Below the pieces are notes generated by a model. The model saw only the letters and a program-made list of their open reading frames with translations. It was not told the origin of the DNA and did no database searches. Positions 1 to 64,000 of a DNA stretch of 64,000 nucleotides are shown piece after piece; the first letter of the stretch is position 1, and every line of letters starts with the position of its first letter. Location of the stretch: sequence record KC801932; one strand, written 5' to 3'. The translations under genes were made by a program, and so were the position numbers. The DNA is from Escherichia phage Lw1.

Positions 1-109
1 CAGTTTCGGGGTTGCGAGTTAACGCCAGCCCCAGCGGGTGCAATATTTCTTTGTTGATTTTCCAGATCAGCCCCATATCGGACAGGGTGTTGAAATCAAC
101 AATTTTCAT
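1..109 (-). CDS. hypothetical protein, N-terminal fragment (gene runs off window start)
   Basis: ATG at 109..107 on minus strand directly after stop of upstream ORF (TAAcATG arrangement); reading frame open to window edge. Confidence 0.3.
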   Translation of the reverse strand, partial: MKIVDFNTLSDMGLIWKINKEILHPLGLALTRNPET

Positions 110-110
110 G

Positions 111-497
111 TTATGCCTTTGGGACAACACCGAATGCCAGAAGACCCATACGATGATCGTTATCTGCCTCTTCACGGAAGAAATAGTATTGTTCATCGGA
201 AATATCGATTACGGTGATACCCTCTTTCAGATACGGCAACAGATATAACGGGATCAGCATCAAATCAGATTCACTGCTCCATTTACGGAAACCCAGATTT
301 TCCATTTCTTCCCGCGTCAAATCATTAGGATCTACCGGAAAGAAATTAGGCGATTTCATCAGGCGACCAGGAAGGTCACGAATATTGCTGATTGCGAATT
401 CCGTTCCCCATGAAGTGTATTCAATAGGTTCGGCGGCACGGGTTGCGGTAGCAACGAGAATCATTTGGCACAGTTGAAAAGTATTTGGATTGCTCAT
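111..497 (-). CDS. hypothetical protein (128 aa)
   Basis: ORF track; start overlaps stop of upstream NUDIX gene (ATGA coupling). Confidence 0.5.
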   Translation of the reverse strand: MSNPNTFQLCQMILVATATRAAEPIEYTSWGTEFAISNIRDLPGRLMKSPNFFPVDPNDLTREEMENLGFRKWSSESDLMLIPLYLLPYLKEGITVIDISDEQYYFFREEADNDHRMGLLAFGVVPKA

Positions 498-907
498 GAT
501 ATAGATCCCACAAGTTTAGTCAGAAGGTGTCCCATAGTCTTACGCGCATGATCGCGGATTTCGCTATAAGGAACATATTTGAAACCATCCATTTCTGTTA
601 TAGTTCGACCATTCTTAACGAAGGTTGACGCACAGAAACATTTTTCGGCTTCGGGGTAAGTATCGCCTTTGTAGACAAACAATGCAAGTTTTTTCTTGTT
701 TGTATAGTCCAAAACACCCAGGCTGATCAGTTGGTCGGGGAACACTTCAAAGCCAGTTTCTTCGAAGCATTCACGAATAGCAGCATCAATATGGGCTTCG
801 CCTTTTTCAACATGCCCCTTTGGGATATCCCAGTGGGGCGTTTCGGTAGCGTGACCCATTAGAATGCTGCCGTTATTCAGAAAGAGAATACCAGCAGACA
901 ATTCCAT
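494..907 (-). CDS. NUDIX hydrolase
   Basis: Nudix box GHVEKGEAHIDAAIRECFEETGF; start moved to internal ATG at 907 (MELSAGILF..., GGAG-like SD upstream) because the ORF-track start at 1057 would overlap the neighbouring gene. Confidence 0.7.
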   Translation of the reverse strand: MELSAGILFLNNGSILMGHATETPHWDIPKGHVEKGEAHIDAAIRECFEETGFEVFPDQLISLGVLDYTNKKKLALFVYKGDTYPEAEKCFCASTFVKNGRTITEMDGFKYVPYSEIRDHARKTMGHLLTKLVGSIS

Positions 908-908
908 G

Positions 909-1136
909 TTATACCCCTTTAGAGGTAAACTGTGCGTCGTATGCTGCAAGTGCATTATCTGCACGTTTTTTCGCTTCGGTATGCCCACGACTATCATTGA
1001 TAGCACGACGATACATTTCGACCCAGAATACGCGACGTGTATCTTCGTTCGCTTCAAACAGTTTAATATCGCGGTATACGTTTTGCTCTTTGATCATTTG
1101 AGCAAGTTGCAGGTCATGTTCGGTTTGGAAAGTCAT
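909..1136 (-). CDS. hypothetical protein (75 aa)
   Basis: ORF track; tightly packed in minus-strand operon. Confidence 0.45.
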   Translation of the reverse strand: MTFQTEHDLQLAQMIKEQNVYRDIKLFEANEDTRRVFWVEMYRRAINDSRGHTEAKKRADNALAAYDAQFTSKGV

Positions 1137-1387
1137 AATTCACCCATTTCTTTCAGTTCAGTTTTGAGTTTTTCGAGCGTAGATTGATATTGAATGCCTT
1201 TCATGTTTGACAGACGGCTATAATACAATGTACGCGTTTCGTTAATTTCTGCCAACACTTCTTGATCTAACTTAGAAGAATCAGCACCGAATGCCATATG
1301 AAACAGCGCTTCGGCTGTAGGGGCAAACCCATGTTGAAAGGCTATACCCAGTTTTGGTTCAAATTGCATCAGGGAAACATTAGCCAT
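1133..1387 (-). CDS. hypothetical protein (84 aa)
   Basis: ORF track 1133..1507 trimmed to internal ATG 1387 (MANVSLMQ...) to avoid 128-nt out-of-frame overlap with upstream ORF. Confidence 0.4.
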   Translation of the reverse strand: MANVSLMQFEPKLGIAFQHGFAPTAEALFHMAFGADSSKLDQEVLAEINETRTLYYSRLSNMKGIQYQSTLEKLKTELKEMGEL

Positions 1388-1673
1388 AATATTCTTCGTA
1401 GTCCTCGCAATCTGGGAGATACGTTTCGCAGAACATGCACAACGTGAAGAAAGTAGGCTGGCGAATCCCTGGATTATCAGGTAGATACATCCAGAACGTG
1501 TTAGCAAACACGATGAAGGTTTTCAGGTTTTCAACGGTTACTTCGCTGATACCATCATAACCGGATTGAGCAATAGCGCGTTCCAGGGGAACATGGTATT
1601 GCTGGCAGTAGTCGGCGTAATGTTCACTCAATACCATTGAGTTAGCCGCTTTTACGAGATCGATAATTTTCAT
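1380..1673 (-). CDS. hypothetical protein (97 aa)
   Basis: ORF track; start overlaps stop of upstream gene. Confidence 0.5.
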   Translation of the reverse strand: MKIIDLVKAANSMVLSEHYADYCQQYHVPLERAIAQSGYDGISEVTVENLKTFIVFANTFWMYLPDNPGIRQPTFFTLCMFCETYLPDCEDYEEYYG

Positions 1674-2008
1674 GCTTTTACATATTCCACTTTAACAGGT
1701 TTGGCGATAAGGTGATCTTTGGTGTAACCTTGTCCGTCGCAAACATCACAAACGATTTTGAAATCTTCCATTTGGTCGACCCATCCATAATCAGGCAATC
1801 CAGAAGGGTACGTGTTGAAGGTTTTAACACTGTATCCTTTCCCATCACACTTAGGGCATTTATACGGGTATTTCGATTTGATCGCACTATACAATTGACC
1901 CAATGTGGTCGAATGATCAAAGTGTATAACAAATGCTTCAATGTCAGCAATACGCAGTTCGTTTGGCTTGATCACAGTAAACACATTTGAAGGTATGTTT
2001 GAGCGCAT
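1670..2008 (-). CDS. hypothetical zinc-ribbon protein (CPKCDGKGY / CDVCDGQGY repeats)
   Basis: ORF track 1670..2140 begins with TTG; ATG at 2008 (MRSNIPS...) preferred; two CxxCxGxG motifs at C-terminus. Confidence 0.45.
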   Translation of the reverse strand: MRSNIPSNVFTVIKPNELRIADIEAFVIHFDHSTTLGQLYSAIKSKYPYKCPKCDGKGYSVKTFNTYPSGLPDYGWVDQMEDFKIVCDVCDGQGYTKDHLIAKPVKVEYVKA

Positions 2009-2018
2009 AATATATTTC

Positions 2019-2159
2019 TCACTTAAAGAATTTTTTGATGAAAGAGAGGAACAATCCACCACCGAACATGATCCAGTATCCCGCGCCGTCACCGTGAAAC
2101 AGGACGTAAACCGCGACACCATAACAAAAGATTTCTGCAATATTCAGTAAGTTTCTCAT
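2019..2159 (-). CDS. small hydrophobic protein candidate (46 aa, MRNLLNIAEIFCYGVAVYVLF...)
   Basis: ATG at 2159 preceded by strong SD (AAGGGAGGGGA); below ORF-track length cutoff; hydrophobic composition. Confidence 0.3.
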   Translation of the reverse strand: MRNLLNIAEIFCYGVAVYVLFHGDGAGYWIMFGGGLFLSFIKKFFK

Positions 2160-2250
2160 AATCCCCTCCCTTTTCTCTACACCAGGTATTTTACCAGAAA
2201 ATAGACTACTGTCAACAACAAAGTTTTATCAACGATACGATCACCAGTCA

Positions 2251-2391
2251 TCAGTAGTCACCCATAGGTTGAGAAGAAGCAACGCTCAATACGAGGAAAG
2301 AGCACTTGTTGATCCGGCAATATTCTTTTGCACAGTGAACACTACCTTTCATCACAAACCCGTTTGAGAACACCAACCAGTAAAGTTTCAT
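2251..2391 (-). CDS. small protein candidate (46 aa, MKLYWLVFSNGFVMKG...)
   Basis: ATG at 2391 preceded by AAGGAGG SD; C-terminal part of ORF-track 2251..2493. Confidence 0.35.
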   Translation of the reverse strand: MKLYWLVFSNGFVMKGSVHCAKEYCRINKCSFLVLSVASSQPMGDY

Positions 2392-2430
2392 GATTACCTC
2401 CTTTGTTTCGACACCCCTAATATAACAAAA

Positions 2431-2458
2431 GCCCCTGCACGAATGCAAGGGCTTTTTC
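2431..2458. terminator. hairpin with T-runs on both strands (bidirectional terminator candidate)
   Basis: gcccctgcacgaatgcaagggc stem-loop followed by ttttt on plus and ttttgtt on minus. Confidence 0.5.
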
Positions 2459-2626
2459 AAATATTTTTCAACATGCGTAGTTGAGGTGGACAATCTGGAG
2501 AAGCAATCAAACGATCCAGGCGAGACATAACGCGACGGTATCCGTCATACTCAAACTTGATTTTAGGCGGTACGTAGTTCACGTTAATTGCGTTGCGCGT
2601 GTTAATGTTCGCTTCGTACTCAGGGA

Positions 2627-3148
2627 TCACGAACTCTCGCCGCGATGTTCGATGTGCTCCGTGATATCCTCAACAGTCTTATCAAGGTCCAGAGATTCAG
2701 CATCTTCCTTGATAATAGTCAAATCTACAGGCAGTGTCAACAGTCTTTTCACTCCGCTGATATCTTCGATACGAGAATCATACGCAAGGGTAACATGCGG
2801 TTTGTAGTTGTCAAAATCGTAAGTCGCTCCGGCATCCATCGCATCATTGAAACGGCTATGCAGATAATCAGACTCCAGAACACCGACGATAGTGTTACCG
2901 TATTTTGTGTCCCACTTCTCTACGTCAACCAGTCGGGCAGGTTCAGAGATACCAGAGGCAGGGAACAAATCAACCGTCTTACGGCTATACACAATCGTTG
3001 TATGAAGTTTTTCAGCAGACACCGGATTCTCTACACCCAGAAGTTTTTGCACTTGTGCAAGCGCTTCACAGGAAGCCTGATCGAACTTCGCACACATATA
3101 GATCCCCGAATCAACTACGGGTTTCGCAACTTCAATAAAACTTTTCAT
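2627..3148 (-). CDS. acb1: 2H phosphoesterase-fold protein, Acb1-like (anti-CBASS cyclic-oligonucleotide phosphodiesterase candidate; T4 gene 57B position)
   Basis: Two H-x-T motifs (HTTIV at His49, HVTLAY at His118) typical of 2H phosphoesterases; lies immediately next to 57A and gene 1 as 57B does in T4; SD GGAG before ATG 3148. Confidence 0.6.
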   Translation of the reverse strand: MKSFIEVAKPVVDSGIYMCAKFDQASCEALAQVQKLLGVENPVSAEKLHTTIVYSRKTVDLFPASGISEPARLVDVEKWDTKYGNTIVGVLESDYLHSRFNDAMDAGATYDFDNYKPHVTLAYDSRIEDISGVKRLLTLPVDLTIIKEDAESLDLDKTVEDITEHIEHRGESS

Positions 3149-3158
3149 GTGTACTCCA

Positions 3159-3181
3159 AATGAAAAAGGGGCCGAAGCCCC
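3159..3181 (-). terminator. rho-independent terminator candidate downstream of 57A
   Basis: ggggccgaagcccc hairpin followed by T-run on minus strand. Confidence 0.5.
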
Positions 3182-3202
3182 TAGTGGTTAAACGCCTAAG
3201 CG

Positions 3203-3454
3203 TTAAGCATCTTTTGTTTCTGCGTCATCGGCTTCCGGCAGAAGTGCTTTGATAGCACCCAGCAGAGCATCAGGGGTTACACCCTGGGAACCGTCGATTT
3301 CCAGCAGACCGCAAATTTGACCGACGAGTTGGCGATGGCTTTGCAGTTCCTGATCTTTACCCTGAATGATTTCGTTCAGATCGAATACACGGGCTTTCAG
3401 AAGCAGGATGTCACTTTGCAGTTGCTGGGTTTGGTTTTTGGTTTGTTCAGTCAT
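3203..3454 (-). CDS. 57A: tail fiber assembly chaperone gp57A-like
   Basis: 83-aa acidic coiled-coil protein (MTEQTKNQTQQLQSDILLLKARV...) resembling T4 gp57A N-terminus; synteny 57B-57A-1-3. Confidence 0.6.
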   Translation of the reverse strand: MTEQTKNQTQQLQSDILLLKARVFDLNEIIQGKDQELQSHRQLVGQICGLLEIDGSQGVTPDALLGAIKALLPEADDAETKDA

Positions 3455-3465
3455 TGTTTACACTC

Positions 3466-4125
3466 TTAAAAGTTAAATACATTCAGCACGTCAGTTTTCA
3501 ATTCACCAAGCGTACCATTATTTAGGATGATAATATCGTTTGGTTGGGGTTTCAATCCTTTCTCAGTTGAATGGCTATCGTCTTCCCCAGTTTCGCGTTC
3601 GATGAATACAAATTTAGTCCCGAACTTGCTCAGGTATTTATATTCATGTTTTTGTCGAACGTCTGTAATGATAAAGTGATCTTTATCGGATTTCAAGATT
3701 TTCTTCAATACAATGTCAGTCCATACAGAATCGTTCTCATTGCAAACGATGTCAGTACCGAAAACCTGCATCAAACGGCGTATTGTCCAGGGATGTTTGT
3801 TTGTTTGGCAAATTTCATACGCGATGATATCAGCATTATTAAGCCAGTACCCGCGTTTAGTCAACGATTCAATGCCATTAGCAAACAGCATACGCGCACC
3901 TTCGTTAGACATCAACAGGGGTGCTTCCCGATCCCCTGAATAGAATGGGTTTGTTTTAGAGAGTTCTCGCAGATAGCGATCCCCTGATGCAGACATTCCA
4001 TTTCTCAGGATACTCTTTATTTCATCAGCAAGCGCGATTGCTTCAACGTTCTGATAGTTATCCAAAACGAATTGAGAAACGGTGTCTTTACCTGTTCTCT
4101 TTTTTCCGCAAATACCATAAATCAT
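3466..4125 (-). CDS. 1: deoxynucleoside monophosphate kinase (gp1)
   Basis: P-loop GKKRTGKDT, RRLMQVFGTD and DVRQKHE motifs shared with T4 gp1; synteny. Confidence 0.85.
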   Translation of the reverse strand: MIYGICGKKRTGKDTVSQFVLDNYQNVEAIALADEIKSILRNGMSASGDRYLRELSKTNPFYSGDREAPLLMSNEGARMLFANGIESLTKRGYWLNNADIIAYEICQTNKHPWTIRRLMQVFGTDIVCNENDSVWTDIVLKKILKSDKDHFIITDVRQKHEYKYLSKFGTKFVFIERETGEDDSHSTEKGLKPQPNDIIILNNGTLGELKTDVLNVFNF

Positions 4126-4661
4126 GATTCTTTTTTCCGTGGAGTCGGCACGAGTACCTTTCCGTCTATCTCAATTTCCATATGTGCGAAGTTGAACATA
4201 GCCATACAGGAAACGGCTTCATCCGAGTCATTAGTGTACATAAGCTCAAGCTCTCCCAGGTTGGAGGGCCAAGCACCATAAAAGCGAAATGTCGCCACAG
4301 TTTTTGATTGCGAGTTATCCAGGATGTGTAAAGCCATTGCCTGTTGTGGTTCACTCCATCGAATTGAATCGAAGGTGTTAAAATCACAGGTTCCAAGCAT
4401 CCACAGGTAAACACCCAGATACGAACGCAATTCTTCATCAACAGCAAAACGGATAGTCAACGGATCGAACTCCATTGCAGATCCAGGGATTTTCCCACGG
4501 ATCATAGGGTTCAATGGTACGTCCGTAATTGGAATGTTGACAGAAGGTAGTGTAACACCCTGAATTTGTAGTTTCAACCCTTTCATATAATCATTATCAG
4601 GAATATCTAACATAAAGTTAGTTGGTGAAATCTGGTTCAGGATCATAGCAGTAGTGTTCAT
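4122..4661 (-). CDS. 3: tail completion / sheath stabilizer protein gp3-like
   Basis: 179 aa, position between gene 1 and gene 2 as in T4; GGAGA SD before ATG 4661. Confidence 0.6.
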   Translation of the reverse strand: MNTTAMILNQISPTNFMLDIPDNDYMKGLKLQIQGVTLPSVNIPITDVPLNPMIRGKIPGSAMEFDPLTIRFAVDEELRSYLGVYLWMLGTCDFNTFDSIRWSEPQQAMALHILDNSQSKTVATFRFYGAWPSNLGELELMYTNDSDEAVSCMAMFNFAHMEIEIDGKVLVPTPRKKES

Positions 4662-4698
4662 TAATGATCTCCATTTTGTAGATATTTATGTAGACCGT

Positions 4699-4860
4699 GA
4701 GCGAAGCGAACACACGAACGAAGTGAGTGTTTTTAACTCAACTACATAATTATATATTTATATTTTATATATAGAGAAAAATGTAGTTTTTGGTATGGTT
4801 TTTAACCAACTGTAAACTATCCGTCTTCGCTTCGCTTGACGGAACTCGCTTCGCTCGTGA
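4699..4860. repeat. ~140-bp dispersed repeat, copy 1 (AT-rich core with internal hairpin aactacat/atgtagtt, flanked by GC-rich inverted repeats gagcgaagcga / tcgcttcgctc)
   Basis: Near-identical to 39685..39849 (core aactacataattatat...agagaaaatgtagtttttggtatggtttttaaccaactgtaaactatccgtcttcgcttcgct) with a few indels. Confidence 0.85.
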
Positions 4861-4885
4861 TCTTGAAAAACTATTTGACCCTTTC

Positions 4886-4893
4886 AATAAATA
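4886..4893 (+). promoter_or_regulatory. late-promoter-like box AATAAATA (7/8 to T4 TATAAATA) followed by 8-bp palindrome ataggtat/atacctat
   Basis: Located ~40 nt upstream of internal-protein ATG 4932. Confidence 0.3.
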
Positions 4894-4931
4894 GGTATAT
4901 CATACCTATACTTTCAAAAGAGATTGAAAAC

Positions 4932-5717
4932 ATGAAATCATTCAAAGAACTACTGTCTGAATCTGTTCAGACCAAAAAATTTGCTAAAACTGTTGATCTG
5001 GTTGACCGTGGTAATGCTTCAAAAGGTCAGATCGGTTTCCTGCACTTTGCACACGGTGCTGATTACGATGTGTATGCGCCGGACTCTCACGATCTCGCCT
5101 ACTTCGGTAAAGGTGTTGTTCGCCTGAAAGGTAAAACCACTGGTAAAACTCAGGCTGCATATGTTGACTGGGCGAAAGGTACGGTTTCTTTCTATAGCGG
5201 CGATCCGGCAGATGACCTGAAATTCGACAAGCCAGCGAAATTCAAAGGCGCTTCCCTGTACAAAGAAGCCGAAGAAAATCTGGATCTGTATAATCAGTTA
5301 GCGGAAGACTTCGAAATTGATGTACCGATGGATGAAGCACTGGTGAAAGGTAAGGTGTACAAGCTCCCAAGCAACGATATGCGCTTGCTGTATACCGGAC
5401 GTACCAAAAACAAGCCTACAGGTGAATACGCTGTGTTTACGGTTGTAGATGCCTCCGGTAAGCCTCGTCTGGTATCGGGTAAACGATTTACCCAGGAATA
5501 CAAAGGCGATATGCTGTCTAAACTGGTTCTCGCTGAATCGGAAGATCTGAACGAGGCCGCTAAAGGCATTCGCGAAAAAGTTATTGCGGTGTTGGTGAAG
5601 CGCGGGTTTAACGAAAAAGATGCAGAAAAGATGGTTGATAAAAACCTAAAAGATGCGATGAAAGTTCGCCCTGGTGCAACTCCAGGAAAACTAGCGGAAA
5701 TCGTGAGCACCTTGTAA
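4932..5717 (+). CDS. internal head protein with capsid targeting sequence (IPIII-like, lysine-rich)
   Basis: N-terminus MKSFKELLSE matches T4 CTS consensus MKTYQEFIAE (gp21 protease-cleaved leader); basic K-rich body; start at ATG 4932 rather than ORF-track 4836. Confidence 0.65.
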   Translation: MKSFKELLSESVQTKKFAKTVDLVDRGNASKGQIGFLHFAHGADYDVYAPDSHDLAYFGKGVVRLKGKTTGKTQAAYVDWAKGTVSFYSGDPADDLKFDKPAKFKGASLYKEAEENLDLYNQLAEDFEIDVPMDEALVKGKVYKLPSNDMRLLYTGRTKNKPTGEYAVFTVVDASGKPRLVSGKRFTQEYKGDMLSKLVLAESEDLNEAAKGIREKVIAVLVKRGFNEKDAEKMVDKNLKDAMKVRPGATPGKLAEIVSTL

Positions 5718-5721
5718 AAAT

Positions 5722-5753
5722 AAAGCCCCTTCCTTTCGGTTGGGGCTTTTTTT
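5722..5753. terminator. rho-independent terminator between convergent genes
   Basis: aaagccccttcctttcggttggggcttt + T-run; identical 28-nt sequence recurs at 40986..41013. Confidence 0.7.
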
Positions 5754-6606
5754 AATATCGGTTCCAAACTTTTTTCGCGCTGTATGGTTTTCCTTTCGAC
5801 TGGAAAGCCTGTGTAGGCAACCAAACTGCTTTCGCCCAGTCTTTTGGGGCTATCTCTGCAAGAGGTGATCGCAGGTGCGCAGGTAAGTATGCTTTGATCA
5901 TTTGATCTGCACCGCGCATCCCTTTCACGTTGTTCCAGTTGATTTTCAATCTGGTTTTGTTTGAAAGGCGATCTGTTGAACCATAACCACGTTTCAACAG
6001 TTCTTCTAAAAACTCTTGACGGGCTTTAGGTGGCGCATAGTGCAAGTTCAAACCGTACAGAACAACGTTACCCGCTTTAGAACGTCCTGAACCCAGGAAG
6101 ATGATTAGCGGGAACCGATCCCAGTATGGTAAGGTGTCTTTATATTTCGCGTCATACACGAACGTATACAGGCGACCTGTTGCTGGTTTCGCTACCCTGT
6201 GCGTTTTGATGCTGGTTTTGATGAAGTCACCAAACCAATCGGTTGAATCCTTTTGACGTTTCGCAGCAGAAACACCAACTGTAATTTTCCGTAAACTATT
6301 TCGGAAGTCGTTGATGATGTCAACTGTATGTTTTTTGCGATAGTCATTGCGTTTTCGTCGGGCTTCGGTTTCTGCTGTACGTCGCGAGATTTCATCATCA
6401 ATCTGCTGTTTATAGCGGTGCATAGACTTTGTGAACGTTGCGTATGCAATCCCGTTTTCGTCCGCGAATTTTTTGGCTGTCATGCCTTTTAATTTTGCGC
6501 GTCTGAATTTAACACCCAGTTCAACCCATTCACCAAGTTTTCGCTTCGGTGGCGGTTTCGGCTTATCTTCTTCTGCGATGATCTCAAACTCAAATATAAA
6601 ACTCAT
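5752..6606 (-). CDS. 2: DNA end protector protein gp2-like
   Basis: 284 aa basic protein in T4 gp2 position (between gp3 and gp4); GGAGGG SD. Confidence 0.6.
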   Translation of the reverse strand: MSFIFEFEIIAEEDKPKPPPKRKLGEWVELGVKFRRAKLKGMTAKKFADENGIAYATFTKSMHRYKQQIDDEISRRTAETEARRKRNDYRKKHTVDIINDFRNSLRKITVGVSAAKRQKDSTDWFGDFIKTSIKTHRVAKPATGRLYTFVYDAKYKDTLPYWDRFPLIIFLGSGRSKAGNVVLYGLNLHYAPPKARQEFLEELLKRGYGSTDRLSNKTRLKINWNNVKGMRGADQMIKAYLPAHLRSPLAEIAPKDWAKAVWLPTQAFQSKGKPYSAKKVWNRY

Positions 6607-6627
6607 AATTCCCTCCGTTTAGGGTAT

Positions 6628-7095
6628 TTATTGCCCTTTCCATCCAAATACACGTTTCAACGTGTCTTCTGTGATGATCTTAAACTCCCAGCCCTTTTGT
6701 TTTGCTGCTGCATTAGCGGCTTTCCATTTGTCAATGTTTACTGCATAAGTATACAGCGCATCAACAAATTTCTTTTTGTTGTGAACGTTGTTATTCGCTG
6801 GTTTCGGTGGTGGCAATGTTTCTTTCATCGGTTTGACTTCCCATAGGTAGGTCACTCCGTTATCCATTTCAACATAAAAATCCATGAAGTAACGCCGTCT
6901 TTTACCGTCTGCGTTGCTGAAATAGGGGATAACAACCTCTTCACTGTTCCAGCGCTTTACATGCGGGTTTCGATCAAGCCAGTTCATAATATATTTTTCC
7001 CAGCTTGAACGATACGTTATCTTTCGGGGATCGCCTTTATATTTTGTGATGTTCTGGGGCATAAAAGACCCCTTGTACGTCTGTCTTCCAGCCAT
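6628..7095 (-). CDS. 4: head completion protein gp4
   Basis: MAGR..YKG N-terminus and size match T4 gp4; synteny next to gp53. Confidence 0.65.
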   Translation of the reverse strand: MAGRQTYKGSFMPQNITKYKGDPRKITYRSSWEKYIMNWLDRNPHVKRWNSEEVVIPYFSNADGKRRRYFMDFYVEMDNGVTYLWEVKPMKETLPPPKPANNNVHNKKKFVDALYTYAVNIDKWKAANAAAKQKGWEFKIITEDTLKRVFGWKGQ

Positions 7096-7138
7096 TTTAG
7101 ATCCTAAATATAGTAAACATTAGATAGGGGAAATTACA

Positions 7139-7693
7139 ATGTTGTTCTCATTCTTCCCGCCTGTTGATTATAAAGGCACACCAACTACTGATATCTACCG
7201 CGATTATCGTTTTTACTTCAATCGCGTAATCAGGAATTATAAGCCCCGCACATATCAACTGACAGGATCATTAAGACCTGAACAATTAGCGGAAACGCTA
7301 TACGGAAACCAACAATACTACTGGGTTATCCTGATGCTCAATGATAATTACGATCCGTTCTATGGATGGATTACAGATCAGGAAACCGCTTATCAATGCG
7401 CTGTTCAGCGTTATTCGAAAGTAGGTGGTGAGCAAGTTCTTTACCATATGGACGGACAAAGCAACCGTTATTATAACCTGGTTGAAGATCCGACTAACCC
7501 CGGTCATTGGTATGACAAGGGTGATAAAGATATGCGTTATTTGCAGTATCAGGGAACTTTAGTCCCTGTAGATATTTATGAAGATGCCGTGTTGCAAAAT
7601 GAAGCACTTCGTACCATTAAAATTATCAATCCCTCTGATATTCAATCGTTTGTAAGCGATTATATCAAGGAAATGGAAAAGGCGAACACATGA
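7139..7693 (+). CDS. 53: baseplate wedge protein gp53
   Basis: Size and position directly upstream of gp5; overlaps gp5 start. Confidence 0.75.
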   Translation: MLFSFFPPVDYKGTPTTDIYRDYRFYFNRVIRNYKPRTYQLTGSLRPEQLAETLYGNQQYYWVILMLNDNYDPFYGWITDQETAYQCAVQRYSKVGGEQVLYHMDGQSNRYYNLVEDPTNPGHWYDKGDKDMRYLQYQGTLVPVDIYEDAVLQNEALRTIKIINPSDIQSFVSDYIKEMEKANT

Positions 7694-9456
7694 GATACGG
7701 TGGAAATGCAAACTCCCCGTTTTTTGATGGGGTTGTTGAAGAAGTTGATGACCCGTTATTTCTGGGACGGGTTCGGGTTCGCGTATTTGGTGAACACCCA
7801 GCACAGAAACAGAAATCTGAAACTATCGGTATTCCTGTTGAGGAATTGCCGTGGATGGTTCCTATCCAGAACATCACCAGCGCTGCTGTATCAGGAGTTG
7901 GGTTCTCTCCGACTGGTATCGTAAGAGGTAGCTTTGTATTCGGCGTATGGCGCGATAAATGGCATCAGGACGGCGTTATACTGGGAACCTATGCAGGGCA
8001 GTATGTTGAGAAGCCCGACACTCAGAAAGGCTTCTGTGACCCGTTTGGTGAGTATCCCCGCTACGTTGGTAACGATGTCAACGTATTGGCTCGTGGTGGT
8101 GTAGAAGGTAGGACATCAAGTAGTGTTGTTATCCGTGATGCAAACAGTTCATTGGCAGTAAACCCAGACGATCGCCCACTGGACGAAATACCGGAAGATA
8201 ACCGACCGGACACTGGCGGTTTCACCATTGAAACAATGATCAAGCAGGATGAAGGTATTCGGTTGACGTGGTATTATGATGTTAAAGGTTATACAATCGG
8301 GATTGGACACTTTTTCTTAACCGCTCCACAAGGTACAGATCCGGCAGTTGTTAACGCAGCGTTATCTAAACAAATTGGTAGAACTGTTACTGGTGTTCCT
8401 GGATCAATCACAGCAGAAGAAGCGGGCGTTTTATTTCAGCAAGATTTAGCTAAAGTTCATAGAGATATTCAGAATAATAGCAAAGTTCGTGAAGTATATC
8501 ATGATCTTAACCGTCCGCGCCAGATGGCTATTGAAAACATGTGCTTTCAGATGGGTGTTGGTGGTGTAGCAAAATTTACAAATGCTCTGGCTGCTATGAA
8601 GAGTCAGGACTGGCAAACCGCCTACAACGAACTGAGAAACTCAACATGGGCTAACCAGACACCAGGACGTTCTTCACGCGTATCTAAAATCGTGCTGACC
8701 GGAAACCTTGAATCATATGGTGTTATGGTTCCAGATCCAGAAGGAAGAAGCCTAAGCGCTGCTTATAACGCTGTAGTTCTGCAAGCCAGTAACCCAGAAG
8801 ACCCTTTTGTTCCTGGTGATACCCGTGTAATGTTCGAGGAACCAAAATCTGCATACGCTGCTGAATATCCTTACAATATGGTGTTTGAATCTCGTTCGGG
8901 ACATATTCAAGAATTCGACGATACACCAGGATTTGAACGTTATAACCGCGTTCACCCGGCAGGGACATATGAAGAAATTCGTCCTGATGGAAGCCGTGTC
9001 GTAAAAATTATGGGTGATGATTATCAGATTGTTATGCAGGGCAGGAAACTGAACGTTAAAGGCAATTTGCAAGTGGTAGTCGAAGGTGATGCGTTCATTT
9101 ACAATATGGGTAACGTTCAACAGACTGTTGATGGAAACGTAACTGAGTTCGTGCGCGGTAACGTAAACCAGACTGTCGAGGGTGAATATGTGGGACGCGT
9201 AAAAGGTAACGCAGAATTAACCGTCGAAAAAGATGCTACTATAAACGTGGATCAGAATTTAATGGCTAACGTTAAACAGAATGCAACTGTTAACGTAACC
9301 GAAGATGCAACTGTTACCGCAAAAAATGCGATGATGGATATTGAACAAGACTTCGATTTAAACGCGAACAATATCACAATGGTTGCCCGACAAAATACAT
9401 TAATAGATTCCGGTTCTCTGACTAAGATAACTGGTGGAACAGTCCAGGTAGGTTAA
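7690..9456 (+). CDS. 5: baseplate hub subunit and tail lysozyme gp5
   Basis: Central T4-lysozyme-like domain (YYDVKGYTIGIGHFFLT), C-terminal VxGxxx beta-helix repeats, 588 aa. Confidence 0.9.
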   Translation: MRYGGNANSPFFDGVVEEVDDPLFLGRVRVRVFGEHPAQKQKSETIGIPVEELPWMVPIQNITSAAVSGVGFSPTGIVRGSFVFGVWRDKWHQDGVILGTYAGQYVEKPDTQKGFCDPFGEYPRYVGNDVNVLARGGVEGRTSSSVVIRDANSSLAVNPDDRPLDEIPEDNRPDTGGFTIETMIKQDEGIRLTWYYDVKGYTIGIGHFFLTAPQGTDPAVVNAALSKQIGRTVTGVPGSITAEEAGVLFQQDLAKVHRDIQNNSKVREVYHDLNRPRQMAIENMCFQMGVGGVAKFTNALAAMKSQDWQTAYNELRNSTWANQTPGRSSRVSKIVLTGNLESYGVMVPDPEGRSLSAAYNAVVLQASNPEDPFVPGDTRVMFEEPKSAYAAEYPYNMVFESRSGHIQEFDDTPGFERYNRVHPAGTYEEIRPDGSRVVKIMGDDYQIVMQGRKLNVKGNLQVVVEGDAFIYNMGNVQQTVDGNVTEFVRGNVNQTVEGEYVGRVKGNAELTVEKDATINVDQNLMANVKQNATVNVTEDATVTAKNAMMDIEQDFDLNANNITMVARQNTLIDSGSLTKITGGTVQVG

Positions 9457-9458
9457 TC

Positions 9459-11531
9459 ATGATCATGGATTATGAAACGATAATTGATGGAATTATGCAA
9501 AATTTTCAGCATCCTTGTGATGCTGAAATACCTGCTGGATCGTACAGACGTATTATCTGGCAGGGACATACAGAAGACTACCCCGCTGTTGGGGTAGAAT
9601 GGGATACTGAAATCATTCCGATCGGGACGCATCTTTACACGCAATCCCCGTTCGGACAGAAAAGCGATCCGCTTCCGGTAGTCAACTCCCCAGGAACCGA
9701 TCCAGGAACTGGGGAAGCAACCGGGATTCTGGTAGAGAAGATTGGTTATTATTTCACCACACAACAGGAAATTGACGATTATATCACTTCTATTGGTGCA
9801 ACGAAACTAACTGGTAACGATTGGTACGGCGCGGATCTGACAAAAGCAAACCTGTTTAAAAATCCGGGGGAACTCGCAATGTATAAAGTCGAGAACTCTG
9901 GTGGTTATCTGATGACTTCTGGACCTCGCTGTGATCCACGTATCAGACAGGCTTATAACGTCGATACAGGGGCGTTTACGAGCATTGATTACGATTGGAA
10001 TGGTAATCGTATTGCTTACATGAAACATGACGACACAGGGGCGCACAATTGCAAATACGTAGGGATGATGGTCAACACCAACGCAGATACGAGCATTCCT
10101 CCGGTTCCTCCGGCTATGCCGTCTGTGTATGGTGCGTTACCGAGCGAAATTTCAATGATGCGATCTGGTTTGGGTTGTGTTCCGGCGACCGTTGGGTTTG
10201 CCTACACAAACATCAGTGATGCGATGCTCGAAGCATGGAACGAAACCAGGAAATCATTCAAACTTGTATTTGACATGCTTTCTGGGATCACTAAATCGGG
10301 TTCTGGTGGTATTTCTACAATGTATGATGGTTTGTGTATCGCGATGGAAGAAATTGCAGCAGGTGCTCTTGCTTTATCCCAGCAAGCATGGCAAGCCGCA
10401 ATGAAAGTGTTTCGTGATGTTATTTCATCAGCATTGAACATTGTAGGTGGTGCGTGGGACATGATAAAAAGTTTTCTGCCTACGGTGACCATTATGGGTG
10501 TGTCGATAAACATATACGATCTGATTTTTGGTGATAACTCTGTTCAGACACTAAAAGACGCATTTCAGGCAATCATTGATTCTGGTGTACAAACATATGA
10601 AGCAATCATAAACGAAATATATGCCACTATAGGCAGTGTTTACAATTATGCGGTAGAATATGTCAAGGCTGGCGCTAGAGACCTCGTAGACGCGTGTAGT
10701 GCGTTATTTGATTGGTGTATTACTATGTTCCAGAATGGTTGTGTGGCACTGGTTGATTTATACGGAAGGATCATGCAGATCTGGTCAATGCCTCCGATGG
10801 TTCCAAACCCGTTATGGGCTGCTGTTTTGGCTATCAGAAACATCCTTATGCAGATCAAACCTCTTGATATAATTTTAAGCGGTAACTTTCCTGGTTTTAC
10901 TGCGATGGACTTGTACCAATGGGCGCAAGAAAAAGTCAAGGAATTTATTGATCAATCATACGAACAGATACGCGGATATTATGAACAGGCTAAAAATCTT
11001 TACAACATGCTAACATCGCAGACTCAGGAAAGGGATGCAATAAAACGTAAATTTGACCAGTATCTTAACTGGATGTGGGGTGCTGTTACTGATGCTGCTA
11101 CCGCTGCATATCAGGCCGCGTTGGACGCTGCAAACGAAGCAATCGAACAAACAAAGGCAATGATAGATGGTGTTAAAGCACAGATAGCCGCTCTACAGGA
11201 CGCGTTGAAAGACACGTACAGTCTCGCAATGGAAGAGTTAAAGAAACTGCCTATCATGCAGCAGATTAACGAATTCTTAGGCTACTGTGGTATTGCTTTC
11301 GATGACTTACTGAAAACGTATGATAACGCGGTTACGGGCGCAAAATCCCTGTATAAAAACTTTGTGGACAGTTCCCGATCGTTCAAGGATACCTGCAAGG
11401 TGATATACAACCAGATATGTACGCTGGCACTAAGTAAGGTGACTCAATACGTGAATAAACTGTTGTCTCTAATCGGACTGATGATCAATTTCGCATCAAT
11501 CAATATTTGCGTTCCGATGATTCAACTATAA
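9459..11531 (+). CDS. large hypothetical protein (690 aa) between gp5 and gp6; helical, hydrophobic segments, C-terminal coiled-coil
   Basis: Long uninterrupted ORF tightly coupled to gp5 stop; no recognisable catalytic motif by eye. Confidence 0.8.
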   Translation: MIMDYETIIDGIMQNFQHPCDAEIPAGSYRRIIWQGHTEDYPAVGVEWDTEIIPIGTHLYTQSPFGQKSDPLPVVNSPGTDPGTGEATGILVEKIGYYFTTQQEIDDYITSIGATKLTGNDWYGADLTKANLFKNPGELAMYKVENSGGYLMTSGPRCDPRIRQAYNVDTGAFTSIDYDWNGNRIAYMKHDDTGAHNCKYVGMMVNTNADTSIPPVPPAMPSVYGALPSEISMMRSGLGCVPATVGFAYTNISDAMLEAWNETRKSFKLVFDMLSGITKSGSGGISTMYDGLCIAMEEIAAGALALSQQAWQAAMKVFRDVISSALNIVGGAWDMIKSFLPTVTIMGVSINIYDLIFGDNSVQTLKDAFQAIIDSGVQTYEAIINEIYATIGSVYNYAVEYVKAGARDLVDACSALFDWCITMFQNGCVALVDLYGRIMQIWSMPPMVPNPLWAAVLAIRNILMQIKPLDIILSGNFPGFTAMDLYQWAQEKVKEFIDQSYEQIRGYYEQAKNLYNMLTSQTQERDAIKRKFDQYLNWMWGAVTDAATAAYQAALDAANEAIEQTKAMIDGVKAQIAALQDALKDTYSLAMEELKKLPIMQQINEFLGYCGIAFDDLLKTYDNAVTGAKSLYKNFVDSSRSFKDTCKVIYNQICTLALSKVTQYVNKLLSLIGLMINFASINICVPMIQL

Positions 11532-11534
11532 ATA
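11527..11534 (+). promoter_or_regulatory. T4-type late promoter box TATAAATA
   Basis: Exact TATAAATA ~20 nt upstream of gp6 ATG. Confidence 0.45.
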
Positions 11535-11554
11535 CCCGATAAAGAGGGGTAATA

Positions 11555-13468
11555 ATGGCTACCGTAAAGAAACAAATTAATCAGATCCCCGATATTTTCG
11601 TCGGGGCTACTTTTGATGAAATCAAATCAGATTTAATTAACTGGCTTCGTGGTCAGGAAGAATTTAAGGATTACGATTTCGCTGGCTCTCGTATGAACGT
11701 ACTGGTTGACCTGCTTTCGTATACTACACTGTACATTCAGCAAATGAGTAACACCGCACTATTCGAATCATTCATTCGAACTGCGGCGCTTCGTAGTTCT
11801 GTTGTACAAAAGGCTCAGGATCTGGGATATATGCCGGACTCTCGCACCGCTGCAAATACCTCGATTCTAATTACTGCAAAGAACCCGCTGAACCCTACGT
11901 CAATTCGTATTCCACGAGGGACGAAGTTTATCGGTACTGTAAAAGAAACAAACAGCTTCCCGTTTGTCGTATCCGATGACGTGGTGATCGTGCGTGACAA
12001 AGACAACAACTATGTTTCTATGTTAAACATTGTCCAGGGGCGTTTAGTTCGTACTGAGGTAATCTACGATGGTTCTACTATCCTGATTCGCGATCCGAAT
12101 ATAGACCGTAACCAGGTGCGTGTGTCTATCAACGGGGCGCAATGGGATGACTGGACAAACGAAAGTATCGTAAACGCAACGGGCGCAAGTACCGTGTTTT
12201 ATATGCGGGAAACCGTTGACGGACACACTGAGGTTTACTTTGGTGAAGGTGAAACCAGTCAACAGGTGGCAGGTGGTGCTCTTACCGCTGACTACATCGG
12301 GGGCTTGAAACCTGCTAACGGTTCTGTCGTTGTTATTGAATATATTTCAACCAATGGCGAAGAAGCAAACGGTGCGGAAAACTTTGTTTACGTGGATACG
12401 TTGACAAATATCAGCATTACAAGTATTGTTGAGAACCCGACCAACTCTCAGGACTACGTAGGTGCTGATGGTGGCGGTGAACCGGAAGACATTGAGCGTA
12501 TTCGTGAACTTGCTCCGATCATGCGTGAAACACAACGTCGTTGTGTTACTGCGTCGGATTATGAATCGTTCCTGTCTCACAGATTCGGTTCGGTGATCCA
12601 AGCTGTACAGTGCTTTACTGACAGTGAAAAACCTGGATATGCGTTTATCGCGGTTAAACCGAAATCAGGGTTGCGCTTAACCTCTGTGCAGAAAGAGGAT
12701 ATGCAAAACTATCTGGCGAAGTATAACCTTGCGACGATCACGCCGTCTATTCTCGACCCTAACTATCTGTATATTGTACAAAACATCAAAGTTACGTATG
12801 ATATCAGTAAATTGATTGAGTCAGAAGAATGGCTTCGTGGTCAGGTAATCAACGAAATCGACAAATACTATACTGATAACGTTGAAATTTTCAACAAATC
12901 ATTCAGTAAGTCCAAGATGTTGACCTATGTTGATAACGCGGACGTGTCGATCATCGGTTCTTCTGCAACGATTAACATGTTGCGTGAACTCGATAACTAT
13001 TACAGTGCTCCGATGTCTGGTATTCATTTCTTAAACCAGGTCGCATCACGATCCATTATATCGAACGGATTCAAGTATACAAATGCTGATGACGATTCAT
13101 ATGATGTGCGTTATGCGTCTACTGATATGGACACTACGACCGGACTTGCTAAAATCGTAATAGGGCCATTTAAAGATGGTGATATCTCAATCACTCCGTA
13201 TGCTGGGGATGATTTCGATAAATACCCTGGGGTGACGGACAGAACGAAATACTATGAGGTCGGTTATGTTGAACATTACAACGACTTCATTAGCTTCGAT
13301 CTGGGTGTTTTAAACGTCCCATCAGAACGCTTTAGCGCTGCTTATATCGAACTGACGGCTAAACCATTAGAGGAAACTATCTTTACCCGTGATGGTTCTC
13401 TGATTGTGTTTGAAAACGATCTGCGTCCTCAATATACCACGTTGACGATGAACCCGATCAGCCAATAA
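11555..13468 (+). CDS. 6: baseplate wedge protein gp6
   Basis: N-terminal ~170 aa closely parallels T4 gp6 (IPDIFVGATFDEIK...YDFAGSRMNVL...LRSSVVQKAQD). Confidence 0.9.
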   Translation: MATVKKQINQIPDIFVGATFDEIKSDLINWLRGQEEFKDYDFAGSRMNVLVDLLSYTTLYIQQMSNTALFESFIRTAALRSSVVQKAQDLGYMPDSRTAANTSILITAKNPLNPTSIRIPRGTKFIGTVKETNSFPFVVSDDVVIVRDKDNNYVSMLNIVQGRLVRTEVIYDGSTILIRDPNIDRNQVRVSINGAQWDDWTNESIVNATGASTVFYMRETVDGHTEVYFGEGETSQQVAGGALTADYIGGLKPANGSVVVIEYISTNGEEANGAENFVYVDTLTNISITSIVENPTNSQDYVGADGGGEPEDIERIRELAPIMRETQRRCVTASDYESFLSHRFGSVIQAVQCFTDSEKPGYAFIAVKPKSGLRLTSVQKEDMQNYLAKYNLATITPSILDPNYLYIVQNIKVTYDISKLIESEEWLRGQVINEIDKYYTDNVEIFNKSFSKSKMLTYVDNADVSIIGSSATINMLRELDNYYSAPMSGIHFLNQVASRSIISNGFKYTNADDDSYDVRYASTDMDTTTGLAKIVIGPFKDGDISITPYAGDDFDKYPGVTDRTKYYEVGYVEHYNDFISFDLGVLNVPSERFSAAYIELTAKPLEETIFTRDGSLIVFENDLRPQYTTLTMNPISQ

Positions 13469-13475
13469 TTTTAAA

Positions 13476-13502
13476 CCCCTGTCATCCGGCAGGGGTTTTT
13501 TG
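13476..13502 (+). terminator. rho-independent terminator after gp6
   Basis: cccctg/cagggg stem followed by tttttt. Confidence 0.65.
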
Positions 13503-13547
13503 TTTCCTAAATATGGGATATAAGTAACGCAAATTTGGAGAAACATA

Positions 13548-16500
13548 ATGATTAAAGCGCCGTCAATTACCAGTTTGCGCGTTGATAAACTGGCTGCTAA
13601 CTTCGTTTATTTGAAGTGGGATAGCGTCGGCATGGATTTTTACTATGTCGTGGAAATGGCTGAAACTCGCGGTGCGGGTGGTGCTGTGATTCCAGATGCG
13701 GATCTAACATGGTTCCAGTTGGGCTATGCGTATGTGAACGAATGGTTCTCTACTGCTGTGCAACCGGATAGCTTTTACAAATTCCGTATTAAGGTTACAC
13801 ATCAGGGATTTGAACCGTCTGATTGGGTTTACAGTGATGAACTCTGGACATTCACCCTTAACGCCTACGCATATTCAACCATGCGCGAATTTACACCAAG
13901 TGACGCATTTATAAACGAAAAATTCGCAAAGAACAATCAGAATTACGTGAATTTTAATACAGATGTGGTAATGGCAGCGTTGATGAAAGAAGACTTCGTG
14001 TTTTCTCCACTGTACACTGACGTATCCCAGATTAGTGATAAGATTCTTACACAGGAAAACTATCACGAGATCCAGGATCACATTGAACACGTTTGTAATG
14101 ACATTAACAGAACTTTTCTGGTAGCGTCAAACGGTTTGTTATATCTGTTTGAACGTTTTCAGAACATGGCTAAGGTATCCAATGACAAGGGGCAAACATG
14201 GCATTACTACAAGGCGTTTAACGACCGCGTAGGAAACCCCGTATCGCGCTCTGTAGCGTACCAAAGCACAAACACAACATATGTACTGGGTTATGACCGG
14301 ATCTTCTACGGGCGCACTTCAACGGATATTCGCTGGTCTGCGGACGATGTGCGATTCTCTGCTGATGACGTTACGTTTGCTAAACTGGGGAACCAGGCAG
14401 GGCTTGATTTCGACGTTGACTCATACAACACATTTGCAAAACTGCCTGGTGATGTATCGAAATATGCAGAAGCAATTGCATGTTCTGATGAATGGCTTTA
14501 TGTTGTAGCAAAAAACGTTATGCGTCGTATCGCTCTGAAACAGACACCGATCGACACCGATCCGAGTTCACCAACGTTCGGGGAAAAGATTTTCGACACA
14601 ACAAGCTATACTGTTGTACCAGGGAATGATAAAATTGTTGTTAAGAAAATGGATGTAATGAACGGTATATTATACGCGCTCGTTTCGGGTGAAGTAAAAA
14701 CAGCTCTACAAGATCCGACAAAACCGGAAAACGTTGTTCCGTCTGATGATTCTGGTGTGTATCAATGGCAAGAAGACACTAAAACTTTTGTTCGCCTGTA
14801 CGGTAATACAGAAGAGGAACGTTTCTTCATTGAACACGAATATACCAATATGTCAACAAACGGGAAAGAGATTTTTATCTCTGTTGCAAATTACAAGTAT
14901 CCTGGGACTTTGCCAGATCCAGAACTGTTGGTCACTAACCCTGAATTAATCAGTGCTGTGAAATATGATTTGCGTCCTGGTTACACTGCCAGCCTGTCGA
15001 TTAACTTCGCAACTATTCGCGCACATATCGACGACCCTACAGTATGGGAGTTCGGGCCGCAAGAATATTACAACGAAGCAAACTATAGCTGGTTTTTCCG
15101 TGATTCCGTTCGTACATGGATCACTAATGACAACCGTCCGTTGGTGGTATATCCGAAAATTGTATATGAACTCGTTACGGATACTGCGGGACCGTCCTCT
15201 ACGTTGCGCGTCAACAAAGAAGTATGGGATCGCGGACATGTTACGATTTACATAAACAACATCAAGTTCACAGGGTTCACAAAGTATACAAACGGCGTGT
15301 TGCTGTATAAAAGTTCCGGTGAAATTATCGGGTTCTTTGAACTGAGTTATCGTGCTCGTGATAGTCTAACGATTTTCTGGAAACCAGACAACACATTGCT
15401 GATTGCTGATTTAATCCAACAGGAACGCGAACAGCCTTACGTACCGGATCTGTCTTCTGGACTGATTGACCCAGATTTAAGCCATATGATTACTCGCTTT
15501 GCACCTCAAAGCTATCTGGATCAGGAATACTTCGAAAAGTTCGGTGAATACTATTTGCAATTCGTTTCTCTGGGTGAAAACACCTACTATAACAAGTTGC
15601 TGAACCTAATCAGGAACAAATACCCACGCGAGAAAAACAGCGTTGAATATCTGTGGTCGGAAGTAAACCGTCGCAATATCTACCTAGATAAAACGAAGCG
15701 TGATCAGGTTGTACGATTCTTTGAATCCCGTGCTAGTGATTTTTATTCTACGAAGGGGATCGAGGCAAGCTATAAATTCCTGTTTAAACTCCTGTATAAC
15801 GAAGATGTGTCTGTAGAGATTGAAAGTTCAAACACCCTCGAATATGATATTTTGGTTTCTTCAACGAATATCAGTCAGGATATTGTAGGACGGACGATCT
15901 ATACACCAACTGCACGAGCAAACGTAACGTACATCGAACGAGATTACAAAGACGGGCAACTGCGTTGGTCGATGACGTTACACAACGTGATCGGTAACTT
16001 CCTGGAAGGGCAGGTCGTTAAGTCTGAAAAGACTAATTTCACAGGTAACATACTGCGTGGTGTTCGTGGTAAGCAAATGGCGAATAACTCGATCGACTAC
16101 TTCAACCGTGGGCGCTCGTATTATGTGATGAAAATCCGTTCAAACCTTCCGGCTTCCCGTTATAAGGATGACGTGTTACGGTTTGTGCATCCGGTAGGAT
16201 TTGGCTTTATCGGTATTACCATGCTTACGGTTTTCATTAACTCCGGTTTATCGATGACGCATAGTGAAACGATAATTGATATCCTTCGAAACTATCGTTT
16301 TGATAGTGGGTATCCTAAGTTCTGGCCCGATCGTGTTGCGCGTCTGGATGGTAACGGAAACCAGACATTTGACCTTGTGACAGGCGAAGCATTGTACGAA
16401 CCTCACCCTAACGCGGGGCAACCGTTCGATGTTCCTCCAGAATACGACATTGACGAACAACCGCTGAATGGTGTATTGCCGTCCGCGCGTAGATTCGATC

Positions 16501-16631
16501 AAAGTCCGCTGTTCGATAGTTCTGCGGTTAAATACTCTCAGTTCCGTAACTTAGTGGAAAAACGATTGAAAGACGACGCGGGTAATCCTCGCGATCCGAA
16601 TCCACCGACTCAGATAAAGGTAGGAAAATAA
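13548..16631 (+). CDS. 7: baseplate wedge initiator gp7
   Basis: 1027 aa, position and size as T4 gp7. Confidence 0.85.
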   Translation: MIKAPSITSLRVDKLAANFVYLKWDSVGMDFYYVVEMAETRGAGGAVIPDADLTWFQLGYAYVNEWFSTAVQPDSFYKFRIKVTHQGFEPSDWVYSDELWTFTLNAYAYSTMREFTPSDAFINEKFAKNNQNYVNFNTDVVMAALMKEDFVFSPLYTDVSQISDKILTQENYHEIQDHIEHVCNDINRTFLVASNGLLYLFERFQNMAKVSNDKGQTWHYYKAFNDRVGNPVSRSVAYQSTNTTYVLGYDRIFYGRTSTDIRWSADDVRFSADDVTFAKLGNQAGLDFDVDSYNTFAKLPGDVSKYAEAIACSDEWLYVVAKNVMRRIALKQTPIDTDPSSPTFGEKIFDTTSYTVVPGNDKIVVKKMDVMNGILYALVSGEVKTALQDPTKPENVVPSDDSGVYQWQEDTKTFVRLYGNTEEERFFIEHEYTNMSTNGKEIFISVANYKYPGTLPDPELLVTNPELISAVKYDLRPGYTASLSINFATIRAHIDDPTVWEFGPQEYYNEANYSWFFRDSVRTWITNDNRPLVVYPKIVYELVTDTAGPSSTLRVNKEVWDRGHVTIYINNIKFTGFTKYTNGVLLYKSSGEIIGFFELSYRARDSLTIFWKPDNTLLIADLIQQEREQPYVPDLSSGLIDPDLSHMITRFAPQSYLDQEYFEKFGEYYLQFVSLGENTYYNKLLNLIRNKYPREKNSVEYLWSEVNRRNIYLDKTKRDQVVRFFESRASDFYSTKGIEASYKFLFKLLYNEDVSVEIESSNTLEYDILVSSTNISQDIVGRTIYTPTARANVTYIERDYKDGQLRWSMTLHNVIGNFLEGQVVKSEKTNFTGNILRGVRGKQMANNSIDYFNRGRSYYVMKIRSNLPASRYKDDVLRFVHPVGFGFIGITMLTVFINSGLSMTHSETIIDILRNYRFDSGYPKFWPDRVARLDGNGNQTFDLVTGEALYEPHPNAGQPFDVPPEYDIDEQPLNGVLPSARRFDQSPLFDSSAVKYSQFRNLVEKRLKDDAGNPRDPNPPTQIKVGK

Positions 16632-17623
16632 TGGCTCAACAAAACATCTACCGTGCGGTCGTAACTGGTAAGTTCCGCACGGAAAACATGATGAACTTTC
16701 GTGATATGATCGGGGATGACCCCGATCACAACTCGATTTATATGTCAATCGGGAGAACAGAACAATGGGCTGATAATGAATCAGATCCTGAGTTTGCTCC
16801 CCCGTATCCGAACGATGATACAGATGGTATTGTTGATATGTGGACGCATATGATCGGCACGACGAAAGTTCCTGGCGAAATGATTGATGCAATCGTTCCG
16901 CGTAAAGACTGGGGCGATACTCGATACCCAAACCCGAAAATATTCTATGTGAATGATATCGTGGTTGTCAACTCCGCTCCTTATAACCGTACTGACTATG
17001 GTAAAGGATGGATGGTATACCGCGTTGTAGACGTTCCTGATATCGGTTCTTGCTCTATCTCCAGTATCACGGGTAAAGTTGAATGTGTGCGCATTGGTGG
17101 CGTTTGGACGCCTACTCATGAATCTGTCGAACCCCCGCGCGGGGAAGCAAACGGGATTGATATGGGTGACGGGTATATTTGGGAATATCTCTATACTATC
17201 CCTCCTGATGTCGTGATCAACCGTTGCACAAACGAACATATTGTCGTTCCATTCCCTGATGAACTTGAAGAAGATCCGGTACGCTGGGGTTACGATAACG
17301 TGATTAAATGGTATCCAGATATGTATGATTTGGTGTTCCGTATGAAGGTACACTCAATGCGATTCCGTGCATATATGGATTCTCTGTTCTTCCCGCAAGC
17401 CTCATTACCTGGCAACCGTGGGTTCCGTCAAGTCAGCGTGATTGTTAACCCTCTGCTCAAAAAGGCGCAACCAACAGATCCAGAAGTGAAAGCAACCGGA
17501 CAATTTTATACACGGGATCAGCTTGAACTTGATTCAGGGCAAATGATCTACATGGAAAACAGACAACCGATTATTCGTTCTCCTGATCAGACCGAAGAAG
17601 TCAGTATTATTTTCGAATTCTAA
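16631..17623 (+). CDS. 8: baseplate wedge protein gp8
   Basis: 330 aa, synteny. Confidence 0.8.
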   Translation: MAQQNIYRAVVTGKFRTENMMNFRDMIGDDPDHNSIYMSIGRTEQWADNESDPEFAPPYPNDDTDGIVDMWTHMIGTTKVPGEMIDAIVPRKDWGDTRYPNPKIFYVNDIVVVNSAPYNRTDYGKGWMVYRVVDVPDIGSCSISSITGKVECVRIGGVWTPTHESVEPPRGEANGIDMGDGYIWEYLYTIPPDVVINRCTNEHIVVPFPDELEEDPVRWGYDNVIKWYPDMYDLVFRMKVHSMRFRAYMDSLFFPQASLPGNRGFRQVSVIVNPLLKKAQPTDPEVKATGQFYTRDQLELDSGQMIYMENRQPIIRSPDQTEEVSIIFEF

Positions 17624-17633
17624 GGAAAACATA

Positions 17634-18497
17634 ATGGCATATCAAACAGGCAAAAAATTAATTGACGTGGGGCAGATCGGCAACCCGTCAACTGGTGACC
17701 CGCTGTATGACGGCGGTGTAAAACTTAACGAAATCATCACCAACGTGTATAACGCGTTTGGTGATGTGCGTTTACTGACTGCAAACGATGGTGTGGGTAC
17801 AATGCTGCTCCACGCTACCGGATATTTTCAGAAGTTACCACGTACCTATTATTCAGGCAATCCGATCGAACTGGGTTCCTTGCATGATATGGATACGTCA
17901 ACAGGACCGATCACGGTTGTTCTTCCTTCTGGCAAAGCGGGTGAAGGATGTTATTTCATAAATAGTAACGGTAGTATTTCTGTTGACCGTCCTCTGGTGT
18001 TCCGTCCTCAAGTTGGCGATAATATCAAAGGTGTCCAGGATCAGCTTTACATCACCTCTCCATACACCCAGATTAAATTGTGGTGTGTTAAGAAAGAGGG
18101 TTCTGTAACCACATGGGATTATTCAGTCGAATCAATGTTCGGCTCTAAAACAATGCCAGTGGATACTACCAAACTAATTCTGAAAGCATCACCGACCGCA
18201 ATTCCTTTATTCGGTTACACTGAATTCAGCGGGGCGAAATTGCTCGTATATGCTGAAAGTATGACAGGAACAGTCAATAAAATGGCTGAAATCCTTCTCG
18301 CGGTAGACCGTATTGCTAAAGGCGTGTATTCAACAGAATATGCTGTTCTGAAAAATAGCGATGACGATATGTACACCCTTACTTTCACTGTCGGCGCTGG
18401 TGATGTGGTATATGCAAACGTACAATCCAAAGTCGAAGATCGCATTAAGTTTTCGATTAAAGCGATTGACACCATTAAATCAGGGATCGCAGCATGA
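17634..18497 (+). CDS. 9: baseplate wedge tail fiber connector gp9
   Basis: 287 aa, synteny. Confidence 0.8.
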   Translation: MAYQTGKKLIDVGQIGNPSTGDPLYDGGVKLNEIITNVYNAFGDVRLLTANDGVGTMLLHATGYFQKLPRTYYSGNPIELGSLHDMDTSTGPITVVLPSGKAGEGCYFINSNGSISVDRPLVFRPQVGDNIKGVQDQLYITSPYTQIKLWCVKKEGSVTTWDYSVESMFGSKTMPVDTTKLILKASPTAIPLFGYTEFSGAKLLVYAESMTGTVNKMAEILLAVDRIAKGVYSTEYAVLKNSDDDMYTLTFTVGAGDVVYANVQSKVEDRIKFSIKAIDTIKSGIAA

Positions 18498-20311
18498 AAC
18501 AAGAAATTATTATAGGTAACGTGGTTGATGACGGCGCTGGCGATTACTTACGCCGTGGTGGTCAAAAAACAAACGCGAACTTTACCGAATTATATGAAAA
18601 GCTGGGTGACGGGGAAATCCCTCACCCAGCGGGTGCGTGGAAAACGCATTCCGCTCCTACATTGAACCCTATTTTTGGTGATTCATGGGCGCTGAATACC
18701 AGTAACAACCGTATTACTGTAAACCTCCCTAAAGGGGGCGTAAGCGATTATAACAAGGTTATTCGTCTGCGTGATGTTTGGAGTAAATGGGCGGTTAACA
18801 ACGTGCGTATCGTTCCGGCAACGGGAGACACCATCAAAGGTTCACCAACTTACAAAGAACTGTACAAAGATTTCATGGATGTTGAACTGGTTTATTGTGC
18901 TCCTGGGCGTTGGGAATACGTCGAGAACAAACAGGTTGACAAAATAACAACTTCGGATCTGGCTACCGTAGCGAAAGAAACCTATATCGCAACTCAGGGA
19001 CAGACAGACTTCCCGAATGTGTTCGGTCCTGGCAACATGTACAACGTTCGTGCTCTCGAAGTCTACTATCGTGGTAACTTGCTGTACATCGACGATAAGA
19101 ACGGCTTTAATGAAGCAAACAGTGATTACGGTTCGCCTGGGGCAACTGCGGGGCAACTCGTAGAACTGGATGGAACCAACATACGCCTTAAACGTCCCTG
19201 TAACGCTGGTGACACGCTTCAATTTGTCACCTATATGGATGGTATAGCAACATGGCGTTCGACGTATGAAGCGCATACAATGCGCGTATACAACACTGGA
19301 GACACTGAACTTGTGAGCGTACCTGGTGAAATCTGGGTTGGCGATCTGGCTAACAAGAAAGAATTCACCACTGCTGAATTTGGTATCAGTTCCCGTGTGT
19401 TGATTAACCCGAATTCATTCGAACTGCTGCTGAACGGTCGTCAGCTTGTAAAAGCAGGTGATGCGGATCTTCCTACGTTTGTTTGTGAAGGTGCGGAAGG
19501 TTATGATGAAGATAGCTGTTTGGCTAACTCCGGTTTATGGGTTCCGTCTGGACAGGATTACAGTCTAATCTTTGTTAACTCTATTGTGACTGGGATTAAG
19601 TTTCATCAGGCACTGGAAACCCGCGATGTGGTAACAATCCGTTGGTTCAATAACGATATCGGAACCGTAATGGAATGGGACGGCGTAGGCGGTATTAAAG
19701 AGCATACGGATAAACTGTATCTGAATAACGAAGACGAATTGACTTTGGTTAATCAGATTGAATATACAGACTACAACAACCCGTCACAAAAAACAATGCG
19801 TAAGGTTGCAGATCCTTTCGTTGGTCGTCTGTTGGATTTGCAAGCGTTTTTCGATGTGATTCACCCTATTGGGACAATTTACGAAAACGCACACAACGAC
19901 GCAAACCCAGGCGATTATATGGGATTTGGTATCTGGACACGATATGCAGAAGGGATGTTTATTGCTGGTTGGACTACCGATGCAGCAGATAGCGATTTTG
20001 GGCTGAACAATAACGATCTGGATGGTTCCGGTCAACCTACACACACATCAGGTGGTACTGGTGGTGAACGCGGCTACGAAATCAAACCGATCAACGTTCC
20101 ACAAATCGAATCTACCGATAAAGTTCTGATTAAGGACGATAACGGGATCATTATCATTGGTGGTTGTCAGGTTGACCCAGATGCAACAGGACCAGGATAC
20201 ACTAAATACCGTGAGGATGTATTGAAAGTAAATCAGGGTAATACTACTCCTGATAAGCTGAAAACGCTCCCTCCGTATATTACTGCACATCGCTGGATAA
20301 GGGTAGCATAA
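18494..20311 (+). CDS. 10: baseplate wedge subunit / tail pin gp10
   Basis: 605 aa, synteny. Confidence 0.85.
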   Translation: MKQEIIIGNVVDDGAGDYLRRGGQKTNANFTELYEKLGDGEIPHPAGAWKTHSAPTLNPIFGDSWALNTSNNRITVNLPKGGVSDYNKVIRLRDVWSKWAVNNVRIVPATGDTIKGSPTYKELYKDFMDVELVYCAPGRWEYVENKQVDKITTSDLATVAKETYIATQGQTDFPNVFGPGNMYNVRALEVYYRGNLLYIDDKNGFNEANSDYGSPGATAGQLVELDGTNIRLKRPCNAGDTLQFVTYMDGIATWRSTYEAHTMRVYNTGDTELVSVPGEIWVGDLANKKEFTTAEFGISSRVLINPNSFELLLNGRQLVKAGDADLPTFVCEGAEGYDEDSCLANSGLWVPSGQDYSLIFVNSIVTGIKFHQALETRDVVTIRWFNNDIGTVMEWDGVGGIKEHTDKLYLNNEDELTLVNQIEYTDYNNPSQKTMRKVADPFVGRLLDLQAFFDVIHPIGTIYENAHNDANPGDYMGFGIWTRYAEGMFIAGWTTDAADSDFGLNNNDLDGSGQPTHTSGGTGGERGYEIKPINVPQIESTDKVLIKDDNGIIIIGGCQVDPDATGPGYTKYREDVLKVNQGNTTPDKLKTLPPYITAHRWIRVA

Positions 20312-20973
20312 TGACACAATTTATTTCAAAGACAAGGGAGGGGGCGAAAGTCCCTTCTCGTGAAGCAGACTTTTTGCAATATGAAATGGGTACGAAAGAA
20401 CCCCTTATTGGTGGTAAACGTACCATCGGCGGTGCAAACGTTGATCAGCTTCGCAAAGGGATAGACTATCCCAACGTACAATCAGCAATCGATGACCTGT
20501 ATTCTCTGACTCAACAGATCCCGATTAACGGGGTTATCATGATGACAGAAGACAGTCCACCGACCGCTGTTCAGCAGGTAGAAACAATCACGTTTGATGG
20601 AACTGTACAAAATCCAGATCCAGACCAAACGAAAGCAACCGTTCATGTTTATGGCTTTCCGTTTGTATTCGATAACACAACGAACGCCTCTACGGTATGC
20701 GAAACAGTATTCAACAAGTTTACTGAATTTGTCAACGACGAAAAATATTTCGATCTGGTTACGCGTAAAGGATTGAACGGGGAAATTCTGGAAGTTCGTT
20801 TTATTGATGCGGTTCCACATCCGGTAACTAACGCAACAGAAAACGGGATCTCTATGGTTGGTGTAATCGACGTACAGGCGCGTTCTGGTTACGGTACGTG
20901 GTCGAAACTGGGTGAGATTGATCTTGCTGTAACTCCACCTGTTCCGATTTATTATTTCAAACGTATTGCGTAA
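20311..20973 (+). CDS. 11: baseplate wedge subunit / tail pin gp11
   Basis: 220 aa, synteny. Confidence 0.8.
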   Translation: MTQFISKTREGAKVPSREADFLQYEMGTKEPLIGGKRTIGGANVDQLRKGIDYPNVQSAIDDLYSLTQQIPINGVIMMTEDSPPTAVQQVETITFDGTVQNPDPDQTKATVHVYGFPFVFDNTTNASTVCETVFNKFTEFVNDEKYFDLVTRKGLNGEILEVRFIDAVPHPVTNATENGISMVGVIDVQARSGYGTWSKLGEIDLAVTPPVPIYYFKRIA

Positions 20974-20982
20974 GGATAACCA

Positions 20983-22374
20983 ATGAGTAACAACACAATT
21001 AACCACGTAAGCGATGCGTCAGTTTACGTGACTTTCGATCCGGCTGGTACGCAATGGCCTTCGACGTTTACCAACGTACAGCAAGCCCTAGCCTCTATAG
21101 GCTCATGGGCGCGTGAAGATGTGGGTTTGCCTAACGCTGCCCCTGGTGTGCGTGGTATCGCTGCTATTGCTACCGAGGCGATGATTGACGCAGGTACTGA
21201 CACCGAAACGATCGTTACTCCAGCGCTGTTGGCATATCGTTTACAGAATCCTCATGCGTCACAAACTGTATGGGGTTATACCCGTTATGCGACCGATGCA
21301 GAAGCAACCACAATCACTAACGATTTGGTTTCTGTAACTCCGCGTTCTGTTGATGTTATTTTCAACACCAGACAAGCAACAGAAACTGTATGGGGTTCTG
21401 CGAAACTGTCAACTACAGCACAAGCAACATCAGGTACTGATGACACAACCGCAATGACTCCATTGAAGGTTAAACAAGCGATCTCCGCTCTGGTTCCGGT
21501 TCAATCTAACGCAACGGAAAGTTCGTTCGGTTTGGTTCAGTTGGCTACGGTTGCAGAAGTCCGCGCAGGTACTATCCGCGATGGATTTGCAATTTCACCA
21601 TATACGTTTATTCGTCTGAATGCAACAGAATCCGATCTAGGTATTATTCGAATAGCTTCACAGGGTGAAGTCAACACAGGCGCTGATGATACAAAAGCTG
21701 TTACCCCGCTGAAACTGGCTAACTTGAAAGGTTCTGGTAGCGCGTTTGGTTTGGTTAAATTATCAACAGATGTAAACACAGGGCTGGCGAACACAGCGCT
21801 TTCTGCTGGTGCTAACGTGGTTCCGAGCAACCGTGATAGTGCAATTACTGGTGGTGCTCTGTATCAGGGTTCAGTTACTGGTGCTAATAAATACCAAACA
21901 CATAGCGACGTTGAAGCAAATATTCCTATTGGGTGTATGATGCTCGCGGCATTCAACTCAGATTACGGAAACCTGTTTATCGCAAACGGTCGCGCGATGA
22001 ATAGAAACGCAAACCCAGAACTATTTGCACGTATTGGCTACGCATATGGCGGTAGTGGTGATATTTTCAACCTCCCAGATATGCGCGGGGTTGCTGCTCG
22101 TGGTTTCGATGCGGGACGTGGGTTAGATCCTGGTCGCGGGTTTGGTACATATCAGGCCGATGCGTTTGCGTATCACGAACATAACCTACAGATGATTTTG
22201 CTGAACGGCGGTAATATTCCATCAAGTCAGGCTGTTTATGAACTGAAATGGGCCAAGAAAAATGACCAACGAATCTATGATTTAGATCCGAACTATAGCA
22301 AAGCTAAGGGTGTTGGTGCTAACGAAACGCGAATGAAAAACGTTGCGGTCAACTATGTAATTCGAGTACGATAA
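20983..22374 (+). CDS. 12: short tail fiber protein gp12
   Basis: MSNNT..HVS N-terminus, repeated TxxxGxxKLxT motifs, C-terminal NLPDMRG...ELIGNETR..YIIRV-like region shared with T4 gp12. Confidence 0.9.
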   Translation: MSNNTINHVSDASVYVTFDPAGTQWPSTFTNVQQALASIGSWAREDVGLPNAAPGVRGIAAIATEAMIDAGTDTETIVTPALLAYRLQNPHASQTVWGYTRYATDAEATTITNDLVSVTPRSVDVIFNTRQATETVWGSAKLSTTAQATSGTDDTTAMTPLKVKQAISALVPVQSNATESSFGLVQLATVAEVRAGTIRDGFAISPYTFIRLNATESDLGIIRIASQGEVNTGADDTKAVTPLKLANLKGSGSAFGLVKLSTDVNTGLANTALSAGANVVPSNRDSAITGGALYQGSVTGANKYQTHSDVEANIPIGCMMLAAFNSDYGNLFIANGRAMNRNANPELFARIGYAYGGSGDIFNLPDMRGVAARGFDAGRGLDPGRGFGTYQADAFAYHEHNLQMILLNGGNIPSSQAVYELKWAKKNDQRIYDLDPNYSKAKGVGANETRMKNVAVNYVIRVR

Positions 22375-22386
22375 AGGGGTTAATCC

Positions 22387-24675
22387 ATGATTTCAAAACT
22401 TAACCCGTTACCAAAGATCCCGTTTGTTGATGGTGTCCCTTCGGACACCACACAAACCCCGATCAGTTGGATTCTTAACGGTGAGACTCTCGACGGGGCC
22501 AAAACAAAGGTCACTAGCGAGGGTTCTTTAAACAGATGCGGCGTTCTGGTTCAAAAGAACGCGGTGCAATTGGAAACAAACACCATTACGCAAACGGCAA
22601 AAATCAACGAAGTTATCGATCAAGTTAACCTCATTAGTGAAAACCTCGCGGCTATTTCTGATGAAAGCGTGATCGAAAAACTGGATCAGGTCGTTGCTGA
22701 TGTGGAAGTGTTAAAAGTCGATATGACTGCGGTTCAAGGTTCTACCGCAAGCAATACCCTGAAAATTCAGGATCTCGATAAAGATATCGGGACATGGGAT
22801 GCTACAACAGATCCAAAACACCGAACCATTCGCAAAGATATTATTTTTCTGAAAGGGGAAATGGGCGCATATCCTGGATTTAATCAGGACGGTGACGTAG
22901 ATCCTACTTCAACTGGCTCTGGAATGAAATACAAAATCATGACGAACGCGCAAGCGATTTCGATTCATGAAGGGCGTATTACCAGACTGGAAGACGATTG
23001 GGCCAACTCAGATGTAGGCCATTTAACTGATGAAGTTACCGACTTGCGTAATGAAATGGGGCCGAAACATTTAGCAACGTTTGAATCGGTGTACGTTCGT
23101 CTGAATAAAATTGGTACGGATATCACTGGGATTAATACCGAACTGACAGAAATCAACCAATATATCGGTCGTACTGGTACAGGTGGTTCTGGAAGTATTT
23201 CTGCTCGAATGACTACGGCAGAAACGAATATTGTTACTCTGCAAACGCAGATGAATGATTCTTCCGTTGGTGTTCTTCCTCGCGTAATTTCTCTTGAAAA
23301 CCAAGTTGGGAATTCGCAGGTTCCGGGTAGTATTCGTTATGATATCAGTAATATCAAACGTGACATTAGCGACCTGAATATGGTTGTTGGTGAATCAAGC
23401 GATGAAGGGCTACGGGGCGAAATGGCTCAGGTTATGTCCGATATCGGTACAGATTCACAACCTACAAGCATTAAAGGCCGTCTGCTTAACGTAGAGAATA
23501 CGCAGCGCGACGATCACCAGCGTTTGATTGATGTCGAATCTATTGTTGGTAACACCTCAAGCGGACTTGTTGCGGCTAACATCGCAATGGGTAAAGCGGT
23601 TTATGGTGATGCAACCAGTTCAGATCCGTTCCTCAAAGACGGTATTCAGAAAACGACTCGCGATAGCAAAACTGCAATTGGTGTCAACACTACAGGTTCT
23701 GAAACTGGAATCTATAAGTTGATTTCCGATCTGACTGCTCGTGTTGCTGCTCTGGAAAGTGGTTCTGGTAGTGATCTCGAACAGCGTGTTTCCGATCTTG
23801 AAGTCAATAAAGCATCGCATCAGGACGTTACAAACGCACTGGTTCCGTATATTACTGAAACTGAGGCCGATATCAAGTACGAACCGAAGAAGATTCCGCT
23901 TGCGTTCACTCAAAACCTCGTTGGTCGAAATGATTATATCGAAGGTGATGACATTTCTCTGATGGTTACTGTATCTGGTGGTAAAGTCCCTTATGCGTAC
24001 CAGTGGAAGAAAGACAACGCGAACGTAGGTACGAACGCATCAAGTTTGATGATCCAGACCATCACATCGGCTAACGCTGGCGTGTATAAGGTTGAAGTAA
24101 CTGACGCAGATAACACGGTTATCACTTCTAACGAATTGACAATTGCTGTTTATCCGGTTCCTCAGTTCGATACTAACCTGGCTGATAAATCAGTGGTTGA
24201 CGGTGATCCTCTGACTCTGGAAGTTGTGTATAGCGGCGGTAAACCTTCGTACACTTACGAGTGGTTCAAAGATAACTCTGTTATCTCTGGGGCAACATCA
24301 GCAACATTTACCAAATCTGCGGTTACAAGTGCCGATGCTGGTGAATACTATGTTTCTGTGACTGACTCGATGAACAACCAAAATGATTCAGTGAAAGCAA
24401 ATGTGACGGTAACACCACGTCCTGCACTGGCATTCACTACGGATCTGAGTTCTACTAAATCATATAGCACAGGTGCTGATATGGACCTTGCTGTTGTCGT
24501 AACTGGTGGTAAAACACCATATACGTACAAATGGTTTAAAGACACTGCGGAAATTTCCGGTCAGACAGGCGCAAGCCTTACCACTGTAGCAGAAGATGGA
24601 GTGTATAAAGTCGAAGTGACTGATGCACTAACGACTAAAATCACATCAACTGAATGCACGGTAACTGTTGCATAA
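22387..24675 (+). CDS. wac: fibritin (wac) with three C-terminal Ig-like repeats
   Basis: N-terminus (LPKIPFVDGVPSD..ISWILNGETLDG) like T4 fibritin; long coiled-coil; C-terminal ~230 aa made of three repeats (GGKxPYxYxWxKD...GxYxVxVTD). Confidence 0.8.
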   Translation: MISKLNPLPKIPFVDGVPSDTTQTPISWILNGETLDGAKTKVTSEGSLNRCGVLVQKNAVQLETNTITQTAKINEVIDQVNLISENLAAISDESVIEKLDQVVADVEVLKVDMTAVQGSTASNTLKIQDLDKDIGTWDATTDPKHRTIRKDIIFLKGEMGAYPGFNQDGDVDPTSTGSGMKYKIMTNAQAISIHEGRITRLEDDWANSDVGHLTDEVTDLRNEMGPKHLATFESVYVRLNKIGTDITGINTELTEINQYIGRTGTGGSGSISARMTTAETNIVTLQTQMNDSSVGVLPRVISLENQVGNSQVPGSIRYDISNIKRDISDLNMVVGESSDEGLRGEMAQVMSDIGTDSQPTSIKGRLLNVENTQRDDHQRLIDVESIVGNTSSGLVAANIAMGKAVYGDATSSDPFLKDGIQKTTRDSKTAIGVNTTGSETGIYKLISDLTARVAALESGSGSDLEQRVSDLEVNKASHQDVTNALVPYITETEADIKYEPKKIPLAFTQNLVGRNDYIEGDDISLMVTVSGGKVPYAYQWKKDNANVGTNASSLMIQTITSANAGVYKVEVTDADNTVITSNELTIAVYPVPQFDTNLADKSVVDGDPLTLEVVYSGGKPSYTYEWFKDNSVISGATSATFTKSAVTSADAGEYYVSVTDSMNNQNDSVKANVTVTPRPALAFTTDLSSTKSYSTGADMDLAVVVTGGKTPYTYKWFKDTAEISGQTGASLTTVAEDGVYKVEVTDALTTKITSTECTVTVA

Positions 24676-24681
24676 TTTAAC

Positions 24682-24702
24682 AAGGGGCGCAAGCCCCTTT
24701 TG
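24682..24702 (+). terminator. rho-independent terminator after wac
   Basis: aaggggc gcaa gcccctt hairpin + tttt. Confidence 0.6.
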
Positions 24703-24710
24703 AGGATCAT

Positions 24711-25634
24711 ATGATTACGAACAACCCTGAACAATTGAAGGATGAAATTCTTCGTCGTCTGGGCGCACCAATCATCAAAATCGAAATCACACAAGACCAG
24801 ATTTACGATTGCATTCAACGCGCACTGGATCTGTATGCGGAATATCATTACAACGGAACAAACAAAAGCTATATTATTCTGACACTGGGCGAAGATAACC
24901 CACGCAACGTATTTGATTTGAGCAAAGAACACATTTTCGCGATCACAAAAGTATTGCGTACAAATATCGGTTCCCTGGTTTCTATGGATGGTACAGCGGT
25001 TTATCCGTGGTTTACCGATTTCCTGATGGGGCTTACTGGTGGTTCATTGGGCGGTCGCTGTTCATCCAGTGTATACGGTATGAACGCATACGGTGCGGAT
25101 CTGGGGTATTTTACACAGATGATGTCCTATCAGCGCTCGATGCAAGATTTGCTGGCTCCGTTGCCTGATTACTGGTACAACGATGACACTGGTCAATTTT
25201 GCGCATGGGGTAAAGTCAACTACGGTGATATCATTGTTATTGAAGCGATGGTCCGTTCTTTCGTTGACGTTCCTAGTGCCGTAGGAAGCGTTGCAGGATA
25301 CGCTACAGCGGGTTCTAACGCAGTAGAAGACCAATCTATAGCCGACATCTACGATAACCCTTATAACGCGGTTGTGGGCGGTGTACGTGCGGGGCAGGGA
25401 ACAACTGTTACTGGTGGAACCTCTGCATATAACAACCGTTGGGTAAAAGACTACTCGACCGCGCTGGTAAAAGAAATCAACGGACAAATTCTGGCTAAGT
25501 TCCAGGGTATGCAATTGCCTGGTGGTGTTGCTCCTGATGGAACGCGACTGATCCAGGAAGCAGAAACCAAATTACAAGGATTGCGCGACGAACTGATTTC
25601 TATGTCTGACGCAGTTCCTATTATTATGGTGTAG
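24711..25634 (+). CDS. 13: neck protein gp13
   Basis: N-terminal region (PEQLKDEILRRLGAPIIKIEITQDQIYDCIQRALDLY) nearly identical in pattern to T4 gp13. Confidence 0.9.
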   Translation: MITNNPEQLKDEILRRLGAPIIKIEITQDQIYDCIQRALDLYAEYHYNGTNKSYIILTLGEDNPRNVFDLSKEHIFAITKVLRTNIGSLVSMDGTAVYPWFTDFLMGLTGGSLGGRCSSSVYGMNAYGADLGYFTQMMSYQRSMQDLLAPLPDYWYNDDTGQFCAWGKVNYGDIIVIEAMVRSFVDVPSAVGSVAGYATAGSNAVEDQSIADIYDNPYNAVVGGVRAGQGTTVTGGTSAYNNRWVKDYSTALVKEINGQILAKFQGMQLPGGVAPDGTRLIQEAETKLQGLRDELISMSDAVPIIMV

Positions 25635-25642
25635 GGGGAATA

Positions 25643-26389
25643 ATGCAAAACTGGGATGAAAGTTTATTCGCTCAGTTGTCAACGGGAGAGGGAGTTGATC
25701 GCAACTTAAAGGATCAAGTTACTAACCCGTATGTAAACTGGTACAAATATAACCCGACACAACAGCTACACGATTCACTGACAGCAGAATCCATACAGAT
25801 GAAATCACCTGATATGTATTATGTCAGACGTGAATTTGTGAATATAGATAAAATACTGGGTGAAGACCGAGAATCTAAATTTACGAAATCGTGGAAGATT
25901 GCGGCATATATTGAATCATACGCCAACTACGAAGGACAGCGGGACTTCTTTAGCAAATTTGGGTTGAGTTCTAACGACGAAATGACGCTGGTACTGAATC
26001 CGCGTTTATTTGCACATCAAACTGATGGTGGTATTCCTGTGTTGGGGGATTTGATTTATTTCCCTATGGACAACAGCCTGTTTGAAATTACATGGGTGGA
26101 AGCAGATCCGTTCTATCAGTTCGGTGATCGTCCTCAACGTAAAATCAACCTGGCTAAATTCATCTACACGGGCGAAGAATTGGCTCCTGAATTGCAGCGA
26201 AACGAGGGAATCCATATTGAACCTGATGCAGAACTGGATCTTGAACCTATTCGAAATCTCGACGGGCTGGCAGATATCAACATTGAACAGTACGAAGAAG
26301 ACAAAGAATTTGAAAAAGAAAGTGACGAGTTCATCGATTCTTTTGATGTTGTCAACGGACGCGGATCTCCATTCGCAACGTTGCCCTAA
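25643..26389 (+). CDS. 14: neck protein gp14
   Basis: 248 aa, synteny. Confidence 0.8.
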   Translation: MQNWDESLFAQLSTGEGVDRNLKDQVTNPYVNWYKYNPTQQLHDSLTAESIQMKSPDMYYVRREFVNIDKILGEDRESKFTKSWKIAAYIESYANYEGQRDFFSKFGLSSNDEMTLVLNPRLFAHQTDGGIPVLGDLIYFPMDNSLFEITWVEADPFYQFGDRPQRKINLAKFIYTGEELAPELQRNEGIHIEPDAELDLEPIRNLDGLADINIEQYEEDKEFEKESDEFIDSFDVVNGRGSPFATLP

Positions 26390-26446
26390 ATAGTTTATAT
26401 GGGTATAGGCGAAAGTCTGTACCCTCTTCGAAGAGGATTTTATGAT

Positions 26447-27172
26447 ATGGTTGCAAAAATCTCTATAGAACAAAGAGAACATCAATTAAAAGAACGTTGT
26501 GCGGAATTAGAACTATCTTTTGATGGATGGGTAGACCAATCAGCGATCACAAAATATTCAAAGTTTTATGTTGTTTGCAGTAAAGGACATAGAACAGAAA
26601 AACAGATCAAACCATTTGTCAACAAAAGTCGTCCAAACGGATGTTATTTGTGTTCCCCTAAGATGAAAATATCAAAGGAAAACAGAATCGAGGAAATCAA
26701 AACTCTTGCAGATTCAATTGGATATACATTCGTAGATTTCGTTGGGGTGTATAAAGATGCACACACAAAAATATCAATGGTTTGCGATAAAGGCCATAAT
26801 TGGGATGTAAGTATAGTTGCTTTTCTCAATCAAGGTCATCGCTGTAAAAAATGCGCAACGTCTGGGTTCAATCCGAACAAACCAGCATACGTATACGTAC
26901 AATCACTATCTGGAAAATTTCTGAAATTTGGGATAACCAACAGAACACCAAAGAAAAGAATGTGTGCGCAATCAAATAAATCCGTTTATAAACACGAACT
27001 GGTTTATCAAAAATTATTCGATAAAGGTATTGATGCAATGAGTATTGAACAGAAGATCAAACAATCTCTTGTTTGTGGCGTAGTCGATAAATCAGATATG
27101 ATGGATGGATATACAGAAACAACAGATATATCCAATTACGATAAACTGTTGAATATTATAGAAGGAGTATAA
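26447..27172 (+). CDS. tandem zinc-ribbon protein with C-terminal GIY-YIG-like (T5orf172-type) motif; putative freestanding homing-endonuclease-like insertion between gp14 and gp15
   Basis: Two C-x-KGH...C-xx-C modules; motif YVYVQSLSGKFLKFGITNR; absent from this position in T4; start set at ATG 26447 with SD, palindrome cctcttcgaagagg just upstream. Confidence 0.5.
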   Translation: MVAKISIEQREHQLKERCAELELSFDGWVDQSAITKYSKFYVVCSKGHRTEKQIKPFVNKSRPNGCYLCSPKMKISKENRIEEIKTLADSIGYTFVDFVGVYKDAHTKISMVCDKGHNWDVSIVAFLNQGHRCKKCATSGFNPNKPAYVYVQSLSGKFLKFGITNRTPKKRMCAQSNKSVYKHELVYQKLFDKGIDAMSIEQKIKQSLVCGVVDKSDMMDGYTETTDISNYDKLLNIIEGV

Positions 27173-27174
27173 AA

Positions 27175-27992
27175 TTGTTTGGCTACTGGTATAATAGCTC
27201 ACTGCGTAACTACATTGTTCTTATGGGACAATTGTTTAACCATGTTCAGGTTAAAAGAGTTCGCGGCGACCAAGAAAAATTTATTAAGGTTCCAATTACC
27301 TACGCATCGAAAGAGAAATTTCTTGCTTCCATGAATAAACTCAACTATGCGTATAGTCAGGAAAACGTAGCAAAGACGGAAACCATTTTACCGCGAATGA
27401 ACTTATCACTGGTCGATCTGCAATATAACGCAATTCGTAAAACCAGCATCGCGGTCAACCAAAAAATGACGCAATTGCAATCACCCCGCAAGACGATCAC
27501 GCAGTTTAACCCTGTGCCTTATCGTTTAATTTTTGAACTGGGTGTGTATACGCGATATGAAGACGACATGTTTCAGATTGCAGAACAGATTTTACCGTAT
27601 TTTCAACCACATTTCAACTGCAAGATTACCGAACTGCATAAGAACGAAATCACAGTTGACCGAGACATCAAAATCAGTCTCCAGTCGGTTGCACCAGATA
27701 CAACGTTTGAGGGCGAAGCATCACAGCGCCGACATGTTGAATGGTCTTTCATGTTCGAATTGCAGGGTTATCTGTACCCGCCTGTTACTGACGTTAAGGG
27801 CGAAATCAGAACAGTATACACGGATTTCTTTGCCAATATGAACCCATTGGATAAAGATAACTTTGAATCCGTTGATAGTCAAGCCGATCCGGTAGATCTG
27901 CCTTTGCAGGATTACACGGGCGAAGAATATATTCAGACGTATTCGCACGATAAGCCGATCCCGTCTGGTGATGAACCTCCTAAGCCGAGGGA

Positions 27993-27996
<4 letters not shown>
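27175..27996 (+). CDS. 15: tail sheath stabilizer / completion protein gp15
   Basis: 273 aa, synteny; apparent TTG start at 27175 preceded by GAAGGAG SD. Confidence 0.85.
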
Positions 27997-30336
<2,340 letters not shown>

Positions 30337-30354
30337 ATTAGAGGAAATTCTATA

Positions 30355-32346
30355 ATGGCTTTACAATCTCCAGGTATTGAAACCAAAGAAACATCGGTAC
30401 AATCTACCGTTGTTCGAAATTCAACTGGTCGCGCTGCCATTGTTGGTAAATTTTCATGGGGGCCAGCTTATCAGATCCGTCAGATTTCTAACGAAGTCGA
30501 ACTGGTAAACTATTTTGGTTCCCCAGACAACCTAACCGCTGATTATTTCATGAGTGCTGTTAACTTCTTGCAGTACGGTAATGATCTCCGTGTGGTTCGT
30601 GTTGTCGATAAAGATGCCGCAAAAAACGCAAGCGCAATTTTTAACCAGATCAAAACAACCATTGCTTCGCAGGGTTCCAACTACACCGTTGGCGACGTAA
30701 TTAAGGTAAAATATAGCAACAACGTAGTTGAAGAAAATGGTAAAGTGTCAAAAGTTGACAGTAACGGCAAAATCCTTGCGGTAGTCATCCCAAGCGAAAA
30801 AATCGTTGCTCGTGCAAAACAGATCGGGACTTATCCAGATATTTCTACTGGCTGGACTACTGAAATCGTTTCTCAGTCTTCTGGTGTGTCTGCGTCAATC
30901 ACGATCGATGGTATCGAAAGCGATTCTGGTATCACTCTGCTGAACCTGGATATTGCTAAAGAAACCATTCAAGGAACTGCGTTCCAGACACTGACCCAGA
31001 AATACCAGATCCCATCTGTTGTGGCTCTGTATCCTGGCGAACTGGGTTCTACTGTAGAGGTGGAGATTATCTCCAAAGCTGCTTACGATTCTGGCGCTAT
31101 GATTTCCGGTTTCCCTTCTGGGATCTCCGTTAAAAACAGCGGTCGCTCTGTGATGACTTATGGTCCACAGACCGAAAACCAGTACGCTTTTGTTGTGCGT
31201 CGTGGTGGTATTGTACAAGAATCTTTCATCGTGTCAACAGAAAAAACCGACAAAGATATCTACGGCGTAAACATCTATATGGATGACTTTTTCGCTAACG
31301 GTGGTTCACAGTACGTATTCGGTACTTCTATGAACTGGCCTAAAGGCTTCTCCGGTATTCTAGAATTTGGTGGTGGTTTGTCCTCAAACGACACCGTAGG
31401 CGCTGATGAACTGATGACTGGTTGGGATATGTTCGCTGATCGCGAAGCCCTTCACGTCCCGCTGCTGATTGCTGGTGCTTGTGCTGGTGAAACCGTAGAA
31501 GTAATGTCTACTGTTCAGAAGCATGTTATCTCGATCGGTGACGAACGTCAGGATTGTACTGTGTTTGTATCGCCTCCGCGTTCTCTTCTGGTGAACATTC
31601 CTCTTGCTCAGGCAGTGGATAACATCGTTGAATGGCGTATGGGATATACAATCAGTGGTAACACTCCGGTAGACAACAACCTGAACGTAAGTTCAAGCTA
31701 TGGCTTCCTGGATGGTAACTATAAATATCAGTATGATAAATACAATGACGTGAACCGCTGGGTTCCGCTGGCAGGTGATATCGCTGGCCTGTGTGTTTAC
31801 ACTGATAGCGTTGCGCAACCGTGGATGTCTCCGGCTGGTTACAACCGTGGTCAGATCCGTAACTGCATTAAACTGGCTATTGAACCGCGTACTGCACACC
31901 GTGACGCGATGTATCAAGTTCAGATTAACCCGGTAACAGGTTTTGCAGGTGGCTCTGGTTTCGTTCTGTTCGGTGATAAAACACTGACTAATGTTCCGAG
32001 TCCGTTCGATCGTATCAACGTTCGTCGCTTGTTCAACATGATCAAGAAAGACATCGGGGATAACGCGAAATACAAACTGTTTGAAAACAACGACGATTTC
32101 ACCCGTGCTTCGTTCCGTATGGATACTGGTCAGTACATGACGAATATTCGTGCGCTGGGTGGTTGCTATGATTACCGTGTAATCTGCGATACCACGAACA
32201 ACACGCCGGATGTAATTGATCGTAACGAGTTTGTAGCGACCATTTACGTGAAACCGCCACGTTCTATCAACTACATCACTCTGAACTTCGTAGCAACGTC
32301 TACAGGCGCAGATTTCGATGAATTGGTAGGGCCACAAGCCGTATAA
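30355..32346 (+). CDS. 18: tail sheath protein gp18
   Basis: 663 aa, strong similarity pattern to T4 gp18. Confidence 0.95.
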   Translation: MALQSPGIETKETSVQSTVVRNSTGRAAIVGKFSWGPAYQIRQISNEVELVNYFGSPDNLTADYFMSAVNFLQYGNDLRVVRVVDKDAAKNASAIFNQIKTTIASQGSNYTVGDVIKVKYSNNVVEENGKVSKVDSNGKILAVVIPSEKIVARAKQIGTYPDISTGWTTEIVSQSSGVSASITIDGIESDSGITLLNLDIAKETIQGTAFQTLTQKYQIPSVVALYPGELGSTVEVEIISKAAYDSGAMISGFPSGISVKNSGRSVMTYGPQTENQYAFVVRRGGIVQESFIVSTEKTDKDIYGVNIYMDDFFANGGSQYVFGTSMNWPKGFSGILEFGGGLSSNDTVGADELMTGWDMFADREALHVPLLIAGACAGETVEVMSTVQKHVISIGDERQDCTVFVSPPRSLLVNIPLAQAVDNIVEWRMGYTISGNTPVDNNLNVSSSYGFLDGNYKYQYDKYNDVNRWVPLAGDIAGLCVYTDSVAQPWMSPAGYNRGQIRNCIKLAIEPRTAHRDAMYQVQINPVTGFAGGSGFVLFGDKTLTNVPSPFDRINVRRLFNMIKKDIGDNAKYKLFENNDDFTRASFRMDTGQYMTNIRALGGCYDYRVICDTTNNTPDVIDRNEFVATIYVKPPRSINYITLNFVATSTGADFDELVGPQAV

Positions 32347-32368
32347 GTCAAAGGGGCTTTTCAGCCCC

Positions 32369-32376
32369 TATAAATA
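32369..32376 (+). promoter_or_regulatory. T4-type late promoter TATAAATA upstream of gp19
   Basis: Exact TATAAATA preceded by aggggc/gcccct hairpin. Confidence 0.5.
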
Positions 32377-32390
32377 ATCCGAGGTTAAAA

Positions 32391-32876
32391 ATGCTTACTG
32401 ACATTTTACGCGCCTTTGAATCCGGTGATTTCGCACGTCCGAACTTGTTCGAAGTAGAGATCCCGTATCTGGGCAAAAACTTTAAATTCAAATGTAAAGC
32501 GGCAACAATGCCAGCGGCTACAGTTGAAAAAGTCCCTGTAGGCTACCAGAACCGCAAAATTAACGTTGCTGGCGACCGTACCTATGATGACTGGACAATC
32601 ACAATCTATAACGATGACGCGCACAATACGAGAAACGCACTGGTAGCATGGTCAAATATGCTGCACGGTATGGGTGATCAAATTAGCGGTGATATTCCAG
32701 CGAACTACAAAAAAACTGCTACGGTGAAACAGAAAAACCGTAACGAAGAGATAACCGCTGAACACACCATTCATGGTTTATTCCCGACTAACGTTGGTGA
32801 GGTTACTTTGGACTGGGATTCGAATAATGAAGTATCAACTTTCGAGTGTACCTTTGCGCTGGACTGGTGGGAATAA
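32391..32876 (+). CDS. 19: tail tube protein gp19
   Basis: AFESGDFARPNLF..KINVAGDRT..DDWT..LDWDSNNE motifs shared with T4 gp19. Confidence 0.95.
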   Translation: MLTDILRAFESGDFARPNLFEVEIPYLGKNFKFKCKAATMPAATVEKVPVGYQNRKINVAGDRTYDDWTITIYNDDAHNTRNALVAWSNMLHGMGDQISGDIPANYKKTATVKQKNRNEEITAEHTIHGLFPTNVGEVTLDWDSNNEVSTFECTFALDWWE

Positions 32877-32881
32877 AGAGT

Positions 32882-32889
32882 TATAAATA
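32882..32889 (+). promoter_or_regulatory. T4-type late promoter TATAAATA upstream of gp20, followed by 7-bp stem hairpin aggggta-gcaa-tacccct
   Basis: Exact TATAAATA ~40 nt upstream of ATG 32931. Confidence 0.5.
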
Positions 32890-32930
32890 CAGGGGTAGCA
32901 ATACCCCTATCATTATTTTTCGGAGTTACT

Positions 32931-34505
32931 ATGAACTTTTTGGGCTTTGGCAATGTACTTAGCTTTTTCAAGAATTTCGCCCGTGAGGATGAAATTGAAC
33001 TTGAACAGCAATTAAAAAATGATACAGGTTCGGTCGCGCCTCCTAAAAATAATGATGGTGCTTACGAGATCGAAACCGATCTGAATAACCAGAAATATGC
33101 TGGCGTATTCCAACAATTTTATTCTGGACAAGATCCAGCGATCCAAAACAAAGAACAATTAATTAATACGTATCGCGGTATTATGTCTTATCCAGAAGTT
33201 GAAAACGCAGTGTCGGAAATTATCGACGATGCGATCGTTAACGAACAGGGTAAAGATATCATCACCCTGGATCTGGCTAAAACGAATTTTAGTAAGGCTA
33301 TTCAAGATAAGATCGTTGAAGAGTTCGACAACGTTCTAAATATCTATGACTTTGATAACATGGGCGCACGTCTGTTCCGTGATTGGTATGTGGATTCCCG
33401 TATATACTTCCATAAAATCATGCACAAAGACGAAACCAAAGGTATCCGCGAACTGCGTCAACTTGACCCGCGTTGCATGGAACTGATCCGAGAATCTATC
33501 ACAGAAACCCTTGATGGTGGCGTGAAAGTATTCCGGGGTTATCGCGAATTTTTCGTGTATAGCGCTCCTAAAGCTGGCTATACATACAACGGACAGATCT
33601 ACCAGGCAAACCAGAAGATTAAGATCCCGCGCTCCGCTATCGTGTACGCTCATTCCGGTCTGGAAGATTGCAGCAACAATATTATCGGATATCTTCACCG
33701 CGCTGTCAAGCCTGCAAACCAATTGCGTTTGCTTGAAGATGCGATGGTGATCTACCGTATTACCCGTGCTCCTGAACGCCGTGTGTTCTATATCGACGTT
33801 GGACAGATGGGCGGTAACAAAGCGACTCAGTACGTGAATAACATTGCACAGGGCTTAAAAAACCGTGTTGTGTATGATGCCCGTACAGGTACTGTTAAAA
33901 ACCAGCAGAACAACCTGTCAATGACAGAAGATTACTGGTTGATGCGTCGTGACGGTAAAGCGATTACAGAGGTTTCTACGCTTCCAGGCGGTCAGAACTT
34001 CTCTGATATGGATGATATCAAATGGTTTAACCGTAAGCTCTATGAAGCCCTGCGTGTGCCATTAAGCCGTATGCCTCGCGATGACGGGGGTATGCAAATT
34101 GGTGGTGGTGGTGAAATCACCCGTGATGAACTCAAATTTAACAAGTTCATACGCACACTGCAAATTCAGTTCAGTCCTGTTCTGTCAGATCCGTTAAAAA
34201 CGAACCTGATTGCGAAAAAAGTCATCACCGAAGATGAATGGGACGAGAACGTTAGCAAAATTTCGTTTATCTTCCAGCAGGATTCATATTATGCGGAAGT
34301 AAAAGACATCGAGATCATGGAACGCCGTCTAACGTTGATGTCTCAGGTCGAGGGTGTAGTTGGGAAATATGTCTCCCATAAATACATCATGAAAGAGATT
34401 CTTCGAATGTCCGACGAGGATATTGACGAACAAGCGAAATTGATCGAAGAAGAATCTAAAGAAGAACGTTTTAAAAATCCAGAAGCGGAAGAGGAAAACT
34501 TTTGA
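32931..34505 (+). CDS. 20: portal vertex protein gp20
   Basis: 524 aa (same as T4 gp20), synteny. Confidence 0.95.
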   Translation: MNFLGFGNVLSFFKNFAREDEIELEQQLKNDTGSVAPPKNNDGAYEIETDLNNQKYAGVFQQFYSGQDPAIQNKEQLINTYRGIMSYPEVENAVSEIIDDAIVNEQGKDIITLDLAKTNFSKAIQDKIVEEFDNVLNIYDFDNMGARLFRDWYVDSRIYFHKIMHKDETKGIRELRQLDPRCMELIRESITETLDGGVKVFRGYREFFVYSAPKAGYTYNGQIYQANQKIKIPRSAIVYAHSGLEDCSNNIIGYLHRAVKPANQLRLLEDAMVIYRITRAPERRVFYIDVGQMGGNKATQYVNNIAQGLKNRVVYDARTGTVKNQQNNLSMTEDYWLMRRDGKAITEVSTLPGGQNFSDMDDIKWFNRKLYEALRVPLSRMPRDDGGMQIGGGGEITRDELKFNKFIRTLQIQFSPVLSDPLKTNLIAKKVITEDEWDENVSKISFIFQQDSYYAEVKDIEIMERRLTLMSQVEGVVGKYVSHKYIMKEILRMSDEDIDEQAKLIEEESKEERFKNPEAEEENF

Positions 34506-34750
34506 TGAAAGAATTTATCGAAGCAATCAAAAGCGGCGATCTGGTGGAGGCTAAGAAGCAATTCTACTCCATCATGGAAGACCGTACCGAAGCCCTTCGC
34601 CAAGAAATGCGCGTTGAAATTGCAGAAGCAGTCCGAATCGAAGGTGAAACCGACGAAGACGACAGCGACGATGATAAAGACGACAAAGACGGCGAAAAAG
34701 GCGAAAAAGACAAAAAGCCGTCTGAAAAAGACGACAAAGCCGACGAATAA
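34502..34750 (+). CDS. 67: prohead core protein gp67
   Basis: 82 aa with acidic D/E/K-rich tail; synteny. Confidence 0.8.
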   Translation: MMKEFIEAIKSGDLVEAKKQFYSIMEDRTEALRQEMRVEIAEAVRIEGETDEDDSDDDKDDKDGEKGEKDKKPSEKDDKADE

Positions 34751-34762
34751 GAGGTGTAAATA

Positions 34763-35170
34763 ATGCAACTCGAACTCGAAGATATTAGTACCGAACTTAT
34801 CGAACCCCATTTAACCGAAGCGAAAGCCCGTGTTGATATTCTGGGGATTGATGAAGGTACAATTAAAATTATCGAAAATTTGGCGGTCGATGAACCTCAT
34901 TTGGCCCTGGCGATGATGTCCATTGTTGAGGGTTTGAGTTTAGATGAAGTCATTGTTAAACACGTCGATTCTCGCGGTAATGTGGAACGTAAAAAGGACC
35001 GCAAAACCCGTGAACGTAACGCGTATCAAACAACTGGTCTTACTAAATCTCAACGTCGCCAGATCGCGCGTCGTGCGATGAAAACAAAACGTGCGAATCC
35101 TTCTATTACAACCCGCGCACAACGTAAGCGCAAAAAAGCGCTCCGTAAACGCGCCGCATTAGGGCTATAA
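34763..35170 (+). CDS. 68: prohead core protein gp68
   Basis: 135 aa, basic C-terminus; synteny. Confidence 0.8.
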   Translation: MQLELEDISTELIEPHLTEAKARVDILGIDEGTIKIIENLAVDEPHLALAMMSIVEGLSLDEVIVKHVDSRGNVERKKDRKTRERNAYQTTGLTKSQRRQIARRAMKTKRANPSITTRAQRKRKKALRKRAALGL

Positions 35171-35172
35171 AT

Positions 35173-35820
35173 ATGAATGAATCCCAACTCAATGAAAACG
35201 GCGATATGCTGCTAATCGAGGAATGGGGTTTACCTTGTGCGGATATTTCCGATTCGATTTTAGAATCGGTCGGTGCGTCTAAAGACGGTAAACTTCGGAT
35301 TGAAGGTATTTTCCTACAGGCTGAAAAAGTAAACCGTAATAAACGACTGTACCCGAAAAAAGTATTAGAAGAAGCAGTAAATGATTATATCAGAACTCAA
35401 GTTAATACCCGTCAAGCACTGGGTGAAATGAATCACCCTCCGCGCCCGAATGTGGACCCGCGAAATGCTTGCATCCTCATTGAAAAAATGTGGTGGAAAG
35501 GTAATGACGTTTGGGGCCGTGCGGTTGTTGTCGAAGGTGACAACGCGGATGGTGATAAACTTGCGGCGTTAATTCGTGCTGGTTGGGTTCCTGGTGTTTC
35601 TTCTCGCGGACTAGGTAAACTTGCCGATTCCGGTAAAGGTTACGGTATCGTACAAGAAGGGTTTAAATTGGCTGTAGGTGTTGATGTAGTTTGGGGGCCA
35701 AGCGCTCCAGATGCTTACGTTAAACCAATAACCGAATCTCAGCAGACGAAACCGCTTGTTGAGAATATTAGTGCTGATGACGCTTTCAGAAAATTATCTG
35801 AACGTTTGAAAGGTCTATAA
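35173..35820 (+). CDS. 21: prohead core scaffold protease gp21
   Basis: 215 aa, synteny directly before gp22. Confidence 0.9.
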   Translation: MNESQLNENGDMLLIEEWGLPCADISDSILESVGASKDGKLRIEGIFLQAEKVNRNKRLYPKKVLEEAVNDYIRTQVNTRQALGEMNHPPRPNVDPRNACILIEKMWWKGNDVWGRAVVVEGDNADGDKLAALIRAGWVPGVSSRGLGKLADSGKGYGIVQEGFKLAVGVDVVWGPSAPDAYVKPITESQQTKPLVENISADDAFRKLSERLKGL

Positions 35821-35850
35821 ATAATATCATATCAAACAGGAAACTTAGAA

Positions 35851-36642
35851 ATGCTAAAAGAACAACTGTTGGCAGAAGCCCAGAACCTGGATACTCCAGT
35901 TGAGTTAGACAGCATTTTCGAATCAGTTGAACTTTCTGATGAAGTGAAAGCGAATTTCACCACTGTATTCGAACAAGCTGTAAAAGCTAACGCTGTAAAA
36001 CTCGCAGAATCCCATATCAATCAGATCGCGGAACGTTCCGATGAACTGGTTGAAGCCCAGGTTGCCGAAAAAGCTGGCGCAATCGAAACACAACTGTACG
36101 AAGATGCAAATAAATACTTCGACCACATCGCACAAGAATGGCTCTCAGAAAACAAAGAAGCCGTATCCCGCGATATTAAGGCCGACTTATTCGAATCTCT
36201 GGTTGCTGGTATGAAAGAATTGTTCGTTGATCACAACGTAATTATTCCAGAAGCCCAGGTTGATGTTGTTGCAGAACTCGAAGATGAACTGACCGAAAAT
36301 CAGCAGGAAGTTAAGCGCCTGTTTGAAGCGAATCAGGCTCAGGCTAAAGAGATCGCCAACATGAAACGCGATACAATCGTTTCAGAAAAAACCAAAGATT
36401 TAACCGAATCCCAGGTTGAGAAAGTTCAGAACCTGATCGAAGGTTTGGAATATTCCGACAAGTTCGAATCCAAACTGACCGCAATTGTCGAAATGGTAGC
36501 GACTAAAGCGGAAAAACAGGTTGACGAGAGTACAAATACTCAGACAACCACTAAAGACGATTTTGTTCCGGTAAATGAAAATGCTCCGGCAGAGAAATCG
36601 AAGATCAATAAATATGTTGAAGCGGCTAAACGCCTTTCCTAA
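35851..36642 (+). CDS. 22: prohead core scaffold protein gp22
   Basis: 263 aa acidic helical protein, synteny. Confidence 0.85.
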   Translation: MLKEQLLAEAQNLDTPVELDSIFESVELSDEVKANFTTVFEQAVKANAVKLAESHINQIAERSDELVEAQVAEKAGAIETQLYEDANKYFDHIAQEWLSENKEAVSRDIKADLFESLVAGMKELFVDHNVIIPEAQVDVVAELEDELTENQQEVKRLFEANQAQAKEIANMKRDTIVSEKTKDLTESQVEKVQNLIEGLEYSDKFESKLTAIVEMVATKAEKQVDESTNTQTTTKDDFVPVNENAPAEKSKINKYVEAAKRLS

Positions 36643-36663
36643 TCTTTTATAAGGTAAGAAACA

Positions 36664-38244
36664 ATGTCTAAGAAAAACGAATTGATGGAAAAATGGAACG
36701 ATCTTCTGGAATCTCAGGAAGGTTTACCGGATATCGCTACCAAATCCAAAAAACAACTGGTCGCTGCCATTCTGGAAGCACAGGAAAAAGACGCTGAAAC
36801 CGATCCGGTTTATCGCGACGAAAAAATTGTGGAATCCTTCGGTGGTTTCCTGGCAGAAGCAGAAATTGCTGGCGATCATAACTATGACCCGACCAACATC
36901 GCTTCTGGTAAATCCAGCGGTGCTATCACCAACATCGGTCCTGCTGTAATCGGTATGGTTCGCCGTGCGATCCCTAACCTGATTGCGTTCGACATTTGCG
37001 GTGTTCAGCCTATGACTGGTCCTACTGGTCAGGTGTTCGCTCTCCGTGCTGTCTACGGTAAAGATCCTCTGGCTGGCGGTACTCCGGCAGATGTTCGTGA
37101 AGCATTCCATCCGATGTTTGCCCCGGATACCATGTATTCTGGTCAGGGTGCTGCACCAAGCAACGGTTTCGCGAAAATCACTACTGGTACTGCAATTGCA
37201 ACTGGCGCTATCGTTTACCACTTCTTCGAAGAAACTGGTATTGCGTACTTCCAGAACGTAACTTCTGGTAACGTAACCGTAACTGGTGCTACTCCGGCAG
37301 AACTGGACCTGGCTGTTACCGCAGAGAACGAAAAAGGTACTCTGGCTGAAATTTCTCAGGCTATGGCTACCAGTGTAGCAGAACTCCAGGAAAACTTCAA
37401 CGGTTCCAGTTCTAACCCGTGGAACGAAATGGCTTTCCGTATCGACAAACAGGTTATCGAAGCCCGTAGCCGTCAACTGAAAGCACAGTATTCCGTTGAA
37501 CTGGCACAGGATCTCCGCGCTGTTCACGGTATGGACGCTGACGCAGAACTGTCTGCAATCCTGGCAACTGAAATCATGCTGGAAATCAACCGCGAAATCG
37601 TTGATCTGATCAACTTTACCGCGCAGATTGGTAAAACTGGTTTCACCAAGACTGTAGGCTCTAAAGCTGGTGCGTTTGACTTCCAAGATCCGGTAGATAT
37701 TCGCGGCGCTCGTTGGGCTGGTGAAAGCTACAAAGCTCTGTTGATTCAGATCGACAAAGAAGCGAACGAAATCGCACGTCAAACAGGCCGTGGTGCTGGT
37801 AACTTCATCATCGCTTCCCGTAACGTGGTTTCCGCTCTGGCTCGTATCGACAGCGGTATTACTCCGGCAGGTCAGGGCTTGCAGAAGTCTCTGAACGTTG
37901 ACACTACCAAAGCGGTATTCGCTGGTGTTCTGGGTGGCACTTACAAAGTGTACATCGACCAGTACGCTCGTAGCGATTACTTCACCGTTGGCTTCAAGGG
38001 TGATAACGAAATGGATGCTGGTATCTACTACGCTCCATACGTTGCGCTTACCCCGCTGCGTGGTTCTGATCCGAAGAACTTCCAGCCAGTAATGGGCTTC
38101 AAAACTCGTTACGGTATCGGTATCAACCCGTTTGCGAACTCTCGCACTCAGGCTCCGGCAGATCGTATCACCTCCGGTATGATCACTAAAGACATGGTCG
38201 GCAAAAACGCATACTTCCGTAAAGTATACGTTAAAGGTCTGTAA
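36664..38244 (+). CDS. 23: major capsid protein gp23
   Basis: Long stretches matching T4 gp23 (GPAVIGMVRRAIPNLIAFDICGVQPM, NPWNEMAFRIDKQVIEA, GIYYAPYVALTPLRGSDPKNFQPVMGFKTRYGIGINPFA). Confidence 0.97.
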   Translation: MSKKNELMEKWNDLLESQEGLPDIATKSKKQLVAAILEAQEKDAETDPVYRDEKIVESFGGFLAEAEIAGDHNYDPTNIASGKSSGAITNIGPAVIGMVRRAIPNLIAFDICGVQPMTGPTGQVFALRAVYGKDPLAGGTPADVREAFHPMFAPDTMYSGQGAAPSNGFAKITTGTAIATGAIVYHFFEETGIAYFQNVTSGNVTVTGATPAELDLAVTAENEKGTLAEISQAMATSVAELQENFNGSSSNPWNEMAFRIDKQVIEARSRQLKAQYSVELAQDLRAVHGMDADAELSAILATEIMLEINREIVDLINFTAQIGKTGFTKTVGSKAGAFDFQDPVDIRGARWAGESYKALLIQIDKEANEIARQTGRGAGNFIIASRNVVSALARIDSGITPAGQGLQKSLNVDTTKAVFAGVLGGTYKVYIDQYARSDYFTVGFKGDNEMDAGIYYAPYVALTPLRGSDPKNFQPVMGFKTRYGIGINPFANSRTQAPADRITSGMITKDMVGKNAYFRKVYVKGL

Positions 38245-38259
38245 GACTTTACACAAGAA

Positions 38260-38286
38260 AGGCAACCTACGGGTTGCCTTTTTTTA
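38260..38286 (+). terminator. rho-independent terminator after gp23
   Basis: aggcaacc tacg ggttgcct hairpin + ttttttt. Confidence 0.8.
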
Positions 38287-38336
38287 TGGTGTAAATAGAT
38301 ACAGGATAAAAGCCCTCTAATTCAGGAACCAAAGAA

Positions 38337-39635
38337 ATGAGTGAAAAACATTACACAATTCACAAGTTGATGCGTCAGTCTACGCTTCCCCCTGGTAAAC
38401 GCGAAAAGGTTATCAACGAAGCAACTGGAACGACCGACATCAACGTACAGAACACGCGCCCAGAACTGGTTTCTTTGACTCGCGCTGTTAACAACCTGAT
38501 CTATCATGAACTGGTTGCTGTACAAGAAACAAATTTACCCGTAGCAACTCTGTTTGGTGTTCGCTATCGTAACCCTAACGGCGACATGACTTTCTCCAGC
38601 GCTGCAACCTATTCAGGCCGCATATCTGGACGTACAGACATCGACGATATCGATCTGGCTAAGGCATACGTCAAAGGCGATTTATTCAAGCACGATGTCA
38701 CTGACGTTGTGTATGAGGTCATCGAACCTGTAACGCTAAACGCGCTGGATACTGATAAAGACACCGCAATCATGAAAGCTGTGTTCCAAAGTAAAATTCG
38801 TTTGGTTAGCGAAGCCGCAGACACTTCAAAATATGAAACCAGTGAAGATATCGCATCAACCTCTTTCCAGATGGATCGCTGGAACATTCCGGTTCGTTCA
38901 CGTAAGTTTAAAACTGAAATGACCGTGGAATTGATGCAGGATCTGGAAGCAAACCAGTTTGAAGCCGATGGGGTAATTGAAGATATCCTGGGTACGGTTG
39001 CAAGCGAAGAAGTCAACAAAGATATTATTCAGACGCTGATCACCGTTTCCAAACGATATAACGTTGATGGTGTAGTTGTCGATGGTATTTTTGACGGTAC
39101 AACCGCATACACTGCGAAGGATGCTCCAGCATTGGGCCGCATACTCTATCAATTAGCGTGTGAAATGGGTCAAGAAATGAATAGAACGACTTCATTTGAT
39201 GCAACCTACGTCCTCGCTAGTGCTCGCGTTGTAGGCGTTCTGGCTGCGTCTGGTTGGATGACCGAAACCGACGAACAACACCCGCTGGCAACTGGTAAAC
39301 TTCAAAACGGTTATTATGTCTATACCGACACGAATACACCGTTTGATTATCTGCTTACCGGATGCAAATACGATCTGGGTGATATGGATCACGTAGGTTC
39401 TCTGTTCTTCACTCCGTACACCGAAGCGGATGAAGCAGGTTCAATCAAGGTATCCGTAGATCCTGCATCACTGCAACCGAAAGTTGCTATTCTGATGCGT
39501 TACGGTTTATCTGTGAACCCATACACAACGGAATCCGACTCTGAACGGTTGACCAAAGGCGATGACTGGTCGAATCTGGCTGGTAAATCCAAACTCAGTC
39601 AAATCGTAGGTATTAAATTACCTAAGCTGGGTTAA
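38337..39635 (+). CDS. 24: capsid vertex protein gp24
   Basis: 432 aa; motifs LVSLTRA, SRKFKTEMTVELMQDLEAN, TLITVSKRY, LQP..A.L.RYGLS.NPYT shared with T4 gp24. Confidence 0.95.
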   Translation: MSEKHYTIHKLMRQSTLPPGKREKVINEATGTTDINVQNTRPELVSLTRAVNNLIYHELVAVQETNLPVATLFGVRYRNPNGDMTFSSAATYSGRISGRTDIDDIDLAKAYVKGDLFKHDVTDVVYEVIEPVTLNALDTDKDTAIMKAVFQSKIRLVSEAADTSKYETSEDIASTSFQMDRWNIPVRSRKFKTEMTVELMQDLEANQFEADGVIEDILGTVASEEVNKDIIQTLITVSKRYNVDGVVVDGIFDGTTAYTAKDAPALGRILYQLACEMGQEMNRTTSFDATYVLASARVVGVLAASGWMTETDEQHPLATGKLQNGYYVYTDTNTPFDYLLTGCKYDLGDMDHVGSLFFTPYTEADEAGSIKVSVDPASLQPKVAILMRYGLSVNPYTTESDSERLTKGDDWSNLAGKSKLSQIVGIKLPKLG

Positions 39636-39684
39636 TCAAGTTTTGAGAAGACCATTATAATAACAAAGATCAAGAAGGTCAAAC

Positions 39685-39849
39685 GAGCGAAGCGAGTTTT
39701 CACGAACGAAGTGAGTGATGGGTACTACTAACTACATAATTATATTTTTATATTTTATATATAGAGAAAATGTAGTTTTTGGTATGGTTTTTAACCAACT
39801 GTAAACTATCCGTCTTCGCTTCGCTCATTCATGTACTCACTTCGTTCGT
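39685..39849. repeat. ~140-bp dispersed repeat, copy 2 (same core and GC-rich inverted flanks as 4699..4860)
   Basis: Direct comparison with copy 1; flanking inverted repeats acgaacgaagtgagt / actcacttcgttcgt. Confidence 0.85.
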
Positions 39850-39853
39850 AGAT

Positions 39854-39881
39854 TTGACTTCTTGATCATGATGGTTATAAT
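39854..39881 (+). promoter_or_regulatory. sigma70-type promoter for uvsY (TTGACT - 16 nt - TATAAT)
   Basis: Consensus-like -35 and exact -10 ~25 nt upstream of uvsY ATG. Confidence 0.5.
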
Positions 39882-39904
39882 ACTACTTTGTTTTGAGGTG
39901 ATTC

Positions 39905-40327
39905 ATGGCTGAACTAAAACTTGAAGATTTACAGGCTGAACTCGAAAAGGATATGTTGATCGACCCTCTGAAACTACAGAGTGAATCAGCAGACATTCCT
40001 AAGATTTGGTCTAAGTGGCTTCGATATCATTCGAATGCTAAGAAAAAACTGATCCAGCTACAGGCCAGGAAAGAAGCAGAAGTGAAAGAACGGCTTCTGT
40101 ACTATACTGGAAGACACGAAACCGAAATGACTGATGTCATTTACACGGGTTCAGGTGAAATCAAGATCGCGATCAACGGTGATCCGAAAATTGTTGAGGT
40201 TAACAAACTGATTCAGTATTTCGAACTGATTGCGGAATTCACCAGTAAAGCCCTGGACATTGTTAAGAACAAAGGATATTCTATCAAAAATATGTTGGAA
40301 ATCCGAAAACTTGAAAGTGGTGCATAA
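39905..40327 (+). CDS. uvsY: recombination mediator UvsY
   Basis: 140 aa; LEDLQ.EL.KD..ID..KLQ...A...K..SKWL..HS pattern like T4 UvsY. Confidence 0.85.
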   Translation: MAELKLEDLQAELEKDMLIDPLKLQSESADIPKIWSKWLRYHSNAKKKLIQLQARKEAEVKERLLYYTGRHETEMTDVIYTGSGEIKIAINGDPKIVEVNKLIQYFELIAEFTSKALDIVKNKGYSIKNMLEIRKLESGA

Positions 40328-40328
40328 A

Positions 40329-40511
40329 ATGGCAGAATTACAAGAAGACTGTAAATGTGTGGTTTGCAAAAGACCGATGGTGACTGCTACTGGTTTTGTT
40401 ACTGAATCTGGTCCCGTGTGTGGCCCTATCTGTGCGCAGTATTTGATTGATCGCAACAAATCCGGTCTGAATGAAGCTGACGATCTGAACGAAGTTCAGA
40501 TGTTGCTATAG
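40329..40511 (+). CDS. small Cys-rich protein (60 aa; CKCVVCKRP...CGPIC)
   Basis: ATG immediately after uvsY stop; C-terminal part of ORF-track 40230..40511. Confidence 0.5.
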   Translation: MAELQEDCKCVVCKRPMVTATGFVTESGPVCGPICAQYLIDRNKSGLNEADDLNEVQMLL

Positions 40512-40519
40512 GTGGAAAT

Positions 40520-40657
40520 ATGAACGACTATTCGAAAATCGACTTTAACGAAGTATTTCGTTTGCTGGGATTGATGGAAGAATGTGTGAACCATGTTCAT
40601 TCACTTCGAATTAAATTTGAAAGTGGTTGCAATGAAGATGAACATCCATATTTTTAG
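40520..40657 (+). CDS. small protein candidate (45 aa)
   Basis: AGGTGG SD before ATG 40520; below ORF-track cutoff. Confidence 0.35.
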   Translation: MNDYSKIDFNEVFRLLGLMEECVNHVHSLRIKFESGCNEDEHPYF

Positions 40658-40659
40658 GG

Positions 40660-40980
40660 TAGGTAAAAAGTTGCCATAGGCAAGACAAATCAAACTATAG
40701 GACAAACTTACGGATAGCCTAACGCCGAGGTGAGAACGTTAACTTTTGTCCGAGGCGGGTTTGAGTTCGAAACGCAAGGATCGGACGCTCTAAATACTGG
40801 TGTACCCCTTGTGGGGCTTGGGCTTGCCGTGTGGCGTACCCTTTTGCGCCGTCCGATAGAGTTTACTTTCGGCGGGGTGATTGGTAAGATACCTTCGAGT
40901 AAAGGCCAGTTAATTGTAATTCAGAATAGTACAGCACTGAAATAAAATAAATGTATGTGTCGGAACAAACGGTTTCCGAA
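40660..40980. other. GC-rich non-coding region with multiple short inverted repeats; candidate structured RNA
   Basis: No convincing ORF (71-aa ORF 40730..40945 has atypical composition); local GC-rich segments such as ccccttgtggggcttgggcttgccgtgtggcgtaccc unlike surrounding AT-rich phage DNA. Confidence 0.3.
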
Positions 40981-40985
40981 ATTAA

Positions 40986-41017
40986 AAAGCCCCTTCCTTT
41001 CGGTTGGGGCTTTCTTT
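40986..41017. terminator. rho-independent terminator between convergent genes (same sequence as 5722..5749)
   Basis: aaagccccttcctttcggttggggcttt + T-rich tract. Confidence 0.7.
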
Positions 41018-41248
41018 TTAAAACTTCTCTTCTTCTCCGGTTTCGAGTTCGGCTTTCAGTTCTTCTCGCCGTCCCTTGATCGCGTCACGCATTGAAATAT
41101 CATCGGATGCTGCGACCTCGACTTCTTTCACGCGTGTGTTGTAATACTTTTCAAGTTCTTTCAAACCGTCCAGTGTCCGGCACGAAGCAACCTTATTCAT
41201 GAAATCATCAATCGCGGCTTCGTTTACAAATTTGGTAAAACTTTTCAT
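41018..41248 (-). CDS. uvsW.1: UvsW.1 small helicase-associated protein
   Basis: 76 aa directly downstream of uvsW on the same strand. Confidence 0.75.
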   Translation of the reverse strand: MKSFTKFVNEAAIDDFMNKVASCRTLDGLKELEKYYNTRVKEVEVAASDDISMRDAIKGRREELKAELETGEEEKF

Positions 41249-41257
41249 TGTAACCTC

Positions 41258-42757
41258 TTAAATGTCTACTTGTTTGATCACGTAGTCGAATCGTTCTTCG
41301 TTGTAGATCCGCACACGTTCGATCGCATGTTTCATGCCGTAGTTCGTCGCACTGTATTTATTTTTAGCTGTTTTTGACTTCGACAGCGTAGCCAGGTTAT
41401 CGACGATATCCCATACAGTTGCAAGCAGTTTCGAACCATGCTTACGAAGAACACGTCCGATTGACTGTTTCACAACAACAGCGGATTTGCAAGGATGTGC
41501 AAAAATGATGTGATGCAGGTTCTTGATTGAAATACCTGTACTCAGTACCCCGATCGAACCGATGACGATTAAACCTTTCGTCGATTCTGCAATCTTCTTC
41601 ATTTCGTTACGATCGTCAATCCCTGTATCACCGTTAATCAGTACAACGTTATCGTAAACCTTGCTCAACTGCTCGTATAGCCATTTTCCGTGTTCTTTGT
41701 ACCGGAACATCACGAATGTGTTTTCGTTCTTCTCACGGGACAGTTTAAGGGCTAATTTAAGAATCCATGAGTTGCGCCTTGTATGGCTCGTAACGTATTT
41801 GATTTCGGTCTGGTAGTCCGCACCTTTTAACTTCTTAACCTCTTCTTCTTTGTATCGAAGAAAGATTGTGTTAATTTTCAGGTTGGTGACTTGTCCATCA
41901 TCCATCAGACGACGCGTATCAACTGGTTTAAAGACTTTACCGAACGCACCGATGTATTGCATCATGTTTGTTTTCCCTTCTTTCAGGGAACCGGATAAGC
42001 CCAGTTTGAAGATACATTGATCCATCGTGTCGATAATCTTTTTGATGCTCATACCTGTTGAGAGGTGGCATTCATCAACCATCAAGCACATGAACTGTTG
42101 GAACCATTCGGCAGGCATTTTAACCGCTGATTGCCAGGTTGAAACGTAAATCAACGCGTTACTGTTTTTTGCTGTGCCGGAACGGATACCAAGCATTGCC
42201 GATTTCGGGAACAGTCGATAGTTTGCGATGTCTTCGATCATTTGGTCAACAAGTGCGGTAGTCGGAACGATAATCAACACCTTTCCGCTGTAATGTTCCA
42301 GACACCAACGAGAGATAAGCCCCTGAATCAGAGATTTACCTGCTGATGTTGGCAGGTTCAGGACACCGCGACGGTTTTTGATACCGTGGAATACCGATTC
42401 TCTTTGATACCAGTACGGATCTATTTGTTTGTCACCGTCATAAACTGGATGGTCTTGAATCCACTTGTCAAAACTTTCCTGCGTGATATCCTCAGTTTCA
42501 TGGATTTTTGGATCAACCCAGATTGAATACCCGCGAGACTCTGCAAATTTTGATACCAGATAGGCTAACCCATACGGAAGTTTACCGTTGTAGTCCATCA
42601 GGTAGATATACCCGTTCCATCCACCATATTTGTATTTGGCTTGATACTGATAGCCTGGGGGCTGGAATGAAAAATAGTCACGCAGTTCATAGACTATGTT
42701 AGCGTCTGCCTGAATCTGTACGTGGCTTGTGTTTAAATATTTGACTTCAATATCCAC
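41258..42757 (-). CDS. uvsW: UvsW RNA-DNA and DNA-DNA helicase
   Basis: 499 aa; LNLPTSAGKS (Walker A), MVDECH (DExH box), IGRVLRKHGSK, ATVWD motifs as in T4 UvsW. Confidence 0.95.
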   Translation of the reverse strand: MDIEVKYLNTSHVQIQADANIVYELRDYFSFQPPGYQYQAKYKYGGWNGYIYLMDYNGKLPYGLAYLVSKFAESRGYSIWVDPKIHETEDITQESFDKWIQDHPVYDGDKQIDPYWYQRESVFHGIKNRRGVLNLPTSAGKSLIQGLISRWCLEHYSGKVLIIVPTTALVDQMIEDIANYRLFPKSAMLGIRSGTAKNSNALIYVSTWQSAVKMPAEWFQQFMCLMVDECHLSTGMSIKKIIDTMDQCIFKLGLSGSLKEGKTNMMQYIGAFGKVFKPVDTRRLMDDGQVTNLKINTIFLRYKEEEVKKLKGADYQTEIKYVTSHTRRNSWILKLALKLSREKNENTFVMFRYKEHGKWLYEQLSKVYDNVVLINGDTGIDDRNEMKKIAESTKGLIVIGSIGVLSTGISIKNLHHIIFAHPCKSAVVVKQSIGRVLRKHGSKLLATVWDIVDNLATLSKSKTAKNKYSATNYGMKHAIERVRIYNEERFDYVIKQVDI

Positions 42758-42829
42758 TATGATTACCCTATGTACATTGTATATAGGTATTTATGCAATA
42801 AATATTGGATAAACCCACTGGAGATACCA

Positions 42830-43483
42830 ATGAAAATTGATTACGAATTAGTAGAAGGGTTCCGTGCTCTGTCTACAAAAGAACAAAAAGGCGCACTGGC
42901 TGACTATGCGCAAAGCACCTTCGATGTAAAACTGAACAAACAGAAATCATTCGATAACATGCTGGCTGATCTGGAAGCTGCTGTACCAGCGGAAGAAGAT
43001 AAACCAGAACTGTTGATTGATTCGCCTGAACCGGAAATTCTGATTAAAGTTGGTGATATAACAGTCACTTCTGACGCAATGAAAGTTGAGATTGATTCGC
43101 CTGTTGATCTATCTGGTGACTTCATGCAATACGTTAAAGACGTTGCTCCTTGTGTCGCTGATCAGATCACGCTAGTTACCGATGATGTAGAACCTCCTGT
43201 AAGCGATTCTAACGAGTCCAAACCCGATATGGCATGGTTGGATTGTTTTAGCCCTACAATCGTTCTGATGGGGCGTAGCGCTCGTTCTAATGGGTATTAC
43301 ACATGCCCCTGGTGGATCTACGATTGGATTAAGAAAAATCCAGATTGGCACAAAGATCCTGACCAGTGTCCGCACTACAGCGCACGGGATACTCTCAAAT
43401 CGCTGGTGTACTACATCAAGCGTGATGGACAAGTTACGGTGCGTGAAACCCGCAACAGTAGTTTCGACACCTTCAAATTTTAG
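42830..43483 (+). CDS. hypothetical protein (217 aa)
   Basis: ORF track trimmed to ATG 42830 with GGAG SD; shares a YxxPWWI(Y/F)D motif with ORF 44534..45037. Confidence 0.55.
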   Translation: MKIDYELVEGFRALSTKEQKGALADYAQSTFDVKLNKQKSFDNMLADLEAAVPAEEDKPELLIDSPEPEILIKVGDITVTSDAMKVEIDSPVDLSGDFMQYVKDVAPCVADQITLVTDDVEPPVSDSNESKPDMAWLDCFSPTIVLMGRSARSNGYYTCPWWIYDWIKKNPDWHKDPDQCPHYSARDTLKSLVYYIKRDGQVTVRETRNSSFDTFKF

Positions 43484-43583
43484 CACTTTTTGCTAATAAA
43501 ACTTGTTGACCGTTACCCTGCTTTCGCGTATATTTGTATTCGAAGGCGGGGGAAAGGCTCTCGCAGTGAAGAAGGAAAGCAAA

Positions 43584-43901
43584 ATGAAAAACGAAATGAT
43601 GAAAAACGCTTACTATCCAGTTCTGTTTGTTTGGGGTGATGGGAAAGTTAAGAAAGTCGTCAATTCAAAAGCTCCTTATTACACTGTTGGAGAAGCTCTC
43701 CGTCATGCTGCTGAGGCTAATTATCCGGTAGCTTTCGAACCTGGTTATGCTCGTTGGAACGGTTCTAAATGGGTTGCTGATAGTTGGGATAATTACGAAG
43801 AAGAAAGAATGGAATGTGATCCTGATTACGTTTCTCGTCAGATGGAAGCACATATGATTGCAGATCGCCGTCTTGATAACGAAGCTCGCGGTTTCTACTA
43901 A
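43584..43901 (+). CDS. hypothetical protein (105 aa)
   Basis: ATG 43584 with GAAGGAAA SD; followed by terminator. Confidence 0.5.
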   Translation: MKNEMMKNAYYPVLFVWGDGKVKKVVNSKAPYYTVGEALRHAAEANYPVAFEPGYARWNGSKWVADSWDNYEEERMECDPDYVSRQMEAHMIADRRLDNEARGFY

Positions 43902-43909
43902 AATTTGAA

Positions 43910-43931
43910 AGGGGCTACGGCCCCTTTTTTC
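43910..43931 (+). terminator. rho-independent terminator
   Basis: aggggc tacg gcccct + ttttttt. Confidence 0.75.
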
Positions 43932-43942
43932 ATAGGTGAATT

Positions 43943-44506
43943 ATGTTGAACCATGAATGTTTGAAAGATTTAAGTGACGGTAAAGAGATCGGGAACGTTA
44001 TATTTCTCGATATTGATGGAGTTCTAAATAATATGCGGTCTATGAAATTCGGTGAACATATGGACATCGAATGTGCGCGACACTTGCGCCGGATCGTGAA
44101 CCATGCAGATTGTGATATCGTTGTTTCTTCAACATGGCGTATAGGAAACACGACACACAACCTACGTGAAATTCTGTACCCCTGGGGGCTTTATCGCGTT
44201 ATCGGTCGAACTTGTAGTAATATGCAGGGTGCTTACCAACGTGGGGATGAAATCAAGGCATGGATCGACGCTTTCGGATGTAAGAATTATCTTATTCTGG
44301 ATGATGATCGCGACATGTTACAGGAACAGAATGAACACTTCATTCGAACCGATCCTTACATTGGGTTGACAGAAGAACAATCAACCTTTGCGATCCGTAA
44401 TATATTTGGAATAACGACCCCGTTTTGTCCTGAATGCAATGGCTACGGGCGCGTGAATGAATATGATAAATGCGGTAGCTGCAACGGTAAAATTTTACGT
44501 CTATAA
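43943..44506 (+). CDS. HAD-superfamily hydrolase with C-terminal zinc ribbon
   Basis: Motif I FLDIDGVL, motif ILDDD; C-terminal CPECNGYG...CGSCNGK. Confidence 0.6.
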   Translation: MLNHECLKDLSDGKEIGNVIFLDIDGVLNNMRSMKFGEHMDIECARHLRRIVNHADCDIVVSSTWRIGNTTHNLREILYPWGLYRVIGRTCSNMQGAYQRGDEIKAWIDAFGCKNYLILDDDRDMLQEQNEHFIRTDPYIGLTEEQSTFAIRNIFGITTPFCPECNGYGRVNEYDKCGSCNGKILRL

Positions 44507-44533
44507 ATATAGAAAAATTAAGAGGTTTCAACA

Positions 44534-45037
44534 ATGGCTACTGAAAAATGGACTACGGTTCACCCTATCCCGTGGCGTAATACCAGTTTTACCTATCTCC
44601 CGTGGTGGATCTTCGATATTATCGTTGCTGCTAATACGGCTGGTGATGACTGGCGAGGTTACGCCGAAGAAAAATATGCGAAAGAATTCGACACTCTGAA
44701 ACAGGCATACATCGATTATACCGATGTTGATTTCATCGAATCTCGCAACGGTTATCTGTATAAACTGAGTGATTTTACTCCTGCTGATCCTGTCGTAACA
44801 ATTACACCAAAAACCGCTCCTGCTGATTTCAAAGTAGGTGATGCTGACCTAGCTGCAACTGATCTGTTTACCATCGATCCTTCTGGTACAGCAATGACTC
44901 TGAGTGTTGACTCTTCCGGTCATGGTTCTATCGTTGGTGGTAAACTCCATGCGGTTAGTGAAGGTGATGTTGTCGTAACAGCAACCTCTGGATCTGTTAC
45001 TGCAACTCTGACGGTAAACGTTAAACCTGCACTATAA
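44534..45037 (+). CDS. hypothetical protein with C-terminal Ig-like (Big_2-type) region
   Basis: C-terminal beta-rich segment (VVTITPKTA...SVTATLTVNV); N-terminal YLPWWIFDII motif. Confidence 0.55.
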   Translation: MATEKWTTVHPIPWRNTSFTYLPWWIFDIIVAANTAGDDWRGYAEEKYAKEFDTLKQAYIDYTDVDFIESRNGYLYKLSDFTPADPVVTITPKTAPADFKVGDADLAATDLFTIDPSGTAMTLSVDSSGHGSIVGGKLHAVSEGDVVVTATSGSVTATLTVNVKPAL

Positions 45038-45054
45038 CAACTAAGAAGGTAAAA

Positions 45055-45555
45055 ATGCTGCTATTTGAATTCAATGATGTATTCGCAAAATTCAGCGATG
45101 CAATCGAAGCTAAATTTGGCAAACGTCCACAAAACATGACAGAAACAGAATATAACGATGCTGTTTCGTCCCTGGTTCGTACAGATTTCTATGAAAAGCT
45201 GGCGATCGAGGTTTTGGGCTGGGATATGATGAAATGGGGTATGACTTATCGCGATCGCGAAGTCGGTTTTATTCTCGTCAACGAAGTCAAAAGCCCGTCC
45301 TGGGTGAATAACCAGAAAATAGCATATATGGATAAAGTATGTGCGGAAATGGGGATTGTTCGACTGGACTTCTGGACTTGCCGTGATCTGAACGAACTGA
45401 AAGGTCACGCGTACCGTTGCCCGTTGATTTCTCGCAATGAGAAACACCGTCAAGCATGGGATAGCGCTGGGAAATATCGTAGCGTGTTCCTGAACGACGA
45501 CATTAACATCACTATTCAGGACGTGAATCGAGCGTTCACTGAATACCATCCATAA
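45055..45555 (+). CDS. NT5C/HAD-like protein with degenerate motif I
   Basis: Parallels the convergent neighbour 45588..46055 (shared TDFYE.L and LNDD/LIDD) but motif I reads FEFNDV instead of FDMDGV. Confidence 0.5.
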   Translation: MLLFEFNDVFAKFSDAIEAKFGKRPQNMTETEYNDAVSSLVRTDFYEKLAIEVLGWDMMKWGMTYRDREVGFILVNEVKSPSWVNNQKIAYMDKVCAEMGIVRLDFWTCRDLNELKGHAYRCPLISRNEKHRQAWDSAGKYRSVFLNDDINITIQDVNRAFTEYHP

Positions 45556-45560
45556 TAAAA

Positions 45561-45586
45561 AAGGGAACCGCAATGGTTCCCTTTCT
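45561..45586. terminator. hairpin terminator between convergent genes
   Basis: aagggaacc gcaat ggttccctt; T-run on minus strand side. Confidence 0.6.
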
Positions 45587-45587
45587 T

Positions 45588-46055
45588 CTAGGCTATTTTT
45601 CTTATTTCTTTCAAGGCTTCTTCTTTGCTTCCAACGAAGAGGATCGCTTTACCTCCGGCTTTTCTGAATGGCAACACGGCTTTTGCTCTGTCGTCTATCA
45701 GTATGCCCTGGCTCGCGTAGGCTGCTTTGTCTTTGCTGCTTTTGGTGTAGTGGAATTCAGGTAAGTATCCCAATTCTCTCAACAGCGCTTTTTTCTTCTG
45801 TTCTGCTACTTCTTCTGAATCATACTTCCCAACACTGGTCAAGATCGCAACCTGTCCCAATGTTTTCAGGTGGTGGAACAATTCAAACCCTTCTTTTAAA
45901 GGTTTCAGGTTTTCGTAGAAGTCGGTTTTTGCGATTGCTTGTTTAGCCTTTTTCAGTTCTTCTTCTGGCATTCTCGCCGGATCACCATACATCGGTATGA
46001 AAGAACCTTCCCAATCAAACAGTACACCATCCATATCAAAGAAAAACTTATTCAT
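45588..46055 (-). CDS. HAD-superfamily 5'(3')-deoxyribonucleotidase-like hydrolase
   Basis: Motif I FFDMDGVLFDW, motif ILIDD; start at ATG 46055 (MNKFFF...) with GAGGAA SD. Confidence 0.6.
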   Translation of the reverse strand: MNKFFFDMDGVLFDWEGSFIPMYGDPARMPEEELKKAKQAIAKTDFYENLKPLKEGFELFHHLKTLGQVAILTSVGKYDSEEVAEQKKKALLRELGYLPEFHYTKSSKDKAAYASQGILIDDRAKAVLPFRKAGGKAILFVGSKEEALKEIRKIA

Positions 46056-46104
46056 ATCAATTCCTCGCCTTGTGTGTGCATAATATTCATATATGTTCTC
46101 ATTG

Positions 46105-46938
46105 TCAACCCCATGTATCGGTTTTAGGTGCGTATGCTGCAACTTTAGCCACTAATTCCTTATCAAGCTGATCAATGGATTTCTGCGGTTTGCCTTTTGC
46201 CTTAACTTTGATGTAATTAGACTTGACAACGAACATACCGCCTTTGTCGGATTTCTTAACTTCGCTATCAATACCAACTTTGTTAAAGCTGATCCAGATG
46301 TCACCATCCATGTACTGTTTCAGAGAATCGCCCATGTTAAGGATCTTAGCCATAGTAAGCGCGGCCCCTTCGTGGGTATCCATGAGGATCTCTTTTGGAA
46401 CAACACGGTCGCGTTTCAGGTTCTGCTGCATGGCAATATGAACATCGTTCATTACCCAAACGATATGGATGTTTTCTTTCTTGTACCCCAGCGCTTCAAC
46501 ATCACGGGCGATACTTGCCAGTTTGCTCATGCTTTTCAGGGTTACGTCAAAAATCAGGTTTGGTTTGCGATCTTCCGGTGCTGCTGCGATACCAGCATAA
46601 ACACGCGCCTGGTTTTTGTTTGATACGTTGAAAACGTCTGCGATCACATGGTGAAGTGTTGCAACGTTATCAGGGTTTTTCAGGTTCATTGTTTTAACGT
46701 CATGACCTGTTTTTGCTTTAATTTCTGCTGCTAGTTTGGTGCTACCCATTACCAGCTTTTTCAATGCGTCAACGTCCAGTGTGATCCCTTCGATGCCTAA
46801 CAGCTTTTCGAGAGTGAAGCCTTTACCGGAACCCGCACCGCCAGCCAGGATCACGACCTGACCGAATTTCTGATAAGCCTTACCGCCGAAGGTAATCAGC
46901 GCTTCATCAAGGCTCACAAAGTCTTTGAATGATTTCAT
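46105..46938 (-). CDS. protein with CTS-like N-terminus and glycine-rich nucleotide-binding loop (candidate packaged P-loop enzyme)
   Basis: N-terminus MKSFKDFVSLDEA resembles capsid targeting sequence; VVILAGGAGSGKGFT loop; GGAG SD. Confidence 0.6.
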   Translation of the reverse strand: MKSFKDFVSLDEALITFGGKAYQKFGQVVILAGGAGSGKGFTLEKLLGIEGITLDVDALKKLVMGSTKLAAEIKAKTGHDVKTMNLKNPDNVATLHHVIADVFNVSNKNQARVYAGIAAAPEDRKPNLIFDVTLKSMSKLASIARDVEALGYKKENIHIVWVMNDVHIAMQQNLKRDRVVPKEILMDTHEGAALTMAKILNMGDSLKQYMDGDIWISFNKVGIDSEVKKSDKGGMFVVKSNYIKVKAKGKPQKSIDQLDKELVAKVAAYAPKTDTWG

Positions 46939-46970
46939 TTTAGAACTCCAGGGTTATTTTAATATATTTA

Positions 46971-47000
46971 TTGACATCGTTTTGCTGATGGATTTATAGT
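46971..47000 (+). promoter_or_regulatory. sigma70-type promoter (TTGACA - 18 nt - TATAGT)
   Basis: In divergent intergenic region upstream of ORF 47051. Confidence 0.45.
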
Positions 47001-47050
47001 GAAGATGTTCGACGGATAGGCCGGAAGAACTTTAACCATAAGGTGACATT

Positions 47051-47944
47051 ATGAAACTTGAATTAAACCGCTTCATCAAAGCCGCTGCTGCTGGCGACCA
47101 GTCAAAATATACATCACGCCGCAACCACACATTGTCAAACGATTTCGCTGACCTGCTTGGGTTCAAGCGCTGGCATACTCCGGTTATGCGTCCCGACTGC
47201 GATCCTAAATGGGATTACTTTCGTTGGAGTATTCCCAAACATGCCATTGTGAAAAAGATCCGTGTGATGTCTTTCCGTTTTCTGTATCCTAACTGTATCA
47301 TCGAAATCGCAAAAGAACGAGATATCACCCTCCCTAATGGTTGGAAACTTGCTGACCTGATGGAAACACTGATCCAGATGCGTAGAGAATACAAAGCTGG
47401 ATACATCCGTTCCTTTGATAAGTTGGGTGATTACTCAGACAGCGATAATTACAAAGAATGGCAAATGATCGCAAAGTACCTGTTAAACAGCATATGGATT
47501 ATTATTTGCGGCAAAGGTTCTGCGATCAACCTGGGAGGTCATGAAATTATTGCCCGTGCTCGCGAAAAGGTTTGTGATGCGGTAAACAAAATCATTTCTT
47601 CAGGTGGCGTTGTTCTGCATGTAAACGTTGACGAAATCGTGTATTACGGCGAACAGGTGGAAGTTGATAATGTCCATCATGAAAAACACTGGAAAGCTAT
47701 TTTTACTGGTGGCGGTGCTGCATGGGGTGATAATATGATAACAAGTGGCCCCATTCCAACGATTAAATTTGACCTTGATGACTGGGAACCGCAAAACAAC
47801 GGTATTCGTTCGGTCGAGGAACAACGCGCAATGGCTGAACGTATGGCTGCAACGCGAATCAAACGTTTCACCAATGAAATCATAGAGTATATGAACCGCA
47901 CAAAAGAAGACGTGTTGAAAGATGTTGACTTGTCCGGTGAATAA
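47051..47944 (+). CDS. hypothetical protein (297 aa)
   Basis: ORF track; promoter upstream. Confidence 0.6.
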   Translation: MKLELNRFIKAAAAGDQSKYTSRRNHTLSNDFADLLGFKRWHTPVMRPDCDPKWDYFRWSIPKHAIVKKIRVMSFRFLYPNCIIEIAKERDITLPNGWKLADLMETLIQMRREYKAGYIRSFDKLGDYSDSDNYKEWQMIAKYLLNSIWIIICGKGSAINLGGHEIIARAREKVCDAVNKIISSGGVVLHVNVDEIVYYGEQVEVDNVHHEKHWKAIFTGGGAAWGDNMITSGPIPTIKFDLDDWEPQNNGIRSVEEQRAMAERMAATRIKRFTNEIIEYMNRTKEDVLKDVDLSGE

Positions 47945-47980
47945 CTGTAAGCTGTAATCACTGAAAACAAGGAGATAACC

Positions 47981-48298
47981 ATGAAAACGATTCACTGCCG
48001 CGAAGAACACGTTGTTTATTACCACGGATCTTGTACTGCTGCTGGGATTGAGAGCATGTTGTTGCCTCCTTGTGCTTCTGAAACTCTGTCTGAAAAAGGC
48101 AGAAAGAAAAATCTGGATCGTGTTTTCTTCACTGCTGACATCGGACTTGCTCGGATCTATGCTGGAAGGGCTGCACGTTCTATAGGTGGTGATCCGGTAC
48201 TGTATCGGGTTGTGTGTCCGGTTGATGCTGTATGTATGAACGACGACAAAGGCGCGAGCGTTTACCATGCTGCATGGGCTTTCTGTGAGGAAGTATGA
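47981..48298 (+). CDS. small Arr-like ADP-ribosyltransferase-fold candidate (105 aa)
   Basis: VYYHGS ... RVFFTADIGLARIYAG ... LYRVVCPVD resembles H-G-S/T, Y-F-S/T and hydrophobic beta-strand elements of rifampin ADP-ribosyltransferase (from memory, not searched). Confidence 0.45.
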   Translation: MKTIHCREEHVVYYHGSCTAAGIESMLLPPCASETLSEKGRKKNLDRVFFTADIGLARIYAGRAARSIGGDPVLYRVVCPVDAVCMNDDKGASVYHAAWAFCEEV

Positions 48299-48462
48299 AT
48301 GACCGTGTTTTAGCAGTTCTCGTTTTCCTTCTGGGTTATCGAGTTGAAGTAATGGGTGGTATCATGGCGATGGACGGTGACCTGACCGCAATTTGGGTTA
48401 CTGCTTTAGGTGTGATGTTCACGTTTCTTTCTTTTGCGATTGTTAACGAGGCAAACAAATGA
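48295..48462 (+). CDS. small membrane protein candidate (55 aa)
   Basis: ATGA overlaps with both neighbours; hydrophobic segments LAVLVFLLGY and IWVTALGVMFTFLSFAIV. Confidence 0.35.
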   Translation: MNDRVLAVLVFLLGYRVEVMGGIMAMDGDLTAIWVTALGVMFTFLSFAIVNEANK

Positions 48463-48785
48463 AACTATTTCATGTAGTGTATGGCGGTATACGTAATCTT
48501 GATGTACCATTGCTTGCTGCGGGAACAGTTGATACACTTGAAGGTAAGATCGGGAAGCGTTTTAAAACTACCGTATCCGAAATCAAAACGGTGTTTGTTG
48601 ACCATCCGTCAGATATGGAAAATTTAATCAATACTCTGGATGACTTGATGATTCCGTTTGCGGAAGAATTTCATTATCAATCAGGACTGTATTTGATTGT
48701 GACATTTGTTCTAAAAAATGTTGACAATCGAAATCCAGAAGTGTTAGATTTTGTAAGAAAAATCGATTCAATTAAAGGAAAGTGA
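48459..48785 (+). CDS. hypothetical protein (108 aa)
   Basis: ORF track, translational coupling. Confidence 0.5.
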   Translation: MKLFHVVYGGIRNLDVPLLAAGTVDTLEGKIGKRFKTTVSEIKTVFVDHPSDMENLINTLDDLMIPFAEEFHYQSGLYLIVTFVLKNVDNRNPEVLDFVRKIDSIKGK

Positions 48786-49126
48786 TTATGAAAATCGTTC
48801 AGCGTAATATCAGCGAAGTTAGCCAGGAAGAAAAAGTTCAGATTCATTTCAAATTTAATGATCTGAAACGTGGTTATGCAGAAATTGCCCGTGTTCATGG
48901 GCTGGACAATGGGGATATTTATATGATTGTCCAAGAAATTGAGCGAATTCGTGCTTTCCGTGCGGAGAACCCGAAAGTAAAACGCGTTCTGCGTCGTGTA
49001 TATGTCAACAAACACCGCAAAGCGGCGAAACAAGTTAAAACCAAACGCGAACCGCGTCCAGATAACAAACGTAAAGCAATCAACGGTGCTATGGCGCTGG
49101 CTTTCCAGGAAGCGGGTTTAGTGTAA
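48782..49126 (+). CDS. hypothetical basic protein (114 aa)
   Basis: ORF track; K/R-rich C-terminus. Confidence 0.5.
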   Translation: MIMKIVQRNISEVSQEEKVQIHFKFNDLKRGYAEIARVHGLDNGDIYMIVQEIERIRAFRAENPKVKRVLRRVYVNKHRKAAKQVKTKREPRPDNKRKAINGAMALAFQEAGLV

Positions 49127-49135
49127 GGGGCTGAC

Positions 49136-49666
49136 ATGAGTCGTAGACAAAATATGGAACGTTGGACTGGTGTTGTAACCAGCAGTGTTAAACCAGTTAC
49201 CGCTGTAGTGAAAGAAGTTGTTGAAGAAACTCCGGTTAAAACTCAGATGGTTATTTCTCTGAGTGATGAAGAGTTAGAGCATCGTCGCCGTGCGAATCAA
49301 ATTGAATTCGATCTGCGTATCGCTCGTTCATACAACAGCAAAAATGATGATGCTCGTAGCCGGAATCTGCAATTTGCTCTTACGTTGAGTGATTGGACCT
49401 CTTTAATGAGTCAACCAACTTGCTTGTATTCTGGGAAGGTGTTTAGTTCTCGTGGAGATAGCCCGAATTCTCGAACGATGGAACGAATTAACCCGATGCT
49501 GGGTTACACTCCAGAAAATACGATCGCAGTGACAAAAGCCGCTAACAGTGAAAAATCATCACTTGATGCGTTTATGAAGGGTTCGGTAATCCTTCCAGAA
49601 GTAAAACTGAAACTGTTACGCAAAGCCGCGTATCAAATTGAAAAACAATTGAAAATCAAAGGTTAA
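49136..49666 (+). CDS. hypothetical protein with degenerate HNH-like C-terminal motif
   Basis: ERINPMLGYTPENTIAVTKAANSEKS resembles HNH_3-type motif lacking the canonical His pair. Confidence 0.4.
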   Translation: MSRRQNMERWTGVVTSSVKPVTAVVKEVVEETPVKTQMVISLSDEELEHRRRANQIEFDLRIARSYNSKNDDARSRNLQFALTLSDWTSLMSQPTCLYSGKVFSSRGDSPNSRTMERINPMLGYTPENTIAVTKAANSEKSSLDAFMKGSVILPEVKLKLLRKAAYQIEKQLKIKG

Positions 49667-49670
49667 TATT

Positions 49671-50717
49671 ATGTTTGTGAAATATTCTTCTCTTACTAAC
49701 CATTACGAAGGTAAGTTCATTAATGGCGTGATCATGAATGGCCTTACTGGTGGTGTGTGGTGTGCTCGTGAAAAGATACACGGTACAAACTTTAGTCTGA
49801 TTACTTCGGACGGTGAAAAAGTCATTCCAGCAAAACGTAGCGGTGAAATCCTTCCTACTGAACAGTTTTACGGTTGTGAACCTGTCGTTGCAAAATATTC
49901 TAATGCTGTGCGCGAGTTGTGGGAAACCCTCGCAAATACCTGTGAATATAAGGAATACGCTGATATCGGTTCTCTGGTTGTACAGGTATACGGCGAATTT
50001 GCGGGGCGTGGTGTTCAAAAAGATGTTGATTACGGAGAAAAAGATTTCTATGTATTCGATATCCGTGTGAATGATAAATTTTTACCAGATAACATTGTTG
50101 CATCGGCTGCTGTTTGTGTTGGTTTGAAAATGGCTCCATTGCTGGCATATGGTACGTTTGAAGAGATCCGCGAACTGCCTATCACGTTTGATTCTGTTGT
50201 CAACCTGGCTAATTCCGGCGCAATTGTTGCGCAAAATGGCGTTGAACCTGCGTTCAAAAACTTCATGACTCTGAAAGATGGTGAAGGTGAAAACATCGCG
50301 GAAGGTTTCGTGATGAAGCCCGTCGAACCTGCTTTCATGCCGAACGGTGAACGCGTTGCGATCAAATGCAAAACGACGAAGTTCACAGAGAAGAAGAACA
50401 AGCAAGCGAACCGCTTCAATGCTCCTGTTGAACTGTCTGAAAATGATAAAGTTAAACTGGATGTGTTTACCTGTTACCTGAACGAAAACCGCGTGAAAAA
50501 TGTTTTGTCTAAAATTGACAGCGCAAATCTCACTGCAAAAGATTTCGGTCGCGTAATGGGCCTGACGGTACAGGATGCGCTGGAAGAAATCGAACGTAAT
50601 TATGGCCCGTTCCTGGAACAGTTCGAGAATCCAACGCTGGCGAAGAAAACCTTCACTAACGAAGCGTCAAATCTGGTTCGTGAGAACTGGGGCGCAATCC
50701 TGAACAATGAATTTTAA
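49671..50717 (+). CDS. rnlB: RNA ligase 2 (RnlB)
   Basis: MFVKYSSLTNHY..., REKIHGTNFSL (ligase KxHG-type motif I), GEFAG.GVQK, RVAIKCK, GRVMGLTVQD closely parallel T4 Rnl2. Confidence 0.9.
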   Translation: MFVKYSSLTNHYEGKFINGVIMNGLTGGVWCAREKIHGTNFSLITSDGEKVIPAKRSGEILPTEQFYGCEPVVAKYSNAVRELWETLANTCEYKEYADIGSLVVQVYGEFAGRGVQKDVDYGEKDFYVFDIRVNDKFLPDNIVASAAVCVGLKMAPLLAYGTFEEIRELPITFDSVVNLANSGAIVAQNGVEPAFKNFMTLKDGEGENIAEGFVMKPVEPAFMPNGERVAIKCKTTKFTEKKNKQANRFNAPVELSENDKVKLDVFTCYLNENRVKNVLSKIDSANLTAKDFGRVMGLTVQDALEEIERNYGPFLEQFENPTLAKKTFTNEASNLVRENWGAILNNEF

Positions 50718-51291
50718 AACGGTTCTGGACAACGCGAAGACGGCTACCCTGATCGGTAGCCGTGAACCCCCCGAACGTATCGCAAACCTCGCAATCAAGA
50801 TCGGACGCGCTTTAAGTGATCGGGAAATATTCGCTTACTCTGGTGGTGCTCCAGGAATGGATAGTCATTTTTTATTTGATTACTCACCAGAAAGACGGCG
50901 TATAATTCTTCCTGAGAACGGTTTTAACGGGTTGTACTCAAATGGTAAGGATATCATCGACTATACAGAATACGACACGTACAAAGCCGCTGACGAAGCG
51001 AGAAAGGTAGCTGGACACTTCGACAACCAAAACGAATGGACACAGCGCCGATATGCTCGAAATTCCATGCAGGTGCTAACCGAACATCTGGATACGCCTA
51101 CGGATTTTGTGTTATTCTGGGCTGTTGAAAAAGAGTTTTGTGTGAAAGGCGGTACTGCGATCGCAGTAAGATTGGCCCGACTGTATGGCATACCCTGTTT
51201 CAATCTCTGGAATGAACGGGTATTAAATGAAGTTTGCGACACTTTGGGGATTAATACTAAACCTCCAACTTTGGATTTTCTCTGGTGCTAA
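50707..51291 (+). CDS. SLOG/DprA-like Rossmann-fold protein
   Basis: YSGGAPGMDSHF motif reminiscent of DprA/LOG-type nucleotide-binding fold. Confidence 0.45.
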   Translation: MNFKTVLDNAKTATLIGSREPPERIANLAIKIGRALSDREIFAYSGGAPGMDSHFLFDYSPERRRIILPENGFNGLYSNGKDIIDYTEYDTYKAADEARKVAGHFDNQNEWTQRRYARNSMQVLTEHLDTPTDFVLFWAVEKEFCVKGGTAIAVRLARLYGIPCFNLWNERVLNEVCDTLGINTKPPTLDFLWC

Positions 51292-51357
51292 CTCCTGAAC
51301 AATCACGTAATTACGAACGCCTCGCAGTTGAAGAGGCATTAAAAAAGGCGGAATATA

Positions 51358-51786
51358 ATGGTAGAAATCAATGGGATCGGGGTAGTCGGTGTAACCCCCG
51401 CAAATCGCAGTCAAAAGGATGATCCGCGCTGTGGGCGTAGTCCAACACTGGCAGAACGTGCGCGTAAGCTGGTAGACGACATGAACGCGAAGATGGTCGA
51501 AGAGTCGCGGAACGATATCACGGCGTATGTTCTGAAATATGCGACAAAACAATCATATACATTTGATATGAAACGTTTTGTTGGTGCTAATTTAGGTCAA
51601 GAATGCACACAAAAAGCATACGATGATCTGGGTGAATGGCTGAAATCAGAAGGGTTGACTTTTGATACTATGGCGAACCGTCTGAATGCGTATTCGAATT
51701 ATCCGAGTGGAATCCGTTCTCGTCGTATTCAGACGAGTAATGATCGCGACGTGTACAGCGAATTCACTTACTTCATCACTTGGTAA
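51358..51786 (+). CDS. hypothetical protein (142 aa)
   Basis: ORF track. Confidence 0.5.
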   Translation: MVEINGIGVVGVTPANRSQKDDPRCGRSPTLAERARKLVDDMNAKMVEESRNDITAYVLKYATKQSYTFDMKRFVGANLGQECTQKAYDDLGEWLKSEGLTFDTMANRLNAYSNYPSGIRSRRIQTSNDRDVYSEFTYFITW

Positions 51787-51805
51787 AAATAATTCGAAAT
51801 AGTTG

Positions 51806-51833
51806 TTGACGGGAGTTGTGAGTGTGGTAATAT
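51806..51833 (+). promoter_or_regulatory. sigma70-type promoter (TTGACG - 16 nt - TAATAT, TG at -14) embedded in inverted repeat acgggag/ctcccgt
   Basis: Upstream of ORF 51874; stem arms at 51809-51815 and 51837-51843. Confidence 0.45.
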
Positions 51834-51873
51834 AGCTCCCGTAGATAAGACACTAACCCAAAAGGAAAACATC

Positions 51874-52143
51874 ATGGAAATCAGATTAATCCCTACTTGC
51901 GCTGGTTACTGCTTGGCCCTGAACGGCGTAGCAAACAACGGCAAAGGCTTACGGGCTAACGTTGAAGCAATGCTGAACGAATTAGCGTTGCGGAGTGAAC
52001 CAGGGATGCAGTATGAGTATGATGACGTTGCAACCAGCGTTAAAATCTCTAATTTGGTTTTGGACGGTGTTGACTGTGCGGGTTGGTGGGACTGTTACAT
52101 CGACTACACTGACAACCGGGTTTTCTTATTGACCAGCAATTAA
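51874..52143 (+). CDS. hypothetical protein (89 aa)
   Basis: ORF track. Confidence 0.5.
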   Translation: MEIRLIPTCAGYCLALNGVANNGKGLRANVEAMLNELALRSEPGMQYEYDDVATSVKISNLVLDGVDCAGWWDCYIDYTDNRVFLLTSN

Positions 52144-52151
52144 GGAATATC

Positions 52152-52565
52152 ATGAAAGATTATATTTCAGAAGCTGAGGCTCTTGAACAAAGCGGTTATT
52201 GTGTCAACGTCGAAGATGAAGACGAAGATGACGGCTATGATGGTGGTGTTATGTGGGGGCTTAAACGTCCTCAACGCAAAACCCCAGTTCAGTATTCCGA
52301 TGGTTCGGTAAGATACGAAACGGTTGTCAAAGAAGTAAACGGGCGTGTCATTACGTCCGAGCGACAGAAGGACATCAAACAGTTGTATGATGTTGCGAAA
52401 GCCGCTAAAGTGGGAACCATGATTGTTTGCCCTACGTGCAAAGAGTTGCACAATAAGACGACTTATCACAAGGTGTTCTGCTCTAATGGCAAAAAATCCA
52501 GGAAAGACTGTAAGAGTAAATACTGGAACACGATCCATCCAGAACGGTTAGATCGTATCTTTTAA
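52152..52565 (+). CDS. hypothetical protein with C-terminal Cys cluster (137 aa)
   Basis: ORF track; CPTCKELH...C..G. Confidence 0.5.
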   Translation: MKDYISEAEALEQSGYCVNVEDEDEDDGYDGGVMWGLKRPQRKTPVQYSDGSVRYETVVKEVNGRVITSERQKDIKQLYDVAKAAKVGTMIVCPTCKELHNKTTYHKVFCSNGKKSRKDCKSKYWNTIHPERLDRIF

Positions 52566-52588
52566 ATCAAAACGTGGAGTACGTTTAA

Positions 52589-54022
52589 ATGCAAAAATTT
52601 ACTGAACTGAATAGCCTGATCACCTCAACTGATTCCTACAAAGTGTCTCACTGGATGCAGTATCCACAAGGCACTGATGCAACGATGTTCTATATCGAAT
52701 CTCGTGGTGGTAAATTTGATGAAGTCGTAACTGCTGGCGTTAACTACGTTGCGCGGGTACTGGCTGAACCTGTTACCATGAAACAAGTTGAGTTGGCGCG
52801 GGTGCTTTACCGTAAGCACTTCGGGAAAGAAATTTTCAACTATGAAGGATGGAAAGAGATCGCAGAACTGGGTTACACCCCTGTGATTTTCCGTTCTATT
52901 CCAGAAGGTACAGTTGTTCCGGTTAAAAACGCCGTTGCGACCGTGTTCTCTGAGAATCAATTCTCCTGGTTGGCTGGTTGGTTGGAAACAATGACGATTC
53001 GCGGTATCTGGTATCCGTCATCTGTTGCGACTCTATCCCGTGAGTGTAAAAAGGTTCTGGCTCAGTACCTGAATATGACTTCTGACCTGACTGGCGAAGC
53101 ATATAATGTTACACTGGGTACACGTCTGCATGACTTTGGGGCGCGGGGCGCGACCTCTGCTGAGTCTGCGGGTATTGGTGGGCTGGCGCACCTTTACAAC
53201 TTCGTTGGAACTGATACCGTCGAAGGGATGATTATGGCAATCAGCCTGTTTGCGGATCATCAGACTCTGTTTGATGAACTGGAAAATGTCGAAGCCGCTG
53301 GCATTTCGATTCCTGCTCGCGAACACTCAACGACGATTTCCTACGGTAAAGAAAACGAAGAAGACGCATACAAAAACAGCATCAAAATGTTCGGTACTGG
53401 GTTCTACGCTTGTGTGTATGACTCATGGGACTATAAAGCCGCTGTTGATCGCATTGCTGAGTATAAAGAGAAAATCATTGCTGCGGGTGGTACTCTGGTA
53501 GTTCGTCCAGATTCAGGGGATATGATCGATAACATCATGTATACCCTTCGTAAATTGGCGCAAATTTTCGGATACACCGTAAACAGCAAAGGTTATAAAG
53601 TTCTGCATAACGCAGTTCGTATCATCCAGGGCGACGAGATCCACGGGCCTGAGACAATCAACCGTGTGTTAAGCTGGATGGAAGCGAACAAGTGGTCAAG
53701 CGAGAATATCGCGTTTGGTATGGGTGGAGGTTTGCTGCAAGAAGTTACCCGCGATACTCAAAAGTATGCCGAAAAGCTGTGCGCTATCCGTGTGAATGGT
53801 AAGTGGACAGGCGTTTACAAATGTCCGAAAGGTTCTGAGTGGAAAAAGAGTAAAAAAGGTTTGCTGATGACCATCACTAACGGTATGGAATTCAAGACCA
53901 TTGATATTCTGGAAGACTCAATTCCTGACGGTTGGTTCGATGCGATGGTGACTTATTACGATAATGGTTACTTGAACACCGACGACACTTTAGGGGAAAT
54001 TCGTGAGCGTAGCCGGATTTAA
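52589..54022 (+). CDS. nadV: nicotinamide phosphoribosyltransferase (NAMPT/NadV family)
   Basis: 477 aa; N-terminal TDSYKVSHW motif and overall length typical of NAMPT; GGAG SD. Confidence 0.8.
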   Translation: MQKFTELNSLITSTDSYKVSHWMQYPQGTDATMFYIESRGGKFDEVVTAGVNYVARVLAEPVTMKQVELARVLYRKHFGKEIFNYEGWKEIAELGYTPVIFRSIPEGTVVPVKNAVATVFSENQFSWLAGWLETMTIRGIWYPSSVATLSRECKKVLAQYLNMTSDLTGEAYNVTLGTRLHDFGARGATSAESAGIGGLAHLYNFVGTDTVEGMIMAISLFADHQTLFDELENVEAAGISIPAREHSTTISYGKENEEDAYKNSIKMFGTGFYACVYDSWDYKAAVDRIAEYKEKIIAAGGTLVVRPDSGDMIDNIMYTLRKLAQIFGYTVNSKGYKVLHNAVRIIQGDEIHGPETINRVLSWMEANKWSSENIAFGMGGGLLQEVTRDTQKYAEKLCAIRVNGKWTGVYKCPKGSEWKKSKKGLLMTITNGMEFKTIDILEDSIPDGWFDAMVTYYDNGYLNTDDTLGEIRERSRI

Positions 54023-54311
54023 TATCCGCGCCAACGATAACGGATCTGTAATCTTCTATAACAATCAGCCCCTTGTTGCTCGCAAGGGGTTTTTTTGTAA
54101 GCTGGTTGGTTACGGGTTCAAGTTGGAGGAAGTGGATAATTCAACTCTGAAAGAGATAGTGCGAATAGCCTATCTCCTGAAAGACAAAAAAGATGAACAT
54201 AAAGCGGTTGCAATGTTGGAGAAATTAGGCGAAACTCATTGCTTCATTATCAATCGTGGGTACAAATATGACACGATCGCTTTATTCGAAAAGGGGCTTT
54301 GTGAATTATGA
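54003..54311 (+). CDS. hypothetical ORF, start uncertain
   Basis: ORF track; 5' part contains the terminator hairpin so real start, if any, is probably further downstream. Confidence 0.25.
   Translation: MSVAGFNIRANDNGSVIFYNNQPLVARKGFFCKLVGYGFKLEEVDNSTLKEIVRIAYLLKDKKDEHKAVAMLEKLGETHCFIINRGYKYDTIALFEKGLCEL
54067..54097 (+). terminator. rho-independent terminator after NAMPT
   Basis: agcccctt...aaggggt hairpin + ttttttt. Confidence 0.65.
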
Positions 54312-55159
54312 ATTATTTGGGTGTGATTCCCTATACGGGCAACAAGCAGAATTTATTGCCTAAGTTGTTTGAACTCTTTCCAGATCGCAGACATTATCAT
54401 CGATTCGTTGATTGTTTTTGTGGTGGATTGAGTGTGTCGCTAAACGTCCCCAAACCCGTTCTAAGCAACGATTACGATAAGACACTGATTGATGTGTATA
54501 AGATGCTTAAACGCGCTCCTGATCTCTCTGAGGTGCGAGAATTGATTGCTAAGAAGGGACTGAACAAAGAAAACAAGGAAGCGTATCTGGCTTTTCGTGA
54601 AGAATACAACCAGCATCGTGATCCGTTGTGGCTATACGTTCTGATCCTTCATTCGTTCAGCAATGTCAACCGCACCAATGAGAAAGGGGAGTTTAACGCG
54701 CATTTCGGATACCGGACGATAAACACATCGACCGTGAAGAGGTTCGAACACTTCAAAAATAACGTGGCTGGAATTGAGTTTCGTTCTGGTTCATACTCTG
54801 ATATTGAAATCAACGATAACGATTTTGTTTATTGCGATCCTCCGTACCTGATAACCGATGCGGTGTATAATAAATTCTGGAACGCAGATCGCGAACGCGA
54901 GTTATATGCTTTCCTTGACTCCCTGCATGAGCGGGGCATTTGGTTTGGTTTGTCTAACGTGACGCACCATGCCGGAAAACAAAACGATATCCTGATTGAA
55001 TGGATGAAGAAATACACCGTTCATAACCTGGATAAAAAGTATCTGTTAGGGCAACACACAGAATCCTATGAGCAAAACAAAACACAGGAGGTGTACGTGT
55101 GCAACTACCAGAAACGAGAAGTAAATACATTCCCACAAACACTAGATGATTTAATGTAG
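54308..55159 (+). CDS. dam: DNA adenine methyltransferase (Dam)
   Basis: DPPY motif (CDPPYL), N-terminal SAM-binding region, size as phage Dam. Confidence 0.85.
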   Translation: MNYLGVIPYTGNKQNLLPKLFELFPDRRHYHRFVDCFCGGLSVSLNVPKPVLSNDYDKTLIDVYKMLKRAPDLSEVRELIAKKGLNKENKEAYLAFREEYNQHRDPLWLYVLILHSFSNVNRTNEKGEFNAHFGYRTINTSTVKRFEHFKNNVAGIEFRSGSYSDIEINDNDFVYCDPPYLITDAVYNKFWNADRERELYAFLDSLHERGIWFGLSNVTHHAGKQNDILIEWMKKYTVHNLDKKYLLGQHTESYEQNKTQEVYVCNYQKREVNTFPQTLDDLM

Positions 55160-55165
55160 GTTAAC

Positions 55166-55438
55166 ATGTTTAAAATTTATGGCTATATCCCTTCCGTATA
55201 CAATTGCGCTCCGTGCCTGAACTCGAAACGACTGCTGGACGCAAAGAAACATGAATATGAATTCGTATCTGTTGCTGATTCCAAAGGCGAAGACGGCAAA
55301 CCGATCCTGAATGAAAAAGTGATTGACGAACTCGAAGGTCTTTTGGGTACTCGCAAAATGACCATGCCTCAGATTTTCCACGATGGGAAACACATTGGCG
55401 GGTTCGACCAACTTCGTGAGTATGTCCGCACCCTGTGA
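55166..55438 (+). CDS. nrdC: glutaredoxin/thioredoxin NrdC
   Basis: MFKIYGY...CAPC...TMPQIF..G.HIGGFDQLREY pattern as T4 NrdC. Confidence 0.85.
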   Translation: MFKIYGYIPSVYNCAPCLNSKRLLDAKKHEYEFVSVADSKGEDGKPILNEKVIDELEGLLGTRKMTMPQIFHDGKHIGGFDQLREYVRTL

Positions 55439-55470
55439 TAAATAATGACACCTTACTGAATGGTGTTATT

Positions 55471-55953
55471 ATGCTGACGAAACGAATTACCAAAAAAGAT
55501 TACCCAACAATCAAGCAAGCTCTCTTTGACAAACAAGGGGGCTGCTGTGCTCTCTGTAAACGTCCTCTTGAGGGTGATATAGAGAAACATCACCTTGACC
55601 ATGACCATGCTTTAGACGGCGAAAACGCCGGACGTGTGCGCGGGCTTCTGTGTAACCTATGCAACGGTACAGAAGGTATTGTAAAGCACAAATTCAATCG
55701 ATCCGGTCTGGTTTCCCGTGATGTTTATTACATCGCCTGGTTAGAGAATCTGCTTGCATATCTCAAGCAAGACTATTCCGAAAACCGTATTCATGACAAA
55801 TTCATACCAGATAAGGTAAAATGGTTTTCAAGACTTACCAAACCTGATATGATTGCCGAAATGGTTTCTATGGGCTTCGAGTACGCCGACAAAGACGAAC
55901 GCAAAGCCTTAACCGCAAAATATAGAAAGCAATTAATGAAGGCAACCAAATGA
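55471..55953 (+). CDS. 49: recombination endonuclease VII (gp49)
   Basis: CCALCKR...HLDHDH..G..AG.VRGLLCNLCN..EG..KHKFNRSGL...Y..WLENLL.YLK.DY pattern as T4 endo VII; start set to ATG 55471. Confidence 0.9.
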   Translation: MLTKRITKKDYPTIKQALFDKQGGCCALCKRPLEGDIEKHHLDHDHALDGENAGRVRGLLCNLCNGTEGIVKHKFNRSGLVSRDVYYIAWLENLLAYLKQDYSENRIHDKFIPDKVKWFSRLTKPDMIAEMVSMGFEYADKDERKALTAKYRKQLMKATK

Positions 55954-58079
55954 AAGTAGAAAAGCGCGACAATACAATTGTCGATTTCGACAAAGAAAAA
56001 ATCCGTAATGCAGTGTATAAAGCTGGAGGAACATCAGACGATGCTGATGCGGCTGTAGAATCTGCTATCGGTTCGTATCACCTGGATGGTAAACCAAACA
56101 CAATTGCACGTATTCAAAGTGCTGTTGAAGAATCCTTGATGAAAACGAACCCAGCGGTCGCCCGTTCATACATTGAGTATCGCCACGATCGCGACATTGC
56201 CCGTGAACAGAAAAGCAAGCTGTTCTCTGATATCTCCGGCATGGTGAACCTGTCCAACAAAGAGATCACCAACGAGAACGCGAACAAAGATGCAAGGGTA
56301 TTCCCGACACAGCGCGATTTGCTGGCGGGTATCGTAGCGAAGCATTTCGCCCGTAATCATATCCTCCCGAAACATATCGTAGAAGCGCATGATTCCGGTG
56401 ACATCCACTATCACGATCTGGACTATAGCCCGTTCACCCCTTACACTAACTGCTGTCTGGTTGACCTGAAAGGTATGCTGGAGAACGGTTTTAAAATGGG
56501 TAACGCGGACATTGAACCGCCTAAATCGATCGGTGTTGCTACCGCTCTCATGGCGCAGATCACCGCACAGATTGCCTCTCACCAGTACGGCGGGACAACC
56601 TTTGCGAACGTGGATAAAGTGCTGGCTCCATACGTCGAAATGACATTCTTCAAACATCTGCACGATGCTGAACATTACGGTATCGAACACTATAATGATT
56701 ATGTGTATGCGATTGAAAAGACTGAAAAAGATGTGTATGATGCGTTCCAGTCCTATGAGTATGAAGTAAACACCCTACATACTGCCAACGGACAAACCCC
56801 GTTTGTTACCATCACTTTCGGTACTGGTACGAGCGATTATGAACGCATGATCCAGAAAGCGATCCTGAAAAACCGTATTCGCGGCCTTGGTAAAGAGGGT
56901 ATTACTCCGGTATTCCCGAAACTGGTTATGTTCATGGAAAAAGGAATTAACCTTGATCCAGAGGATCAAAACTATGACATCAAACAACTTGCCCTGGAAT
57001 GTGCTTCGAAACGCATGTACCCAGATATCATTAGCGCATCTAATAACCGCCGTATCACTGGTTCTAGCGTTCCTGTATCTCCTATGGGTTGTCGCAGTTT
57101 CCTTAGCGTGTGGCATGATGATAACGGTAATGAAATTCTGGATGGACGTAATAACCTTGGTGTGGTGACAATCAACCTCCCGCGCATTGCGATCGAAGCT
57201 GAAGCACAGGAAGATGAAGACGCACACGACGCATTCTGGCGCATCCTTGATGAACGTCTGGATCTGTGCTTTGAAGCCCTGATGACTCGTATCGAAAGCC
57301 TACGCGGTGTTAAAGCCAGTGTTGCGCCGATCCTGTACACAGAAGGTGCTTTTGGTGTCCGACTGAAACCGGATGATGAAATTCTGGAACTGTTCAAAAA
57401 TGGGCGTAGCTCTATCAGCCTTGGTTATATCGGACTACATGAAACACTGTTGATGTTCGGATCTGGACAACACCCATTCGATCGGGTTGGCTCCCAGAAT
57501 TTCGGTAAACATGTTCTGGAACACCTGAAAAACAAAACCGAACGTTGGAAAGCCCAAACAGGCTTTGGATTCAGCCTGTATTCAACCCCTGCTGAATCTC
57601 TCTGTCACCGTTTCTGCAAACTTGATTATCAGAAGTTCGGAAGCATCAAAGGGATCACTGATAAGGGTTGGTATACAAACAGTTTCCATCTTGACGTTGA
57701 CCGCAAGGTAACACCGTTCGAGAAAATCGACTATGAAGCCGATTATCATTACATTGCGACTGCTGGACATATCAGCTATGTAGAATTTCCTGATATGAAA
57801 AACAACCTGGAAGCACTTGAAAAAGTCTGGGATTACGCGATGGAAAAACTGGACTACTTCGGAACTAACCTTCCGGTCGATAAGTGCTTTGTATGTGGCT
57901 CTGATGACGAGTTCACGCCTACAGAAGACGGTTTCCACTGTAAGCACTGCGGTAATCACGATCCGGCTAAAATGAGCGTCACGCGCCGTACATGCGGTTA
58001 TTTGGGTGCTCCTGCTGTTCGTGGATTCAACGAAGGTAAGAACAAAGAAATGATGCACCGAACTAAGCATCAAAATTAA
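55950..58079 (+). CDS. nrdD: anaerobic ribonucleoside-triphosphate reductase NrdD (no intron evident)
   Basis: 709 aa; C-terminal CxxC...CxxC zinc site and glycyl-radical-type C-terminus (RTCGYLG). Confidence 0.95.
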   Translation: MKVEKRDNTIVDFDKEKIRNAVYKAGGTSDDADAAVESAIGSYHLDGKPNTIARIQSAVEESLMKTNPAVARSYIEYRHDRDIAREQKSKLFSDISGMVNLSNKEITNENANKDARVFPTQRDLLAGIVAKHFARNHILPKHIVEAHDSGDIHYHDLDYSPFTPYTNCCLVDLKGMLENGFKMGNADIEPPKSIGVATALMAQITAQIASHQYGGTTFANVDKVLAPYVEMTFFKHLHDAEHYGIEHYNDYVYAIEKTEKDVYDAFQSYEYEVNTLHTANGQTPFVTITFGTGTSDYERMIQKAILKNRIRGLGKEGITPVFPKLVMFMEKGINLDPEDQNYDIKQLALECASKRMYPDIISASNNRRITGSSVPVSPMGCRSFLSVWHDDNGNEILDGRNNLGVVTINLPRIAIEAEAQEDEDAHDAFWRILDERLDLCFEALMTRIESLRGVKASVAPILYTEGAFGVRLKPDDEILELFKNGRSSISLGYIGLHETLLMFGSGQHPFDRVGSQNFGKHVLEHLKNKTERWKAQTGFGFSLYSTPAESLCHRFCKLDYQKFGSIKGITDKGWYTNSFHLDVDRKVTPFEKIDYEADYHYIATAGHISYVEFPDMKNNLEALEKVWDYAMEKLDYFGTNLPVDKCFVCGSDDEFTPTEDGFHCKHCGNHDPAKMSVTRRTCGYLGAPAVRGFNEGKNKEMMHRTKHQN

Positions 58080-58085
58080 TCAAAA

Positions 58086-58115
58086 AGCCCCTTGCGAAAG
58101 TGAGGGGCTTTTGTT
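58086..58115 (+). terminator. rho-independent terminator after nrdD
   Basis: gcccct...aggggc hairpin + ttttgtt. Confidence 0.7.
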
Positions 58116-58150
58116 ATATTGCACATACCTAAACTATGAGGTATTGAAAA

Positions 58151-58633
58151 ATGATGTACTGGACAAAAGATTATTTTGAATTTCGTGATGAAGAAAGTTT
58201 TGGGACGGTGTACCGCAACTTAGCTTTGCGTGGTAGTCCTCTGTCGCCTAATCAACTATCATCTGTCGTGTTTCCAATCAAGGTAACGCACTGTGATCGG
58301 AAAGGTGTCAATGGGATCGTTGATGCCAATGGCACAACCTGGTATTCCGAAGATTCATATCTGTTTGACAACGAGGATCGCGGATTCTTTAAAAAGTTTG
58401 TCGCGCTTAAACCTGCTGTTGAAAAAGCAGACGCACAACAACTGCTGGACTGTTCGCATCTTCTGGGACGAATCTACGTAGATGGTAAACTGGTGACGAA
58501 ACCTGGTGATCTGGAAAAATTCTTGCGTAAGGCGCGGGAAACTACCCTGAAAGACACCGAAAAACGACACGTCACAGCAACCGCCGATCTACAGCGTTTA
58601 TCTGGTGAACTGAAAGTTCTGTGGGGTGAATGA
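58151..58633 (+). CDS. hypothetical protein (160 aa)
   Basis: ORF track. Confidence 0.5.
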   Translation: MMYWTKDYFEFRDEESFGTVYRNLALRGSPLSPNQLSSVVFPIKVTHCDRKGVNGIVDANGTTWYSEDSYLFDNEDRGFFKKFVALKPAVEKADAQQLLDCSHLLGRIYVDGKLVTKPGDLEKFLRKARETTLKDTEKRHVTATADLQRLSGELKVLWGE

Positions 58634-59133
58634 TGTTCGAGAAAATCCTTGATACTCTGTTTCCCTCCCGTGTACGCGCACGGGTAGAGCGAGAAAACCG
58701 ACTCGAAGAAATCCGTTTTAACAAGTTCCTTGAGGACAAGAAGAAGCGCGAAGACGAGAAACACCCAAACGCGGTAATGGCTGAGGGTGTATCGAAATGT
58801 TCTGTCGGGCGGTTCTGGGTTGAAAAGGATTATCTTGATCTGATAGGTGCAATTGCACCTGGTGTTACGCTGGAGGACTTATCCCGTGCAACAGGACGTT
58901 CGTATACAGGATGTATAAATCGTCTCCGTATGTTGTCTATAGTGGTGCGTGGTGCGCATTTTGGCTATCGTGACGTTATCCTTCCGGTGATCCCAGTAAG
59001 CAGATTAAAAATTCACCTTGCAAACGGAAAAAGAATTGACTTAACCGAAGAACTATGTAGAATAGGCTATATCAGAGAGGGGAAATTCGTGAAAGCCCCT
59101 GAATGGTTCATCAAACAATTTGAAATCAAATAA
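58630..59133 (+). CDS. hypothetical protein (167 aa)
   Basis: ORF track, ATGA coupling. Confidence 0.5.
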   Translation: MMFEKILDTLFPSRVRARVERENRLEEIRFNKFLEDKKKREDEKHPNAVMAEGVSKCSVGRFWVEKDYLDLIGAIAPGVTLEDLSRATGRSYTGCINRLRMLSIVVRGAHFGYRDVILPVIPVSRLKIHLANGKRIDLTEELCRIGYIREGKFVKAPEWFIKQFEIK

Positions 59134-59142
59134 GGTAATATT

Positions 59143-59739
59143 ATGTTTAAGAAACTGATGTCTTTCATTAACAATAAAGCAGAAACCGCCATCGAAAAGA
59201 ACACTTCCCCAGAAGACGCATGGCGTAGTGCTGGACGTATTCTGATCAAAGAGATCGACCGTCTGCGACATACTCGCATTACCGCTGCACACGAAATCAA
59301 GAAGCTGGAGAAGAAGGTCGCGGAACATAAAGCGCACCATGAGAACAAAGAAGCAGAAATCAAAAAACTGCTGGCGGCTAATCAGGAAGTTTCGAACAGC
59401 CATTACATCCTGGCGCTGCAACATCGCAATATCTGGCAAGGGTTGCAGGACAAGATTGAAGATCTTCGCAGCATGAATGTTCAGATCGACCTTTCGGTTG
59501 TCGAACTGGATAAGAAAATGGCTGAGGTTAAAATCAACCTTGACATTATCGAACTGAACAAAGAAACCGAAAACATGGGCCTGACAATACCGGAAGATGT
59601 GATCGCCAGCGTGGGACATACCACTGTGAACGTCGATACAATCGTAACGAAAATTGATGTGTTGCTGGGTGGCAAGAACGCCGCTTCCGTAACCTCTGCC
59701 GATGTCAGCGCGTATATCGATGCCCTAAAAGCAAACTAA
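59143..59739 (+). CDS. PspA/IM30-like coiled-coil protein
   Basis: N-terminal amphipathic helix (MFKKLMSFINNKAETAIEKNTSPED) and long heptad-rich coiled-coil like PspA family. Confidence 0.5.
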   Translation: MFKKLMSFINNKAETAIEKNTSPEDAWRSAGRILIKEIDRLRHTRITAAHEIKKLEKKVAEHKAHHENKEAEIKKLLAANQEVSNSHYILALQHRNIWQGLQDKIEDLRSMNVQIDLSVVELDKKMAEVKINLDIIELNKETENMGLTIPEDVIASVGHTTVNVDTIVTKIDVLLGGKNAASVTSADVSAYIDALKAN

Positions 59740-59744
59740 GAGGA

Positions 59745-59766
59745 AGGGGCGAAAGCCCCTTTTTTC
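59745..59766 (+). terminator. rho-independent terminator
   Basis: aggggc gaaa gcccct + tttttt. Confidence 0.75.
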
Positions 59767-59769
59767 ATT

Positions 59770-60657
59770 ATGTATAGTATTGAGAAAGATTATGGCGGTG
59801 GTTGCTGGGTAGTAGATCATGTTACTCTTGTAAAAGAAAAACTTCCTGATAACTGGGAATTTTTATCTACATCCACGAAAAATCGTATTGCTGATACTGT
59901 TTACCGTACAGCAATGGAACGACATAAAAATGATATTCATCGACGAAAAGCACAGATGTTGAAATCTCGTAATATCGATGTTAGTCATTTGGATATAATA
60001 GGAACTCAACCGATGACGCTTTCAAGCATCACCAACGCTTACGTGAATGGCGAAACCCGCGAGGAAGAAAAAATGATGTGGGAACCTGGATTATCAGAAC
60101 CGGATAATGGATATAAAAAGCAAATGCAATCTCTTGATTTTAATGAGAAAATCAATAATTTGCTTAATTATTGCGCATCGAGCGTTTCGTCGTGGGAATA
60201 TCATGGCCCGATTGATATAGCAGGTTTTACTGCTCGTGGTGTTGAGGTTTTTAACTTCGAAAAACTGATGAATGGTATCATGTCTTCTGACTATATCGTT
60301 TCTGTGAATGTCCCTGTTGTTGCGACATCCCGTTTTTCATCTCCTTGTAACGTTGTTACGGATAAACTTAATATTGTTGCTGTCGATAATAGCGATGTTA
60401 ATATTAGCGATGGTGATAGAATCGGAAGCATCCTGGTTGCCCTAGAACTGACTTGCGAAGACGGCTATACTTGTAGTATGTTTGTTGTTTCTTGTGTTGA
60501 TGATGCCGTGAACTCAGTGTTTACTAATTTCAGCAAGAAATTAAATGCTCTGCATATTGAAAAATTTATACACAAATGTAAAAAGAACGTGATGGGGAAT
60601 TATGATCCGTCATTAACATACACGAAAATTGATGAAAACATGGTGGACTTATGCTGA
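59770..60657 (+). CDS. hypothetical protein (295 aa)
   Basis: ORF track. Confidence 0.5.
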   Translation: MYSIEKDYGGGCWVVDHVTLVKEKLPDNWEFLSTSTKNRIADTVYRTAMERHKNDIHRRKAQMLKSRNIDVSHLDIIGTQPMTLSSITNAYVNGETREEEKMMWEPGLSEPDNGYKKQMQSLDFNEKINNLLNYCASSVSSWEYHGPIDIAGFTARGVEVFNFEKLMNGIMSSDYIVSVNVPVVATSRFSSPCNVVTDKLNIVAVDNSDVNISDGDRIGSILVALELTCEDGYTCSMFVVSCVDDAVNSVFTNFSKKLNALHIEKFIHKCKKNVMGNYDPSLTYTKIDENMVDLC

Positions 60658-60941
60658 TTAATACGGCGCAATGTAAAGCCCTGAACTTTCTGATTCATGA
60701 ACTGGTTGAATACGATATTCCTTTTGAGTTCGTCGATCCGATAAACTCAGAATACAACTATACGTTTTTCTGGTCGTCTGGTGATGACAGTATCGACGCG
60801 GTGGATAAAATCGTTAGAAGTGCTCTACGTAATAATAGCATGGTGATGATCGGAAGCGTAAACGCTAACACCTGGAACGGTGCTGATGCGTATTTCATCG
60901 GCTATCGGACTATGTTTGATACGGTAGTAGAAATATGTTGA
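60651..60941 (+). CDS. hypothetical protein (96 aa)
   Basis: ORF track. Confidence 0.45.
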   Translation: MLINTAQCKALNFLIHELVEYDIPFEFVDPINSEYNYTFFWSSGDDSIDAVDKIVRSALRNNSMVMIGSVNANTWNGADAYFIGYRTMFDTVVEIC

Positions 60942-60966
60942 CAGCGGATTCATGAACGCGTACTAT
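60938..60966 (+). promoter_or_regulatory. sigma70-type promoter (TTGACA - 17 nt - TACTAT) followed by hairpin gcccctgtag...ctataggggc
   Basis: Upstream of ORF 61001. Confidence 0.4.
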
Positions 60967-61000
60967 GCCCCTGTAGACAACAAACTATAGGGGCTAAATC

Positions 61001-61237
61001 ATGAAAATCAAAAATACTGCTACTGAAAATCTTTGCAACGAAATCGCGGTGACTTACTGGAAAGAAGGTCACGCAAAAGCAATGAAGGATTTTCAACACT
61101 GGAAAGAAGGTCACGCAAAAGCAATGAAGGATTTTCAACCGTGGTGTGATACCCAGAAGTTAGCCAAATGGGAATACATCGTAATCGTGGAACGGATCAA
61201 AGAACTGATCCTTGAGAAGAAAGGCACTATAAAATGA
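61001..61237 (+). CDS. hypothetical protein (78 aa) containing in-frame 14-aa duplication
   Basis: ORF track; WKEGHAKAMKDFQ repeated. Confidence 0.45.
   Translation: MKIKNTATENLCNEIAVTYWKEGHAKAMKDFQHWKEGHAKAMKDFQPWCDTQKLAKWEYIVIVERIKELILEKKGTIK
61057..61140 (+). repeat. perfect-to-near-perfect tandem duplication, 2 x 42 bp
   Basis: ctggaaagaaggtcacgcaaaagcaatgaaggattttcaac repeated head-to-tail, one mismatch at unit end. Confidence 0.9.
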
Positions 61238-61295
61238 TTCAACTGAAATTAGACACCTATACGCTGAACAATCTGTTCCCAGAGGCAAAAGGCTG

Positions 61296-61787
61296 ATGAA
61301 CTTTGACCGCATCTACAACATGGATGTGGTCAACGGTAAAGGAATCCGTGTAGTGTTGTTTGTCACTGGCTGCAATCATAAATGCGAAGGTTGCTACAAC
61401 AAATCAACATGGAATCCCCGCAACGGTACACCATACACCGAAGAGACTGAAAACGAGTTGATTAAACTCCTTTCAAATCCTTATGTGGACGGATTGACGC
61501 TTACAGGTGGCGATCCGTTTTACCGCACCAATCATCCAACACTGTTAAACCTGCTCCAGCGCGTTCGTGCTGAGTTGCCGGATAAGAACGTATGGGTTTG
61601 GACAGGCTACACACTGGACGCCTTACAAAGCGATACAGAACGTTCTAAGCTACTTCCGTTTATTGATGTTCTTATCGACGGGAAGTATGAAAAAGATTTG
61701 CCGACTAAGAAACCGTTTCGCGGTTCTGATAATCAGCGATTGATTGAGTTTCAGAAAGATTCAATAGAAATTAAAAATATCGCTTGA
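61296..61787 (+). CDS. nrdG: anaerobic ribonucleotide reductase activating protein NrdG (radical SAM)
   Basis: CNHKCEGC cluster (CxxxCxxC), GGDPF motif. Confidence 0.9.
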   Translation: MNFDRIYNMDVVNGKGIRVVLFVTGCNHKCEGCYNKSTWNPRNGTPYTEETENELIKLLSNPYVDGLTLTGGDPFYRTNHPTLLNLLQRVRAELPDKNVWVWTGYTLDALQSDTERSKLLPFIDVLIDGKYEKDLPTKKPFRGSDNQRLIEFQKDSIEIKNIA

Positions 61788-61853
61788 CCTGGTTGGTGAT
61801 TCTGATAAGATGTAGCACGTAACGAAACATAAACTTTAATTGAGAGAAACATT

Positions 61854-62801
61854 ATGATCCTGAATTTCAAAACCCGTAATGAAGCCCGTAAGTATTGCTG
61901 GAAGTGGAACATTCCGCCGAAAAACATCAAAAAGCATAACGATGGTTCAAACCATCCGTGGCGCGTAACAACCGAAGAAACCATGTTCAAAGTAGGACGT
62001 GATTATAAACTGGTTGATGTTGAAGGTTTTACCGAAGGTGGTAAAAATCGCGCAAATAAAGTACAGGCAGAACAAATCAATGCTCATTTGAATGGCGTGA
62101 TCTCCCTGGTAAGCAAAGACGGCGACAAGTTCCGTTTTAAATCTCCGGCTAACGTAGCAATGGACGTTGTGCGTCCGTGGGAAGCGCGTTTCTTCAAAGA
62201 AGTTGCATCAGTTGTCAACGCAAAGCCGAAGAAAGCCGCTGCTGCTAAAAGACCAACGAAAGTAACACCAGTGAAGCCTGAAATCAAACCTGCTCCGGTT
62301 GAAGATCTGGACGCGGTGCTTGATGGTGGTGTTAACCTCGCTCCGGTTGAAGAAAAAACGTTTAGCGAAGCATGGCCTGGTATTTTTGTAACCAATACAC
62401 CTTACGTTCTGGTTGACGAAGATGGTTTCATTGCTGCACATCACGGCGATGCAAATAAAATCATTGTCGATTACATGAAATCGAACAATAATGTTCTCGT
62501 GTTCGACTTTTTTGACCAAGACGGTGACGCTATTATAAAAACCAACGGGCAACGTCTACCGTATGTTATGAAACGTGAGCGTAAATTCTTCCGCGAACTG
62601 GGTACTGGTAAAGCTCCAGAAACTCCAGCAGTACAGGCGGTTGATATCGAAGCTCAGAAACGTGATCAAGAAATCATCGCTGCTGCTCAGAAAGTAGAAG
62701 ACGCACTGGCAGAACACCAGAAAGCAATCGAAATCGTACAGAAAGCCGCTCGCGCTGTTCGCGAAGCTGCACAAGAACTTGCGCTCCTGGCACGTAAGTA
62801 A
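61854..62801 (+). CDS. hypothetical protein (315 aa) with Ala/Lys/Pro-rich linker
   Basis: ORF track; terminator follows. Confidence 0.55.
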   Translation: MILNFKTRNEARKYCWKWNIPPKNIKKHNDGSNHPWRVTTEETMFKVGRDYKLVDVEGFTEGGKNRANKVQAEQINAHLNGVISLVSKDGDKFRFKSPANVAMDVVRPWEARFFKEVASVVNAKPKKAAAAKRPTKVTPVKPEIKPAPVEDLDAVLDGGVNLAPVEEKTFSEAWPGIFVTNTPYVLVDEDGFIAAHHGDANKIIVDYMKSNNNVLVFDFFDQDGDAIIKTNGQRLPYVMKRERKFFRELGTGKAPETPAVQAVDIEAQKRDQEIIAAAQKVEDALAEHQKAIEIVQKAARAVREAAQELALLARK

Positions 62802-62809
62802 TACAATTT

Positions 62810-62837
62810 GGGGATGCTGAAAAGCATCCCCTTTTTA
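62810..62837 (+). terminator. rho-independent terminator
   Basis: ggggatgc tgaaaa gcatcccc + ttttt. Confidence 0.75.
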
Positions 62838-62850
62838 TTTGAGGTATATT

Positions 62851-63567
62851 ATGGAATTGTTAGCTGGAAAAACTTACGGGTTGACCGTATCCCCAGAAGT
62901 GTTTGCTGAAAAGACCTGGAAAACTGGTATCGCTGGAATCCTTCGTGATAAAGGTTATATTACTGTTGACAGAACTTCTATTGGTGAATTTGAAGACCGC
63001 GCATTTATTGTCGATGGTGGATATGAATACGAAATTCCATCTTCTGAATGGAAATGGTTTAAAGAAGTAACCCCGCAAGATGGTGAATTCGTGGAACCTA
63101 CACAGGAAGTTCAGTCTGATACGCGAGAAATGGATGGTTTCGTTGCTCAGAATATAGAAAAACTGGACATCCCTTCTTTTACGTTTCAGGATTCAGACGG
63201 TTTTAAAACGATGCCACTCGCACCGTACAACCCGATTAAAAATCTGGACATCCACACCACTTTCGGAAAAGAACTGGAAGAGATCCGCATCGTTCCTGAT
63301 CCCTGCAACAAATCTGGACTGCATTTGCGTTTCGCGTTGCAACATCTTTTCAATGGTGGTAGCATCTATCAAATCGATATGGAAAGCTCGCTGAAAACTC
63401 AGGAAGAAGAGATCGAAAAACTTTTCAATCTTCATGCCCGATTAGAAGCAGTTGAACACATCGAAAAACTGTTAGGCAAAGAGAAAGCGCGAATTGTGCA
63501 AGAACTCGCGCCATACGGAAAGAAAGATGAAAGTAGAAATTTACGGAATTCCCGAAAACGTTCATAA
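62851..63567 (+). CDS. hypothetical protein (238 aa)
   Basis: ATG 62851 with GAGG SD; 3' end overlaps next gene by ~40 nt. Confidence 0.5.
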   Translation: MELLAGKTYGLTVSPEVFAEKTWKTGIAGILRDKGYITVDRTSIGEFEDRAFIVDGGYEYEIPSSEWKWFKEVTPQDGEFVEPTQEVQSDTREMDGFVAQNIEKLDIPSFTFQDSDGFKTMPLAPYNPIKNLDIHTTFGKELEEIRIVPDPCNKSGLHLRFALQHLFNGGSIYQIDMESSLKTQEEEIEKLFNLHARLEAVEHIEKLLGKEKARIVQELAPYGKKDESRNLRNSRKRS

Positions 63568-63805
63568 GTGTTATGGATGTATAGAGGCGCAAAAGTTACT
63601 TAAAGAAAAGGGAATTGAATACGTATTCTACCCTGTTCTGAAAGAAGCAAAGAATGACCTGGGCTTTGAGTACGATCGTCCACGAATTCAGGAATTAGCA
63701 AAGAGGGCGCGACAACGTAGTTTAGCGTTCCAGTACCCTCGAATTTTTGTCGATGAAAAACTCATTGGCGGTTATCTGCAATTGAAACAACTTATTGGTG
63801 ATTAA
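63527..63805 (+). CDS. glutaredoxin-like protein (NrdH-like)
   Basis: MKVEIYGIP...CYGC active-site-like motif ... IFVDEKLIGGY; start set at ATG 63527. Confidence 0.65.
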   Translation: MKVEIYGIPENVHKCYGCIEAQKLLKEKGIEYVFYPVLKEAKNDLGFEYDRPRIQELAKRARQRSLAFQYPRIFVDEKLIGGYLQLKQLIGD

Positions 63806-64000
63806 ATGAGCCGTGAAATTTTACTCCCTGCTGCAAACGCGATCCACGCTGAAACGATGGAATACATGGAAAATTTTGTTGAACGTGATAACACCGCGAT
63901 CATCACTCCTATTCACTTGGACGCGCTTGAAGATAGTCTTCATAAGCAGATTAAAAATCAATTCCCTGAAAAAGTTAGTCGCAATTTTGTTCGTCAGGAA
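63806..64000 (+). CDS. hypothetical protein, N-terminal fragment (runs off window end)
   Basis: ATG directly after upstream stop; open to window edge. Confidence 0.4.
   Translation, partial: MSREILLPAANAIHAETMEYMENFVERDNTAIITPIHLDALEDSLHKQIKNQFPEKVSRNFVRQE

Follow-up and report, generated by a model that had tools for sequence, protein, structure and literature searches.

The stretch of DNA analysed here (the window; 64,000 nt of Escherichia phage Lw1) has a genome of the Pseudotevenvirus type (RB43/Miller-like). A first-pass annotation had picked out three open reading frames as a cluster of HAD-type hydrolases; these genes, referred to here as A, B and C, are all present and lie among the following features.

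43907..43928, plus strand: intrinsic-terminator-like hairpin (AGGGGC...GCCCCT, then a T-run), just 5′ of gene A
43943..44506, plus strand: gene A, predicted HAD_SAK_2-family phosphatase with a DnaJ-type CxxCxGxG unit (187 aa)
44502..44509, plus strand: T4-type late-promoter motif TATAAATA, overlapping the A stop codon and 25 nt upstream of hoc
44534..45037, plus strand: hoc-like head decoration gene (phrog_11091, E 1.9e-113)
45055..45555, plus strand: gene B, probable NT5C-type HAD-fold pseudo-phosphatase (166 aa, starting MLLFEFNDVF)
45560..45584, both strands: bidirectional intrinsic terminator hairpin between the convergent genes B and C, from RNA folding
45588..46055, minus strand: gene C, predicted NT5C-family 5′(3′)-deoxyribonucleotidase (155 aa)
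46080..46108, minus strand: sigma-70-type (early) promoter of C, TTGACA-17-TATTAT, lying within the 3′-terminal part of kinase-like gene K, upstream of C
46105..46938, minus strand: gene K, Zeta-toxin-like P-loop kinase-fold protein (PF06414, phrog_5268)

All three proteins have the HAD fold, A by its match to Pfam HAD_SAK_2 (E 9.6e-30) and B and C by their matches to phrog_2643 (E 3.6e-54 and 1.5e-56, respectively). The proposed cluster therefore stands as regards the common fold, but A belongs to a different family (HAD_SAK_2) and is no close paralogue of B and C. The convergent arrangement of B and C was described correctly, and the hairpin at 45560..45584 is common to both genes, folding at −15.3 kcal/mol on the plus strand (z −4.4) and at −18.5 kcal/mol on the minus strand (z −5.8), with a stem that is preserved by compensatory changes in related loci. 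The hairpin at 43907..43928 folds at −15.7 kcal/mol (z −2.9), and the CfP1 and Miller records carry a terminator annotation at the corresponding position. Neither hairpin was reported by a simple consensus terminator scan; both were shown by folding and conservation. Synteny of the B/C region is rigid across related phage loci, and K, which is co-oriented with C, adjoins it in every locus examined. In RB43, B and C correspond to ORF239w and ORF240c. K matches PF06414 at E 6.2e-8 (32.8 bits; cut-off 22.3) and is the most constrained gene of the neighbourhood (dN/dS = 0.021).

The match of A to HAD_SAK_2 (PF18143; 104.2 bits, cut-off 27.5) covers profile positions 1–138 of 139, A also matches phrog_1818 (E 5e-53), and its catalytic motifs are intact (motif I FLDIDGVL, motif IV ILDDD). 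At the C-terminus (residues ∼161–184), CPECNGYG-x7-CGSCNGK forms one two-repeat CxxCxGxG...CxxCxGx unit of the DnaJ type, instead of the generic zinc ribbon that had been suggested. The DnaJ_CXXCXGXG profile (PF00684) scores 22.0 bits here, below its cut-off of 32.7, and a phmmer search of the PDB gave weak matches solely to DnaJ/anti-TRAP zinc fingers (Ydj1, DNAJA2 and anti-TRAP). Slopekvirus, Phynn and metagenomic contigs all have A at this position, and the dN/dS of A is 0.058. A close paralogy of A with B and C was considered and rejected, because A falls into a different Pfam family and motif I is the sole part that aligns with C (E 0.017). By sequence, A is related to B and C at the superfamily level only. 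It is apparently an active phosphatase of the HAD_SAK_2 family that carries a putative DnaJ-type zinc finger, and its predicted substrate is plausibly a polynucleotide end. With its DxD and DDD motifs, A resembles HAD_SAK_2 (PF18143), the HAD domain of the ‘Swiss Army Knife’ RNA-repair proteins, and the T4 Pnkp 3′-phosphatase domain. Unlike the ‘Swiss Army Knife’ proteins, it is no multidomain repair protein: its HAD domain stands alone, joined to a putative DnaJ-type zinc finger. The P-loop kinase-like gene K and an Rnl2 ligase gene lie within 6 kb of A; the link of A to both is positional only.

Gene C starts with an ATG preceded by a GAGG ribosome-binding site and carries FFFDMDGVL and ILIDDR. 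Its catalytic residues are D7-x-D9-G-V, T73-S74, K87, K110 and D121-D122; across 21 homologues, D7, D9, K87, K110, D121 and D122 show no variation, and T73 and S74 hardly any. Although C scores 23.0 bits against PF06941 (E 8e-5), just under the gathering cut-off of 24.8, several of its close homologues have a precomputed PF06941 match. A C-family profile matches mdN, cdN and 3bwv at 9e-9 to 4e-6, with the PDB entries 4mum, 3bwv, 1mh9 and 2i7d at 9e-9 to 4e-7, and the AF2 model of C has a pLDDT of 96.5. C resembles human/mouse mdN (NT5M) and cdN (NT5C), PF06941 and Staphylococcus epidermidis 3bwv in its fold, in the type of its cap and in having all four HAD motifs; it differs from the mdN/cdN family in being shorter (155 aa) and in falling just below the Pfam gathering score. 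The promoter matches the consensus at 11 of 12 positions and is almost invariant in RB43, RB16, GuL6 and Miller, and dN/dS of C is 0.077. Every residue for Mg2+-dependent phospho-aspartyl catalysis is kept, and the gene has its own early sigma-70 promoter; the assignment of C as an NT5C-type 5′(3′)-deoxyribonucleotidase, predicted to be a working dNMP phosphatase, is well supported.

Whether B resembles its HAD neighbour had been set beforehand as the test of their kinship, and the similarity is significant. BLASTP aligned B and C across the TDFYE.L stretch (E 3e-5), confirming a shared motif that had been noticed by eye, and hhalign of the B family against the C family gave a probability of 97% (E 7.8e-11, 134 columns). 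The AF2 model of B (pLDDT 94) has its best PDB structure matches in mdN, cdN and 3bwv and contains the HAD-typical Rossmannoid alpha/beta core, strand order and cap insertion, and the AF2 maps of B and C place their secondary-structure elements in identical order. Phrog_2643, the hhalign comparison with the C family and structure are the only links of B to NT5C. B had no Pfam match at E of 1 or less, hence none to NT5C or HAD; a B-family profile had no match among PDB sequences at E of 10 or less; and B had no match in the NCBIfam and PADLOC profile libraries. Relatives of B were sought by word-indexed searches and by an exhaustive HMM search of 1.84e9 representatives. These searches yielded 10 clusters (90% identity) and 7 representatives (50% identity), every one of them from the same phage clade, with no wider family of B-like proteins in the collections searched.

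The motif losses in B were agreed on by hhalign, two MAFFT alignments and a per-orthologue table. Motif I reads E5-F-N7-D-V, so that FEFNDV does stand in place of the catalytic DxDG, as had been claimed, and this ExNxV departs from the HAD pattern DxDx[T/V]. Among B orthologues, motif I takes the forms DFDDT, DFNDV, DINDV, EFNDV and EYNNV, the canonical DFDDT occurring in Slopekvirus only; drift of this kind is expected for residues that are no longer used. Motif II is V75-N76 (ILVNEV, aligned to ILTSVG of C), and no B orthologue has Ser/Thr there. Motif IV is S126-R127 (LISRN, aligned to LIDDR of C), and all B orthologues have [S/T/C][R/G] at this site. In motif III, K88 (C K87, mdN K143) is invariant, and the position of C K110 is Lys, Ala or Leu. 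All 9 C proteins that partner the B orthologues retain DxDGV, TS, K and DD. The first-pass annotation had also equated LNDD of B (residues 146–149) with ILIDD of C. The two are not homologous, as ILIDD aligns with PLISRN of beta-4 by hhalign, MAFFT and the AF2 maps; as a candidate motif IV, LNDD was rejected because it sits after beta-5 and is poorly conserved among orthologues.

The idea of a duplicated nucleotidase that lost its nucleophile holds for an NT5C-type duplicate without the phosphatase machinery, but not for the nucleophile itself, which is changed from Asp to Glu here and is still Asp in several orthologues. Judged from the alignments, the stronger evidence for catalytic death of B is the change of Asp+2 to Asn, the Val-Asn of motif II and the Ser-Arg of motif IV, rather than the nucleophile change. 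With Asp+2, the general acid/base, replaced by Asn, motif II and both Mg2+-site Asp residues lost, and the nucleophile position drifting between Asp and Glu, B is predicted to be incapable of HAD phosphoryl transfer and is very probably a pseudo-phosphatase. Besides K88, the invariant residues of B include F13 (nucleophile +8) and F45-Y46, which align with W15 and F46-Y47 of C and with F49 and the NFFF segment of mdN. The alignment of these cap aromatics with the base-stacking residues of the human enzyme is well supported.

B is under strong purifying selection, with a within-genus dN/dS of 0.047 (25 pairs, mean dS 0.71), and therefore has a function. In 176 phage records the ORF is uninterrupted and has a ribosome-binding site, and it is also found in metagenomic contigs. 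Between genera, B diverges ∼3.5 times faster than C (dN 0.56 vs 0.16), which would be consistent with loose constraint on its role, and also with an arms race. A B-family HMM gives its top scores against C proteins of the same phage clade, and two other Straboviridae, Aeromonas AS-sw and Cronobacter LPCS28, carry just one C-like gene in the same uvsW-to-rnlB region and lack B. The best explanation for the pair is an old inverted local duplication of an NT5C-type 5′(3′)-deoxyribonucleotidase in an ancestor common to Pseudotevenvirus, Slopekvirus and a small number of T4-like relatives.

In every locus hoc is followed directly by B, the two forming a block with inh, and the 17-nt gap between hoc and B contains the ribosome-binding site. 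The motif TATAAATA occurs 10 times in the window, compared with 2.8 copies expected, and of the 12 related loci compared, 7 have an exact copy at the junction of A and hoc and 5 have no exact match there. From the promoter motif and gene spacing only, we infer late expression of B with Hoc; read-through into B from an early-type promoter at 43506..43534 is also possible.

Because B lacks the phosphatase machinery yet is conserved, it is most reasonably assigned a regulatory or binding role without catalysis. The best explanation of the locus as a whole, which we favour with some reserve, is an active C alongside a dead, nucleotide-binding or regulatory pseudo-phosphatase B. B would most likely bind, without hydrolysis, a nucleoside or nucleotide, or else the C enzyme, and it would be placed to be co-made with Hoc from the late promoter. 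NT5C enzymes act as dimers. We propose only tentatively, as something that may well be wrong, that late B sequesters substrate or damps C once dNMPs are needed for replication and packaging. A more specific form, to which we give rather little weight, is that B is a purpose-built dead nucleotidase made late with Hoc, so that inactive B–C heterodimers would stop dNMP dephosphorylation for packaging, or B would serve as a nucleotide sponge or sensor.

The conserved residues peculiar to B (KFGK.P..MT..EY, E77, S80-P81, D93, C96 and W135) could mark a new active site instead of a binding surface, and the invariant E77, after beta-2, could in principle be a substitute metal ligand, with residual or altered catalysis in some B orthologues. 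B might on this basis be a neofunctionalised enzyme, its scaffold rebuilt on E77, S80, K88, D93, H118/R121 and R127 for a Mg2+-independent reaction or another substrate. Its own (near-)invariant residues are concentrated in the loops that follow beta-2 and near the former motifs III and IV, which agrees with this, as does the very low within-genus dN/dS. However, several of the candidate residues vary: two orthologues have Tyr in place of H118, two have Gly in place of R127, and P0059 has Asn in place of D8. The acidic residue at the former nucleophile site alternates between Asp and Glu, and profile and PDB searches matched no characterised enzyme family beyond NT5C. We consider a new enzyme unlikely.

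Many of the 176 phage records name the B orthologue “5′-3′ deoxyribonucleotidase” or “phosphatase”. Such RefSeq/PHROG-based annotation would make B a second, still active 5′(3′)-deoxyribonucleotidase isoenzyme with unusual motifs, and besides the RefSeq product names it could draw on the phrog_2643 match (E 3.6e-54), the acidic residue at the nucleophile site and the DxDxT of the Slopekvirus orthologue. Against it, Asp+2, the motif II Thr/Ser and the motif IV Asp pair are gone here, the last two in all orthologues, B has no Pfam NT5C/HAD match and its family profile no PDB sequence match. Moreover, going by PDB titles, Asp→Asn variants of the known enzymes were crystallised substrate-bound (mouse cdN D12N with dGMP, 2jao; mdN D41N with dUMP, 1z4i). 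An active isoenzyme is accordingly improbable, and, compared with the motifs, the public enzyme label probably fits C but not B.

Still less probable is a head-associated or assembly protein that reuses the HAD fold, is co-expressed with Hoc and acts on or in the capsid. B sits just 3′ of hoc at all loci, with a late-promoter motif ahead of it and within the inh/hoc block, which would suit such a protein, but no structural-protein homology was found, the kept nucleoside-pocket aromatics argue for a small-molecule ligand, and a search of the virion proteomics literature on Pseudotevenvirus found no evidence for B. Finally, a decaying pseudogene or functionless annotation artefact, as the degenerate catalytic motifs and the fast between-genus divergence (dN 0.56 vs 0.16 for C) might suggest, is effectively refuted by the dN/dS of 0.047 (25 pairs, mean dS 0.71), and the full-length ORF with its ribosome-binding site in 176 phage records and metagenomic contigs and the confident predicted fold (pLDDT 94) also oppose it.

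An active C with a dead, binding or regulatory B would thus offer a clean active/dead contrast in one fold, conserved across at least two phage genera. The motif I states DFDDT, DFNDV, EFNDV and EYNNV resemble successive stages of decay and are useful for studying pseudo-enzyme origins. If B regulates C or sequesters nucleotide, it would represent a new control of nucleotide metabolism in Klebsiella, Enterobacter, Citrobacter and Cronobacter phages that are candidates for therapy; if B is indeed a dead nucleotidase acting late, this would be the first phage case of temporal nucleotide-metabolism control by enzyme/pseudo-enzyme paralogues. The pair is a testable lead, and none of it is field-changing. 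Our literature search found no study on B, C or their orthologues. A link of B and C to DNA modification was considered and dropped, as the paper on the “unknown DNA modification” of Slopekvirus does not mention phosphatases or nucleotidases (PMC5219037).

Compared with known systems, B is like mdN, cdN and 3bwv in its aromatic residue at nucleophile +8, its FY pair and one active-site Lys, and unlike them in lacking Asp+2, motif II and motif IV and in having no family match in Pfam or PDB sequences. The cdN D12N and mdN D41N variants were reportedly made as inactive substrate traps. Assuming that Asp12 of cdN, as we take it, is the Asp+2 position, N7 of B is the same Asp+2→Asn change as in the engineered cdN D12N. 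The laboratory variants carry single changes in an otherwise intact active site, whereas B also lacks the Mg2+-site Asp residues and motif II and is a naturally selected protein. Among phages, T5 Dmp is a 5′-deoxyribonucleotidase of the first-step-transfer region that acts as a phage dNMP phosphatase (PMC12629751). C is likely its functional analogue, a predicted phage-encoded early enzyme that dephosphorylates dNMPs. T5 was absent among the tblastn matches of C, and no sequence relation to Dmp was detected in that search. We know of no report of a dead paralogue of Dmp in T5. A further parallel is vaccinia, in which the active B1 kinase is accompanied by the B12 pseudokinase, a dead paralogue with a regulatory role (PMC6395007). 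Although that pair differs in its protein-kinase fold and chemistry and belongs to a eukaryotic virus, so that the analogy is conceptual only, B and C would resemble B12 and B1 in combining an active enzyme and its catalytically dead paralogue within one virus.

The first-pass annotation had described three HAD-like genes in this region, two of them a convergent paralogue pair. All three ORFs were found, A matching Pfam HAD_SAK_2 and B and C matching phrog_2643, in the following arrangement:

43943..44506, plus strand: gene A, HAD_SAK_2 phosphatase
44534..45037, plus strand: hoc, head decoration gene
45055..45555, plus strand: gene B, HAD-fold gene
45588..46055, minus strand: gene C, NT5C-type 5'(3')-deoxyribonucleotidase
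46105..46938, minus strand: gene K, Zeta-toxin-like P-loop gene

The local order is uvsW (-), inh (+), small ORF (+), A (+), hoc (+), B (+), C (-), K (-). By megablast, 175 phage records matched 43400..46300, the closest being Citrobacter phages vB_Cfr_Xman and CfP1 (~93% identity), followed by Miller, RB16 and RB43 (85 to 90%). These best matches place the window in a Pseudotevenvirus (RB43-like, T4-type) genome. The order A-hoc-B converging on C-K recurs unchanged in Slopekvirus, in Pantoea phage Phynn and on three metagenomic contigs, although B from these sources shares only ~50% identity with B of the window. The hoc gene encodes 167 aa in the window, Miller and RB16, and 246 aa in CfP1 and probably in Xman, both of which matched in two pieces; the RB43 record shows it as two separate ORFs. 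These lengths were compared at the window locus, L001 4133..4873 and L002 4140..4643, the last two in other records, and Slopekvirus has an additional Ig-like 'tail protein' ORF ahead of a short hoc.

B has the HAD fold, is under selection and is a divergent paralogue of a nucleotidase that remains intact, whereas B itself is without three of the four catalytic motifs. It matched phrog_2643, the PHROG that also holds C, at E 3.6e-54, with no match in Pfam, NCBIfam or PADLOC. The proposed homology with C is supported by BLASTP (E 3e-5, across the TDFYE.L stretch) and by profile-profile comparison (hhalign; 97% probability, E 7.8e-11, 134 columns), together with a high-confidence AF2 model for B (pLDDT 94.2). 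Similarity among all three proteins held for B and C, and A is related to them at superfamily level only.

Catalytic motifs of C and their counterparts in B
Motif I: C, D-M-D-G-V; B, E-F-N-D-V
Motif II: C, T-S; B, V-N
Motif III-type Lys, first: C, K87; B, K88 (kept)
Motif III-type Lys, second: C, K110; B, variable
Motif IV: C, D-D; B, S-R

The earlier equation of LNDD in B with ILIDD in C was contradicted by hhalign, two MAFFT alignments and the secondary structure mapped on both AF2 models, all of which pair beta-4 "ILIDDR" of C with beta-4 "PLISRN" of B. LNDD was rejected as motif IV of B, as it lies after beta-5 and varies among orthologues. B is thus more degenerate than first estimated. 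The nucleophile, also proposed to be lost, is not simply absent: the window phage has Glu there, Asp persists in several metagenomic orthologues as well as in Phynn and Yersinia phage JC221, Slopekvirus has DFDDT, and one more distant orthologue has EYNNV. Motifs II and IV are absent from every B orthologue, and the partner C proteins keep all motifs. Most simply, loss of motifs II and IV came before the drift of motif I, which by then was no longer used.

The B family is very small: a collection of 5.8e9 proteins yielded 10 clusters at 90% identity, and one of 1.84e9 yielded seven representatives at 50%; all members in both collections come from the phage clade of the window. B arose by local duplication of C, because the B-family HMM scores highest, among C proteins, against those of its own clade, and because Straboviridae relatives outside the clade lack B and carry a single C-like gene between uvsW and the RNA ligase. 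In Aeromonas phage AS-sw (L014 1240..1722) a single C-like nucleotidase adjoins uvsW, ~0.7 kb upstream of the RNA ligase gene, and in Cronobacter phage LPCS28 (L015 2483..2959) one adjoins uvsW without B; therefore, the nucleotidase site in the uvsW-to-rnlB interval predates the duplication.

C starts at an ATG preceded by GAGG and matched phrog_2643 ("5'-3' deoxyribonucleotidase") at E 1.5e-56, scoring slightly below the Pfam NT5C gathering threshold. A profile from 21 homologues matched the solved mitochondrial and cytosolic deoxyribonucleotidases, mdN and cdN, at 9e-9 to 4e-7; across these homologues D7, D9, K87, K110, D121 and D122 never vary, and T73 and S74 only rarely do. Within the genus, dN/dS (Nei-Gojobori) was 0.077 for C. 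In the RB16 record (L007, NC_014467.1; 3636..3660) the annotated C CDS begins at the internal Met of D-M-D-G, without the nucleophile Asp, because one surplus T in the T-run after the ATG shifts the frame; this may be a sequencing error in the homopolymer or a genuine knockout. The Klebsiella phage Roth22 record names the C orthologue 'anti-RM protein dam3'. K, always directly upstream of C, matched PF06414 (32.8 bits) and phrog_5268 (unknown function), had no sequence relative in the PDB, and is under the strongest constraint in the neighbourhood (dN/dS 0.021).

A matched HAD_SAK_2 strongly (E 9.6e-30, 104 bits), has DxD and DDD motifs and showed a dN/dS of 0.058. Its supposed zinc ribbon is a C-terminal motif of the DnaJ CxxCxGxG type (one putative finger unit, CPECNGYG-x7-CGSCNGK) and not a generic ribbon. 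An Rnl2-type RNA ligase (49671..50717, plus strand; PF09414 1e-18, T4_Rnl2_C 2e-14) lies ~3.6 kb from the A-B-C cluster, placing an 'RNA-repair' HAD_SAK_2 phosphatase, a kinase fold (K) and a ligase within ~7 kb; these could form a dispersed end-healing and sealing set. Metagenomic contig L012 carries the same trio. Directly 3' of the ligase, a 194-aa ORF (50707..51291, plus strand) has a sub-threshold DprA/DNA_processg_A match (PF02481, 21.6 bits; cut-off 29.6).

The T4-type late-promoter motif TATAAATA (10 copies in the window; 2.8 expected) overlaps the A stop codon, 25 nt upstream of hoc, and is exact at this junction in 7/12 related loci. Only 17 nt separate hoc from B, which carries a ribosome-binding site and no separate promoter motif. 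A GC-rich hairpin between B and C (45560..45584) is a bidirectional terminator, because it can fold in either strand (z -4.4 and -5.8) and is kept in relatives through compensatory changes. The C promoter, within the end of K, is near-consensus (TTGACA-17-TATTAT) and almost invariant in four relatives. Together, the promoter motifs, hoc-B spacing and terminator suggest early expression of C and late production of B along with Hoc. Two further near-consensus sigma-70-type promoters lie on the plus strand: TTGACC-17-TATATT (43506..43534), upstream of a 105-aa phrog_7518 ORF, from which early read-through into A, hoc and B could occur, and TTGACA-18-TATAGT (46971..47000), upstream of a 297-aa phrog_7439 ORF.

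B keeps an aromatic at nucleophile +8 (F13; C W15, mdN F49), the FY pair of the TDFY motif (F45-Y46; C F46-Y47, mdN NFFF) and one active-site Lys (K88; C K87, mdN K143), all invariant in B. The counterparts of these aromatics presumably stack on the nucleobase in the mdN and cdN structures, and NT5C enzymes are dimers. HAD phosphoryl transfer by B is very probably impossible. Tentatively, B may hold a nucleoside or nucleotide, or pair with C, late in infection. A new catalytic activity on the B scaffold is a less probable reading. Residual nucleotidase activity is unlikely. A capsid-associated role, considered beside the predicted late expression with Hoc, is slightly less likely still. That B is a dead gene is highly improbable given its within-genus dN/dS of 0.047 (hoc, 0.052), full-length ORF in 176 phage records and fixed gene order; B is a functional gene. 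Between genera B diverges much faster than C (dN 0.56 vs 0.16).

As concepts, pseudo-phosphatases and viral pairs of an enzyme with a pseudo-enzyme are established (e.g. PMC6395007); we found no literature description of the B/C pair, nor of an NT5C-type pseudo-enzyme in phages. RefSeq/PHROG-derived annotation makes B a nucleotidase, many records call it '5'-3' deoxyribonucleotidase' or 'phosphatase', and the pair is annotated inconsistently among public records of orthologues. We take Asp12 of cdN to be the Asp+2 position; if so, the cdN variant D12N, crystallised with dGMP (2jao title), carries the same Asp+2 to Asn change as B. Within the NT5C family, C is a borderline-scoring member with a predicted shared mode of action. 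B fails the catalytic-motif tests of both this family and the HAD superfamily, and should not be classed as a nucleotidase.

Follow-up and report, generated by a model that had tools for sequence, protein, structure and literature searches.

Analysis of a 64,000-nucleotide stretch of DNA (the window) from Escherichia phage Lw1 (KC801932), an RB43-like T4-type phage, revealed a gene for a zeta/AvrRxo1-like P-loop kinase that carries a candidate capsid-targeting leader at its N terminus. The reading that we favor, with somewhat better than even confidence, is that of a late-expressed kinase that is targeted by its leader, packaged in the head, cut by gp21, and injected, and that acts on a nucleotide-type small molecule. 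We infer the packaging, cleavage, and injection of the kinase, and likewise its late transcription in vivo and its substrate. The gene (46105..46938, minus strand) starts with ATG, encodes 277 amino acids, and is the orthologue of RB43ORF241c, CfP1 gp121, and KP27_252. An earlier note made from the sequence alone had placed an open reading frame here, with the N terminus MKSFKDFVSLDEA and the loop VVILAGGAGSGKGFT (GGAGSGKG); both are as described, and the strand, absent from that note, is minus.

In the proposed course of events, the gene would be transcribed from a gp55-type late promoter (cAATAAATA), and the 12-residue leader (MKSFKDFVSLDE) of its product would bind the gp22 scaffolding core, by which the protein would be built into the prohead. 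The gp21 prohead protease would then cut after L10-D11-E12, and the basic 28.9-kDa mature kinase would stay with the DNA and be ejected with the genome into the next host. There, with ATP from the host, it would phosphorylate a hydroxyl group on a small molecule of the nucleotide type; the candidate substrates are NAD or an ADP-ribose derivative, by analogy with AvrRxo1, and a UDP-sugar, by analogy with zeta/PezT. The cell would be conditioned, or its defense blunted, ahead of any phage gene expression.

Kinase fold, active site, and family

Searching Pfam with the 277-amino-acid protein gave a single match above the gathering score, PF06414 (Zeta_toxin; 32.8 bits versus a gathering score of 22.3; E = 6.2e-8), and no fused MuF, portal, or polyvalent module. 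A precomputed PF06414 match was present on nearly all homologues listed. Neither the protein nor the family profile gave a significant match in searches of PDB sequences. A PHROG match to a "head maturation protease" family (E = 6e-4) was too weak and was discarded. Fold similarity to AvrRxo1-ORF1 was found; similarity to the Pnkp fold is real but ranked below zeta and AvrRxo1. The nucleotide-binding body proposed in the earlier note is that of a P-loop enzyme with a zeta-toxin/AvrRxo1 kinase fold, a fold that had been named there for checking.

Comparison of the conserved residues with those of zeta toxin by hhalign revealed the elements of a P-loop kinase active site. The Walker A motif, G33-G-A-G-S-G-K39-G40 (46819..46842, minus strand), aligns with zeta GGQPGSGKT, and in an alignment of 59 homologues G33, G34, G38, and K39 are invariant and G40 is at least 90% conserved. 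The glycine after the Walker lysine had been noted as a departure from the usual Ser/Thr. The observation is true, but the residue is not anomalous, being conserved in the family and present in the GKG loop of an active adenylate kinase (E. coli 1AKE, GAPGAGKGT). A candidate catalytic base lies about 20 residues past the Walker A loop, in D55-V-D57 (46768..46776, minus strand), in which all three residues are invariant; D57 is aligned to D67 of the zeta motif IDND, and GGAGSGK39 and D57 together align with GGQPGSGK46 and D67 of the verified zeta sequence. The putative Walker-B/substrate-binding motif, D131-V-T133-L-K135 (46534..46548, minus strand), matches zeta E116-G-T118-G-R120. Compared with the zeta E-G-T-x-R, the acidic residue, the threonine, and the basic residue are kept, but Val stands in place of Gly and Lys in place of Arg. 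Conservation is complete for D131 and T133 and at least 90% for K135. R176-x-R178 (46405..46413, minus strand), invariant in the 59-sequence alignment, may supply lid arginines, as judged from P-loop kinase architecture.

The zeta/PezT enzymes (UDP-GlcNAc 3'-kinases; PDB 1gvn, 3q8x, and 2p5t) resemble the kinase in PF06414 score, P-loop, catalytic Asp, and the [E/D]-x-T-x-[R/K] motif. They differ from it in overall sequence (13 to 16% identity), in having GKT where the kinase has GKG and Arg where its substrate motif has Lys, and in lacking the extra C-terminal beta-sheet region of the kinase (residues about 214 to 246). AvrRxo1, the Xanthomonas type III NAD/NAAD 3'-kinase effector (PDB 4z8q), is 12% identical to the kinase; it has a T3SS signal and an ORF2 chaperone/antitoxin partner, whereas the kinase has a candidate phage-head leader and no partner.

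The Pfam family name raises the question of whether the protein is a dead or toxin-like remnant, that is, the zeta toxin of a toxin-antitoxin (TA) or exclusion module or a structural head pseudokinase. The Vibrio schizoT4 homologue, with a degenerate P-loop and a 250-amino-acid C-terminal extension, fits such a reading, and some lineages may lack catalysis. In the main family, however, the catalytic positions are all invariant, and inteins target the P-loop: in several homologues, they sit exactly in it. The P-loop is the kind of site that inteins typically occupy. The 613-amino-acid "fusion" protein of PTm5 was rejected as a functional fusion; it is an intein inside the P-loop. Furthermore, no epsilon/PezA-type antitoxin gene is adjacent to the kinase gene, whose neighbors are a HAD phosphatase gene and a divergent gene. 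The family, which falls into about 1,100 clusters when grouped at 50% identity, is restricted to phages and is nearly absent from bacterial chromosomes: among 185,579 genomes, 13 loci were found, on contigs of phage size. A remnant is therefore very improbable. Because there is no antitoxin neighbor and the family is phage restricted, the kinase is not a TA toxin, although it may still act like a zeta kinase.

In distant homologues, the kinase is joined to a HIGH nucleotidyltransferase of the cytidylyltransferase-like type, to NUDIX, or to an HD phosphohydrolase, and BFVD matches include multidomain phage proteins of 900 to 1,500 amino acids with the kinase domain. These fusion partners point to a small nucleotide substrate, and those with HIGH-type nucleotidyltransferase and NUDIX may be an indirect hint of AvrRxo1-type NAD activity. 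They suit equally well a different reading, which we regard as possible but clearly short of an even chance: a cytoplasmic enzyme that is never packaged and serves nucleotide, NAD, or nucleotide-sugar metabolism, perhaps by salvaging cofactors, activating sugars, or modifying DNA or virions. The N-terminal segment would then be a flexible arm with another role or a favorable translation-initiation region. As for homology to a housekeeping enzyme, which the earlier note had asked about, the family is confined to phages and an NCBIfam search with the kinase gave no match; yet the fusion partners and some neighbors are nucleotide-metabolism domains.

The N-terminal leader and a sibling gene

The candidate capsid-targeting propeptide comprises residues 1 to 12 (46903..46938, minus strand), ends in the gp21-type cleavage motif L10-D11-E12, and is followed by A; the predicted mature N terminus is A13 (ALITFGGK...). 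The capsid-targeting sequence of T4 is a propeptide of 10 to 20 residues in which aromatic or hydrophobic residues at positions 4 and 7 determine targeting and an L/I-x-E serves for processing (PMC9026906). The kinase leader agrees with these published sequence requirements in that its fourth and seventh residues are aromatic and it ends in an L/I-x-E site for gp21, which bears out its description as a leader of this type. The T4 leaders, read from NC_000866, are MKTYQEFIAE|A in IPII/IPIII and MKTFKEFTSTTTPVSTITE|A (MKTFKEF..ITE|A) in IPI; at positions 4 and 7, the kinase has F4 and F7, IPIII has Y4 and F7, and IPI has F4 and F7. With its putative gp21 motif and the small residue A13 after it, the kinase leader matches the T4 internal-protein targeting sequences closely.

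Among the 59 homologues, which represent the closer members of the family, E12 is invariant, F4 and L14 are at least 90% conserved, and the leader contains a variable linker of 0 to 15 residues. The leader length differs across the family clusters, and of the 93 representatives at 50% identity, 83 carry an L/I-x-E motif ahead of the P-loop. Disorder is predicted in the leader (pLDDT below 50 at residues 1 to 3 and 8 to 10). A leader that is conserved in its amino acids (F4 and L-x-E), yet variable in length and predicted to be disordered, is not expected of an effect on translation only or of an element of the fold, which argues against a cytoplasmic enzyme. The invariance of E12 could nevertheless be structural rather than a cleavage signal because the glutamate of the L-x-E runs directly into the conserved core E-[A/K]-L-I-T-F-G. 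L10-D11-E12 is the sole L/I-x-E site in the whole kinase. The predicted mature kinase is basic (pI 9.46; T4 internal proteins have pI values of 9.0 to 9.65).

The likeness of this leader to that of the protein encoded at position 4932, which had been pointed out previously, is beyond chance, and the first 17 nucleotides of the two genes are identical. The sibling gene (4932..5717, plus strand) encodes the leader MKSFKELLSE followed by S and is preceded by AATAAATA at 4886-4893. Apart from the kinase, no protein of this genome type except the product of this gene combines a leader, an L-x-E, and a late motif. In the 180-kb genome of CfP1, a close relative, only six open reading frames fit a loose N-terminal pattern, and only the orthologues of the kinase and of the 4932 gene combine this pattern with an L-x-E at positions 8 to 12 and a late-promoter-like motif. 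The RefSeq annotation of CfP1 contains no internal protein or Alt, and the two leader-bearing proteins could fill this role. An MKSF start is also found on UvsW.1 and Acb1/57B in the window, and T4 57B starts with MMEFKDF. None of UvsW.1, Acb1, and T4 57B is known to be a virion protein. A virion protein can therefore not be told by its first four to seven residues alone, in keeping with a cytoplasmic enzyme.

Two lines of evidence on packaging were followed. No virion proteomics for phages carrying the kinase gene was found in the literature: virion mass spectrometry is absent from the papers on KP15/KP27, vB_EcRAM-01, and phiEap-3, the ValerieMcCarty phages belong to Jiaodavirus, and none of these sources has data on the kinase protein. 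In addition, a protein present in the prohead together with an active protease should be depleted of internal L/I-x-E sites. In the close subfamily, the observed/shuffled ratio of internal L/I-x-E was 0.45, the lowest of the motifs tested, with L/I-x-D enriched 1.65-fold; this value may be due to chance. Across the 93 representatives at 50% identity, there was no depletion (ratio of 1.01). The test for depletion of internal cleavage sites is negative, and this result favors a cytoplasmic enzyme.

Promoters and genomic context

Inspection of the upstream region revealed the late-promoter-like motif AATAAATA (46965..46972, minus strand), which matches T4 TATAAATA at seven of eight positions and lies about 26 nucleotides 5' of the ATG. 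The predicted transcription start is near 46959, and a Shine-Dalgarno sequence, GGAG (46946..46949, minus strand), was read 8 to 11 nucleotides before the ATG. The cAATAAATA variant is also found upstream of gp23, inh, gp2, and the 4932 gene. The motif upstream of the kinase gene is kept in RB43, CfP1, Olmo, and KP27, and upstream of the Aeromonas phage 65 homologue lies CCTAAATA, which is the late consensus of the Aeh1 type. No sigma70 promoter was found upstream of the kinase gene, whose upstream neighbor is divergent. The promoter context of the kinase gene thus appears, from its sequence, to be of the late type. In T4-type phages, genes for metabolism usually belong to the early or middle class. 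The lack of a sigma70 promoter, together with a late motif common to head genes, speaks against a cytoplasmic enzyme.

In RB43, this variant counts as a late promoter: Nolan et al. allowed A or T at -13 and called it upstream of gp2 and of ORF200w, the orthologue of the 4932 gene. Their late-promoter HMM called no site upstream of RB43ORF241c, a result in line with a cytoplasmic enzyme, and late promoters were found only ahead of orthologues of T4 late genes (Nolan et al.).

Two sigma70 promoters flank this region. The first, TTGACA-17-TATTAT (46080..46108, minus strand), lies at the 3' end of the kinase gene and drives the HAD gene, not the kinase gene; its equivalents are the RB43 early promoter Pe:144934 (Nolan et al.) and an annotated promoter in KP27. 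The second, TTGACA-18-TATAGT (46971..47000, plus strand), serves the divergent 47051 gene and has an annotated equivalent in KP27; its -35 box overlaps part of the kinase late motif on the opposite strand.

The downstream gene (45588..46055, minus strand) encodes an NT5C-like HAD phosphatase (PHROG 2643, Pfam NT5C). In RB43-like phages, the kinase gene lies among three HAD phosphatase genes, which could be taken to indicate a cytoplasmic enzyme, as could the neighbors of two distant homologues (L014 and L015), an HD hydrolase and a heptose-1-phosphate adenylyltransferase-like enzyme, and the NAMPT, cytidyltransferase, and nudix genes elsewhere in the CfP1 genome. The adjacent HAD gene, however, has a separate early promoter and does not accompany the kinase gene consistently, being absent beside the homologues in Aeromonas phage 65, PTm5, and Vibrio PVA23. 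For the same reasons, the HAD phosphatase was rejected as an obligate partner in a Pnkp-like arrangement. Two further homologues (L019 and L020; 33 to 35% identical) lie inside a baseplate operon, which also speaks for a packaged rather than a cytoplasmic enzyme.

The same neighborhood suggests a second polynucleotide 5'-kinase, which would act with the HAD phosphatases and RNA ligase 2 as a split T4 Pnkp in the repair of tRNA or mRNA cut by host anticodon nucleases. A HAD_SAK_2 gene (RNA-repair-type HAD) is located at 43943-44506, NT5C-like HAD genes flank the kinase gene, rnlB is a few genes away, and one GenBank record (H50) names the orthologue a polynucleotide kinase. This genome type, however, already has a canonical full-length Pnkp (CfP1 gp070, 295 amino acids, beside RnlA), and the best structural matches, the Pfam match, and the E/D-x-T-x-R/K motif of the kinase are of the zeta/AvrRxo1 type. 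Its fusion partners are small-molecule nucleotide enzymes, not ligases. Compared with T4 and bacterial Pnkp, the kinase is neither fused to nor coregulated with the HAD gene. Taken together, these findings make a role in RNA repair unlikely.

For a packaged and injected kinase, the head-assembly genes are at hand. The window contains genes for gp21, gp22, gp67/68-like, gp23, and gp24, including PHROG matches to a head maturation protease (35173-35820) and to scaffolding proteins (34763-35170 and 35851-36642). Its gp23 keeps L-A-E65 followed by A at the site of T4 gp23 cleavage. The kinase gene adjoins hoc/inh in RB43-like phages and hoc-1 in phage 65 and follows gp24/gp55 in Vibrio phages. Conserved neighbors in distant loci were not detectable by tblastn, and PHROG profiling was used instead.

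Relation to known injected proteins

The closest precedent for the leader is found in T4 IPI, IPII, and IPIII, which share with the kinase the leader M-K-[S/T]-[F/Y]-x-[D/E]-F, then L/I-x-E and A (Mullaney and Black, 1996; PMC9026906), as well as gp21/gp22 genes, a late-type promoter motif, a basic mature protein, and a position in variable regions near head genes. They differ in being small and nonenzymatic, whereas the kinase is a 29-kDa enzyme whose P-loop kinase active site is apparently complete; beyond the leader, the sequences show no similarity, and the spacer in the kinase is two residues longer than that in IPIII.

As enzyme cargo, which the kinase would be if packaged as we infer, T4 Alt is comparable: it is processed by gp21 at L/I-x-E and encoded near structural genes. 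The association of alt with baseplate genes (Iyer et al.; PMC5512222) is paralleled by the kinase homologues in baseplate operons. The two differ in fold and chemistry (ADP-ribosylation versus phosphotransfer) and in target, which is a protein for Alt and probably a small molecule for the kinase. The Alt leader is unlike that of the kinase, the protein being cut at ITE-6 and also at its C terminus.

The suggestion that an injected nucleotide-binding enzyme would be unusual was overstated, since T4 Alt is injected and zeta-like kinases in MuF head proteins and polyvalent proteins are predicted to be packaged and injected (Iyer et al. 2017; PMC5512222). The resemblance to these MuF-fused kinases is functional only: the kinase described here stands alone, with no MuF or portal fusion, would use a short cleavable T4-type leader, and belongs to another phage lineage (Straboviridae-like, with a gp21/gp22 core).

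As a tentative and rather doubtful extension, the phage-only family as a whole may be a class of injected T4-type kinases that are loaded by their leaders and act in the first seconds of infection. They would phosphorylate NAD, ADP-ribose-derived, or other nucleotide immune signals or a cell wall precursor and would thereby preempt NAD-depletion or signaling defenses or local envelope repair. If this is true, Alt would no longer be the only enzyme shown to accompany T4-type DNA, and virion delivery of a small-molecule kinase would be a first.

Injected proteins precede phage gene expression and are therefore prime counterdefense candidates. In the T4 group, those with known function are IPI*, a small inhibitor, and Alt, an ADP-ribosyltransferase; the roles of IPII and IPIII are unsolved. 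IPI* inhibits GmrSD. The kinase family is widespread in Klebsiella, Enterobacter, Cronobacter, and Citrobacter phages that are therapeutic candidates, in which its members are nearly always annotated as hypothetical and occasionally as zeta toxin. The zeta toxin label could raise safety flags in phage therapy screening, so the function of the kinase is practically useful to know. If the kinase is packaged, the T4 leader system would deliver a wider enzymatic cargo than has been recognized, and the kinase would be a phage counterpart of the type III effector AvrRxo1.

Distribution of the kinase family

Lw1 is an RB43-like T4-type myovirus whose nearest records are the Citrobacter phages Xman, CfP1, and Miller (89 to 92% nucleotide identity). 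The predicted kinase is encoded at positions 46105 to 46938 (minus strand) by an open reading frame of 277 amino acids (aa) with an ATG start preceded by a GGAG Shine-Dalgarno sequence. The earlier note had placed at this locus a protein with the N terminus MKSFKDFVSLDEALITFGG and the loop VVILAGGAGSGKGFT, and reading of the sequence confirmed both. The protein is 98 to 99% identical to "hypothetical proteins" of RB43 (ORF241c), CfP1 (gp121), GAP161, and others, and 89% identical to the Slopekvirus orthologue KP27_252. Identity amounts to ~56% for Aeromonas phage 65 p142, 51% for Tenacibaculum phage PTm5, and ~25% for a Vibrio schizoT4 protein. In the literature searched, no paper describes such a kinase; the sole mention encountered was a weak Pfam match given for RB43ORF241c in 2006.

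This is a large, phage-restricted family: a word-indexed search yielded 2,457 proteins, and a full HMM scan yielded 1,128 clusters at 50% identity. Only 13 loci were found among 185,579 bacterial and archaeal genomes, nearly all on MAG contigs as big as phage genomes; one of them encodes a protein 98% identical to the query. The assembly of a Flagellimonas marina isolate includes a 178,077-bp contig (L012; NZ_JBHSCL010000010.1), as long as a full RB43-type genome, that holds an RB43-like phage region with a 98% identical kinase and an unchanged order of hoc, inh, and uvsW. Since RB43-like phages are enterobacterial, this contig is probably a contamination of the marine flavobacterium assembly. 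A contig (L019; NZ_JAHENT010000093.1) assigned to a MAG labelled Methanohalobium sp. carries a kinase homologue along with baseplate genes of the T4 type (gp5 hub/lysozyme, PAAR, gp6 wedge); its placement with an archaeon is most likely a binning artefact.

Active site and candidate substrates

The kinase matched Pfam Zeta_toxin with 32.8 bits (curated threshold, 22.3) and fell into a full-length PHROG family of unknown function; NCBIfam and PDB sequence searches revealed no match. The family profile was compared with a zeta toxin sequence that had first been verified against annotated plasmid genes. GGAGSGK39 aligned with GGQPGSGK46, D57 with the catalytic D67, and D131-V-T133-L-K135 with E116-G-T118-G-R120. 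These three motifs, together with R124-K-P-N127, R176, R178, and H189, show complete or almost complete conservation across the family. The glycine following the Walker lysine, which the earlier note had flagged as an oddity, is conserved in at least 90% of the homologues and is the normal state in adenylate kinase (1AKE; GAPGAGKGT); its presence thus does not speak against catalysis.

In several homologues, inteins with Hint and homing-endonuclease domains are inserted exactly within the Walker A loop (GGAG/C...intein...N/SGKGF). The usual intein site is an indispensable catalytic motif. Intein-bearing homologues include L005:2400-4241 (Tenacibaculum phage PTm5 ORF-187), P0129, P0164, P0190, and L018:2714-4807; some inteins are full size with homing-endonuclease domains, one is a mini-intein, and the profile match of at least ten family representatives is interrupted at one shared position (~36). 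A dead or toxin-like remnant, to which the Zeta_toxin match could point, is very improbable given the conserved motifs. The schizoT4 homologue PVA23_272 of a Vibrio phage (L006:3492-4937; 481 aa) has a leader-like start (MLGNFDSFLSE/N), a degenerate P-loop (VELGTASTEFSKGKG), and a C-terminal extension of ~250 aa without a Pfam match; this protein is possibly a pseudokinase derivative.

In rare fusions, the kinase is linked to a cytidylyltransferase-like HIGH nucleotidyltransferase, a NUDIX domain, or an HD phosphohydrolase, and an HD hydrolase and a heptose-1-phosphate adenylyltransferase-like enzyme are encoded nearby at two homologue loci (L014 and L015). Because of these associations and the zeta/AvrRxo1-type motif pattern, a small nucleotide, cofactor, or nucleotide-sugar would be favored as substrate over polynucleotide ends. 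The location near rnlB would also suit a second polynucleotide kinase, a reading that we regard as improbable; this genome type already encodes a canonical Pnkp beside RnlA (CfP1 gp070).

Gene neighborhood and late-type expression signals

In RB43-like and Slopekvirus genomes, the kinase gene is located in the inh-hoc region, with head genes on one side and srd/rnlB on the other. The homologue of Aeromonas phage 65 lies directly upstream of hoc-1, and that of Vibrio schizoT4 phages follows the gp24 and gp55 genes. In the very distant loci L019 and L020 (33 to 35% identity), the homologue is part of a baseplate operon on the same strand (wedge subunit, tail protein, kinase, gp5 hub/lysozyme, PAAR, gp6 wedge); Iyer et al. 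pointed out the same sort of baseplate-gene association for the packaged T4 enzyme Alt (PMC5512222). Three HAD-superfamily phosphatase genes cluster at 43943 to 46055: a HAD_SAK_2 domain of the RNA-repair type in fusion with a DnaJ-type zinc finger (43943 to 44506, plus strand) and a convergent pair of NT5C-like paralogues (45055 to 45555, plus; 45588 to 46055, minus). Comparison of distant homologue loci revealed that the HAD phosphatase downstream of the kinase is not a conserved partner.

No sigma70 promoter was found upstream of the kinase in its direction of transcription. Just one strong site exists on the minus strand (TTGACA-17-TATTAT, 46108 to 46080); located at the kinase 3' end, it serves the downstream HAD gene and is equivalent to the RB43 early promoter Pe:144934 (Nolan et al.). 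A strong sigma70 promoter (TTGACA-18-TATAGT, 46971 to 47000, plus strand) drives the divergent gene at 47051 to 47944 (plus strand; 297 aa, PHROG 7439, unknown function), the product of which has no Pfam match. Its L012 orthologue is only 51% identical, compared to 72 to 98% for flanking genes, and the gene is therefore evolving fast.

The motif cAATAAATA lies ~26 nt upstream of the kinase ATG and matches the T4 late promoter TATAAATA at 7 of 8 positions; the -13 position is "either A or T" in these phages (Nolan et al.). Of the eight AATAAATA sites in the window, five are followed at a distance of 20 to 60 nt by a ribosome-binding site with its start codon, namely those of the genes for gp23 (major capsid protein), Inh, gp2, the 4932 protein, and the kinase. 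The published RB43 late-promoter calls Pl:103833 and Pl:105452 (Nolan et al.) are exactly cAATAAATA motifs, upstream of ORF200w (the 4932 orthologue) and gp2. The kinase motif is conserved in RB43, CfP1, Olmo, and KP27, and upstream of the Aeromonas phage 65 homologue lies CCTAAATA, which is the divergent consensus for late promoters of Aeromonas phage Aeh1 (Nolan et al.). The HMM late-promoter calls of Nolan et al. include no site upstream of ORF241c, and the conserved block partly coincides with the -35 box of the oppositely oriented promoter that drives the 47051 gene.

Leader and predicted head packaging

T4 IPII and IPIII start with MKTYQEFIAE/A and IPI with MKTFKEFTSTTTPVSTITE/A (slashes in leader sequences mark known or candidate cleavage sites), as read from the T4 genome. 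IPIII residues 1 to 10 are sufficient for packaging, with targeting information at positions 4 and 7 and processing at 8 and 10; the gp21 protease cleaves after L/I-X-E (PMC9026906). The kinase leader has F4, F7, and L10-D11-E12/A13. Family members differ in leader sequence and in leader length (~7 to ~35 residues); the pattern is usually M-x-[S/T]-F-x-x-[F/Y], and in 87 of 93 representatives the leader ends in hydrophobic-x-E leading into [A/K]-L-[I/V]-T-F-G. E12 is invariant in a 59-sequence alignment. In the structure model, pLDDT was below 50 for residues 1 to 10, which suggests that the conserved leader is not part of the fold.

The 4932 protein (4932 to 5717, plus strand; PHROG 7322, unknown function), encoded between gene 3 and gene 2, starts with MKSFKELLSE/S, with exactly the T4 spacing, and its AATAAATA lies at 4886 to 4893. 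It comprises 261 aa versus 202 aa for RB43 ORF200w; the additional C-terminal stretch corresponds to a PHROG of its own (9411). Upstream of ORF200w, an early as well as a late promoter has been predicted (Nolan et al.). In RB43-type phages, the 4932 protein possibly serves as the main internal protein.

Only six open reading frames in the 180-kb CfP1 genome show even the N-terminal part of the leader pattern, and only the kinase and 4932-protein orthologues combine it with L-x-E at positions 8 to 12 and an upstream late-type motif. The window encodes the processing machinery (gp21 protease, gp22 and gp68-like scaffold proteins, gp23, gp24), and its gp23 orthologue retains L-A-E65/A, the position at which gp23 of T4 is cut. 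The predicted mature kinase (28.9 kDa, pI 9.46) would have a charge akin to that of T4 internal proteins.

Several observations count against packaging. MKSF also begins UvsW.1 and Acb1 in the window, MMEFKDF begins T4 57B, and the invariant Glu12 could be structural. Internal L/I-x-E sites are not depleted in the broad family (ratio, 1.01); the ratio is 0.45 in the close subfamily, and the Lw1 kinase has no such site other than that at residue 12. The main rival, an unpackaged cytoplasmic nucleotide-metabolism enzyme, would fit these observations; we consider it rather unlikely in view of the leader pattern and the late-type motif. UvsW.1 (41018 to 41248, minus strand; MKSFTKFVNE/AA) and Acb1/57B (2627 to 3148, minus strand; MKSFIEVAKP) are both encoded by genes beginning with ATGAAAAGTTTTA, and their MKSF may reflect shared 5' cassettes, translation preference, or unexpected packaging.

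The literature search revealed no mass spectrometry of virions for any phage that carries the kinase gene. Packaging mediated by a targeting leader and the injected enzyme Alt are already known, and injection of MuF-fused zeta-like kinases has been predicted (PMC5512222). For the Lw1 protein, we lean slightly toward a zeta/AvrRxo1-like small-molecule kinase that would be expressed late, directed into the prohead by a targeting leader of the T4 type, cleaved by gp21 behind E12, and ejected together with the DNA.

Follow-up and report, generated by a model that had tools for sequence, protein, structure and literature searches.

In phage T4, host takeover is the textbook role of the ADP-ribosyltransferases (ARTs) Alt, ModA and ModB, and recent work has linked these enzymes to RNAylation and the evasion of defences. 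They belong to the R-S-E clade (PMC9503650), and RB43-type phages reportedly lack alt (PMC1524935). The p0068-like family is one of the commonest groups of viral ARTs (Iyer, Burroughs, Anantharaman and Aravind 2022, Viruses 14:1977, PMC9503650). These authors placed it in the H-Y-[EDQ] clade and assigned RNA-repair and small-molecule chemistries to the H-H-h clade. For enterophages (Escherichia, Shigella and Salmonella phages) they proposed that the p0068 ART forms a toxin-antitoxin pair with Dmd, and they speculated on RNA substrates; in some Klebsiella phages, Mod-like ARTs were found at the same position upstream of dmd. The same survey noted bona fide Arr genes in some actinophages and discussed diffusible immune compounds as possible ART targets. 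Arr itself is defined by an HGT motif (His19), Tyr49, a DPN[VL] motif with the catalytic Asp84, and a C-terminal M[RK][DE]xL motif that contacts rifampicin (PMC6092378).

Here we describe a 105-aa ART encoded in a stretch of 64,000 nucleotides from Escherichia phage Lw1 (KC801932), called the window below. Its assignment as an ART is already known from the literature and from several GenBank records in which orthologues are labelled "putative ADP-ribosyl transferase". Our literature search found no experimental work on RB69ORF040c, Lw1 gp233, phrog_2110 or the p0068 family. New in this analysis are the kinship to Arr with controls, the missing Arr determinants, the division into two active-site types, an exceptionally strong purifying selection and findings that speak against pairing with Dmd.

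The features of the locus are listed in Table 1. The earlier note had drawn attention to a 105-aa frame with three peptides, and we found the frame, running from ATG to TGA behind a Shine-Dalgarno sequence, with all three peptides in it: VYYHGS (residues 12-17), RVFFTADIGLARIYAG (47-62) and LYRVVCPVD (74-82). The product is Lw1 gp233 (100% identity) and matches phrog_2110, a family annotated without a function, from end to end (E 3e-60). ZZ1p0068 of Acinetobacter phage ZZ1 (P0049), which to judge by its locus tag gave the family its name, is 74% identical (E 6.9e-43), and because of this similarity the 105-aa protein is almost certainly a member of the p0068-like family. Counting residues gave a net charge close to neutral, and the protein therefore has no obvious nucleic-acid-binding surface.

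Table 1. Features of the ART locus, with positions counted from the first nucleotide of the window
Feature	Position	Strand	Remarks
Sigma-70-type promoter-like site TTGACA-18-TATAGT	46971..47000	+	11/12 matches in a consensus scan; precedes the 297-aa ORF and the ART cluster
297-aa ORF, phrog_7439	47051..47944	+	annotated without a function; 36 nt before the ART
Antisense 222-aa ORF	47600..48268	-	antiparallel to most of the ART gene and to the last part of the gene before it
Shine-Dalgarno sequence AAGGAGA	47969..47975	+	5 nt before the ATG of the 105-aa ORF; read directly from the sequence
105-aa minimal ART-fold ORF, p0068-like family	47981..48298	+	ATG at 47981, TGA at 48296-48298
His15-Gly16-Ser17 codons, beta-1 H-G-[ST] NAD+-binding motif	48023..48031	+	aligned to Arr-2 H22-G23-T24
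Glu38-Lys-Gly40-Arg41 codons, E-x-G-R loop motif	48092..48103	+	common to Arr (Arr-2 E43-x-G45-R46)
Phe49-Phe50-Thr51 codons, beta-2	48125..48133	+	hhalign register; strand 48-51 in the model
Glu103 codon, last strand, candidate third active-site residue	48287..48289	+	hhalign register
55-aa hydrophobic ORF, phrog_7619	48295..48462	+	two apparent membrane-like segments; ATG overlaps the ART stop (ATGA)
NAMPT, nicotinamide phosphoribosyltransferase	52589..54022	+	NAPRTase E 7e-40 and NAMPT N-terminal domain; 4.3 kb downstream of the ART

The DNA surrounding the gene is about 90% identical to that of Citrobacter phages Xman, Miller and CfP1 and about 84% identical to that of RB16 and RB43, and we accordingly classify the window, from these similarities, as coming from a Pseudotevenvirus, a T4-like phage of the RB43 type. 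The portal protein gp20 (32931..34505, plus strand) is 100% identical to the RB16 portal. For the region around the ART (47000..50800), DNA identity is only about 84% to RB16, as against about 90% to Citrobacter phage Xman, which gives the genome a mosaic appearance.

Using tblastn, we found orthologues of the 105-aa protein in 608 phage records, all but two of them (606) at a coverage of at least 80%. The carriers are T4-like genomes from at least ten host genera, among them phages of Klebsiella (116 records), Acinetobacter (68) and Aeromonas (62) as well as of Enterobacter, Cronobacter and Vibrio, and the gene is present in roughly one quarter of T4-like genomes. When Lw1, the Mosigvirus PhAPEC2 and Acinetobacter phage Konradin were compared in the same reading frame, synonymous sites were saturated (pS 0.69-0.83) and dN was 0.19-0.24, with a dN/dS of 0.07-0.13, showing that the gene is under strong purifying selection. 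The match to phrog_2110, the 608 records and the saturated synonymous sites with low dN establish that the ORF is a genuine gene. Because selection in the plus-strand frame is so strong, the long antisense ORF is probably spurious.

As a benchmark for this conservation we used the portal gp20 from the same window and the same genera. Identity of the ART to Lw1 gp233 was 72-78% in Acinetobacter phages, 65-67% in Aeromonas phages and 68-73% in Mosigvirus and related E. coli phages, compared with 49-51%, 58% and 52-56%, respectively, for the portal. The ART (65-78%) is thus better conserved across genera and under stronger selection than the portal (49-58%), which is unusual for a small accessory early gene. 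Recent horizontal transfer was considered as a source of this conservation and was ruled out by the saturated synonymous sites. The target of AcrIF11 (PDB 6KYF) is a Cas protein specific to one defence system. The likeness of the 105-aa protein to AcrIF11 is at the level of the fold only (17% identity), and the conservation of the ART across phages of very different hosts argues for a conserved target.

Searches with the single 105-aa protein against Pfam, NCBIfam, PADLOC and PDB sequences returned nothing, and in particular there was no match to the Arr-ms family PF12120 at E values up to 1. Neither a narrow T4-like profile nor the bridging homologue P0133 found a match among PDB sequences. 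The relationship to Arr was revealed only by a broader family profile, by a Pfam scan of distant relatives and by structure comparison. An AlphaFold2 model built from a 58-sequence alignment was confident (pLDDT 90.5, pTM 0.80), and its best structural matches were ARTs, with Arr as the second-best match; in a Foldseek search of the PDB, Arr entries ranked first. The lower-ranked matches were almost entirely ART toxins, PARPs, DarT and RES toxins. In a viral structure library, Foldseek matched the model to polyvalent-type proteins, to a phage KptA and to a 94-aa phage protein that bears the annotation Arr-ms (TM 0.74-0.82).

When 1.84 billion representative proteins were searched exhaustively with a profile, 232 relatives came up, many of them multidomain. 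PF12120 was matched at E <= 0.001 by 31 of 54 relatives (best E 1.8e-9), several of which reached 26.9-29.7 bits against a Pfam gathering cut-off of 25. These matches coincided exactly with the stretch found by the family profile and covered only positions 1-67 of the 99 in the Arr-ms model. In a profile-profile comparison with hhalign, the 109-sequence family aligned to 112 Arr sequences over 92-99 columns (score 60.8, E 2e-10, probability 96.8%). The NAD+ lobe of KptA was aligned in the correct register with a much lower score (26.2, E 9e-4, probability 22%); for scale, Arr against KptA scored 18.2 (E 0.046), and 20 column-shuffled controls reached at most 16.3 (E 0.045 or worse). The full-length match to Arr needed the broad family profile; the narrow T4-like one matched Arr in its N-terminal half only (73%, E 3e-5). 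On the basis of these scores against Arr, KptA and the shuffled controls, the family is Arr-proximal with a bridge toward KptA.

Structure, transitive sequence evidence and profile-profile comparison are three independent lines that agree on an Arr-like ART, and the predicted fold of the 105-aa protein is ART-type with kinship to Arr. The reading as an Arr-like mini ART in the earlier note was therefore borne out, both by the profile comparison, which found ART-fold similarity well above the shuffled controls, and by the structure prediction. Its alignment by eye was reproduced by hhalign, which pairs YHGS with the Arr HGT motif, VFFT with Arr IYFS (the Tyr49 strand) and LYRVVCP with Arr IYIVEP. 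The note had also set the protein apart from Alt, ModA and ModB, and this too held, given the Arr/KptA kinship found here against the R-S-E clade of the Alt/Mod enzymes. The latter ARTs, likewise from T4-type phages and directed early at host machinery, are much larger and belong to a different clade. Whereas the published scheme places the p0068-like family in the H-Y-[EDQ] clade (PMC9503650), its nearest relatives by sequence and structure were here Arr and KptA, whose small-molecule and RNA-repair chemistries that scheme gives to the H-H-h clade, and an acid at the third position was found only in the T4-like clade and a few other members.

The protein departs from Arr in several places. 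Compared with Arr (PF12120; PDB 2HW2, 9IAF) it is about 35-45 residues shorter. The HGT motif of Arr is aligned with His15-Gly16-Ser17, and the Arr Tyr49 on beta-3 corresponds to Phe49. The DPN[VL] motif with the catalytic Asp84 is deleted, Arr-2 D91-P-N-L94 facing a four-residue gap in the phage family, and among 109 members we found no conserved acid near the deletion (D or E at position 82 in 58%, E at position 84 in 48%). The C-terminal helix with M[RK][DE]xL is absent as well, since the phage protein ends at Arr-2 residue 118 of 150. The phage family in turn has invariant residues of its own: Tyr60, Arg63, Lys43-Asn44 and Pro29-Pro30. Because Tyr49 is replaced by Phe, the Asp84 motif is deleted and the C-terminal helix is absent, we regard the protein, as judged from the alignments, as Arr-like and not Arr proper, and modification of rifampicin as unlikely. 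Rifampicin resistance as the role of the gene was rejected for lack of the Asp84 motif and the C-terminal helix.

These differences also bear on the possibility that the protein is a true Arr-type small-molecule ART that inactivates a rifamycin-like antibiotic or a diffusible compound such as a host immune metabolite. Arr is the closest characterised family by sequence and ranks second among the structural matches, and the presence of bona fide Arr in some actinophages, together with the diffusible immune compounds considered by Iyer et al., would fit such an activity. However, the Arr catalytic Asp lies within the deletion, the C-terminal helix is missing, and the Arr-ms matches of the relatives stop at two thirds of the model. 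In addition, it is not obvious what a strictly lytic T4-like phage would gain from rifamycin resistance, and injected proteins of the polyvalent, portal and tail kinds contain the domain, which suggests macromolecular targets inside the cell. We consider this possibility very improbable.

We examined residue conservation in 109 diverse members of the family. The constant positions are H15-G16-[TS]17, P29-P30, E38, R41, K43-N44, F49, T51, A57, Y60-A61, R63, G69-G70 and G91. His15 and Gly16 are invariant (100%), with T or S in every member at position 17. In the E-x-G-R loop, E38 and R41 are conserved in 98% and 97% of members, as the corresponding Glu, Gly and Arg are invariant or nearly so in the Arr alignment; the loop is modelled with a lower pLDDT (79-86) than the rest, as would suit a flexible NAD+ loop. 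In the hhalign register, Phe49 takes the place of Arr Tyr49 (Arr-2 Tyr52), so that at beta-2 the aromatic ring is kept and the hydroxyl is lost; this position is Phe in 98% and Tyr in 2% of members, and T51 is conserved in 97%. Glu103 is invariant in the T4-like clade and aligns in a global hhalign with a hydrophobic residue of Arr-2, Ile115. Across the whole family, position 103 is E or D in 28 of the 109 members and I, V or L in most. We infer a role for Glu103 in the active site from this alignment.

With respect to the catalytic His, Tyr and acid, which the earlier note expected to be conserved in homologues, the His is invariant, the Tyr is replaced by Phe in 98% of members, the Arr Asp is deleted, and an acid at position 103 is confined to the T4-like clade and a few other members. 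The family thus divides at its C-terminus into an acid type, VYHA-x-W-A-F-x-E with the acid at 103, seen when the protein stands alone in T4-like phages and in a small number of further members, and a hydrophobic type, A-[KR]-[VI]-[VIL], which resembles Arr and KptA at position 103 and comprises most members found in polyvalent proteins. The sequences suggest two active-site types, which may correspond to two acceptor chemistries.

The loss of the Tyr hydroxyl and of the Arr Asp could also mean that the fold is catalytically dead and binds NAD+, ADP-ribose, an ADPr-derived immune signal or a host protein, serving as a decoy or inhibitor; a tight-binding inhibitor would accord with the very small size and the near-uniform conservation. 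Against this, the best conserved residues are those of the NAD+ site (H15, G16, E38, R41, F49 and T51), a Phe would still be able to stack on nicotinamide, and in polyvalent proteins the domain stands beside other enzymatic effector domains. A dead ART fold is therefore improbable in our view, if slightly less so than a small-molecule enzyme.

The N-terminal lobe of Tpt1 carries three of the four catalytic Arg-His-Arg-Arg residues. This RNA-binding lobe of KptA/Tpt1 (PF01885; PDB 9LD3, 7KW9) is wholly absent from the 105-aa protein, whose alignment with KptA is confined to the C-terminal NAD+ lobe (residues 93-172). PF01885 was matched neither by the 105-aa protein nor by any of the 54 relatives, and the profile similarity to KptA is much weaker than that to Arr (score 26 vs 61). 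We nevertheless considered that the protein, like KptA/Tpt1, might transfer ADP-ribose to a terminal RNA phosphate (2'-PO4 or 5'-PO4), a function that could be associated with phage machinery for RNA repair or RNA protection such as RnlB, Dmd and 2H phosphoesterases. Besides the missing lobe and the absence of PF01885 matches, the Glu103 of the T4-like clade would not be needed for a phosphate acceptor, and the linkage to RnlB is not kept in other genera. Such a KptA-like activity is unlikely.

In the window the ART lies in a same-strand cluster in the order 297-aa ORF, ART, 55-aa ORF, 108-aa ORF, 114-aa DUF2774 protein, Srd-like protein, RnlB, weakly DprA/SLOG-like protein, three small ORFs, NAMPT, 102-aa ORF and Dam methyltransferase. 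The promoter-like site ahead of the cluster suggests, as a consensus match, early expression driven by the host RNA polymerase. The 297-aa ORF is probably co-transcribed with the ART, and the 55-aa ORF is probably translationally coupled to it because its ATG overlaps the ART stop codon. NAMPT could recycle the nicotinamide set free by ART reactions.

Other genes of this region were also inspected. The last codons of RnlB (RNA ligase 2; Pfam RNA_ligase and T4_Rnl2_C) are shared with the next gene, a 194-aa ORF (50707..51291; the two together 49671..51291, plus strand); the match of this ORF to DprA/SLOG is weak (21.6 bits, below the cut-off), RefSeq calls it 'DprA-like', and an RNA-ligase/SLOG pairing of the two is possible. 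The 176-aa Srd-like protein (49136..49666, plus strand), a 'decoy of host sigma70' by phrog_4592, also matches HNH-endonuclease and endonuclease VII PHROGs (E 3e-21 to 2e-5). Divergent from the ART cluster, a 277-aa protein (46105..46938, minus strand) has a Zeta-toxin-type P-loop kinase domain (PF06414, E 6e-8) and belongs to phrog_5268, which is annotated without a function.

The neighbours of the ART differ between genera. The Mosigvirus orthologue RB69ORF040c is located between genes 41 and 61, and in Acinetobacter phages the ART is found in the same 41-61 region with other neighbours. The contigs of distant members are short or hold only unannotated small genes. In the marine Vibrio phage 501E54-1 (L004, 7222..7276), a gene annotated as a TnpB-family RNA-guided endonuclease lies a few kb from the ART homologue.

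The proposal of Iyer et al. 2022 would make the ART the toxin of a type II toxin-antitoxin pair, modifying RNA, with Dmd as the antitoxin (PMC9503650). The adjacency on which it draws was also observed here: in PhAPEC2 and RB69 the next gene downstream of the ART is dmd, with an overlap of 4 nt between the ART stop and the dmd start. The ART of the window is likewise coupled to a small downstream ORF, and a small ORF overlaps the ART stop in other genera too, namely Dmd in Mosigvirus and a 45-aa ORF in Konradin. However, blastp showed no similarity of the 55-aa ORF to Dmd or to the small ORFs located behind the ART in other genera; the ORFs at this place in Lw1, Konradin and PhAPEC2 are unrelated to one another, and no Dmd homologue was found within the 64 kb (best tblastn E 0.49). 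A Dmd antitoxin for the ART of the window was rejected on these grounds.

The wider distribution of the two genes points in the same direction. A tblastn search with the 62-aa Dmd sequence, a short query of limited sensitivity, found Dmd in 801 records from Escherichia, Shigella, Yersinia, Salmonella and a few Citrobacter phages, and did not detect it in the ART-carrying phages of Klebsiella, Acinetobacter, Aeromonas, Enterobacter, Cronobacter and Vibrio. Conversely, about 570 Tequatrovirus-type records, including T4T, have Dmd and no sign of the ART, which T4 itself thus apparently lacks. Adjacency to dmd was seen only in Mosigvirus-type phages. Because the two genes are distributed independently, an obligate toxin-antitoxin relation between them appears unlikely, and we give the toxin-antitoxin explanation as a whole a low probability, below that of a KptA-like activity and above that of a dead fold.

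In unrelated phages we found the domain inside lambda-type portal, minor-tail and giant polyvalent proteins, fused to ART-PolyVal, LPD23, ddrB-ParB, CHAP, GNAT, Toprim, NUDIX and 2H domains. By analogy, this is the architecture of effectors delivered together with the DNA. ART-PolyVal (PF18760) occurs in the same giant proteins, alongside our domain in 8 of the 54 relatives, as do LPD23 and ddrB-ParB; it is a separate ART family, which occupies a different stretch of the same protein (1326-1421 vs 1496-1660 in P0137). Individual architectures include a lambda-type portal with the ART and a 2H phosphoesterase/Acb1-like domain in a head-gene module (P0165), ART-PolyVal with the ART and NUDIX (P0163), a 3924-aa minor-tail-type protein with the ART domain (P0151), and GNAT with Toprim and the ART (P0172).

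We think it reasonably probable that the 105-aa protein is an early NAD+-dependent mono-ADP-ribosyltransferase that modifies a conserved macromolecule in host takeover or counter-defence. It would be a single-domain, NAD+-binding ART of about 95 core residues, among the smallest versions of the fold, retaining only the catalytic core that is common to Arr and the NAD+ lobe of KptA/Tpt1. NAD+ would be held by His15-Gly16-Ser17 on beta-1, the Glu38-x-Gly-Arg41 loop and Phe49-x-Thr51 on beta-2, and Glu103, which hhalign pairs with the third active-site position of Arr, would assist the transfer of ADP-ribose. Without the DPN[VL] loop and the C-terminal helices of Arr, the acceptor face would be open, and because these acceptor-binding parts are missing we infer that the acceptor is macromolecular: a protein or an RNA or other nucleic-acid end, conserved across Gammaproteobacteria or T4-like phages, and not a rifamycin-like small molecule. 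The enzyme would most likely act in the first minutes of infection, since a sigma-70-type promoter-like site precedes the apparent early unit to which the gene belongs, and since portal, tail and polyvalent proteins that enter with the DNA contain the domain; it would be made early in its solo form and injected in its fused versions.

In favour of such an early ART are the fold, the homology to Arr, the conserved NAD+-site residues, the strong purifying selection and the fusion partners, as well as the same-strand cluster with RnlB and with NAMPT, a nicotinamide-recycling enzyme, and the independent assignment to the ART superfamily (PMC9503650). Against it are the Phe in place of the beta-2 Tyr, the deleted Arr Asp, the lack of conservation of Glu103 in the wider family, the near-neutral charge and the absence of Pfam, NCBIfam and PADLOC matches for the protein itself; moreover, the promoter is a consensus match only, and conservation over the whole surface would also fit non-enzymatic binding.

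A bolder version of this reading is conceivable, although we hold it to be rather doubtful. The T4-like clade, with VYHA-x-W-A-F-x-E and Glu103, might represent a fourth, mechanistically distinct class of T4-type ARTs, built on the Arr/KptA scaffold and not on that of the Alt/Mod enzymes. Its target would be universally conserved, for instance a base or an end of RNA or a core factor of transcription or translation. Two acceptor chemistries would then underlie the split into E-type and hydrophobic-type members, and an important role in host takeover or in evasion of RNA-directed immunity would account for a conservation that exceeds that of the portal. If the target of the ART were found, it would constitute a new node of host-phage interaction, possibly an RNA-directed one. 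Work on the target would also define the smallest working ART core and the relation of the antibiotic-resistance enzyme Arr to phage effectors.

Follow-up and report, generated by a model that had tools for sequence, protein, structure and literature searches.

An ATG-initiated open reading frame coding for a SLOG protein directly follows the RNA ligase gene rnlB in Escherichia phage Lw1 (KC801932), within the 64,000-nucleotide stretch of DNA that was analyzed (hereafter the window; Table 1). The N-terminus of the product, MNFKT..., is kept among its orthologues, which supports the called start. The reading frame is well beyond chance. It has 64 database homologues with E values from 8e-118 to 6e-5, tblastn recovered homologues in 1,349 phage records, and a profile search returned 6,957 cluster representatives of the family. 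The gene is flanked in Lw1 by srd, rnlB, and phage genes without assigned function. The upstream rnlB product is 46% identical to T4 RnlB (tblastn), and its TAA stop codon lies at 50715-50717. A gene for nicotinamide phosphoribosyltransferase (NAMPT) follows 1.3 kb after the SLOG gene and is predicted to share a transcription unit (early or middle) with it and rnlB. Past the SLOG gene, the + strand of the scanned region contains a single terminator-like hairpin, at 54067-54091. Elsewhere in the window, an ORF at 47981-48298 was considered as a candidate Arr-like ADP-ribosyltransferase; it had no Pfam match and no PDB match by sequence or profile.

Table 1. Coordinates of the SLOG gene, its motifs, and neighboring features in the Lw1 window.
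Feature	Position	Strand	Evidence or description
rnlB (RNA ligase 2, Rnl2-type)	49671..50717	+	Pfam RNA_ligase 1.2e-18 and T4_Rnl2_C 2.4e-14; phrog_548 2e-112
11-nt overlap ATGAATTTTAA, SLOG start / rnlB stop	50707..50717	+	sequence
SLOG gene	50707..51291	+	single-domain DprA-clade SLOG protein, 194 aa, PHROG 768
G17-S18-R19, DprA signature motif 1 (G-S/T/A-R)	50755..50763	+	48/48 invariant; profile-aligned to HpDprA G-T-R (G50-R52)
YSGGAPGMDSHF, loop SGGAxGxD (DprA SGxARGID)	50836..50871	+	aligned to HpDprA SGGALGVD; S45, G46, G47, G50, D52 invariant
R115-Y-A-R118-N119-S-M-Q122, DprA signature motif 2 (F/L/Y-x-x-R-N/D; HpDprA F140-N144)	51049..51072	+	
G148-G149-T150-A-I-A153-V-R155, GGT loop and third basic residue	51148..51171	+	aligned to HpDprA KSGSMSSAR
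NAMPT (nicotinamide phosphoribosyltransferase)	52589..54022	+	Pfam NAPRTase 7e-40 and NAMPT_N 2.5e-24

The first-pass annotation had proposed an SLOG/DprA-like Rossmann protein. Profile searches did return SLOG/DprA similarity, and DprA was the nearest relative within the SLOG superfamily by PHROG profile, Foldseek, and PDB profile alignment. The protein has the features of the SLOG (Smf/DprA-LOG) superfamily, a three-layer α/β Rossmann-like fold with glycine-rich ligand loops after strands 1-2 and strand 4. It matched phrog_768 over its full length (E=7.2e-62; residues 10-189 against profile positions 3-188 of 191), with no structural difference from that family. The best structural matches in Foldseek were to H. 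pylori DprA (HpDprA; E about 1e-6). A single-protein sequence search of the PDB gave no match, and profile alignment reached HpDprA. The DprA matches in Pfam, NCBIfam, and PADLOC were sub-threshold: PF02481 scored 21.6 bits against a cut-off of 29.6 and covered residues 7-54 only, and the dprA equivalog TIGR00732 scored 16.4 bits against a cut-off of 191. Some orthologues carry a precomputed PF02481 match. Annotated orthologues are 84-92% identical to the Lw1 protein, and RefSeq names orthologues in RB43, RB16, Miller, JSE, PaP1, DSS3phi2, and others DprA-like. The family is also present in N4-like, T5-like, and PaP1-like phages; no homologue was found in the first 50 kb of phage 9g (Nonagvirus). 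The PHROG 768 name, "DprA-like DNA recombination-mediator protein", is a label based on homology.

One Rossmann domain accounts for the whole protein, and Pfam detected no other domain in it. In comparison with bacterial DprA/Smf (PF02481; HpDprA structures 4LJK, 4LJR, and 5MLL), the Lw1 protein lacks the SAM domain and the C-terminal winged helix (DML1) and carries some 40 inserted residues, at roughly positions 70-110. The two also differ in setting, since the Lw1 gene is carried by a lytic phage and its family is fused to ADP-ribose-processing domains, as bacterial DprA is not known to be. The Lw1 protein is slightly acidic (pI 5.7, net charge -3). The family is mostly basic, with a median pI of 8.2 to 8.8 and a pI above 7.5 in 73% of the IMG/VR members (n=77).

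Conservation of the ligand pocket was assessed with a 48-sequence alignment in which identity falls to 23%. Residues G17, S18, R19, S45, G46, G47, G50, D52, R118, G148, G149, and T150 are invariant in it. The motif YSGGAPGMDSHF, which the first-pass annotation had singled out as a nucleotide-binding loop, is a real SLOG/DprA-type loop that spans residues 44-55 and has invariant core residues. Of the DprA signature motifs defined by Wang et al. 2014 (PMC3950713), motif 1 is present and motif 2 is matched in part. The family consensus of motif 2 is L-x-x-R-N, but the Lw1 protein starts it with an arginine (R115) in place of the hydrophobic residue; R118 never varies in the alignment, and at least 90% of the sequences keep N119 and Q122. 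By alignment, R19, R118, and R155 correspond to R52, R143, and R170 of HpDprA (native numbering, which is chain numbering +4) and to R139, R234, and R261 of ShosA, and N119 corresponds to HpDprA N144. The arginines of HpDprA and ShosA are needed for ssDNA binding, as shown by experiment, and R52 of HpDprA gates the ssDNA-binding pocket. Position 155 is lysine or arginine in 37 of the 48 sequences. The catalytic motif of LOG enzymes, PGGxGTxxE, is absent: the Lw1 protein reads V-K-G-G-T-A-I-A, and the position of the LOG glutamate is taken by A153, an alanine that at least 90% of the family members share. No match to PF03641 (LOG) was obtained at E values up to 1. With the catalytic motif missing and no PF03641 match, a LOG-like phosphoribohydrolase was rejected.

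The overlap between the SLOG start and the rnlB stop had also been noted, and 11 nucleotides are indeed shared (ATGAATTTTAA). Judged from this arrangement, the SLOG gene is probably translationally coupled to rnlB. Klebsiella phage RCIP0052 has the same 11-nt overlap, and a Slopekvirus has a 1-nt overlap. The order rnlB-then-SLOG occurs in at least 5 Straboviridae genera (Pseudotevenvirus, Jiaodavirus-like, Slopekvirus, Mosugukvirus, and Bragavirus) and sits in two different wider genomic contexts. Because the genes overlap, the order is recurrent, and no terminator-like site was found between them, the suggested co-expression with the RNA ligase is plausible. The specific functional tie that was drawn from it is unsupported. 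T4 has rnlB without the SLOG gene, JSE has the SLOG gene without rnlB, and in the Aeromonas T4-like phage phiWae14 the two genes are 4.8 kb apart. Moreover, an rnlB homologue within 6 kb was found at none of 80 diverse IMG/VR SLOG loci. The co-occurrence analysis across phages thus reveals synteny inside Straboviridae, with exceptions, and was dropped as functional evidence. The proposed dedicated Rnl2 partner, which would deliver bound RNA substrates, either broken ends or a nicked duplex, to Rnl2, could draw on the overlap, the lack of a terminator-like site between the genes, and the order kept in five Straboviridae groups in two contexts. However, vertical descent inside Straboviridae accounts for the common arrangement, and given the counter-examples we regard such a partner as improbable.

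We then examined which genes accompany the family as a whole. A length of 236 aa or more is reached by 38 of the 150 best representatives, and recognizable partner domains in these 38 are NADAR (6), DUF4326 (4), DUF7831 (2), Macro (1, plus 1 by phmmer), and extra SLOG copies (2). Zuri gp15, for example, consists of DUF4326 and SLOG. None of the 38 long members is fused to a recombination or DNA-binding domain. A Macro, NADAR, or DUF4326 partner, either fused or within 6 kb, was found at 14 of about 94 SLOG loci. Fusions to ADP-ribose-related domains thus amount to ~7% of the top representatives and ADP-ribose-related partners to ~15% of the loci, both being raw shares, not enrichments. Locus L061 has the arrangement Macro-NADAR-DUF4326::SLOG, and PaP1 and locus L041 have NAMPT-Macro-SLOG; NAMPT is also near the SLOG gene in loci L071 and L077. 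The Macro genes next to SLOG genes are nearest to the DarG macrodomains 5M3I (E 1e-17) and 5M31 (E 6.5e-16). The recurrent partners of the family are ADP-ribose-removing enzymes and NAD salvage, not RNA ligases. The protein may still process or sense a nucleotide, as the first-pass annotation suggested. The commonest neighbors in IMG/VR are ordinary replication and repair genes, namely SF1 helicase, FEN, PolA, and dUTPase. The SF1 Dda/RecD-like helicase occurs at 16 of the 80 loci, on the same strand as the SLOG gene every time. A DnaQ-like exonuclease and an SbcC-like protein are further neighbors in diverse viral contigs, and DNA ligase genes lie beside the SLOG gene in a T5-like Vibrio phage. 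In the 64-kb window of Lw1, no Macro, NADAR, or DUF4326 gene was found, and only NAMPT is nearby. Xman, which is closely related, has a separate AdfN-type NADAR and a DUF4326 ORF, both located elsewhere, and further encodes NadM and Nudix; the phage lineage of Lw1 encodes UvsX.

NADAR and DarG are de-ADP-ribosylating enzymes that act on G and T of ssDNA or RNA; T4 gp30.3/AdfN counters DarTG1 (PMC11825919, PMC11125620, PMC11833690). Viral SLOG domains were surveyed by Iyer, Burroughs, Anantharaman, and Aravind in 2022 (PMC9503650), who assigned them mainly to a YpsA-like clade and predicted that they act on soluble ADPr derivatives. The PHROG 768 family has in common with those proteins its stand-alone members, its enrichment in larger phages, its Macro/NADAR/DUF4326 fusions, and its links to NAD salvage. 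It differs from them in being nearest to DprA and in keeping the ssDNA-binding residues, and the Lw1 gene differs in having no Macro, NADAR, or DUF4326 partner nearby.

Our preferred reading, held tentatively and at somewhat less than even confidence, is that the Lw1 protein is a non-catalytic binder of single-stranded nucleic acid and an accessory module of NAD+/ADP-ribose-linked repair or counter-defense, not a canonical RecA loader. It belongs, as a stand-alone protein, to the DprA/Smf clade of the SLOG Rossmann superfamily, in which it is part of a very large phage branch. The DprA ligand pocket appears to be kept, with the gating arginine of GSR, the SGGAxGxD loop, the base-orienting RN helix, the GGT loop, and the third arginine. 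This conserved pocket may hold one base or nucleotide of ssDNA or ssRNA, or a nucleotide moiety presented by it. The protein would then serve as a substrate-binding module for the phage's genes of ADP-ribose-linked nucleic-acid repair and counter-defense, and may cooperate with ADP-ribose hydrolases; such a role is suggested by the SLOG domains that are elsewhere fused to or beside NADAR, DarG-type Macro, the predicted ADPr-processing DUF4326, and NAD-salvage genes. In Lw1 itself, it would be coupled to Rnl2 translation and belong to one predicted early/middle unit with NAMPT. Several observations count against this reading. The Lw1 protein is slightly acidic and has an arginine at the first position of motif 2, and no Macro, NADAR, or DUF4326 gene is present in the window. 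The shares of ADP-ribose-related fusions and loci given above are low. The invariant D52, N119, Q122, and T150 could, from their conservation, be catalytic. The commonest IMG/VR neighbors fit a plain role in DNA metabolism equally well.

A more specific version, which we consider unlikely though conceivable, is that the SLOG family is the nucleic-acid-targeting part of counter-defense against host toxins, such as DarT, that ADP-ribosylate ssDNA or RNA. The DprA-type pocket would grip ssDNA or read the modified base, and NADAR, DarG-type Macro, or DUF4326 would remove the ADP-ribose. The removing enzyme would be fused in some phages and separate in others, as might be the case for the AdfN-type NADAR of the Lw1 lineage. 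Alternatively, the SLOG protein may shield ssDNA from the toxin.

The PHROG and RefSeq names imply a different function, that of a classical DprA-like recombination mediator or ssDNA protector. It would bind phage ssDNA in replication, recombination, or repair and help to load or regulate UvsX or host RecA, in the manner of an additional SSB or mediator. For jumbo phages, such a role was proposed by Iyer et al. 2021. DprA is nearest in both sequence and structure, signature motif 1, motif 2 apart from its first residue, and the three ssDNA-binding arginines are present, UvsX is available in the lineage of Lw1, and the helicase, FEN, PolA, exonuclease, SbcC-like, and ligase neighbors would suit it. 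On the other hand, the SAM and winged-helix modules are absent, the score for the dprA equivalog (16 bits) is far from its cut-off, and no recombinase gene was found in the examined stretches of N4-like, T5-like, and PaP1-like phages. Fusions to recombination or DNA-binding domains, 0 of 38, also contrast with the recurring fusions to ADPr-processing domains. A mediator role is a genuine but doubtful possibility. Similar doubt attaches to the reading of the same fusions by Iyer et al. 2022 (PMC9503650), who took them as evidence for soluble ADPr derivatives as the substrate and predicted a role in the NAD+/ADPr network. The protein would here be a small-molecule binder or enzyme that either soaks up, as a sponge, a host immune signal or toxic metabolite (for instance, a cADPR isomer or an ADPr derivative) or cleaves its N-glycosidic bond, in analogy to the SLOG sensor of ThsA. 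However, the LOG motif is absent, with a conserved alanine for its glutamate, and by every method the nearest relative is DprA rather than ThsA, LOG, or YpsA. NADAR and DarG-type Macro enzymes are known to work on nucleic-acid-bound ADP-ribose, so these partners do not call for a soluble substrate.

The only stand-alone phage SLOG protein with a reported phenotype that we found in the literature is PhiDruSM1 ORF83, the anti-AVAST type III gene (Ojima et al. 2024 preprint; EVADES preprint); it is not mentioned in the Silas et al. preprint. We traced it to the CAjan orthologue gp82 by the matching residue numbers R89, N90, T112, and D114. ORF83/gp82 resembles the Lw1 protein in being a small stand-alone phage SLOG protein that HHpred labels "Smf/DprA" and that has equivalent GxxxGxD, RN, and GGxGT motifs. 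It differs in its length of 130 aa and in belonging to the YAcAr/YspA SLOG family (PF10686, 2e-18 for gp82; phrog_289). ORF83 further retains an acidic residue behind its GT loop, and in the PDB it is matched best by LOG enzymes, not DprA. The Lw1 protein had no PF10686 match, and gp82 scored only 3.7 bits against the Lw1 family profile, with an hhalign probability of 0.7%. As a member of another SLOG family that the Lw1 profile does not detect, ORF83 lends no support to a small-molecule role for the Lw1 protein, and transfer of its anti-AVAST-III phenotype was dropped.

PADLOC matches to ShosA and PsyrA raised the further idea of an antitoxin mimic against ShosTA/PsyrTA, which would stand in for ShosA or PsyrA when these are titrated by phage ssDNA. 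The matches span only residues 8-53, the generic GSR...GGAxGxD region. ShosA (PDB 8ZVA), the DprA-like antitoxin of ShosTA, is a dimer-forming, RecA-binding protein with a SAM domain and one additional helix at its C-terminus, encoded beside the toxin gene shosT in bacteria and prophages. Its SAM domain and helix α14 are needed for stability and dimerization (ShosA paper); the Lw1 protein has neither a SAM domain nor an extra C-terminal helix of the ShosA/PsyrA type. ShosA is also a weaker structural match than HpDprA, and Pfam and PHROG annotation of the neighbors revealed no ShosT- or PsyrT-like gene beside the SLOG gene and no other contextual link to these systems. An antitoxin mimic is thus highly improbable.

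The classification itself is not new: the family is in PHROGs, its orthologues are in RefSeq, and phage DprA/SLOG proteins have been noted in comparative-genomics papers. The family is very common, at 1,349 phage records and about 7,000 cluster representatives, and its name implies RecA loading. The family-wide fusions and neighborhoods suggest ADP-ribose removal from nucleic acids and NAD salvage instead, both of which are active areas of phage counter-defense (DarTG/AdfN and NAD reconstitution). If a role in counter-defense against ADP-ribosylation holds, the label "DNA recombination-mediator" on more than 1,300 phage records would be functionally misleading. A real link to ADP-ribose would correct a widespread annotation.

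The SLOG (Smf/DprA-LOG Rossmann superfamily) gene is a 194-aa ORF that we judged to be real. Its product had been described in the first-pass annotation as SLOG/DprA-like from the motif YSGGAPGMDSHF, and this assignment was supported by a full-length match to PHROG 768, 'DprA-like DNA recombination-mediator protein' (E = 7e-62), together with the invariance of the DprA motif residues. Matches to other models covered only residues 7-54 approximately and were below threshold, including Pfam DNA_processg_A (21.6 bits, cut-off 29.6), NCBIfam dprA (16 bits, cut-off 191), and the PADLOC models of ShosA and PsyrA, the DprA-like antitoxins of ShosTA and PsyrTA. The phage is an RB43/RB16/Miller-like T4-like (Pseudotevenvirus), and Citrobacter phage Xman is the best nucleotide match over window 49000-52600 (88%). 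The classification is already known from public annotation and literature, and the orthologues in the RefSeq records of RB43, RB16, Miller, CfP1, and IME-CF2 bear the PHROG name. By tblastn, the family was found in 1,349 of 50,697 phage records, spanning T4-likes of several genera, N4-likes, PaP1-likes, T5-like Vibrio phages, rV5/phi92-likes, and jumbo phages. When 1.84 billion cluster representatives were searched with a profile, 6,957 matched, mostly of 165-200 aa (3,148 with E<=1e-30).

Features in the window and in related phage records
Record	Feature	Coordinates	Strand	Description
Window	Promoter-like site	46971-47000		Strong, 11/12 matches
Window	ORF	47981-48298	+	105 aa, phrog_2110
Window	srd-like ORF	49136-49666	+	Upstream of rnlB; phrog_4592 'decoy of host sigma70', E 3e-76
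Window	rnlB	49671-50717		Rnl2-type RNA ligase; TAA stop 50715-50717; Pfam RNA_ligase 1.2e-18, T4_Rnl2_C 2.4e-14, phrog_548 2e-112
Window	SLOG gene	50707-51291	+	PHROG 768
Window	SLOG motif	50836-50871	+	Residues 44-55
Window	ORF	51358-51786	+	phrog_7671
Window	ORF	52152-52565	+	phrog_7424
Window	NAMPT	52589-54022	+	1.3 kb downstream of SLOG gene
Window	ORF	54003-54311	+	GTG start, mechanically called
Window	Hairpin	54067-54091	+	Terminator-like; 10-bp stem, then T run
Xman, L101	ORF	35260-35616	-	Unannotated; DUF4326, E 1.5e-15 (local HMM)
Xman, L103	NadM-type enzyme	19106-20164		NMN adenylyltransferase/ADP-ribose pyrophosphatase
Xman, L103	Nudix hydrolase	332-745
Vibrio phage phi 3, L004	gp106, gp105, SLOG gene gp104, gp103	2349-5025		In this order; T5-like

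Among 48 aligned homologues, with identities as low as 23%, G17-S18-R19, S45-G46-G47, G50, D52, R118, and G148-G149-T150 are invariant, and P69, N119, Q122, A153, and A157 are close to invariant. The DprA domain has two ssDNA-binding motifs, G-S/T/A-R (R52) and F/L/Y-x-x-R-N/D (F140-N144), and LOG is distinguished from it by PGGxGTxxE (PMC3950713, Wang et al.). The window protein has the first motif as an invariant GSR. At the second, where the family consensus is L-x-x-R-N, it reads R115-Y-A-R118-N119, with the RN pair in place but Arg at the first position. It is a single domain lacking a SAM or winged-helix module. Profile alignment to H. pylori DprA (HpDprA; chain +4 = native numbering) places R19 on R52, G149 on G164, and R155 on R170; 37 of the 48 sequences have K/R at position 155. 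HpDprA R52, R143, and R170 correspond to ShosA R139, R234, and R261, where double mutations abolish ssDNA binding and the single mutations R139E and R234E abolish antitoxin activity (PMC12961424). In contrast to LOG, the family carries Ala (at least 90% of members; Ala153 in the window protein) at the position of the catalytic Glu of PGGxGTxxE. Because the DprA motif residues are kept and the LOG Glu position is Ala, the aligned sequences indicate that the ligand pocket retained in the family is of the DprA type and that the LOG active site is not kept. Most members are basic, with a median pI of 8.2 in the alignment and 8.8 among 77 IMG/VR members, unlike the window protein (pI 5.7).

The overlap between the rnlB stop and the SLOG start had been taken as a sign of co-expression. 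The overlap is 11 nt, no terminator-like site lies in the rnlB-SLOG interval, and the gene arrangement suggests that the two are probably co-translated. The rnlB product is 46% identical to T4 RnlB. This gene immediately precedes the SLOG gene in Pseudotevenvirus, a Jiaodavirus-like Klebsiella phage (overlap likewise 11 nt), a Slopekvirus phage (1 nt), and Mosugukvirus PM2, and is separated from it by two tiny ORFs in Bragavirus phiP4-3. In most such phages the pair ends an inh-hoc-24.3-rnlB unit convergent with gene 24, the position of rnlB in T4. In T4, gene 24 lies 29 nt after rnlB and the SLOG gene is absent; in JSE, the SLOG gene occupies the T4 rnlB position, and the 3.5 kb of upstream sequence retrieved contains no rnlB; Aeromonas phage phiWae14 carries both genes, 4.8 kb from each other. 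The SLOG gene has other neighbours in phages outside Straboviridae, and in 80 IMG/VR loci, which form 57 groups at 70% SLOG identity, no rnlB homologue occurs within 6 kb of it. These counter-examples and the IMG/VR loci indicate that the linkage is inherited synteny; a general co-occurrence across phages was not borne out.

Downstream of the SLOG gene, the scanned region contains a single + strand terminator-like site, the hairpin just past the NAMPT stop, which is also the strongest in the region. This hairpin falls within the mechanically called small ORF, and the true start of that ORF is probably further downstream. The two conserved ORFs that separate the SLOG gene from NAMPT have syntenic counterparts in Klebsiella phage RCIP0052, at 40% and 73% identity. 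Residues 54-143 approximately of the srd-like product also match HNH-endonuclease PHROGs (phrog_3118, 3e-21; phrog_3322, 2e-12), so the Srd family may have its origin in an HNH or endonuclease VII-like fold. In Vibrio phage phi 3, of unrelated lineage, the SLOG gene is flanked by parts of an NAD-dependent DNA ligase that carry separate annotations (gp106, gp105, gp103), a second ligase adjacency.

Fusions of viral SLOG domains with Macro, NADAR, and DUF4326 have been reported, and these SLOG domains were predicted to sense or cleave soluble ADP-ribose derivatives (Iyer et al. 2022, PMC9503650). Among the best 150 of the 6,957 representatives, 38 reach a length of 236 aa or more; Pfam-recognisable partners in these are NADAR (6), DUF4326 (4), DUF7831 (2), and Macro (1, plus 1 by phmmer), two carry extra SLOG copies, and SAM, winged-helix, helicase, and recombinase domains are absent from all 38. 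DUF4326::SLOG fusions are seen in Zuri gp15 and P0035. DUF7831 is N-terminal to SLOG in P0157 and P0177, one of which also has a C-terminal NADAR. Four metagenomic proteins of about 1,460-1,490 aa (P0065, P0066, P0103, P0198) hold 1-3 SLOG copies each and resemble multi-domain polyvalent proteins of phages or plasmids; P0065 additionally carries YAcAr SLOG and NADAR domains. Among separate genes, Macro, NADAR, and DUF4326::SLOG are consecutive in L061, NADAR (L053) or DUF4326 (L051, L073) lies upstream, Macro adjoins the SLOG gene in L075 and L096, and the order is NAMPT, Macro, SLOG in PaP1 and L041 and Macro, rnlB, SLOG in the T4-like phiP4-3. Counted raw, 14 of ~94 loci have a Macro, NADAR, or DUF4326 partner fused or within 6 kb. 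The linked Macro genes are nearest to DarG antitoxin macrodomains (5M3I, E 1.3e-17; 5M31, 6.5e-16), then TARG1. In L041, L071, and L077, no more than 3 kb separates NAMPT from the SLOG gene, and in PaP1 the two are also near each other.

Macro, NADAR, and DUF4326 genes are all absent from the 64-kb window. Its close relative Xman has, at other places in its genome, genes for a gp30.3/AdfN-type NADAR (E 8.5e-31 to T4 gp30.3), the NadM-type enzyme, and the Nudix hydrolase. With NAMPT, the latter two form a complete NAD+ salvage/reconstitution set, of a kind reported to counter NAD-depleting defences. The Xman DUF4326 ORF lies between nrdB and genes for an endonuclease and RNA ligase 1, adjoining the RNA-repair genes rnlA and pseT. 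Within the predicted SLOG transcription unit, the phrog_2110 product matches Escherichia phage Lw1 gp233 at 100% identity and is very well conserved across T4-like phages, at 63-93% identity among the homologues listed. Its invariant H15-G16, Y60, and E103, with S or T at residue 17, resemble minimal H-Y-E ADP-ribosyltransferases, and a few depositors label homologues 'ADP-ribosyl transferase'. It matched nothing in Pfam, or in the PDB by sequence or profile, and is an unconfirmed candidate ADP-ribosyltransferase.

In the 80 loci, the SLOG gene is found in the company of genes for DNA replication, DNA repair, and nucleotide metabolism. By raw locus counts, its neighbours include an SF1 Dda/RecD-type helicase (16/80, 6 groups, same strand every time), dUTPase and a FEN-type 5'-3' exonuclease (10 each), family-A DNA polymerase (9), DnaQ-like exonuclease (8), PhoH and a GapR-like DNA-binding protein (7 each), and an SbcC-like protein (5). 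An extra ssDNA-binding role has been proposed for DprA/Smf SLOG proteins of jumbo phages (Iyer et al. 2021, PMC7824862). A plain DprA-like recombination or SSB accessory protein would suit this setting and the pocket; given partners drawn from ADP-ribose enzymes, we regard it as unlikely. Equally doubtful is a small-molecule ADP-ribose/nucleotide sponge or glycosidase, which the fusions favour and the Ala at the LOG Glu position does not. A dedicated Rnl2 partner, suggested by the overlapping genes, is improbable given that the synteny is inherited, and an antitoxin mimic of ShosA or PsyrA, with partial sub-threshold matches against it, is highly improbable.

We tentatively favour a non-catalytic domain that would bind single-stranded nucleic acid, or a nucleotide presented by it, and would contribute to those nucleic-acid repair and counter-defence functions of the phage that are linked to ADP-ribose removal and NAD salvage; in the window it would be expressed together with Rnl2 and NAMPT. 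We infer the ligand, the non-catalysis, and the cooperation with hydrolases alike. A DprA-type ssDNA pocket and ADP-ribose-network partners seem opposed at first sight, yet they are compatible because the partners whose biochemistry is known, NADAR and DarG-type Macro enzymes, act on ADP-ribose on ssDNA/RNA bases. NADAR enzymes strip guanine in ssDNA and RNA of its ADP-ribose, and T4 gp30.3 (AdfN) counters DarTG1 (PMC11825919, PMC11125620, PMC11833690); these three papers make no mention of SLOG or DprA domains. DarG macrodomains undo the ADP-ribosylation of thymidine in DNA (PMC11833690, PMC11125620).

The sole phenotype found in the literature for a stand-alone phage SLOG protein is that of PhiDruSM1 ORF83: with this gene knocked out, the phage no longer plates on AVAST type III (Ojima et al. 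preprint; EVADES preprint). ORF83 is likewise stand-alone but belongs to PF10686/phrog_289, not PHROG 768, and its orthologue CAjan gp82 is undetected by the SLOG-family profile; we therefore rejected transfer of the phenotype to the window protein and its family. The family is very abundant in phages, its functional role is a prediction, and its name may be misleading. The hypothesis of ADP-ribosylated nucleic acid is directly testable with existing DarTG and AdfN assays.
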